64,000 nt of DNA, from NCBI RefSeq assembly GCF_009914755.1, contig NC_060931.1; one strand, 5' to 3'. This DNA is from the human T2T-CHM13v2.0 reference genome, Homo sapiens. Positions 1 to 64,000 of the stretch are shown here, piece by piece. The position numbers were made by a program, and so were the translations under genes. Position 1 is the first letter of the stretch; each line of letters starts with the position of its first letter. The notes below the pieces were generated by a model. It saw nothing but the letters and a program-made list of their open reading frames with translations. It did no database searches and was not told where the DNA came from.

Positions 1-58
1 TGCCCGCCTCGGCCTCCCAAAGTGCTGGGATTACAGGCGTGAGCCACTGCATCCGGCC
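1..58 (-). mobile_element. Alu 5' end (cut by window edge)
   Basis: GCCTCCCAAAGTGCTGGGATTACAGGCGTGAGCCAC. Confidence 0.95.
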
Positions 59-99
59 TGGGAATTCTTTATGAAACTGTGGGATTAAGAAAATCTTGG

Positions 100-1120
<1,021 letters not shown>

Positions 1121-2035
1121 AAAAGTGACAAAATTGTTCATCTTAGAAGAGCTCTGCTGGGTGTAATTAGGGATATGCAAGTACCCTCTCATGACACAGC
1201 TTTGTACATAAATGTATGTGGTCTACTTCAATTCCCAGATATTTTTATTTTTCTGATACTATTGATTTAAAAAAGAGAAACCCAAAACTTTAACAGGAGA
1301 TTGAGCTGTTTTTCTACATATTCTAAAATTCCAGAAGCAAAGAGATCGCCTGGGCCTAGAAATACAGTATAAATTTAGTATAGATCATTACCCACTAAGA
1401 ATCAGTTGATTTCATCTTTGGTCTCTAATTTCTGATATATGGTTAGAATAGTTTCCAATTTAAAGAATCTCTTGGAGACTAGGGACCAGTAAAAGGAAAA
1501 AGATGACAATACTAGTTAATGTCACAGCAGTAGTTATTTCAAAACTTTCACAAATTGAATGTTTTATAGATCGTGCCAGATAAACATGCCAGGACTTAGC
1601 CACCATCCAAAAACCCTGTCATCAAAACTGAATTGTTTCCCCTTATGGTAATAGGCCTGGGAAATAAATCCATAAATTTAAAGAAGCAATGTTAGATAAG
1701 AAAAAAATTTTATACTTAAAAGGATAAAAACATACATGTCAGATAGTGTTTAGATAGCATTCATCTCGCTAATTATTTTTTCCATTCTTTGCATGTTTCT
1801 TCAAGCTAGCATTAGTGCAATACCACAACTTTCAGCCTTTTATTTGAACCTCAGTATATTTAATCACAAAGGTTAAAAGTATGTGGAGTAGGTAATAGTT
1901 TGAACCTGGAAAGATCAGGGATTTTGATGGAATACCAGATTGTGGAATCAGTGAAATCCAACTTGTAAAGAATATATTATGCACAAAGGTTTTTCAAGTG
2001 AAAAATATCAAAGTTTAAGAAATTTGGCAAACGTA

Positions 2036-2347
2036 CAGTTAAGTTTATATGAGGGATTAGTTCCAGGACCTTCTGTGGATGTTCGAATCTCTGATATGAT
2101 AGGCATAGTGTTTGCATATAACTTATGCACATCCTCCTGTATTCTTTAAATCATCTTTAAATTACTTGTAATACCTAATATAAAGTAAATGCTGTGCAAA
2201 TAGTTGTTATACCTATTGTTTAGGAAGTAATGACAAGAAAAGAAAATGTACATCTTCAGCACGGATGCAAGTTTTTTCCTAATATTTTCAATTTGTGGAT
2301 TGGTTGAATCCATGGATGTGGAACCCATGGATACAAAAGGCAGATTG
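2036..2347 (+). mobile_element. MER2-like Tigger MITE
   Basis: TTCCAGGACC...TTTGCATATAAC...GGTTGAATCCATGGATGTGGAACCCATGGATAC; TA dinucleotide on both sides. Confidence 0.85.
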
Positions 2348-2373
2348 TATTTGATTATAAGAAAGACTAGTCT

Positions 2374-2666
2374 GGTCAGGCACAGTGGCTCATGGCTGTA
2401 ATCCCAGCACTTTTGGAGGCTGAGGCAGGAGGATTGCTTGAGCCCAGGGGATAGAGACCAGCCTGGGCAACATAGTGAGACTCTGACTCTATAAAAAATA
2501 AAAAAATTAGCCAAGTGTGGTGGTGCGCACCTGTGGTCCCATCTCCTTGGGAGGCTGACATAGAAGATTGCTTGAGCCTGGGAGGTTGAGACTGCAGTGA
2601 GCTATGTTGTGCCACTGCACTCCAGCTTGGGTGACAGAGCAAAGATCTGGCTCAAAAAAGAAAAAA
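2374..2666 (+). mobile_element. AluJ with TSD AAGAAAGACTAGTCT
   Basis: Dimer plus TSD. Confidence 0.93.
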
Positions 2667-2689
2667 GAAAGACTAGTCTAGCAAGCCAC

Positions 2690-3835
<1,146 letters not shown>

Positions 3836-3986
3836 AAAAAAAGGAAAGAATAGTCTAAACTATAAGGTATTCCATGGAAGAAATTCAGATTACTATGTCA
3901 CAAGTAGTAGAAAATGTTTTAATATGTCTTGGATCATGGTCTACAAATACAAATAAATATTTGACAACTAGGTATTGAATATGTAA

Positions 3987-4300
<314 letters not shown>

Positions 4301-4671
4301 TGATTCTTACATGTTTAAGTTAAAAGCCCTTTATTTTAAGGATTTTGTTTTTCTTTTCAATCTGCTGCAATTAGTACAGTATAGGATACATACTTGTTAT
4401 TTGCTTAATAATAAATTTTGACCAATATTTCATGTTTTTATCCTCAAAATTCTATTCCATACACATCTTCAGATTCTTACTGCTATTCACCATATTTTGT
4501 TATTCCATTGTAAATTGTCATTCCTAAAATTGTCTAAGAAATACTCAGAGGAATGAGTGATGGGAGTTTCAGTTGGTGCTTTCTGGAGAGAAGACTTGTC
4601 TAATAGAATGAATAGTTATAATCAGGAGAGTTCTAGGAGAGTTGCTGATGTTACTTCAAAATAAGAATAAA

Positions 4672-5272
<601 letters not shown>

Positions 5273-5529
5273 AAGAATAAAGATTTTATAATTATTTTTA
5301 AAATTTCAATCCAAGAAATGAAATATTTTGGCCCAAGTTTTTCTAGGAAGGCACATTTCCCCTACATAGTTCATCTAGAAAGTTCCATCATGTTTCTTAC
5401 AGCTCTCCAAGGAAAGCCAAATAGTAGTGTGGGACAAATCTTCACCTTAGTTAGATGCATCCAGAATCTGACATGTTCTCTTATCATCCTCATACCTTGA
5501 ATTTTCTATTTTTCTTTTTTTTAAAAAAT

Positions 5530-5802
5530 TTAATTTTATTTATTTACTTTTTGAGACAGAGTCTTGCTCTGTCACCCAGGCTGGAGTGCAGTGGCATGCT
5601 CTCAGCTCACTGCAACCTCAGCCTCCCGAGTAGCTGGGATTACAGGCATGTGCCACCACGCCCAGCTATTTTTTTTGTATTTTTAGTAGAGACAGAGTTT
5701 CACCATATTGGCCAGGCTGGTCTCAAACTCCTGACCTTGTGATCTGCCCACTTTGGCCTCCCAAAGTGCTGGGATTACAGATGTGAGCCACCACGCCTGG
5801 CC
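5530..5802 (-). mobile_element. AluS with internal deletion
   Basis: Antisense dimer lacking part of the right arm. Confidence 0.92.
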
Positions 5803-5953
5803 TACTTTTCTTTCTTTACCATACCTTGGTTTTTGCCTGCTATACACCCTCAGTTGTGTTTCAAACCCAACATATTGATACAATGATTCCATTAAGCTGT
5901 ATGTGCATATATATGTGTGTGTGTGTATATATATATGTGTATATATATATATA

Positions 5954-6969
<1,016 letters not shown>

Positions 6970-7548
6970 TTAGACTTGAATTATTTATTACATACACGAG
7001 GCATGGAGATTATTGAATATAAGCTTTTTGATCCATCATTATTACCACCTTGAGACCTGTAGTATCTAAGACAACAAAAGCTAACGTGGAAGGCACAGAA
7101 CACTGGACGTGTGGCCCAGACACGTCTCAGATGAAGATGGTGGAGAGAAAGCGGGACAAGGCCCAGGTGGAATCTGGGCTTGTGAGTGACATGAGTGGAG
7201 CTTAATATGTTTTCTTCTCATGCCCCACCTCTCACACCACCACATTCCCAGCATTTCTTTGGATTCTTTGCAGTTCCCAAATTTACTTATCTAGAGCAGG
7301 GGCCTGGAAGAATTATTTCCATTCTTGGGAATGTGGGCACAAGACTCACATTCTTGGCTTTTACATCATAGTGCATTTTCTATCCTAAGTATCCTCAGGG
7401 CCTAGATTTTTGAAGCTCAAAAGGGAACAAATAATGTACCTTTTTTCTCTACATCCTTGGTGTTATCCCCACCTTTAGGCCATGGATACCAAATACTCTA
7501 GATCTGGGGCCTGCAGACTTTTTCTGTAAAGTGCCAGAGAGTAATTCT

Positions 7549-7895
7549 GTTTTTTTTTTAAGACAGGATCTCACTCTTTTGTCCAGGCTGGAGTGTAGTG
7601 GCATGATCGCGGCTCACTGCAGCCTTGATCCTCTGGGCTCAAGTGATCCTTCCACCTCGGTCTCCCAAGTTTGTCAATTCTAAAGAGCCTGGGCAACATA
7701 GTGAGACCCCATATCTAAAAAAAAAAAAGAAATTAGCTGGGAATAGTGGCACATGCCTTTAGTCTTATTTATTTGGGAAGCTGAGGCAAGAGGATTGCTT
7801 GTGCCAGGAGTTTGAGGCTGCAGTGAGCTATGATCAAGCCACTGTACTGCAGCCTGGGTGACAGAGCAAGACCCTGTCTCAAAAACCAAAAAAAA
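7549..7895. mobile_element. Two truncated AluJ pieces in opposite orientation (7549-7670 -, 7686-7895 +)
   Basis: Antisense right arm followed by a 5'-truncated sense copy; preceded by a short MER58-like start (ACTTTTTCTGTAAAGTGCCAGA). Confidence 0.85.
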
Positions 7896-7899
7896 GATA

Positions 7900-8625
<726 letters not shown>

Positions 8626-8639
8626 ATTATTCAAATTTG

Positions 8640-9335
8640 ACCAACTTTTCCACTTAATGTCCTTTTCTGTCCCAGGATCCAATCCAGCATGTGGTACTGC
8701 ATTTAATGATTATACCTCCTTCGATTTCTCCAACATGTAACAGTTTCTCAGTCTTTCCTTGTTTTTTTGACCTTGACAGTTGTCAGAGACTTGTCAGATA
8801 TTTTGTAGATGTCCTTCAAACTGGGTTTGTCTGATGTTTTCTTAGGAACTGAGTTGATGGCTTTTGGGAAGACTATTACAGAGGTGAAGTACCCTTCTCT
8901 TTTCATCATGTCAGGGACTATCTGATGTCACCATGACATCACTGATGACGTTAACTTTGATCTCTTCGTTAGGATGGTATCTGCCAGGTTTCTCCACTAT
9001 AAATTTACTACCCTTCCTTTTCCATGTGATATTCTTGGAACTCAAGTTCAGCCTCCTCTCTGCTGAAGGGGAATGAAGCTTCACCTCCTGAGGAGGTGTG
9101 GAGTATCTCTATTATTTGTAACTGTTCTGAAAGCAACATTTGTTCCTTCTTTCCCAGTTGTTTGTTTATTCAGGTATTTGTTTATGTCAGTATTGACTTA
9201 TGTATATTTGTTTTATTCTTCAAGTTGTAGTCCAATATTATTGTTTTTTGTTTTGTTGCTAAAATTTCTCAGCTTTGGCAAAGGGTTGCTCTTTCAGGTT
9301 GACTTTTGTGTCTTTCTGACATGCCTCTATCCTTT
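8640..9335 (-). mobile_element. L1MC/L1ME-type 3'UTR
   Basis: AATGTCCTTTTCTGTCCCAGGATCCAATCCAG...ACAGTTTCTCAGTCTTTCCTTG...GAGGTGAAGTACCCTTCTC. Confidence 0.7.
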
Positions 9336-9399
9336 CAAGATTTTCTTTTCTTCTCTCTCCTCCTTTTCTCCTTCCTCCTCCTTGCATCAGCCCTACAAC

Positions 9400-9980
9400 T
9401 CAGTGCTTGTTTTGATAAATTATCTCATGGAATCCTCAAGATAGCCTTGCAAGGTAGATAGATATTATTATCTCCATTTTTAGATTTTGAAACTGAAGTC
9501 ACACAGTGCTTGGCATAGTCAGACCATGAACTCAGCGGTTTGAACCACACTATTATCAACTGCTAAGCTATGTACTCTCTCCTTTTTCTGACAAGTTCGC
9601 ATTCAAAGAGAGAGGTTAGTTGAGGAGGTTCTTACTGATAGAGTTTAAAATTTTCTTATAACCGTTGCCCTGCCTTCCAGACTCTTCTGTCACTGAGAAT
9701 TCAACAATGAGCAAAACAAAAAAATTACTGTCCTCAAGGAGTCCTTATTGTAGTTGGATAATGATAGCAATGACTGAATATTTATTAAATGTTAGTCACT
9801 GTTCATCACTTTATATGTATTACCTGACATAATATTTATAATATATTACATAATATTTACAGCAGCCCCATGGGGTAGCTTCAATTATCATTTTAAAGTG
9901 AGAGAACTGAGGCACAAAGAGGTTATGTCACTTGTCCAGGATTACTCTGCCACTAAACTAAGGGTTGTGATTCGCACCTC
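9400..9980 (+). mobile_element. MIR fragments with a small L2 piece
   Basis: ATTATTATCTCCATTTT; GAGAACTGAGGCACAAAGAGGTTATGTCACTTGTCCAGG core. Confidence 0.65.
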
Positions 9981-10089
9981 TTTGTGTGTCAGAACTTAGG
10001 GACTGGGAGCAGAGAGTTGTAGTTGTGGTGATGTTCTTTATGAGTGGTATTGTGGGTCTAAATTGAGATTCAGTGAAAGTAGAAATTAT

Positions 10090-10447
<358 letters not shown>

Positions 10448-10543
10448 CTACATGAGATCAGTCACATAGGCATTCCCTCTATGGAGAATGAGAGAAATAA
10501 CTGAGAAAGACTCCCAGAGTTTATAGCATGGCAGATACGTTAG

Positions 10544-10910
<367 letters not shown>

Positions 10911-11037
10911 CTTGAACATTTTAATCACAGTAATGCAGAACTTTGAGGATACTAGCAAACAATGGCTAGTGAGTTTCATATATCATTTACTTCTTATCAA
11001 ATACAATTAATGTTAAGAGCTTAATATTAAGAGATTA

Positions 11038-11348
<311 letters not shown>

Positions 11349-11676
11349 TTAAGCTAATTAATATTAAGAGATTAAGGTTTGGAACTTCTATGGCATGAAT
11401 GGTTTGGGATTTCGAAATTGTTTCTCTATTGGTAAGTAGAGGTAGATGAATATATCCTGCAGCCCAGACCTTTTAGTAAATATTTGAGCTATTATTACCT
11501 TATATAGAACAGAAATTATTGATATGAAATGCAATTTACTTACAGCTCTCATCCACAGAGAAAGGCTTTTTTTTTTTTTTTTAACTTGTTTTGGGAAATA
11601 AAAGGTGCTTTAAAAAGAATTTTCTTCATTTTGTCTTGGGGCAGATTCACAAATAGCTTACAAGAAAGCAAGATGG

Positions 11677-12341
<665 letters not shown>

Positions 12342-12664
12342 TTATTAATACCCTCTCCATATAAGAAAGAATAAAAATCATTACAGGCAGTCAGGATGTT
12401 CAGGGCAAGTGTAAGTATTTTCTTTGTGGTGTTCTTTTTACTCTGTTCATTTGGATGCTGGCATTTCCCCCCCCTCAGTCTTATATTGAATGGCAAATTG
12501 TTTATGGAGTCTGTATCTGAATTTAGCAAGAGTTTGCTGCACTGAGGTTTCTAGTCTGTTGTCTTAACTGCCTGATACTGTGATTAAGCTAGGGCCACAG
12601 ATACCATTTGATGTTTACCCTTCTCCGTTGCCCACCAACCTGTCTTGAATTGATTCCAGAATTA

Positions 12665-12968
12665 TTCTTCTTCTTCTTTTTTTTAAGACAGGGTCTCACT
12701 CTGTCACCCAGGCTGGAGTGTCATGGCGCCATCTAAGACTGGCTGCGACCTCTGCCTCCGGGACTCAAGTGATCCTCCCACCTCAGCTTCCCAAGTGGCT
12801 CGGACTACAGGCTCGTGCCACTACACCAGGCTAATTTTTGTATTTTTTTGTAGAGAAGGGGTTTTCCCATGTTGCCCAGGATGGTCTTGATCTCCAAACC
12901 TCAAGCAATCTGCCGGCTCTGGTCTCCCAAAGTGCTGGGATTACAGGAATGAGCCACCGCGCCTGGCC
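12665..12968 (-). mobile_element. AluJ
   Basis: Antisense dimer. Confidence 0.9.
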
Positions 12969-13388
12969 AACTTCCTGAATTATCGTTGTCTCCACACCTG
13001 CTTACAGTGCTGTTCCTCAGGTATCAAAGCATCCCAGCATGTTGTGCCTTTCTCCCCATCCTCCTCTACTTTCTCCTCTGTTGTGTACTGGTAACTCGGA
13101 ATCTCTGAATGGCTGTAGAAACAGAAAAGTGGATGGGACTGATGGAAAACCCAAATTTGGGTTTCAGAAAGCTATCTGTTGTTTGACATGCAGTCTAGAA
13201 TTAATGACTATACCAGGTTACCCTTGGAACATCTTGCATTTGTGGGCAGAAACATTTGGCTACTTGCCACGGGGTTATCCTGAAAAAAGATGGGCTTGAA
13301 AAACTGTCACTAGTGTCACTTGAATTGGTCATCCATGGTTGGGGAGTTCCATTCCAAGAGGATAATTTACACAATTTAAAATAAAGGG

Positions 13389-13685
<297 letters not shown>

Positions 13686-13693
<8 letters not shown>

Positions 13694-13915
13694 GAATAAA
13701 GGGAGTGAAAGCAAGAGGTGCTCTTCAAAATTATTATTTGCTCATTGGAGAAATACACGCATGTACTACTTTGTAGTAGTAACATTTTCATTAAACAATA
13801 GAAGCCTGGCTCCCACTTCTCCAAATGAAGTGGGGGGAAAAGTGTTGTAACTGGATGTCATGATCAGTCATCTCAATTATAAAAGTTAGGTGACATTGTC
13901 TCTTTGGGACGTTGT
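13686..13915 (+). repeat. Direct repeat copy 1 (230 bp), abutting LTR12 5' end
   Basis: AGTAAGTAGAATAAAGGGAGTG...CTCTTTGGGACGTTGT, about 95% identical to 14818-15049. Confidence 0.97.
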
Positions 13916-14803
13916 TGAGCGGTGAAGCCAGCTGGGCTTCTGGGTCGGGTGAGGACTTGGAGAACTTTTCGGTTTAGCTAAAGGATTGTAAATGCACCAA
14001 TCAGCGCTCTGTGTCTAGCTAAAGGTTTGTAAACACACCAATCAGCACTCAGTAAAAACGCACCAATCAGTGCTCTGTGTCTAGCTAATTGGGTGGGGAC
14101 CTGAATAACTTTTCTGTCTAGCTAGAGGATTGTAAACACACCAATCAGCGCTCTGTGTCTAGCTAAAGGTTTGTAAATGCACCAATCAGCACTCTGTAAA
14201 AACGCACCAATCAGCATTCTGTGTCTAGCCAAAGGTTTGTAAACGCACCAATCAGCACTCTGTAAAAATGGACCAGTCAGCACTGTCTAAAATGGACCAA
14301 TCAGCACTCTGTAAAATGGACCAATCAGCAGCATGTGGGTGGGGCCAAATAAGGGAATAAAAGCTGGCCACCCGAGCCAGTGGCGGAAATCCGTTGGGGT
14401 CCCCTTCCAAGTTGTGCCAGCTACATTCTTTCGCTCCTTGCAATAAGTCTTGCTACTACTCACTCTTTGGGTCCGCACTACCTTTATGAGCTGTAACACT
14501 CACCACGAAGGTCTGCAGCTTCACTCCTGAAGCCAGCGAGACCATGAACCCACCTGGAGGAACGAACAACTCTGGACGCGCCACCTTTATGAGCTATAAC
14601 ACTCATGGCCAAGGTCTGCAGCTTCCCTCCTGAAGTCAGCGAGACCAGGATCCCACCAGAAGGAAGAAACTCCAGACATGTCCGAATATCAGAAGGAACA
14701 AACTCCAGACACACCATCTTTAAGAACTGTAACACTCACCGCGAGGGTCCGCAGCTTAATTCTTGAAGTCAGTGAGACCAAGAACCCACCAATTCCGGAC
14801 ACA
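13916..14803 (+). mobile_element. Solo LTR12 (ERV9/HERV9 LTR)
   Basis: Starts TGAGCGGTGAAGCCAGCTGGGCTTCTGGGTCGG, has tandem CACCAATCAGCACTCTG repeats and GCTGTAACACTCAC U5 repeats, ends CCAATTCCGGACACA; TG...CA termini. Confidence 0.95.
13995..14362 (+). promoter_or_regulatory. LTR12 U3 promoter: 9 CCAATCAG (NF-Y) boxes plus TATA-like AATAAAA at 14356-14362
   Basis: Motifs counted directly; NF-Y-driven promoter activity is established for ERV9 LTRs, but activity of this copy is unknown. Confidence 0.6.
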
Positions 14804-14817
14804 TTTAAATACAAATT

Positions 14818-15049
14818 AGTAAGTAGAATAAAGGGAGTGAAAGCAAGAGGTGCTCTTCAAAATTATTATTTGCTCTTTGGAGAAGAAATACACACATGTA
14901 CTACTTTGTAGTAATAACATTTTTATTAAACAATAGAAGCCTGGCTCCCACTTTTCCAAATGAAGGGGGGAGAAAGTGTTGTAATTGGATGTCATGATCA
15001 GTCATCTCAATTGTAAAAGTTAGGTGACACTGTCTCTTTGGGACGTTGT
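14818..15049 (+). repeat. Direct repeat copy 2 (232 bp), 14 bp after LTR12 3' end
   Basis: Manual alignment to 13686-13915: about 10 substitutions, one 3-bp and one 1-bp indel. Confidence 0.97.
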
Positions 15050-16608
15050 GACCAGGCCATGTGAATGGAGATTGTTGAAGGATAGGCCTCTCTCCACCAG
15101 GTATGCCAATCACGGGGGTAGGGGTGGTGACTCTTCTGTTTGGATGTTTAAAATGTACATTAAACAGACAAAATAAAATACGAATTAAAAAAAACTAAAA
15201 AACTTCTTATCACCAAAGGGCAGAAAAAAACCTGTGTAAATAATACCTTAAATTAAAATTAAGAAATTAAAAGGCAACTTGTTAATAAAAAATCTTTTGA
15301 TCCAACTTTTTTCCTTAGAATTCTAAATCTTATGTTCACTCCCTTATAACAAGTGTCAATTAATTAGAAGCTGGTAAAAATAAGGAAGTTTACCCTAATT
15401 GCTGGCTGGTGTTTTTTAGTATAGGAGTATGTGAAGAAATAAAGCTTTTTTCCCAACTCGTTTGAAGGCAGTTTGTACTGTTTTGATTTGAGAATAGGAG
15501 ACACATGATTTATCATTTAAGAATGTGCTTCTTAATCCTTTGCACCAATGATGCTTTTTGTGGAAATTCTCTACTAAACATGGTATGTGATGTTATCTTC
15601 CCTTTAAAGTGTTTTTCCCCACTTTGGCCAGTTTTGATGTTTATCATCTCTCTCTATAAGTGTTTTGATGAGATGTTGAGAGGCGTACTGGTATGGCTGT
15701 CTGCTGCCATGCTGACCCAGAAGTAGGAACTACTTTTGCTGCATTCCCTGATATTCCATCTGGCTGTAATGATATTCCCAGAGTGTTCCAGATATTTATA
15801 TGCATCTGATACAAAGTTATTATGAATTAAAAACATAAACCTGGCTTTGCAACTTGACTATATCAGGAGGAAAGTTGTTATTGGTTCATGACTTTTTGAT
15901 AAGTCTGTTACCAAGTATTTTTAAGCCATTAGGCCTTCAAGCCAAGTGATAGTCCCTGAGTAACAATGGAGGAAGCACCACTTAATCTAAGTTGCATGTG
16001 GAGGTGACAAAATCTGAGAGCTTTTAATGATTCATCCACCCCATTTAACTTAGGGCTACAAGGAAAAGTACTCTTTATGCAGTAGTTTCTCATGTAAAAG
16101 TGGGAAATTTTCTCTTCTTGGCACAATTCCACAAATACATAGATATATCCCTTTTCAAGAAAATAATGCCAGCCTCACCTTAAGTTTCTTATTTTAGGAT
16201 TGCAAATTCTAAATTATTTATTTTTGGAGTAGCCACAGAAAAATTCTGAACCTGGGCTGACTCACCCAACACAAAATGTTTTGACATAATCTTCCTTGTT
16301 TGGATTGTTGAAAGAGAATGTAAATTTATCTTACTATTAGCTTAGCTCAAACAATGAGGAAGTTAAGTTAATTGGTATGAAGCCACATTTTCTGTATTGA
16401 AGATGCATTCACAGGACAATTTTTGTTTTAGCTTTTTAGAGTCAGTGTCTTTATCATCAGTGGAGATACAAAATATATGAATATGGTTAGATCCCGTCTA
16501 ATTTGTCATGCACTTAGCAAAAACAACCCGAAAAACAAAAGGCAGTTTTCATTTATATTCATTTGGAAAATACACTTTTAAATTATTATTATCAGAAATC
16601 TAATTATA

Positions 16609-17247
<639 letters not shown>

Positions 17248-18027
17248 CCATAATCATTTTTAATTAATAAATGTTAATTGAATGTTCATAGTTTCAGAAG
17301 GAACAGTTCTATAAAATTTATAATCTGATGGCAAAAGAAAGGGGCTTCACTGGGACCTCTGTAAGATTTTTGTTTCCTGAACTTGGTGGATGAGTGGATT
17401 AATATATGATTCACGCCTGAGATATTTAGAGACTAAGAGAATGTCTGGAGGGCTGTGGTTTGGGATGCCACTGCAGTTCTGCAAATATTTCCTGTGGATT
17501 GGGGTAAGAGAGAGAAGAACATTGTGTGCTGGTTTTAGAGCCTGCGCAAGCAGGCAGAAGGAAGCTGGTGGTGTGCTGATGGTGACTGGGGCTGAGGAGG
17601 GACTTAGAAGTGACCAGGTGGAAAACAGATAGATTCATCAGTGTAAAAAAGTCTGGTGGTGAGATATCCCCAGTGATGGAGTGGAAGAGATCTTGGAAGA
17701 ACCTATTACAATGCCCCGTGTTACAATAAGTAGGCTTTAAATCCCCGTCAATCACAGGGAGCAGCAATGCTGGGTCACCAGAGTAATACAATTAAATAAG
17801 ACCTTCACTACTGCCCATACCTCTTCTCTGTGTTCTCCAGTCCCTCAACCTTATATCCAGCCATGGAGGCATTAGAAGCTAGGTTTTGCAAAATGAGGTG
17901 CTACATGGATTTGCTTCTGTCACTATTGAACACTGATGGTTTTTCTTAAGTGCTTCTGATTTTTTTGGAAGTACTGTCTGCACATGGTAGCTACTCAGAT
18001 ATTTCTCAAATCAAAATTAGTGGAATA

Positions 18028-18384
18028 GACTGGGCGCGGTGTAATCCCAGCACTTTGAGAGGCTGAGATGGGCAGATAACCTGAGGTCAGGAGTTCAAGA
18101 CCAGCCTGGCTAACATGGCGAAACTCTATCTTTACTAAAAATACAAAAATTAGCTGGGTGTGGTGTGTGTGCCTGTAGTCCCTGCTACTCGAGAGGCTGA
18201 GGCAGGAGAATTGCTTGAACTCAGGAGGTGGAGGCTCCTCCATGCCCAGCTAATTTTTGTATTTTTAGTAGAGATGGGGTTTCACTGTGTTGACCAGGAT
18301 GGTCTCGATCTCTTGACCTTGTGATCCACCTGCCTAAGCCTCCCTAAGTGCTGTGATTACAGGCATAAGCTACCATGCCTGGCC
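18028..18384. mobile_element. Fused inverted Alu halves (18028-18236 +, 18237-18384 -)
   Basis: Sense Alu stops at GGAGGTGGAGGCT and runs straight into an antisense left arm. Confidence 0.9.
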
Positions 18385-18419
18385 AGCACTTTCTTAATTT
18401 TTGGCACAAGCACACATCT

Positions 18420-18935
<516 letters not shown>

Positions 18936-19851
18936 AAACTTTTTAAACCACCCATTAGATAGTTATTCTATAAATGATCATTTTCACCAGGGCCACCACA
19001 TGTTTTACATGCCATTACATGCTCTTTCTCCTGATTTCATATTCTTTTCTGCTCTGGGATTTGGAGCCACTGTGTATGTTTGCCTATTTAGGAAGCATTG
19101 CTTGCCCTGAAGTCTGCACTTTTGAAAAGACTTTAATTGCTCTCACTTTGGGCAGTTCAAAGGTTACTGGATTTTATTTACTATCTTATTTACTTGAGTT
19201 ACTTTTATTCTGTTCTTTCATTTATCTCTATTAAATAAAGATGTAGACTGTACTTAATTGTGTTTTCCTCTTGGCGATGAAACAAGGCTAAAAGGTGATT
19301 CTTGTTAATTTGTTACTCATTTGGGTTATCCATTTATCTGGATTTGATTTGAGATGTTGTTTAGTCTTGGTTTGTAAAGAGATCTGTACTGAACATTTCT
19401 GTGTTCTTTGCCTAAAATGTCCTTTCACAGGCTGACGTAGTGCTGCTATTTGGAGTGTGGGAATCCAGCTATAGGGAATTGGTTTTATGTGAGAGTCTGG
19501 CTGAGTTTTTATTTTCTTTTCTACTCAAAGATTATGTTTTATATTCCTGTCATTTGAAATTTGATTTTGCTCCTGACAATGAAAAATATTTAACAATGGT
19601 AATTCTCTTCATTCTTTAATGATTCTATGATCCATCTGCCAGAATGTGAGCTGCATTCATTTTGTAAAAAATGTTTGATCTTTGGGACATAGATCTAATT
19701 GCTGACATAGTTTCTTTAGATTCCATGAAAATATATTTAAATTCTTAATATGAAGACAAATTTTGCGATTTATTTTCATTTAGTCTGTGTGGTTTATAAT
19801 AGTTTTTTTTCCCTCCTTATTTGAATAAGTCTTCTAGGATTTAGGATAATC

Positions 19852-19852
<1 letters not shown>

Positions 19853-19888
<36 letters not shown>

Positions 19889-19915
19889 ATGCATGTGTAT
19901 AAGTGTGTGTATGTG
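19853..19915. repeat. (TG)n microsatellite
   Basis: Direct reading. Confidence 0.95.
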
Positions 19916-20892
19916 ATTGTGAGTTTAGTTAAGGTCACTTTTAGCAAGATGCATTGACATGGTCATCAGAGCCTTTGAAATTGTAGACTCCATTTGAATA
20001 ATAGTTTTGAAGACTTTTTTTCCTTAAAAAACAGTGTATGTTGTAGGCAAGATAGTATCTTGATTCCTAGCTCCTGTCAATCTTCTGAAAACATTTATTT
20101 TGATAGTTTATTTGAAAAACATCATAGGCATGCATGGAATACTGTAAATGGCAAAAATATGCACCAGTCAGGTGAAAAGTGTTTATTAAATTCCCGCTAT
20201 ACTACTGTTTCCTGTGTCCCAGTGTTCCAGCTATTCAGATCAGACCGGACCTCTTTTCATCTGTATGGATGTTGATGTTCCAAGTAGGGAGGAATTGTGA
20301 CTCTGCCTTTTGTGTTGGCCTGAATTTGGGGAGTGCTCCTCCTGTGGGGCCGCAATCATTCTGAATTGTTCCAGGAAAGCTGTCTATAGGGGCATCCACA
20401 CTGCATTCCCATGGGAGAAGCCCCAGCTGTGTCTGCAGTGGGGTACCATGAGGGAACAAGACCTTTCGGTATCACAGAGGCTGCCTGCCTGTTGGGGTAG
20501 AAGGTGCTGTCTAGTTGAGGAAAATGAAACGTATGCATATGAAACAATTGCCAGACAAAACATACCTTTATATATTAGCGTTCCCAAGTTGGATATAGTA
20601 AAACAAAGTGGGAATTCTGTAATAAAGACAGATACCAGTGTAAACATTTTTCTTTTTTTGTTCAGTATGCTTTTGCTGCATCACAGGATACTGCTTAACT
20701 TACCAATTTATTTACCTTTGGTGACTAGGGACATATGCTTCTTAGTATTACATTTCAGAAGTTTTAGATGCTGTGTAATTAATCAGCCAGTTTTGCTGCC
20801 TTTCTGTGGTAGAGATTGAGGGGTCCAACTTCAAAGGTTATTGATGTAGTAAACCATATTAATCAGATTTTTGGTCTTTGAATAATATATGA

Positions 20893-21191
20893 TTTTTTTT
20901 TTTTTTTTTGAGGTGGGGAGTCTTACTCTGTCGCCCAGGCTGTAGTACAGTGGCATGATCTTGGCTCACTGCAACCTCTGCCTGCCGGGTATAAGCGATT
21001 CTCCTGCCTCACCCTCCAAGTAGCTGGGATTACAGGTGCATGCCACCACGCTCAGCTAGTTTTTGTATTTTTAGTAGACACGGGGTTTCACCATGTTGGC
21101 CAGGCTGGTCTTGAACTCCTGACCTCAATTAATCCGCCTGCCTCAGCCTCCCAAATTGCTGGGATTACAGGTGTGAGCCACTGTGCCTGGC
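20893..21191 (-). mobile_element. AluS
   Basis: Antisense dimer. Confidence 0.93.
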
Positions 21192-21289
21192 TAAGATCGA
21201 TGAATTGTTGATACTCATGGAAGTATTTTGTAAAATATTACTCATAGTAATGAGTGTTTACAGTTTAGTAATTATAGAATCATAGAAAG

Positions 21290-21480
21290 TAGCTGTGTAT
21301 CTTTGGGTAAGGCACTTAGTCTTTCAGAACCTCAATTTTCTCAATAATAATTAAACTAGGACAATAACATTTACTTTGTATAGTTCTTGTGAGACTTAAA
21401 TGAGATGACACATATGAAGCACCAACACAGTCCCTAGAACACAGAAGTACTCTGTACATGTTGACTATTATTATTATAAC
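21290..21480 (-). mobile_element. MIR
   Basis: GCTGTGTATCTTTGGGTAAGGCACTTA...CCTCAATTTTCTC...GTGAGACTTAAATGAGATG. Confidence 0.75.
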
Positions 21481-22094
21481 CCTAAATTACTGCTATTAGT
21501 TGACCTTATGGAGTCTTTGGGTTATATGTTAATTTAGATTGGCTAGCAGGTATATTGGGAGGTCTCTTGCTGTATTGAAATTTACATAAATCTTATTGGA
21601 ATCCTGCTGAGGTTGGTTTTGGAATCTTGCATGTAGGAAAGTAACTATCTGTAGGTTGGAGATGCTGTATCTGTACCATAAGGGCAAAAGAGAAAAGGAA
21701 ATAAAGCAAAATGAGGTAGAACTGTGTGAATCTACATTATTATACACATGGCAGAAGGACAAACTACTAAATTGACAGTATGGTTGTGGCAAAACTTCTT
21801 TCCAAGTAATGGGAAGGTTTTTCACCAGGTCAATAGAAAAAATGAAGTGAAATGCTGTAAGACTGTAAAACTTTGGACCATTTGCTGACCACGTCTCATT
21901 TAGTTCTCACAAGGGTACTGTCTGCAAAACAAAAAAACACAAAGACCAAAAACGCTAGAGAACTGGCTCTTGGTTTTGTTTCTGAATTAACTCTATAAAA
22001 GTAAAAAGTGGCTAAGAAGAATCTTCAGAATAGAAAACTAACTCTTTTTTTTTTTTTTCAGGTGTAGGGTATCCAAAGTGGAAAACTGAAATGA

Positions 22095-22228
22095 GCATTA
22101 GTTCTAGTTTTGTTATTGCTTGGCTTCATGACTTTGGCCAAGTCACTTAACCTATCTGGTCTTCAGTTTTTTTCATCTGTAAAGTAAGAATTTTTGCCCC
22201 AGACCCATTTAGCTCTAAAATTCCTTGG
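22095..22228 (-). mobile_element. MIR3-like
   Basis: TGACTTTGGCCAAGTCACTTAACCT...CAGTTTTTTTCATCTGTAAA...AGCTCTAAAATTC. Confidence 0.65.
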
Positions 22229-22279
22229 TGTACTTTTAGACATACAAAATGAAATTTGCATATCACTTAAAAATTTATT

Positions 22280-22384
22280 GGCCCAGCGTGGTGGCTCACG
22301 CTTGCAGTGAGCTGAGGTCCTGCCATTGCACTCCAGCCTGGGCAACAAAAGCAAAACTTTTGTCTCAAACAAACAAACAAAAAA
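22280..22384 (+). mobile_element. Internally deleted Alu (head fused to tail) with TSD AAAAATTTATT
   Basis: GGCCCAGCGTGGTGGCTCACGC|TTGCAGTGAGC... Confidence 0.9.
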
Positions 22385-22434
22385 TTTATTAAATAAAAAG
22401 TTAATTATTAATAATTAAATAAAAACTAAATAAT

Positions 22435-24690
<2,256 letters not shown>

Positions 24691-24695
24691 TATGC

Positions 24696-25289
<594 letters not shown>

Positions 25290-25629
25290 GCATCAGGAGT
25301 TTATACCTCCTATCATTTTAATTCAGAAACATCCTACACTAGAAAATGAGTAGAGAAATAAACAGAATCCAGGTATGTATGTACATTTTGAAGAATTACA
25401 TTACTTACTATGAAACATTTTATTGCATTTTATTCTCCTTTGAGGTAAACAGTCTATTGTTGGAGTTTCTGTAGTTGCTTAGAATATTAATCTTAACCTT
25501 CTAGCTAATAACAATGGTATTACTTTTAAATATACACTGTTTTTGAACTCATTACCAGGATAGGTCTTAGTCCTCTTTGAAACCTGCTTCTTTCTTGTCT
25601 CTAGTAACCTATCATTGACCAGGTCTGTA

Positions 25630-27660
25630 TCTTAAAGAGTGCTAGGTTTGAGCTGTCCTTGAACTGACAAACAATGGAGATGAGGATCACAAGTGAAATG
25701 GCATGTATAGAGGCCCAGAGGAATTAAAGAGTTTGCATGTCTGAAGAACGGCTATTCTAAGTATGCATGTCACGTGGTGGCCAGAGATAAGATATAGGTA
25801 GTGAGTGGGGGCTAGGTCACAAACAATTCAGTATGTCATGCTAAGGAACTGTTATTTTTATCCTACAGGCAATTTCGTAAGAATTTCAATAAGGAAATGT
25901 CTTGATTAGAATTACAAATTCGAAAGGCTTTTGTAGCCACATGAAGAATAAACTGAGACAGGGGAAGTGGTAAGCAGGCTATCGCAGGACATGAGAGGCT
26001 GGATGGATTTGGGAATTACTTGGCAGGTCAAATAATTAGGAATTAGTGATCTATTGGATATAGGCAGGAAGTAAAAGAATAGAGTCCAGGATGGCCCTTA
26101 GGTTTCCTTCAGTTTGAATTAGTGAATGTAGAAGGAGCAGTCTGGGTTGGTGGCATATGAATGTGACTTAAGTGGGATAACTTCTTCTTAGGGGTTGTCA
26201 GCTTGCATTCCCTTGGACTTTCTGGTGGAGATGTCCATACATGCATAAATATATATAAACATCTTTTTATTTAAGGACCCAGACTTGGGTTCAAATCTAA
26301 GCTCTGTTACTTCCTATTTGTGTGACCTTGAGTAGGTTAGTTAACCTTTCCATGTCTCAGTTATAGTTGTAAAAAGGGGATAATTCATAGAGTTGTTATA
26401 TGAATTAAACAAATAATTGACAAAAGTCTAACAGAGTGTCTAATACACAATAACTTGATAAATGTTGTCATTGTTATTCTAGATACGGGAATTTCCAGTA
26501 TCTTGTTTAGAAGGGATGAGATTCATTAGAGAGATGAGAATGAGAAGAGAGAGGACCAAATATGGACTGTTGGGGAATGCCAACAGTTGAACCTCAGAAA
26601 CTCAGTTGCCAGGAGTCCTCTACCCTCAATAGGTTATTTCAGACATCACTGGAGGGAGCAGAGGTTTATCTCTGTCCTATAGCCGGTTGTAACAAGTGTT
26701 GTTTTTATTCCCAGACTTATATATTCACATTCACTCATTTATTAAACATGCTTTTGCTAAGTTACTGGTAGACGTAATTCTAGGTGCTAAAGATATTGCA
26801 GAGAACAGTCACCTTGGTCACAGGCCTCAGGGTACTAACATTCTAGAGGAGAGAGATATCCATCAAAAATATAAAAGTATCCACTAGTGATAAGTACTTT
26901 AGAGAGAATGAAAATATCATAAAATGCTAGAGAATTCCTAGGAGTCTATGTTAGATTGGGTGGTAGAGAAAGCTTCTCTGAGGAGGATGTAGTAGCAAGC
27001 CATGTGAAGATTGGAGAGAAATACATCCTAGGTTGTGCAAAGGCCCCACCTTGGGAATAAGCTGTGGAGAACACTAAAAACAATATCAGGGCCCAAGATA
27101 GGGCATTGGGAAAACAGACGAGCTGAGGCCAAAGAGTAGGTAGTAACCAAGCCATGTGGGGCCCTCTAAGCCAGGATAAAGAGTGGAGGTTTATTTTAAG
27201 TGACTTGGAAAGCCCTTAAAAAGCTTTAGGCAGGAAAGTAGTGTACTGATTTACCTTTTCAAAAGGTCACTGTATGGTTGAGCGTGGTGGCTTATGCCTG
27301 TAATCCTATTACTTTGGGAAGCTGAGGTGGGAGGATTGCTTGAGCCCAGGAGTTGAAGACTAGTCTGGACAACAAAGCAACACCACATCTCTACAAACAA
27401 TTTTAAAAATTAGCTGGATGTGGTGGTGCATGCCTGTGGTCACAGTTACTTGGGAGGCTGAGGCAGGTGGATTGCTTCAACCCAGGAGTTTGAGGCTTCA
27501 GTGAGCTAAGATCACACCACTACCCTCCAGCCTGGGTAATAGAACAAGATCCTGTCTCAATCAATCAATCAGTCAATCACTGTGATCACAAGAGTCAAAA
27601 ATGAGGTAGGGAGAGCAGAAACAGGTGGCTAATGGAATAGTCTAGATGAGAGATACTTTA
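25630..27660 (-). mobile_element. L2 fragments with a nested MIR (26270-26480) and an AluJ
   Basis: Purine-rich L2 motifs (CATGCTAAGGAACT...TTTTATCCTACAGGCAAT; CATTCACTCATTTATTAAAC); MIR core CTTGGGTTCAAATC...TGTGACCTTGAG. Confidence 0.6.
27276..27580 (+). mobile_element. AluJ with (TCAA)n tail
   Basis: J diagnostics. Confidence 0.9.
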
Positions 27661-27794
27661 TTTTGTTCTCTTTTTTCCTTTTATTATCAAGTGAAAGCCT
27701 CATCCTGAGTCTCTTGGTTGCTTGGAAGCCTCAAAGCTGTCCTTGAACAGATCCCTGTCGGGAGAGTTGTTTTGATAATTGAGGTTCTCCAGGC

Positions 27795-27972
27795 CTAGAG
27801 CAGTGATGACCTACTGAAGGTCGTTAACCTGACTCTTAACCCAGGGCAACAGGGGTTAATGAGTGGGGTTCTAAGAGTATGAGCATGTATTCAATTACTT
27901 TCTTCTGAGGAGAGTTCATAGCTTCTTACCAGTTTGTCAGAGGGACCTGTGACCTCCAAAAGTATAACCATT
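27795..27972. mobile_element. hAT-Charlie-like MER relic
   Basis: CTAGAGCAGTG start; GAGAGTTCATAGCTT...AGAGGGACCTGTGACC...AAAAGTATAACCAT end resembles Charlie MITE termini. Confidence 0.45.
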
Positions 27973-28626
27973 AACAAGACAGTGTGTTGAGCACTGATGG
28001 GAGAGAGGGAAAACACAAAGTCAGACATAATTAAGAAGAAAAATGGGGTAGGCAGGCCAGATCATATGGCACTCAGGGAAAATATTAAGAGATAATAAAT
28101 CTTTTCCCCTTAGCTTCCTCCCTGTACGTTTTTACCAACGTCTAGAAATTCACGTTTTGCTTTCAGTGTCCATAAATGCCACAAGATGGCGAGGTTGCTC
28201 CTTAAAATGAATGTGAATTACCAAGTGGAAGAGAGGGAGAAAGAGAAAGAAAATGTGTGTTGGGTATTCCTCTCTGATTTTCCATAACTTCCCTGATTTT
28301 TCTTAGCTCTTTACTTGAATATAAAGTAGAATCGATATGCATACATTTTTCCTCTTTAATTTAGATTTTAATCATAGTTGTTTTTGGAATTGTAAAGCTA
28401 AAAATAAAATTTAAAGGAACTATCTGGATCCCAGGCTTAACATTTTTTCTACCTCTTCATTAAATTATTAATGAATAATTTCATTCTGCACATCACCAAC
28501 AGAGTAATCTTAGTAAAATACCATTTTGATGTTCATTCTCTGCTTTAAAATTTTATTTATTTATTCTCATAAAATTTATTCATAGTACTGGTAGTCAGTA
28601 TTTAAATAGTTACAAGTATAAGGTGA

Positions 28627-28966
<340 letters not shown>

Positions 28967-29254
28967 TTTATTATTATTATTGTCAGCTTCTTCGCTATTA
29001 TGAACAAGTGCAAGATTCCACGTACAAAATATCTTAATTTTTATGGTTTATTAAACAACATAATTTAAATGCTTAGATGTCTATTGTCATCATTTGACAT
29101 ACCTCAGGGTAGTTTTCTTTTTGTTATTCTCAACATTTTGTAGAAAAGGTAAGCTAATATATTATTTATACATTGATTAATGCATCTTTAGTAATTATGT
29201 ATATTTAGCTCTTGATATAAAATTCATTTTGCTTGTGTTATCTAATCAAATTAA

Positions 29255-29432
29255 ATCCTCATAAGAAATCTATGAGATAAATGTGAATATTGCCATTTTA
29301 CAGATGAAGACATTGAGGCTTAGGAAGATTGAATGAATTGTCAAAGATTTAATAGTTGGCAGAACTATAATTTGAATCCAGATTTTTTTTAATCCTAAAA
29401 CTCCCCTTTTTCCCTATACTTTACTGCTTCCA
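29255..29432 (+). mobile_element. MIR
   Basis: CCATTTTACAGATGAAGACATTGAGGCTTAG...TTTGAATCCAG. Confidence 0.75.
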
Positions 29433-30086
29433 ATGAGAGCAACTATTCCTTTTCTCTTTAATAGAAATACTTAGAAGTTGTAATTTAAAGTAATTAGGAT
29501 ATTTGTGTCTCTCCCTTGTTCTAAGCTGAACAAAAAGAGAATTTTTCCTGCAGGCCTTTATTTAGAAGAGTCCTTTTAGAGTTGCACTGATGGTGAGGGA
29601 CCTGGGTTTGTCCCATTTGAGGGATTTGGGCTCCTGGCCAGAAGCACCTGATTTTCCGAACCTAGAGTTAACTGAAACTTAATTTCTTTTGTTGACTTCC
29701 TGCTGAGATAACAGGTGGTTCACAGTGCACAGGCCTTCCTGCCGATGGTGGCAGCTTCTTTCTGTTCCTGGAGACTTGTTTTGTGCTGGGGACTACCAGT
29801 GGTTTGAAAACCATTGCTTTGAAGGCTGGAATCCCGGGCCAGGGTGCCCTCTACAGCAGCACACTACCTGCCCTGGAACTCATTCTCTAAAACTTGGCGT
29901 TATTTCTGCACAGAGAATGTTGGCTTATAGTTTATTTCTCTTTATTTGCTTCATATCCCATTTTTGTTCTTCTAAAGACTGAGAAAGTAATAGTTAAGAA
30001 TTTATACATTTTGTTATTGATATTGGGAGATAAAACTGTAATTTACCTGAATCAAGACGTTTGGGTTTTTCAGTATGGTTTTATGT

Positions 30087-30400
30087 GGCCGGGCGTGGTA
30101 GCTCATGCCCAATCTCAGCACTTCGGGAGACTGAGGCTGGTGGATCACTTGAGCTCAGAAGTTCAAAACCAGCCTGGGCAACATAGTGAAATCCCATCCC
30201 TACCCAAAATGCAAAAATTAGCTGGGTGTAGTGGTGTGTGCCTGTAGTCCCAGCTACTGGGGAGGCTGAGGGGGGAGAATTGCTGGAACACAGTCAGTCG
30301 AGGTTGCGGTGAGCCCCGACGGTGCCACTGCGCTCCGGTCTGGGTGACAGAGTGAGACCCAGTTTCAAAAAAAAGAAAAAAGAAAAAAAAAAGAAAAAGA
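30087..30400 (+). mobile_element. AluJ
   Basis: Diverged dimer. Confidence 0.9.
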
Positions 30401-30765
30401 TAATGGTTTTATTTTTTCTTCATGTAACAGTTCTAATTGAAAGATAGGCATAGTGGAAATAAAATTGACCATGAATAATTATTGAAGTTGACCGATGGGT
30501 TTATTATATATTCTATCTATTTTTATTTGAAATTTTCCAAGATAAAACATAAGCAGAGACATGTTTTAACACCTTTTTTTAATCATCAATAATTATAATC
30601 TTGAATTATTTTAATTCCTTCATATTAAGTGATAATTTTATCTGTGGAGTTTGTTTTACATACTCTTATTTGTGACAAAGATCATTTCTGGTGGCGAATG
30701 CATCTGGGTAGATTAATTGGTGATTATCACTCACTTTTGTGGTTTTATTTATTTACTTTTTATAG

Positions 30766-31345
<580 letters not shown>

Positions 31346-31462
31346 AAACAAGGCTTGCAGGCAACCCTTTCATGGCCTTCCTAAAGCAGCATATGCAGGG
31401 AATATCAGCAAGTAGCTGATGTGTATGGAAAGCTCTTCATTGGGTCACTCTGCTTGATATGA

Positions 31463-31828
<366 letters not shown>

Positions 31829-32109
31829 TAGCAATAAGCATCAGGACTGAGGGGAGTAGAAGAAAATCTTTCCTGTGTTCTGTTGATTCTTTCTGATGGC
31901 AAAAAAAAAAAAAAAAATTTGACACCTTCTCTACCTTCTCTTTGTAATCTTAAAAATCACTTAGTTGATGTTATTGTTTATTTATGTCCAAATCTTAAAA
32001 TCATTTAGGTTTTCTTTGTTTACTTGAGAAAATACATAAATAGAACTCAGGGAGATATTGTTCTGCTTAACTTTGTATATTAGCTTAACTTTGTATATTA
32101 CTGTGTACA

Positions 32110-32290
32110 AAGCAAGGGTAGCAAATACCTGTTGGAGTCAGGGAAGTACTTGAAACCCGGCTGAGGCATATGGAAGTAGAGTGGTGGACCCTGTGGCAAA
32201 TCAGAGGATTTATGCCCTATGTAGAGGGGAGAGGCAATACTCGACTCTAATTGATTATTGCATGTGAGAATGTGGGCCTGGTTTTGAATT
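32110..32290. mobile_element. hAT-type DNA transposon relic
   Basis: GAGTGGTGGACCCTGTGGCAAATCAGAG...ATGCCC...GAATGTGGGCC resembles recalled hAT MER consensus; subfamily uncertain. Confidence 0.4.
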
Positions 32291-32291
32291 A

Positions 32292-32911
<620 letters not shown>

Positions 32912-33092
32912 TGAGTAGCCGGGGTCGAGCACTATAATGAATTCTTACTGCCTTCTTCAAGGAATGGTATAGATCTAATAGTCTCGAAATGCTGCAGGAT
33001 TTCTGGATACAAATGTTTCTAACACACTATATTGTACAGTGGTTTTAGCACACCCTGTGTGGTGCTGAATATGTTTATTTTTGTTGTTTTAG

Positions 33093-33184
33093 GGTATGGT
33101 CAGACAGGTCCAATTTCTCAGCGAGCTGGTTATGATGCTGTTGCCTCGGCTGTTTCTGGTCTGATGCACATCACAGGGCCTGAG
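33093..33184 (+). CDS. SUGCT: Internal coding exon (92 bp, phase 1 to phase 0; probably exon 7) of succinyl-CoA:glutarate CoA-transferase
   Basis: Acceptor tttttgttgttttag ends at 33092 and donor GAG|gtaggt starts at 33185. Open frame GG TAT GGT CAG ACA GGT CCA...GGG CCT GAG = [31 protein letters not shown], carrying the GYGQTGP...GYD motif of class III CoA-transferases and matching recalled human SUGCT. Exon number is from memory. Confidence 0.96.
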
Positions 33185-33277
33185 GTAGGTATCCTTCCTT
33201 AGAATATTCATAATTTCTTCCCTTACATATTCCAAAAGGATTTTACTCTGCACTAACCCATAGGATTAAATGAGTTG

Positions 33278-33318
33278 TTAGGTTGGGGCAAAAGTAATTG
33301 CTGTTTTTGCCATTGAAA
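33278..33318. mobile_element. Half MADE1 (single Hsmar1 mariner TIR)
   Basis: TTAGGTTGGGGCAAAAGTAATTGCTGTTTTTGCCATT versus consensus TTAGGTTGGTGCAAAAGTAATTGCGGTTTTTGCCATT; second arm absent. Confidence 0.85.
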
Positions 33319-34156
33319 TTAATAATTTTAGAAAGAAACCAGGGAAAGTGAATGCTTATGAAAGTAAAACAGGAAGTGTTCATTACAAATGTATTGAGTC
33401 TAAACATCAATTTGGCCACATGGAAAAGAGCAATGTTTTTAGCAAGAAGCCATAGATCAGATGGTGAACACACTTTCCACATTTATTATGTTATTCAAGC
33501 TTAATATAGGCACCTTTGTGTGATTTAGGAATATTCCCTCTTTGAAATAAAACAGTTGACTAGACTAGACCACGGATGTCCATTTCTACTAGAGTGCCTT
33601 CATCTGCCATGTGTACATAGCAGAGGGTCTATTTTTCCTTTTGGAAAAATATAGGTAGTTATGTATTTGAAAATTTGTTGCTTAAAGCCTCCCTCAGGTT
33701 TAAATGTATCTAATTTGTCATGTGCCTTAGATTCTGACAGTGAAATAATTATTTGATTTTATAATAATTCCTCTCCATTGATAGTGGTTTGGGAAGTTCC
33801 TAACAAGTATTTAGATGGCCAAAATGTGGTTGGTTAGATTAAAAAAAAGGCTCTCGGGGAAAGCAATATGAATGACGTTAAACAAAGTGAAAAAAAGTGT
33901 GAAAGCCTAGTAAATAAAAATGCTAAAACACACCCATTTCAAAACAAACTAGATTGATGGCCTTAAAAAACTTGTTTCAGTGGGTGTTCATTCTCCAAAT
34001 CACTTCTTCTAGTTAATTCTTCAGGAAATATTGCTTGCTGTAGTGTTGGAATAAACTGAGACAGAGTGACCTCAAGTCTTTTGCAGTCTTCCTTTTATTT
34101 AATTTTACTTATTAATTAATTAATTATTTTCCTTTGCCTCTATTTTCTCATGATGA

Positions 34157-34834
<678 letters not shown>

Positions 34835-35655
34835 TTCCCTTAAAATATTCAAGAGCACCAGTTTTCTTTCCATCCATTGAGAGAATAGAGCATGGACATT
34901 TCTCTCATTGCTCAATTCCATAGGCTCTCATGTGGCCAAGACATTCTTTATTGTGAATGGTTTTATTTAAGGGTGTTGAACTCAATTAGGAATATGTGAA
35001 AAGATCTGGGATTTAAAAATTTCTATATTCAAATGGTAAAATGAATTAAATGAAAAACTGTTGAGCTGGGGGATTACTGTAGTTCCTTTAGTACATTGCA
35101 CTGTGGTCTAACAGGGATAATCACACAGTATATGCTCAACCTTATAATTTCTCAGTCAATAACAGCTTTTATCTCTTGTGTTACCCTACTCAGGTGATTT
35201 TTGTTCTAGGTGAGCAAATAACATTTATTGAGTGCTTGGTATGTGCCAAACATTGCTTTATATACTTTCCATGTATTACATTAAGTAAGCTTAACTCTCA
35301 CACTGTATTTCTTTCACATGGACACATCTTTCATTCCTTAATTAAGTTACACATCAACCTAGTAAGTAGTTACCGCATCTGTTTCCTACTGTACGGTGGG
35401 AATGGTGGTAGGCGCTGGAGATTAAGCAGGCAACAGGACAGGCACAGTCCTTATCTTCCTATAGCTGTTAAGTAGGGAAAACAAACATTAGCAGAAAATA
35501 TTTATTACATGCAAATAAAAAGAACTGCGAAGAAGAGTACAGGGTGCTATGAACATATATAAATAACAGTGTGCCTCAGGCCATTATTATGCTTCTAAAG
35601 ATCTCCATAAAGTGTGGTTTGACAGCTAAAGATAAAAGCTGATTGAAAAGAATCA

Positions 35656-35993
<338 letters not shown>

Positions 35994-36754
35994 TTAAGAG
36001 AGTTGTTTTCCCTTATCTTATCAGCAATATATTAACAATTCCCTAAGCCTCTCAGCAGAGATTGTACGGGAAAGCACTTCTGAAAGCCTTGGCTAATATT
36101 TTTAACCAGCCAGTGCACACACACTATTGCCAATTATATCCATTGCATATGAACTTTTCTGTAACTGCACAGCCATGTATCTGTGCTGTAGCATAACTCC
36201 ATGTTGTCAGATGAGTGATTGGAACTCAGGCTTCTCTGACATCAGGAGGCTTCTCCACATCACCCTACGCGGTGGAGCCCAAGTTTATCAGGGTTGTCGG
36301 TCAGGGAAGGCATCTCTGAGGGCATATATTTAGGGTGGGATCCTGTTAAGCATTAGCCGATTAGCATTAGAGAGTAATGCATGGTATTGCATGTCATCTA
36401 GATGCTGGAGAGTCTGGTAGTTTTGAAGAGCCAAAAGAAGGGCAGTGTCACTGGATTATTGTGAACTAATAAGGAAGTGGGGCCAAATGTGGTTGGGGAG
36501 GTAAGGAACAGTGGCTGAACTTATTGCTTGTGGATTTATTACCTTACTTAATAGTTTGATGAGAAAATACATTATTATATGCAAATATATTTTTAGTGAT
36601 AATCTCATATATTTCTCTCTTGAAATCGAGTGATATTCCAAATATATAGACTAGTGTTATAATGAAAAAACTCAAAGTGCAACTTTTTTTCCTATAGTGT
36701 TATAATAATGTCATTTTTATTCAAAACTGGGCATATCTAAATGTATAGTATAGG

Positions 36755-37422
<668 letters not shown>

Positions 37423-37582
37423 CTAATTACTGTTGACCTTTACTAAATCTAAAATCCAGCCTTTTACGTATGCTGTGGTGTTGTCAGATTAGATTATATT
37501 TGATTACGGACAAAGAGAGAATCTATTTTGAATTCCTACACTATGCCAGACAGATGATAGACATTTTACATATGTATTTTGA

Positions 37583-37930
<348 letters not shown>

Positions 37931-38362
37931 TCGTATTGACACATTCTATAACTGAAGCTTAGAGGCTTACATAACTTGATATGTAAAGTACTAAAGCCCA
38001 ACTTTGAATCCAGGTTTTCTTTACTTCTGTAGCCTGTACTCTTTCCACTCCCCATGATACCTGCAGAATGATCCTGATGTCTGTTGTATTTGCACCTTGC
38101 TTCTGCATGCTGCTTGATATTTGTTACGATGTAGTAAATAGTCCATTTGAAAGAGTGGGAGAGCACTCAAAGAGTTTGGGGTTCTGGCTCTAATTCACTG
38201 CTGTCTGTTCACTGACTGCCTAAAATGGGCCTCAGTAAGATGTAAGCCTCATAGGAAAGACCGTGGTCCTTGATTTGGTCACTACTTTATGCATAGAACA
38301 GGCCCTTAGTAAACAATTATGTTGAGTAAATGAGTAAATGAATATCTGGTACTGTGCTATGT

Positions 38363-38365
<3 letters not shown>

Positions 38366-38440
<75 letters not shown>

Positions 38441-38575
38441 GAGACAAGGTCTCACTCTGTTGCCCAGGCTGGTGTAATCATGGCTCACAGCAGCCTCAAC
38501 ATCCCGGGGCTCAGGTGGTCCTCCCCACTCAGCCTCCTGAGTAGCTGGGACCAAAGGCACATGCAACCATGCCTG
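38366..38575 (-). repeat. (AT)~23 plus T28 plus AluJ right-arm fragment
   Basis: Direct reading. Confidence 0.92.
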
Positions 38576-39367
38576 CATCCATCTCTCTCTCTCTCTATCA
38601 TCTGTTTATCTATCTATCATCTTTTTTTAATGCATACAGAATTTGAAGAGATTGGGAATGAAATCAAAGTATGAGAGATTCTGGAAAGTAAATGACTCAG
38701 ACATATGTGATATGTGTTCTGAGTAATAATTCAACTGTAAATATTGGCACAGTTAAACATCAAGAAGAATTATACTGAGCAATCAAATGAACAAAGACGT
38801 ATTGACCATATGTGTAATGTTGTATTAGGTACCATAATAAGTTACTCTGTAAGGAATTTTTTCCTTCCCTAGATTAGATGTATATGCATGGAAAAATGAG
38901 AAAATAAAAATAACAGAAAACTGAATAAAATTAGTGGTATGTTATGTTGCAGATAATACATCAGATTGGAAGGTAAAGCATCTTTAATTTTCTTCTTGAG
39001 GATTAACAACATTGGAAAACTCATGAGTTGGATGATCCTAGAGGCTTGGGGCTTGGGAGTGTGTGTCTGTCTGTGTGTGTTTGTGTGTGTGTATGTCTAT
39101 ATATGTGATGTTGACAACGAAGGCAGTTCTTTGCAAGCAGCTGAGAGTGGCAGATGTATGAGGGCAAGTTGATATGGTGGCAGTTGTTAGATGTTTCTGT
39201 GAGAACTTCCATGGTAGGGATAGCCAAGAATTCAACTCTGTGTCCTAGTTTCCAGTGCAATAAATGCTCCTCACAATTTAAAAAAACTTAATAACATCTT
39301 CAGAATCTATTTATGGCTTACACTGAATCTGTTGGAGAGAAGTTTTTATTGTAACTTGATGATGTAT

Positions 39368-39670
<303 letters not shown>

Positions 39671-40529
39671 AATATATATAAAGTATAAATGTGGTTCAGG
39701 GTAGGACTTTAAGGAAGCGGTGGGACTTGAGATGCATGGTGCCTGGAAAGATAGATAGAATGTGGATGGATTAAGACATTCCTAGACATTCCCAGGGGAG
39801 ATCACACAGTGGAAAACAAATGCAGAGAAGCAGGAAGGAATCAGGCGGTCTTAGGGAAAACAATAGGCCAGTCACAGAGGCGCTGAGAGTTAAGGTTTCA
39901 GGACATAAGGGGAAGGTTGCTTTAGGCCTTACTTTGGCAAGTCTTCAAGGTCAAGTAAAGAAGTTGGGAGGTTGTTTGCTCAAAGTGAAGTTCAGAAGAT
40001 GTTTCAGAAGGGGAGTGATATGATGAAAGCTGTGCTTCGTAAGAGTAGTTTGGCCCAAGTGTGCAGGATGGATTAAATCAAGTTTACAAGCATTGTTCCT
40101 TAGATATTTATCTCCTCCTTTAAAAACTAAGAAAACACAAAATTACACAAGGAGAAATTGCTCTTACATTGCTGTCAAAAGGCACCGTATTATTCTTAGT
40201 TTTTATTTTATTTATTTTTCGAAGAGGTAATACATTCACATAATACTAAATCCATAAGATACATAAGTAGGTGGACCGTATAATTCATCATACAAACCAG
40301 GACAGTTTTGAGAGAGAGAGAGAGCAGGAAGGTCCTCTGTATGATTACGTTGGGACATAAACTGGGTCTTTTTCCTTGAGTGTCTAACGGTCCACAATAT
40401 AAATCTCCTTTCCTCTGTGCCCATCCCACCTTATTCTCTTCCTCAGATGAAATCCATCTTAGCAGTTCTTTTTTGTATCTTTCCAGAGATATTCTATTCA
40501 AAACCAAGCAAAATAGTCTTCCTCTTTAA

Positions 40530-43789
<3,260 letters not shown>

Positions 43790-44039
43790 TATAGTTTTGA
43801 TTCTTACTTTTAGGGTTACCTAAACTGAATGTTTTGCATTGTATTTTATTTTAAATCATGTTTCCTGGAGATTATCCTATATCAATACACTTGCTTTTAT
43901 TGTGTCTATACCTGTGGATGTACCATAGTTTATTTAACCTTCTCTTGCTGGGCATTTAGTCTCTTTCCATTATTTTACTAATACTGTAACACTACAGGGA
44001 ACATCCTAGCACCTATGTAATTTTCTACATGCGCAATTA

Positions 44040-44146
44040 TTATTGTTATTATTATTATTTTTTTGAGATGGAATCTTGCTCTGTTGCCCAGGCTGGAGTG
44101 CAGTGGTGAGATCTTGGCTTCAGGCATGAGCCACCACATCTGGCCC
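44040..44146 (-). mobile_element. Internally deleted Alu with TSD ACATGYRCAATTAT
   Basis: ...GATCTTGGCTT|CAGGCATGAGCCACC. Confidence 0.88.
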
Positions 44147-44350
44147 CACATGTACAATTATATCTGTAGGAAAAATCCCTAGAAGGAGGCTCTGGTGTCA
44201 ACAGATTAGTTCATTTGTATTTTTGATAGGTATTTGTATTTTATAAGAGTGAACCATTTTATATTCCTGTCAGCAATGTTTGAGAATAAAAACCTGTTTT
44301 AAGTTAGAAATATCTATGCAAATAAACAAGTAGAGATGTGGCTCTTTCCA

Positions 44351-44361
44351 GCGCGCGCGCG

Positions 44362-44408
<47 letters not shown>

Positions 44409-44438
44409 CCTCTCTGTCTCTCTCTCTCTCACTCTCTC
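44351..44438. repeat. Compound (GC)6-(CA)n-(CT)n microsatellite
   Basis: Direct reading. Confidence 0.95.
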
Positions 44439-44485
44439 TTAAAAATTCAACTGTATTTGCTATGGGTTAAAATACATGTTCCCTG

Positions 44486-44790
44486 GGCTGGATGTGGTGG
44501 CTTATGCCTGCAATCCTAGCACTTTGGGTGACCAAGTCAGGAGGATTGCTTGAGCCCAGGAGTTTGAGACCAGTCTGGCCAAAATAGGAAAGCCCTGTCT
44601 CTAGTAAAAATTTAAAAAATTTGCCAGGTGGTGTGGCATGAACCTGCAGTCCCAGCTACTCAGGCAGCTGAGGTGGGAGGATTACTTGAGCCCAGGAGAT
44701 AGAGGCTGCAGTGAGCCATGATCTTGCCACTGCATTCCAGCCTGGACAACTGAGTGAGACCTTGTCTTAAAACAAAAAACACCAAAAAGC

Positions 44791-44822
<32 letters not shown>

Positions 44823-44905
44823 TATTATATAGAATATATTATATACAAATATTACATATAATATAATAAAGTATATAATATATATAATATAAGACTATAT
44901 AATGT
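44486..44905 (+). mobile_element. AluJ followed by (TA)n/AT-rich low-complexity tract
   Basis: Alu 44486-44790; TA tract 44791-44905. Confidence 0.9.
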
Positions 44906-45259
44906 ATTCCACAAGAAAGGTGTCATGTATTGCTACATCTTCAGTGCCTAGGAAAGAACTTCACGCTTAATAAATATTATAGAAATTATGGGTTCTTACA
45001 CATATAAAATATATTTCTTATTTTATGACTTAGAATAACATATTTCCTTGATTTTAATCTTAACCATTATAAGTATTAGTTCACTAACAAAAGAGGTTAA
45101 ATAGTCTAGGTTAAGTAATGAAGTTTTTCTTAATTCATGCACCTTTCTAACATGACACTGCTTAAATATATCTGACCTTTGATTACGGTCAGAGTTAGAG
45201 TCAGAGTTAATGGTGGAATAACTTAACTGCTAGTTTTATTTATACTTTATTTTAATTGA

Positions 45260-45870
45260 CTTTTTGTGTGTGTGTGTGACAGAGTCTCACTTTGTCGCCT
45301 AGTCTGGAGTGCAGTGGCGCGATCTCGGCTCACCGCAACCTCTGCCTCCTGGGTTCATGAGATTCTCCTGCCTCAACCTCCTGAGTAGCTGGGACTACAG
45401 GCGTGCACCACCATGCGTGGATAATTTTTGTATTTTTAGTAGAGATGGGATTTCACTATGTTGGCTAGGCTGGTCTCGAACTCCTGACCTCAGGTGATCA
45501 GCCTGCCTCGGCCTCCCAAAGTGCTGGGATTATAGGTGTGAGCCACTGCGCCCGGCTTAATTGGCTTTTAAAGGTAATTATTCTTGGGCCAGACATGGTG
45601 GCTCATGCCTGTAATCCTGGCACTTTGGAAGGTTGAGGCAGGAGGATTGCTTCAGCTCAGGAGTTCGAGACCAGCCTGGGCAACATGGCGAAACCCCATG
45701 ACTACAAAAAATACAAAAAAATTAGCGGGGCGTGGAGGTGCCTGCCTGTAGTCCCAGCTACTCTGGAGGCTAAGGTGGGAGGATTGCCTGAGCCCAGGAG
45801 ATGGAGGTTGCAGTGAACCGAGATAGTGCTACTGCCCTCCAGCCTGGGCAACAGAGCAAGATCTTGTCTT
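45260..45870. mobile_element. Head-to-head Alu pair (45260-45556 -, 45587-45870 +)
   Basis: 30-bp spacer; the second ends in a T-run rather than polyA. Confidence 0.92.
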
Positions 45871-46252
45871 TTTTTTTTTTAAAGTAATTATTCTTATATA
45901 TAATACATATTTATTATAAAACTGAAACAATGTCAAAAATAATGGGGAAGAAAGTCACAAATTATCCTCATCTCATCAGTCAGAAGTTCCTAGTGTTAAT
46001 AGTTGGTAAGCATCAATGTTGACATCTGTTTATGCTTATACGTTGGCATATTCATAGCATATGACAAACATAAATTATTTTATAAGGATGAGATAATAAC
46101 ATTTTTGCTAATTTGAAGCAAATAAGTATACAATTTAATTGAATTTAACAGAAGAACAATTAATTGAAGTGAAATAGAGGGTATTGCTCCAGTTTGGCTA
46201 CTGTTTATTCTTTACAAAAGTAATCATTACTAAAAGATCCTGTGGGGGTTGA

Positions 46253-46593
<341 letters not shown>

Positions 46594-47605
46594 TCATTTC
46601 ATGCTTCTTTAACTATTACCTACATGTTCCATCATGTATTGATTTCATGTTCTGAGCAATGATTAGCATTCGAACATTCGTTCCTTCCATCTTCCCTCTC
46701 TTCACTTCCCAATTGCTGCTAATTAACTACTTGTACTTAGTCAAAGTTTACTTCACCTTTATATGTAAATACTTTTACTTAGTAAGTGCTGTCAGGTACT
46801 TTTACTTACTTTGCATAACCTAACTCTAGTCAAGTTCCATAACATGTAAATTCTATACTGCAACAATAATTCCCCCAATTTGCAGTTGACTGAGATAAGG
46901 CATAGAAGTGGGATGAGGTTGAAGAGAACGTACCATAGGAGGCCAAGCCTTGCGGGGCTGAGTGCTGTCCTTATAGGGTTCAGGGGTCAGCCCTCTTCCC
47001 AAGACCCCAGCCAATTCCCTATGCTAGGCATCCTCCACCCAGCCAAGGGTGCGTCCCACTCCCACATGAAGGTACGTGGCAAATCCTGGCAGCACCTTTG
47101 GTCTTGGTTCTGGGCCTGAGACTTTCTTCCTTAAGGGTATTTTTGTTGACTTTTCCCAGTGTTAATTTATTATTTCATTGTATTTTCCCCCCTTAGAGAT
47201 TTTTGGTAGCATAATTTAGATTCAGTCAACTGGCCTTTCTTCCCCTCAGTATTGTCTTGGTGAGGAAGGAGCAGTGAGGTGCTGTCCACACAGGCAGCAC
47301 TTCAATCTTTTGCTTGGCTTTATCCTTTCAAGTCCATAACCTAAGTTTGTTCTCCTTTCTTGTTAATAGGACCAATTTGTATGACCTAGGAAAAATAAAA
47401 AAAAAAACAAAGAAATAAATAGAGATGTTTTTGAGAAAAAAATGTGTTGGTAGAATTCTGCCTTAATGTGTTTGTTCACCACCAGAAAATTGAAGAGATT
47501 TTCAATATTCTATCTTTATGAATGAAATGATGTACTTAACATTTTATTTGTTAAAATTATGGTTCTATAGATCATATAAAGATTTCAAGATAAAAAAATC
47601 TTAAG

Positions 47606-48405
<800 letters not shown>

Positions 48406-48489
48406 TAAAACTTATTAAAGCTAATGAATATTATAACTGTGGAAATATAACTTTGGAAATAATGAGGCCATTTTGATTTTTTATCGGCA

Positions 48490-49015
48490 ATTGTGTAATA
48501 TAGTGCAAAGAACATGGGGTTTGGAGTTACATAGCATTTGAATGCAGGCTCTGCCATTTATTATCTATGCAAATTTAGATAAGCTGTTTAGACAAACTAC
48601 TGTGAACCTCCCTTTTTTCATCTGTGAAATGGGGATAACATAACTATTTCTAGTGGTTGTTGTGAAGATGGTACCTATTAACATCCCTAAATAAGAGTAT
48701 GTGGTCAATAAATGGAATATTTGATTTAGTGTACTACTAATTGGAGGTTCAGTCCTGAAAGGTGACATCCCTTTTAGGTTGTCCAACCACCCTCACAGTG
48801 TTTCCAGTTACTCTCCAGCTCCTTATCCTCCTTTAGTTTTCTTCATAGCAGTCATCTTCATGCGTGAAATTATATTTCATTCTTATTAGTTACTTTCTTT
48901 ATCTACCTTTAAGATGTAAGCTTTATGAAGGCACGGACTGGCTGTACTGTATCCCCCAAATCTAGAACAATGCCTGGAACATAATCGGCATTCACATATT
49001 GTTTGATCGAATGTG
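48490..49015. mobile_element. MIR (-) followed by L2 3' end (+)
   Basis: TTTCATCTGTGAAATGGGGATAA; GTATCCCCCAAATCTAGAACAATGCCTGGAACATA. Confidence 0.7.
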
Positions 49016-49029
49016 TAAATATATTTACA

Positions 49030-50154
<1,125 letters not shown>

Positions 50155-50396
50155 AACAATTTATTTATTTTGTAAAAGATCATGCAATCTTCTGTAGTTT
50201 AAAATGTCAGGTTTTACCTCTGTTATATTCCTCTATCATTCAAATGCCTTTTAAATAAAATGTACCTTTTTTTATAAAAAAAATTTATTTTTCAATAATT
50301 TAGCACATTCATGGTAATGATCCTTTAGTTTTTATGTGATCCAAATAAAATATTTGCTTTAAAGTTTGAAAAACAATAGTAATGAAAGGATATGTT

Positions 50397-51170
<774 letters not shown>

Positions 51171-52189
51171 TTATGATCTGTAGCTTTGCATATATTCCTT
51201 TATTTGTAATCTCATTGCTCCTTGATATTTTATTTTCGCCATCACAGTCTAAGAAGGAGAGATTGGACCTTGGTCTTGATCTACTGCCATCTTGTACATA
51301 GATCTTTGAAATTCTCTATTCATTTGGTAAATATAATGGACAGAGTTAATACCAGGTACTATGAATGCTCACCTGATATTTGGTCCTTGTGAAGGTGTAG
51401 ATAGTTGTTAACTCCTTGTGTGTGCATGTTGGGGGATGGTCGGTGGAGCTTTTTATTCCACCATCTTGCTCCACCACTCTCCTTGACAGAGTTGGATCAG
51501 GGTTAAATTTATTGTCATCTCATGAAATCTAAATTTCTTTAAATTTTATGATCCCATTGGAATTTATTTAAGAAAAGTATAATTGCATAGTTGTTTCTGA
51601 GAGAAAAATAGAGAGGAAGAGATGATTTGCATGTCTCAAGAGTCAATGGGATTTATATTTAGAATTTCTTTTCCCCTGACATTTTTGGGTTGTGGATTAA
51701 GGTCCTTTCTGGGACCAGATACAGATGAAATTTCAGCCTGTTCCTTGTTTTCAGTTCCTTATGGCTAAGAAGATTGGTTTAGCCAATCTTAGTAGTTTTT
51801 GGCCTTCTCTATACAATGAAGATTCCATAGTAAGACCCATAGCAATGAAGCCAACCCAGGTCAGCTACAGCTGATTTATAGGTATCTTTTGGTTACCTAT
51901 AAATAGTGCTGTTGCTGGTCGAAGCAGAATAAATAAATGAGATCAGAGACATTATTTGAGGAAAATGCTTAAAAATTTTCTCATCTAAATAATTTTACAT
52001 TGGAGTTACATAGGGTGAGGAATGAGGATGCTGGTGTATTTCCTTTTTTGGGGAGAGAAAGATTCAAGCCCTTTGTTTGGACTGGGAATGAGGATTCTCA
52101 ATGGTCAGTAGTCCTTGTTACAGAAACAGTTATTTGTTGGCATCTTTCTAAAGAGTCTTGCAAATGTAATCACATTTGGAATACATAAT

Positions 52190-52690
<501 letters not shown>

Positions 52691-53052
52691 TTTTTAAGAT
52701 AGAATACATTATTTTCATTGAGCATTCTATGTAACAATTATTTCTTGATGTTGATTCCCTTGATATTGTCAATATCATTTTGAGCTGTGTTCATTTTTGT
52801 TTCATGTTACAGAGGAATAAGATCATCATAGTTTATCTATATATGGCACTGGTACGCTGGAATCTGTAATACTGAGTTGGTTTATAAGCACCAGAAATCC
52901 CAGAGAAACATCAACAAACTGAAAACATTTCAAAGAAATGTTAAAAAAAAAGAGAAAGCTTCTTTTTAAAAAGTAAACCAGGAGGAAAGACTAAAGTAAA
53001 TGTTAATATAAATGGTTTGTTTCAATGTTGTAGGTTAAAAAGAAAATTTAAG

Positions 53053-53363
<311 letters not shown>

Positions 53364-53835
53364 TCATGAACAATATAGCAGGAGTATAGATTGGGATAAT
53401 GGTTTTAAATTACTTTCAATTGGAGGATGCTTGTTCCTGGCTTCTCCACTTTCTGCAAACACTGAACCAGGGATGGTGTCCCAGGCTTCTTGCTGTCTAC
53501 CTTGACATCTAGTCATGGTTCTATAACCTATGCCAACATCCACTCCACTTCTAAAATCTATGCACATACTCTCTTTCCCACCATCATAGGTAACAAACAT
53601 CCTGGCCTTTTCTCTCCTCTGCCATGTAATCTGAAAACCTTGACTCTTACAGTTTTCTTCTTAAGTTCATGTCCTGTCATTACTTTGAGCAGCCATTGAA
53701 GACCTATTTAACACCTTTATTGAACAGTCATAGGAATCAAAATCTGGGTTTGAATTTTCGTTCTGTCATTTGGTGTAACGTTAGACAGATTCTCTAACTT
53801 CAGTTTTTCCATCTGTAAAATAGGGAAAATATGTT

Positions 53836-54134
<299 letters not shown>

Positions 54135-54182
54135 TGGAAAATATGTTTTTTCACTGGTAATTGTAAAGTTGTAAAGTGATGG

Positions 54183-55051
54183 CTGTTAGTGGCTATGTAA
54201 ATTAATGTGGCCATTATGGAAAGCAGTATGGAGGTTCTTCAAAAAATTAAAAGTAGAACAACTATATGATCCAGCAACCCCACCAATGGGCATATACTCA
54301 AGCGAAATGAAATCAGTAATGTGGAAGAGATATGTGCACTCCTATGTTCATTGCAGCATCAACTTCAGTGTCCATGAATGAATGAATAAATGGATAAAGA
54401 AACATGGTATATATACGTAATGGAATACTATTCAGCCTTAGAAAAAACAAGGAATTCTTGTCACATGTTATAACATAAGTGAACCTGAAGGACATTATTC
54501 TAAGTGAAATAAGCCAGGCACAGAAGATGAACACCACATGACCTCACTTATATATGGAATCCGAAAATGTCTAACTCATAGATGTAGAGAGTAGAATGGT
54601 GGTTACCAGAGGCCTGGGGAGGAGGGCAGGTTAGGGAGATGTTGGTCAAAGGATATAAAAATTTAGCTAGGAGGAATAAGTTCAAGAGATCTATTGTACA
54701 ACATAGTTAATATACTTAATGTACAGTTGACCCTTGAATAACATGAATTTGAGCTGTGCGGGCCCACTTACATGTGGAGTTTTTTCAATCAAATGCAGCT
54801 TGAGGGATACATATATACTGAGGGTCAATTTGCATATATTTGTGTTCTGCAGGGCCAACTGTGGCTACGCGACTGTATTGTGTTCCTGAAAATCTCTAAG
54901 ACAGTAGATTTTTTAAGCGTTATCATAATAAAATATAAGTATATGAAGTAATGCATTTGTTAATTAGCTTGGTGGAGCCATTCTACAATGTGCATATGTT
55001 TCAAAATATGTTGTACACAGTACATATATACAATAAAAGAAGAAATACATG
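54183..55051 (+). mobile_element. L1MA-type 3' fragment with 15-bp TSD
   Basis: ORF2 end/3'UTR motifs (GGAGGAATAAGTTCAAGAGATCTATTGTACAAC); GTTGTAAAGTGATGG at 54168-54182 and 55052-55066. Confidence 0.85.
54724..54875 (+). mobile_element. MER8-like Tigger MITE, internally deleted, nested in L1MA
   Basis: TA|CAGTTGACCCTTGAATAACATG...GCAGGGCCAACTG...CGACTG|TA. Confidence 0.8.
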
Positions 55052-55947
55052 GTTGTAAAGTGATGGTGCAGCATCACACGAGGTATATGTGAAACCATGC
55101 TGTAATTTGTAGTCTTATTTAGATGCCAGTTGTATGGTTATCTTTACTTACCGACATTCATTTGCTCAACCCACTCATATATCCACATTTTGTATTTTGT
55201 GTTATTTGTGAAGATTCTATTTTTGGTTTTATTCTCTAATTGCATCTTTTGTATCACAAATTTCTTGACCTTATTAGATCTTTTAATATTTTAAACACTT
55301 TCACTCATTTATTTAGTCATTGAACTCCTGGCTTCACTTTCCCTGCTACTGTTCATAATTAAGAAGCAATAGGATAGTGGATCTCTTCACTATGTCAGTT
55401 CTGAGCTTGAAGTATCCTTCATCTGGAGATAGTAAAACTCTAGGGAAATTTTAAAATGATATGTGGGATATTTCATTTGTTATTGACATTAGTGCTTGGG
55501 GTATGGATTAAACATCCTTAATGTATGGGACAGGCCCCTGAATCTGAATTTTTCTTGCAAAATGCCAATAGTGCTTCCATTGAGAGCACTACTAGGTGTG
55601 CAGGACTTCTATCCATCCTTTATGACATGGTTCTTAACTCTATTAGATTTGTTTTGCCATTTTTTCCCTCTGTGCTTCTGTATGTTTTTACTTATGCTGC
55701 TAATATATATCTGTTTGTCTTCCTCTTTAGAATATTAGTGGCTGAATTGAGAGAGAATCTTTGGGACATTCCTTTTGTATATCTAGAATATAACATAGAC
55801 CCCCCATAGAGTTGGTGCTTATTATTTGCTGTATATGAATTTGGAATCTTTAATTGTTCTAGGAAAGATTCAGCTTCAGTTTGATAATCAGAAGCTGCTA
55901 CATGGTTGCCATAGCTATGGCACTTGATTCCTTCTAGAGTTCTTTAA

Positions 55948-56401
<454 letters not shown>

Positions 56402-56814
56402 TGAATTTTATTAAAGCAAGGAACCCCACCCCCACTTTTTTTTTCTATCTCAGTTACTTTTCAGAGTGTTGTGTTCATTTGGGTCATAATGCTTTGAAAA
56501 AGTTGTTATAATTGGAGAAGAAAAATGGCCAAAATGATTTCAGGGATATAAAGTAGACTTTCTCCAGTGAAAGTCTATAGGGACTGGACTTTTTGCCTTG
56601 GATAAGGCAAATAAATGATTTGATGTCTGTTTTAATCTATTTTTATGGGTAAGATGTAGAGCAGTTATTGTTATTATTCATAGAACAATGAATAAGAGAA
56701 TATTAGCTCATATCAGAGAAGAGGTTTTAGTTACCTAATGAAGAGCTCTTTGACACTAGGGCAATGAATCTTCCAAAAGATAAAGAAATAGGTCCGGGTC
56801 ACACAGTTTCTATT

Positions 56815-57052
56815 AGCATGATGGAGTAGAAAGATCTTGGGCCTTCAGACAGTCCTGGCTTGGAATCTTAGTCCCAGTTAACACCTCTCAGCCTCATTAT
56901 TTTTTCATTTGTAAAAGTGAGAATACTAACATGTATCCCAACATATGTACTAAGATTCAATGAGATAATGTGTAGACAAACACGGAGGAAACAATGCTAG
57001 CTCCTTTCTCCATTGTAGTGCTTGCCTGGCGTGTAATAAACACTCAGTAACT
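56815..57052 (-). mobile_element. MIR
   Basis: CAGACAGTCCTGG...CTCTCAGCCTCA...TCATTTGTAAAAGTGAG...TAAACACTCAGTAA. Confidence 0.7.
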
Positions 57053-57702
57053 CTTCTCGGTCCTCTGGAGATACTTAAAGAGAGGTATGAGCATCTCTCC
57101 TAGATGACTTAGAAATTTACCTACCTAAAGGCAGGGAGTTAGACCAAATGTCTCTTTAAAAGTTTTTTACAGAATGAGTTCAGAGGATGCCTATTAAATG
57201 CAAGATTGTTTATATGCAGATCTTCGTGGATATAAATGTTGTTTTGTTTCAGAAGTTGGAGCCATTGACTTTTACATTTGTTCTTTCTACCCTCTGATCC
57301 ATCAGTGCAGAAAACTGTAGCACAGAAACTGTAACTAAGAAACTTTTTCTTGAAGAGCAGCATGGAAAGATGTAAAATAATTTTTGAAATTATTTCTTAG
57401 TCTATTCCTTAAAATATCACAATTCCCCAACCTTCCATTTCATTTTCTCCCAGTCTTACTCTATTTAAACTCATGAGGACAGACAGGCTAGATGATATTT
57501 TGGGAATCTCACTGTGGGAGCTTAGTAAAAATGATTGAGATGGTTTTCAGTCAGTAGACAAGAAAATAGTGTGATCGAAGTATTAAGGCATTTTTGGAAA
57601 TTTGTGGTTTTGTGTATTTTTCAATGTAGGCTGCCAATGAATTGATTCTTTCAATTATTTTCTGAAAAAAGTTTTGGTTTACATTGTTCAGATGGTAAAA
57701 GC

Positions 57703-57750
57703 ATCTATGGCCATACCTCCCTGAACGTGCCCATCCTGCCTGATCTCTGA
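57703..57750 (+). pseudogene. 3'-truncated 5S rRNA retropseudogene fragment
   Basis: ATCTATGGCCATACCTCCCTGAACGTGCCCATCCTGCCTGATCTC resembles the 5S 5' end GTCTACGGCCATACCACCCTGAACGCGCCCGATCTCGTCTGATCTC; flanked by TGGTAAAAGCAT direct repeats. Confidence 0.9.
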
Positions 57751-57826
57751 GTGGTAAAAGCATGTTTCTCTGTAGGTACATTAGATTGTTTGCAGTTCAC
57801 TTGAGTTGCAAAGAACAAGCCATACC

Positions 57827-58204
<378 letters not shown>

Positions 58205-58284
58205 TTAAAATTTTTGCTCTTTAGTGATTGTCTGAAAAGGAAAGATGAGGAATATTGATGTATAATAAAACAATATATGGAGAA

Positions 58285-59100
<816 letters not shown>

Positions 59101-60149
59101 TATAAGTTCATACTTTTCATGTTTGGAAGGGCAGAACATTTTAGTATAGTATTACAAAGACATTAATAATATTAGGTAATCAGGCACTTACAAGGGATCT
59201 GGAGAATGACACAAATCACTTTGTTACATTTTCCCTTGAGTTGCCTGGCTAATATGGTGAGTCCACCTGCGATGAAGATCAGAGAGAGTTTTTGCTTTCT
59301 TCTTTCCCCCTTCCTGTCAGTCTTTCTTTTTTCTTCCTTTCTTCTGGGGTCTCAATTCGTCATTTTTTTTTTCTTCTGGTTTGTGGTTTGTTGAGGTTTA
59401 GCTGGAGGTGTATGGGTGAAAGCTTCAAGTCTTTCAGGGTGTAATGAAGAAAAATGATCTTCCTGTTCTGGTCTGCAATGTAAAGACCTTTCTCTTGCTG
59501 GGATTGTTCACCACTTATAGCCTAAATTTAGTGCTTTGTAGTGTTAAGACTCTTTTCTCTGTCTTATTAGGGCTCTGTTTGTCAGTAATTAGTAGACACT
59601 GATCTCTAAACAACTCGTGTACTTTCCTGCTTGTTTACCTTTACTGATAAGAGGATCGAACTACAGGATCCTTTCAAGTTCTAAAATGGTGTGATTTAGA
59701 CTGGAGGACTCCATAGTGTTACTGAGGTACATAAGTAATAGACTTTGTTATGCCTGTTTATAGATGAGGCAGTGGAAGGAGTGGAGTTCAGTGTTTTGAG
59801 TTACTAAATGGAATTTCCTTCAAGTAGGGGAATGTTAGTTTGTGGAAATTTGTATGTGAACGTCTGTAAGCATATTTTTAGTATCAATTAGTGGTTCAAG
59901 TAGAGTGTGTGTTTGGAACAGAAGGTTCAGATGCTGTATAGTTGCAGAGTCTGTGCCCATGAAGTGTGAATGCAGTGACTGTGAGGACTCATGTTCTGTG
60001 TGCACGGAAACCCTCATTTGATCTGAATATTCCATTCTTTGTTCTCTATGCTTGCAATTCCACTGAAGACAGTTTTCCTGCTAGTTAGGGCTACAAGTCA
60101 TGAGAATAGTGGTTTTAACAATGAAAATACTACCTTCATATTAAGAAAC

Positions 60150-60545
60150 TTAATTTCCTGTTGATTGTTTCCCCAAATTTATTTCATTTTTTACTCTCCC
60201 CAACTGATCAATAATCAAAGTCTCTGAATTCAAGTTTCTAAGTATCTCTTGAATCCATGGCCTCCACTTGTCCTTGATTGAGATTCTCATCTCGTCTCTC
60301 TGCCCTGCACTATTGCGAAGTCATTCTGACAGGTGTCCCATCATCACACCAAGTTGTTTATAAAAAGTCTCATTTGTGCAGCCTTTTACCTTCATAAAGT
60401 GCTTTTATACACCTTTTCTTACTTAATTCTCATACCAAATGCTGAAGTAGATTTTATCATTACCCATATTTGACAACTGAGAAAAAAACTAAGAAAGGCC
60501 AAGAACTTCTCCAAAGGTTGTGTGGTTAGTAAATGCTAGAAAAAT
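60150..60545 (+). mobile_element. L2 fragment plus MIR
   Basis: TATCTCTTGAATCCAT...; ATTACCCATATTTGACAACTGAG...TTCTCCAAAGGT. Confidence 0.5.
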
Positions 60546-61131
60546 TTATATTTCGGAAAGTGGTTTATTAAAAAATTTGTGTGCCCCAGGATACAAAAAA
60601 AATTTCTGTAGATTACATTTGTATAACGAATGACTCAGTATGAAATAAAGATACAACATAGGGACACATACATTTAAGAATGATTTTTTATTTTAGAAAT
60701 GAAGCCAACTACTTAAAAAAAGTTTTAACACTTTTGTTGTTTTATGAAGTAATTAGGTTGAGTAATGTAACAAGAGAAAAATGCTTGGCGACTTTTCAAA
60801 TTCATGCTTCTTTATTGAACATATGCCCAAATTGATTTACAGCTTCAATGCACTTTTTAACAAAACAAGATTTTAGAAACTTAGAAAAACACATGATTTT
60901 TTTTCACGCTGTCCCTCTCTCCCCCCTCCTTCTTTTCTTCCTTCCCTCATTTCTTTCTTTTTTCTTTCCCTGTTTCATTTGGCAAGCTCTGAATGTAGTG
61001 GGAAGAGCATAGAGAAATGAATAAAAATGTTAAAAATTCTTAAATTGTGTATGTAAGTAATCTTTTAAAATATTTAATTTTGTGATTTAAGAGATCGGGA
61101 TGTAAAGGAAACAAACAAAAAAAAAACCTTT

Positions 61132-61908
<777 letters not shown>

Positions 61909-62194
61909 TGAAATAGTTTTATACCTATCAAAAAAGTTGCACAAGTAGTAGAGTGCCTATACTCTTCACCCCATTTCCTTTAATGTTAACATTTTCAAGT
62001 AGAGCTATGATCAAAACTAAGAAATTATCATTGATAATTTCTTTTAATAATCATTGATACAATTCTTTTATCTAAACTGCACCTTATTCAGATTTGAGTG
62101 GGTTTTCCACTAATGGTCAGCTTTTACTTTTAGTGAATTTTTGAATACATGAATGAATGGGGGATGACAGAGTATAAGAAAATAACCCACTGGG

Positions 62195-62525
62195 GGCTGG
62201 GCATGATGGCTCACGCCTATAATCCGAGCACTTTGGGAGGCCAAGGCGGGCACATCACGAGGTCAGGAGTCTGAGATCAACTTGGCCGATATGGTGAAAC
62301 CCCATCTCTACTAAAAATAAAAAAATTAGCCAGGCATGGTGACATGCATTTGTAGTCCCAAGCTACTCGGGAGGCTGAGGCAGAAGAATCACTTGAAGCC
62401 AGGAGGTGGAGGTTGCAGAGAGCTGAGATCATGCCACTGCACTGCAGCCTGGGAGACAGAGCAAGACTCCATCTAAAAAAAACAAAAACAAACAAACAAA
62501 CAAAAAAAAAAAAGGAAGAAAAAAA
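62195..62525 (+). mobile_element. AluS
   Basis: Dimer; flanks AAGAAAATAAC..CTGGG. Confidence 0.92.
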
Positions 62526-63494
62526 GAAAATAACACTGGGAATGGTGAAAATAGAGAAATACATGAATACATATGGGAAGTGAATAATCAGAAGACTTTT
62601 AGTATTTTTATTTAATACTTTGTCCTCACACTATAATTGTATGTCTTAAGTGTTAACTAGAGACTCTTCCCTTTCTTGTCTTTATTGATGACAGTCATAT
62701 CTGTTACTTTTACAGCAAAATTATCATAAATCTCTCTGACAAAAGGGTTACATTAATTCATTAAAAGAGCTAAATACATTTAAAACCGTTTCTGAGTGAC
62801 CATGAACAAAATAAAAATTGTACTATCAATTTCTAGAGCTATAATTTAATAAAATAAAATATTACTTGATGTTTAAAAGTCTGTATATGAGTTTAAGTCC
62901 ACTTCTAATAAATTATGGTGAGATTCTCAGGCATATTGCTTAACAAGGTTTGTGAATTACCCATTTTTTTCAATGTATTTTTACTAAAGATTTTGAGTAA
63001 TGAATCCCTTTACCCATGATAGAGACAATACCACCCCATTCACCCCAGAGTTAAGGAGAAGGGAGACATTGTTTAGTACTGCTATAGCAGCAGGGCTCTG
63101 TGGAGTTCCAGATGTGGAAGGGGGTTGTACCTTGTAGATACACAGCCCCTTCTCTGATTTTGTCTTCTTGCACCTGGGAATACTTAGGCACTTTACAGTC
63201 ACAGTGTCGTTCTCTGTGGGAATTTCTACTCACTAAATGGTAATTTATTTTTGCTTCCTTATTTCTCTGGCATTCTGACAACTTTTCAATGATAGGAATA
63301 TATTTATAAGACATTTTCACAGTATGAGCATAGCCACCTCAGAATTGTACTAAGGAGTGAATGGTACCCCTTCTTTAGTTATTGTTACCCTTGACTGAAA
63401 TAAAACTTCATTGAAATAAAACAATAGCCTTGAATGAAAGAAAACTTCTAGAATTTTTACTAAATACATGATTTTAAGCAGGTCTTTAAAGATT

Positions 63495-64000
63495 TTTTTT
63501 AAACTTTATTTTTCCTGCTTCATTTAATTATCAGAATTATGGAGTTTAAAAATACAACAGCTTTATGGATATAATTCATATACTGTACAACTCACCCATT
63601 TACAGCATACAATTCAGTGGCTTTTAGTATACTTCACAGGTTTTGCAACCTTACAACAGTCAATTTTAGAACATTTTCATCACCCCATAAAGAAACCTCT
63701 TACCTATTTGTGGTCATTCCCTATTCCTGCCTCCGCCCAGCCCCTGGCTAATCTACCTTCTGTCTCTATGGATTTGCCTGTTCTGGACAGTTCACGTAAA
63801 TGGAATTATATAATATGCAGCCTTTTGTGACTGCCTTCTCTCACTTAGCATAATATTTGTTAAAGTGCTTCCATGTATTAGTAGAATAGTTTGTTTCTTT
63901 TTTGTTGCCTAAAATATCCCACCGTATTGTATTAGTAGAATAGTTTCTTTTTTGTTGCCTAAAATATCCTACCATATGGCTAGTCCCCACGTTATCTGTT
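63495..64000 (-). mobile_element. L1MB-type 3' end (runs off window)
   Basis: AGCTTTATGGATATAATTCATATAC...TTTTAGAACATTTTCATCACCCC...TCTGTCTCTATGGATTTGCCTGTTCTGGAC. Confidence 0.85.

What the first reader, a model, noticed from the sequence alone, without database searches (positions are those of the whole stretch)
13686..15049. Solo LTR12 flanked by a ~230-bp direct duplication instead of a 4-bp TSD
Seen: 13686-13915 ends exactly at the LTR's 5' TG and recurs at 14818-15049 (about 95% identical), 14 bp after the LTR's 3' CA. No 4-bp TSD is present (TTGT versus TTTA). The duplication starts inside the tail of the upstream AluS and includes that Alu's 3' TSD, so it postdates the Alu. Known: ERV1 integrase normally makes ~4-bp TSDs; rare very long TSDs are attributed to one-ended integration finished by host repair. 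Inference: this is a fossil aberrant ERV9 integration, with a clean 5' join and a repair-made 3' join. The repeats could also allow near-precise excision of the LTR by recombination.
Basis: partly seen in the sequence, partly recalled or inferred. Interest (0 to 1): 0.8.

Follow-up and report, generated by a model that had tools for sequence, protein, structure and literature searches.

The report
Retroviral LTR flanked by 230-bp duplication
An ancient retroviral remnant in a human intron is bracketed by a 230-base copy of its own insertion site, most likely because only one end of the virus was inserted properly and the cell patched in the other, a rare accident already known from another human retrovirus family and from laboratory infections.

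Summary
A solo ERV9-type LTR (13916-14803, + strand) sits between two direct copies of a 229/231-bp host segment, 13687-13915 and 14819-15049. The copies differ by 8 substitutions in 227 aligned bases and 3 indels. The segment occurs nowhere else in the genome. There is no 4-bp TSD (TTGT versus TTTA), although 15 of 15 intact-ended solo relatives have one (11 perfect, 4 at 3/4).

New here: the 15-nt spacer starts with TTT, the bases that separate the LTR's CA from the primer-binding site in 4 of 5 related 5' LTRs. Only about 1.3% of other LTR12 3' ends are followed by TTT. The 5' join carries no extra viral bases.

This fits one-ended integration: integrase joined the U3 end, and host repair joined an unprocessed U5 end, duplicating the host DNA.

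Caveats:
- No cross-species test was possible.
- The flank copies are less diverged than the LTR's own private divergence predicts (5.65% per lineage against about 1.8%).

Long TSDs of up to 250-450 bp are already published for HERV-K(HML-2), and the mechanism is known from ASLV and HIV experiments. I file this as a new member of a known kind, of moderate interest.

The parts
13380..13388 (+). 5' target-site duplication of the upstream Alu (AATAAAGGG)
   Evidence: The same 9-mer recurs at 13695-13703 after the Alu tail, and at 14827-14835 inside copy 2.
13389..13686 (+). Alu element with an A-rich tail ending in a run of 7 A. It predates the duplication.
   Evidence: Sequence read. There is an inverted partner Alu upstream (I1). 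The Alu identity is by recalled hallmarks, not by a family search.
13687..13915 (+). Flank copy X1 (229 bp). It starts with the non-A end of the Alu tail (GTAAGTAG) plus the Alu's 3' TSD, and ends in TTGT directly at the LTR's TG.
   Evidence: Unique in the genome apart from X2.
13916..14803 (+). Solo ERV9/LTR12-type LTR, 888 bp, TG...CA. Its U3 carries 10 CCAAT-bearing repeat units and its U5 side carries 3 repeats of about 94 nt. It lies in the sense orientation within a SUGCT intron.
   Evidence: D1-D4; 4631 first-look candidates, best other copy 87-88% identical. Ends confirmed against 29 copies.
14804..14806 (+). TTT directly after the LTR's CA, read as the retained, unprocessed end of U5
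   Evidence: Of 5 related 5' LTRs, 4 read CA|TTT+TGG... and 1 reads CA|TT+TGG.... Among 1291 genomic LTR12 3' ends with the same terminal 13-mer, 55 are followed by TTT. Of these, 38 are primer-binding-site junctions and 17 are not, the window's own included.
14807..14818 (+). 12-nt filler (AAATACAAATTA) between the viral end and copy 2
   Evidence: No ungapped match with 2 or fewer mismatches to the 16-mer elsewhere in the window. The junction is unique in the genome. It resembles the Alu tail only weakly.
14819..15049 (+). Flank copy X2 (231 bp), continuous with the downstream host sequence
15176..15187 (+). Possible template of the 12-nt filler (AAATACGAATTA, 11/12; the mismatch is at a CpG)
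   Evidence: One of only 3 non-self hits with 1 or fewer mismatches in 64 kb on both strands. It lies 127 bp downstream of X2. Rough chance of one within 400 bp is about 0.04. This is a lead only.

Best explanation
This is a germline fossil of a one-ended (aberrant) ERV9 integration. Integrase processed the U3 end of the viral DNA and joined it to the host at what is now 13915/13916. The U5 end was not processed, so it kept the 3 nt beyond CA, and it was not joined by integrase. Host polymerase and repair enzymes then re-copied about 230 bp of host DNA lying to the left of the insertion point, back into the tail of the neighbouring Alu. They attached the free viral end to that copy through a 12-nt filler. 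This produced host-X / provirus / TTT+filler / host-X. Later recombination between the two LTRs left the solo LTR. Shown directly: the anatomy, the uniqueness of X, the missing 4-bp TSD, the asymmetry of the two junctions, and the order Alu first, duplication later. Inferred: that all of this was one event, which enzymes acted, and that a provirus preceded the solo LTR.
For: (1) Both borders of a genome-unique 230-bp duplication coincide with the two ends of the LTR, at 0 nt and 15 nt. (2) The family normally makes 4-bp TSDs. Of 17 solo copies in the comparison set, 11 have a perfect TSD, 4 have 3/4, and 2 have damaged ends. The window has 2/4. (3) Long flank repeats are not a family habit: 0 of 29 comparison loci and 0 of 13 further loci. 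(4) The 5' join is canonical. The AT that precedes TG in the 3' LTRs (...GGGGAT|TGAG; 6 flagged by the script, 1 more by eye) is absent, and the GT in front of the LTR is host sequence, since copy 2 also ends ...TTGT. (5) The 3' join carries TTT, the bases between CA and the primer-binding site in 4 of 5 unselected 5' LTRs; the fifth has TT. Only about 16 of 1252 other non-proviral LTR12 3' ends (1.3%) are followed by TTT. (6) The filler has an 11/12 match 127 bp downstream, as expected if a host polymerase copied nearby templates. (7) Experiments give the same anatomy: one normal junction, one aberrant junction, host duplications of hundreds to thousands of bp, and several appended templates (PMC5041404, passages read). 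(8) Long TSDs flank HERV-K(HML-2) LTRs, and one has 2 extra nt at a junction (PMC5488345).
Against: Dating is in tension with a single event. X1 and X2 differ at 8 of 227 sites (3.5%, about 1.8% per lineage). The LTR has 37 private differences in 655 conserved columns (5.65%), the second highest of 30 copies, with no APOBEC-type G>A excess (5 G>A). If the LTR's post-insertion divergence were 3.9-5.65% per lineage, 8 or fewer differences in X would have Poisson P between 0.008 and 5e-5. At 2.6%, counting only the 17 strictly unique differences, P is 0.17. Two points soften this. The 5'/3' LTR pairs of two related proviruses differ by 35/660 and 34/664 on conserved columns, which is not significantly more than X (Fisher p = 0.37). 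And 6 of the 37 private states are shared with a copy of another subfamily. TTT could also be partly the first TT of a displaced normal TSD (TTGT). The filler match is weak, at p about 0.04 uncorrected. No empty site or outgroup was seen, so the claim of one event is inference.
Confidence: 0.6

Rival explanations
1. A normal integration with TSD TTGT was followed, while the insertion was still polymorphic, by a double-strand break at the LTR's 3' edge. The break was repaired from the LTR-free homologue. The downstream end copied leftwards into X, which adjoins it on the empty allele, and was then end-joined to the LTR through a short filler.
For: The sequence can be parsed as LTR | 15 nt + X minus its last 4 nt | TTGT + downstream, so a displaced intact TSD cannot be excluded. 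A filler with a possible nearby template fits end joining.
Against: It needs a second, independent break exactly at the LTR boundary. It explains TT but not the third T. It does not relieve the dating tension, because it must also happen soon after integration.
Confidence: 0.12
2. Both viral ends were joined by integrase, but at target positions about 245 bp apart, giving a true very long TSD. The 15-nt spacer would then be a diverged copy of the Alu A-tail rather than filler.
For: The spacer is A-rich with one C. With gaps it matches the Alu tail at 8-9 of 13-15 positions; this was counted by eye from the sequence, and one search shows a comparable gapped alignment. HERV-K long TSDs are described as directly abutting the LTRs (PMC5488345).
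Against: Five T's stand in the spacer where the tail has A, which is far more change than the 3.5% seen in the adjoining 227 bases. The intasome holds the two ends a few bases apart (PMC5041404 background). TTT equals the viral unprocessed end.
Confidence: 0.08
3. This is a pseudo-TSD. A tandem duplication of X, with a 15-nt junction insert, existed first, and the ERV9 then happened to insert at its junction. Or the duplication arose long after the LTR by replication slippage.
For: Kahyo et al. raise the pseudo-TSD model for HML-2 (PMC5488345 discussion). The lower divergence of X relative to the LTR's private branch would fit a later duplication.
Against: A normal insertion into a pre-existing duplication should still carry a 4-bp TSD, and it does not. 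A pre-existing duplication should be older than the LTR, not younger. A later duplication has no reason to start and stop at the LTR's ends. X is otherwise single-copy in the genome.
Confidence: 0.07
4. Two independent ERV9 insertions lay 230 bp apart in the same orientation on different haplotypes. A crossover between their LTRs gave X-LTR-X.
For: A single crossover gives exactly this order, with mismatched flanking tetramers. Recombination between proviruses is an established source of missing TSDs (recalled: Hughes and Coffin).
Against: It needs two polymorphic insertions within 230 bp at the same time. It also predicts that the bases right of the LTR continue the Alu tail, which they match only poorly.
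Confidence: 0.03

Closest known systems
HERV-K(HML-2) LTRs and proviruses with unusually long TSDs (Mamedov et al. 2004, seen only as a citation; Kahyo et al. 2017, PMC5488345, abstract, passages and discussion read)
   Same: An LTR or provirus is directly flanked by long direct repeats of unique host DNA: 250 bp at 7p21.2 and 111 bp at 6p25.2 (validated by empty alleles), and 61-450 bp inferred at other sites. One case has 2 extra nucleotides at a junction. Recombination between the long repeats can restore an apparently empty site.
   Different: A different virus family: ERV9, which makes 4-bp TSDs, not HML-2. This insertion is much older, with 3.5% divergence between the flank copies against 0-0.9% there. 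No empty allele is known here. This locus has a 15-nt junction insert whose first 3 nt match the unprocessed viral end. In the passages I read, that paper proposes no integration mechanism; the words 'integrase' and 'mechanism' occur 0 times.
Aberrant one-ended integration of ASLV vectors with a defective end, and of HIV-1 under suboptimal integrase inhibitors or with weak integrase mutants (PMC5041404, passages read; the Oh/Chang/Hughes papers seen only as its references)
   Same: One junction is normal and the other abnormal. Host DNA next to the site is duplicated by hundreds to thousands of bp. Short pieces copied from nearby templates are appended to the free viral end.
   Different: Those are somatic events in cultured cells, with engineered or drug-induced defects. 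Here the event is natural, in the germ line, fixed, and collapsed to a solo LTR. In those experiments the aberrant viral end is often truncated, whereas here it is complete with 3 extra bases.
Ordinary solo LTR12 elements
   Same: The same ends, the same U3 CCAAT repeat architecture and the same U5 repeats (review PMC11853044, passages read).
   Different: Ordinary copies carry a 4-bp TSD: 15 of 15 intact-ended solo copies have at least 3/4. None of 42 examined has long flank repeats.

Membership tests
ERV9 / LTR12 solo LTR | Sequence similarity over the whole LTR to the genomic LTR12 population, with the family's TG...CA termini | tested here: met
4631 first-look candidates, of which 40 were scored; best other copies are 87-88% identical; the termini agree with 29 copies. 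No Repbase or Dfam library was available.
ERV9 / LTR12 solo LTR | U3 enhancer made of about 41-nt tandem repeats with CCAAT and GATA motifs, plus repeats in U5 (review PMC11853044) | tested here: met
   10 CCAAT-bearing units spaced 41/25 nt, and 3 U5-side repeats of about 94 nt.
ERV9 / LTR12 solo LTR | Relatives occur as paired LTRs of proviruses with a primer-binding site and a polypurine tract | tested here: met
   of 29 copies, 5 are followed by TTT(T)GG... primer-binding-site-like sequence and 7 are preceded by ...GGGGAT. The assignment of the site to tRNA-Arg is recalled, not tested.
ERV9 / LTR12 solo LTR | 4-bp target-site duplication | tested here: not met
   TTGT versus TTTA. This is the anomaly under study. 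It does not affect the identity of the LTR.
Long-TSD HERV insertion (as described for HML-2) | The LTR is bracketed by long direct repeats of otherwise single-copy host DNA | tested here: met
Long-TSD HERV insertion (as described for HML-2) | The pre-integration allele or an outgroup holds exactly one copy of the repeat | not testable with these tools
   No primate genomes or human structural-variant sets were available.
One-ended (aberrant) retroviral integration | One virus-host junction is canonical, with a processed end at CA/TG and no extra bases | tested here: met
   The 5' join has host ...TTGT directly at TG. The AT seen before TG in 3' LTRs is absent.
One-ended (aberrant) retroviral integration | The other junction is non-canonical, with viral bases missing or added, or with filler | tested here: met
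   TTT plus 12 nt stand between CA and the host repeat. TTT matches the unprocessed U5 end and has a background frequency of about 1.3%.
One-ended (aberrant) retroviral integration | Appended sequence copied from templates near the integration site | tested here: inconclusive
   An 11/12 match lies 127 bp downstream, at p about 0.04 uncorrected.
One-ended (aberrant) retroviral integration | The duplication and the insertion are the same age | tested here: inconclusive
   X1-X2 differ by 3.5%. Related provirus LTR pairs differ by 5.1-5.3% on conserved columns (Fisher p = 0.37). The LTR's private divergence is 5.65% per lineage.

The most novel reading that the evidence does not exclude
Long-TSD endogenous retroviruses in general may be fossils of one-ended integration, and they may still carry its fingerprint: an unprocessed viral end, with or without templated filler, at exactly one junction. 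If so, the rate and the polarity (U3 versus U5) of integrase failure in extinct retroviruses such as ERV9 and HML-2 could be read from genomes. The open question of true TSD versus pseudo-TSD raised for HML-2 could then be settled from sequence alone.
Probability: 0.3. Interest if true: 0.5.

Novelty: new member of a known kind. Interest (0 to 1): 0.35.

Why it matters
This case extends long target-site duplications from HERV-K(HML-2) to ERV9/LTR12, a different and much larger human retrovirus family. It also offers junction-level evidence, in a natural germline insertion, for the one-ended integration mechanism so far shown in cell culture: a retained 3-nt viral end on one side only.

In practical terms, the two 230-bp repeats could recombine and remove the LTR almost without trace. 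That would mimic an empty site and could mislead presence/absence phylogenetics or the calling of insertion polymorphisms. It changes no principle.

Tried and rejected
- **APOBEC3 editing at integration**, as a reason for the LTR's high private divergence: rejected. Only 5 of 37 private changes are G>A, and none is in a GG context.
- **X as a repeat family or segmental duplication:** rejected. There are 2 hits in the genome, both at this locus.
- **An exact or near-exact template for the whole 16-nt spacer in the window:** none found at 2 or fewer mismatches. Genome hits to the 25-nt junction at 3 or fewer mismatches are at control level: 6 non-self hits against 4 for the reversed control.
- **Closer relatives of the LTR,** sought to shorten its terminal branch: a second search with the R-U5 part found nothing above 88% identity.
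- **Maximum-likelihood tree of 30 LTRs:** star-like, with no well-supported inner branch. Its gamma-corrected branch lengths were not comparable with raw distances, so I used it only for ranking.
- **Wider scan of LTR12 flanks:** Only 29 + 13 loci were examined.
- **Oh et al. 2006 (PMC1317513):** not held.
- **L1-mediated retrocopy of an LTR transcript:** considered and dropped. There is no poly-A at either end, and the termini are exact TG...CA.
- **The similarity between the Alu's 5' flank and the LTR end plus spacer (CACA.TTTAAA.TA):** judged to be low-complexity coincidence and not pursued.

Full report
**What is there**

The window region 13380-15190 reads, on the + strand, as follows:
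- an Alu (about 13389-13686) with its 9-bp TSD, AATAAAGGG, at 13380-13388 and 13695-13703;
- a host segment X1 (13687-13915);
- an 888-bp LTR (13916-14803);
- 15 nt of spacer (14804-14818);
- a second copy of the host segment, X2 (14819-15049), which runs without a break into the downstream sequence.

**Is the repeat real?**

X1 and X2 align over 227 columns with 219 identities, 7 transitions, 1 transversion and 3 indel events. That is 3.5% substitutions, K2P 0.036, 95% CI 1.5-6.8%.

A search of the whole 3.1-Gb assembly with X1 returns only these two places (E 1.7e-113 and 1.6e-94). X is therefore unique host DNA and not a dispersed repeat.

As a control, I compared the 400-bp flanks of other LTR12 loci. 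The best local alignment scores 7-12 in 29 of 29 comparison loci, against 189 here. Thirteen further LTR12 loci, examined over about 1.2 kb upstream and 600 bp downstream, show nothing either.

**The LTR and its ends**

The LTR has 4631 first-look relatives in the genome. Forty were scored, and the best are 87-88% identical.

It has the architecture that a recent review gives for LTR12 (PMC11853044, passages read):
- ten CCAAT-bearing U3 repeat units spaced 41/25 nt;
- three repeats of about 94 nt on the U5 side.

Alignment of the termini of 29 relatives fixes the family's ends as TGAG... and ...GGACACA. The window copy has both.

The comparison set breaks down as follows:
- 5 copies are 5' LTRs, followed by a primer-binding-site-like sequence.
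- 7 are 3' LTRs, preceded by ...GGGGAT (6 flagged by the script, L011 by eye).
- 17 are solo. Of these, 11 have a perfect 4-bp TSD, 4 have 3 of 4, and 2 (L009, L022) have damaged ends.

The window copy has TTGT against TTTA, 2 of 4. The normal signature of concerted ERV9 integration is absent.

**The two junctions are different**

At the 5' side the host sequence ...GGGACGTTGT abuts TG directly. Copy X2 also ends ...GGGACGTTGT, so these bases are host. The AT that lies between the polypurine tract and TG in proviral 3' LTRs is not present. This is what an integrase-processed, integrase-joined end looks like.

At the 3' side, CA is followed by TTT, then AAATACAAATTA, then X2. In the unselected comparison set, 4 of 5 5' LTRs read CA|TTT followed by TGG..., and the fifth reads CA|TT followed by TGG.... 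TTT is therefore what the unprocessed U5 end of this virus would carry beyond CA.

To judge chance, I counted the terminal 13-mer of the LTR in the genome:
- There are 1291 hits, against 94 for the reversed control.
- 55 of them are followed by TTT.
- All 55 were inspected (plus L025). Thirty-eight are primer-binding-site junctions and 17 are not, the window's own included.

So only about 16 of 1252 other non-proviral ends (1.3%) are followed by TTT.

**The filler**

The 12-nt filler has no close ungapped copy elsewhere in the window when the whole 16-mer is used. The 25-nt junction is unique in the genome.

The 12-mer alone has just 3 non-self matches with 1 or fewer mismatches in the 64-kb window on both strands. 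One of them, AAATACGAATTA at 15176-15187, lies 127 bp downstream of X2 and differs only at a CpG. The rough chance of such a hit within 400 bp is 0.04. I treat it as a lead.

**Mechanism**

The anatomy matches the aberrant integrations that the Hughes laboratory describes for ASLV vectors with one bad end, and for HIV-1 under suboptimal integrase inhibitors or with weak integrase mutants. From passages of PMC5041404:
- One junction is normal.
- The other viral end is used by a host polymerase as a primer on nearby templates, and several pieces can be appended.
- The end is then joined by host recombination.
- "Most commonly" the host DNA is duplicated by hundreds or thousands of bp.

Applied to this locus:
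1. Integrase joined the U3 end at 13915/13916.
2. The unprocessed U5 end (...CA+TTT) was extended or joined by host enzymes.
3. About 230 bp to the left of the insertion point, reaching back into the non-A end of the Alu tail, was copied a second time.
4. LTR-LTR recombination later left a solo LTR.

The order of the Alu and the duplication is shown by the sequence. X2 carries the tail end GTAAGTAG followed by the Alu's TSD, not the Alu's 5' flank.

**The dating check**

- On columns where at least 24 of the other 29 copies agree, the window LTR has 37 private differences in 655 (5.65%). That is the second highest of 30; the others range from 2.9% to 5.5%, except L009 at 9.4%.
- Seventeen of the 37 are unique among the 30 copies, and 6 are shared with L009, a copy of another subfamily.
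- There is no APOBEC-type G>A excess.
- A star decomposition of raw distances in the R-U5 part gives the window copy a branch of 0.084 against a median of 0.064.

X1 and X2 differ by 3.5%, about 1.8% per lineage. If X evolved at 3.9-5.65% per lineage, 8 or fewer differences would be very unlikely (Poisson P from 0.008 to 5e-5). At 2.6% P is 0.17.

Against this, the 5'/3' LTR pairs of two related proviruses (L005/L011 and L031/L024) differ by only 35/660 and 34/664 on conserved columns. That is not significantly more than X (Fisher p = 0.37). In those proviruses 4-6 of the "private" states are shared by both LTRs, so they predate integration.

The tension could be relieved in three ways:
- a source element that already differed from the family's centre;
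- gene conversion between two 230-bp repeats 0.9 kb apart;
- the slower decay of an AT-rich, CpG-poor flank (37.5% GC with 2 CpG, against 48.6% GC with 24 CpG in the LTR).

None of these was shown.

**Rivals**

- A pre-existing tandem duplication hit by a normal insertion should still have a 4-bp TSD and should be older than the LTR. Neither holds.
- A much later duplication has no reason to begin and end at the LTR's ends.
- A break at the LTR's 3' edge, repaired from the empty homologue, gives the same final order and cannot be excluded from the sequence, because the TTGT at the end of X2 could be a displaced TSD. It needs a second coincidence and does not explain the third T.
- Two integrase joins 245 bp apart would require the spacer to be a diverged Alu tail. 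Five T's where the tail has A argue against that.
- Two neighbouring insertions joined by a crossover are the least likely.

**Comparison with what is known**

Long TSDs flanking HERV-K(HML-2) LTRs are published: 250 bp at 7p21.2 and 111 bp at 6p25.2, both with empty alleles, and up to 450 bp inferred (PMC5488345; abstract, passages and discussion read). That paper cites Mamedov et al. 2004, which I saw only as a reference. It leaves open whether the repeats are true TSDs or "pseudo-TSDs". It notes one case with two nucleotides between repeat and LTR.

I found no report of a long TSD for ERV9/LTR12 in four full-text searches. The LTR12 review does not contain the words "target site". These searches cover only the held open-access library.

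**Verdict**

- The aberrant-integration reading is the best supported, at about 0.6, and gains junction-level support.
- It remains unproven without outgroups.
- It is a new family member of a known phenomenon, not a new kind of event.

Noticed in passing
window 14441-14446: The LTR's polyadenylation hexamer reads AATAAG here. AATAAA is intact in 23 of the 29 comparison copies. The LTR lies in the sense orientation within a SUGCT intron, where a working poly-A signal would be expected to be harmful.
   Followed up: partly
window 12844-12973 and 13384-13513: An inverted pair of Alu elements, 78% complementary over 130 nt and 410 nt apart, lies just upstream of the duplicated segment (I1/I2).
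   Followed up: no
L056 (G000:C6:104851826, - strand): Another short-type LTR12 whose CA is followed by TTTT but by no primer-binding site. It has no 4-bp TSD (1 of 4) and no long flank repeat within 400 bp. It may be a deletion-type aberrant integration or a truncated provirus.
   Followed up: partly
window 14785-14803; L009: The window LTR lacks a 10-nt stretch near its 3' end that most short-type copies have. It shares this with L009 and with the longer LTR12 type that has a 5' extension, while its 5' end is of the short type. So it looks intermediate between subfamilies.
   Followed up: partly
L082-L085 (G000:C24, four places): Four Y-chromosome ERV9 5'-LTR/primer-binding-site junctions are identical over the 56 nt fetched, presumably copies within ampliconic repeats.
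   Followed up: no
L062 (G000:C7:158060709-158060856) and L080: In L062, two LTR12 3' ends lie 132 bp apart. In L062 and L080 the primer-binding-site-like sequence is followed by LTR-like U5 sequence rather than leader, which suggests local rearrangement.
   Followed up: no
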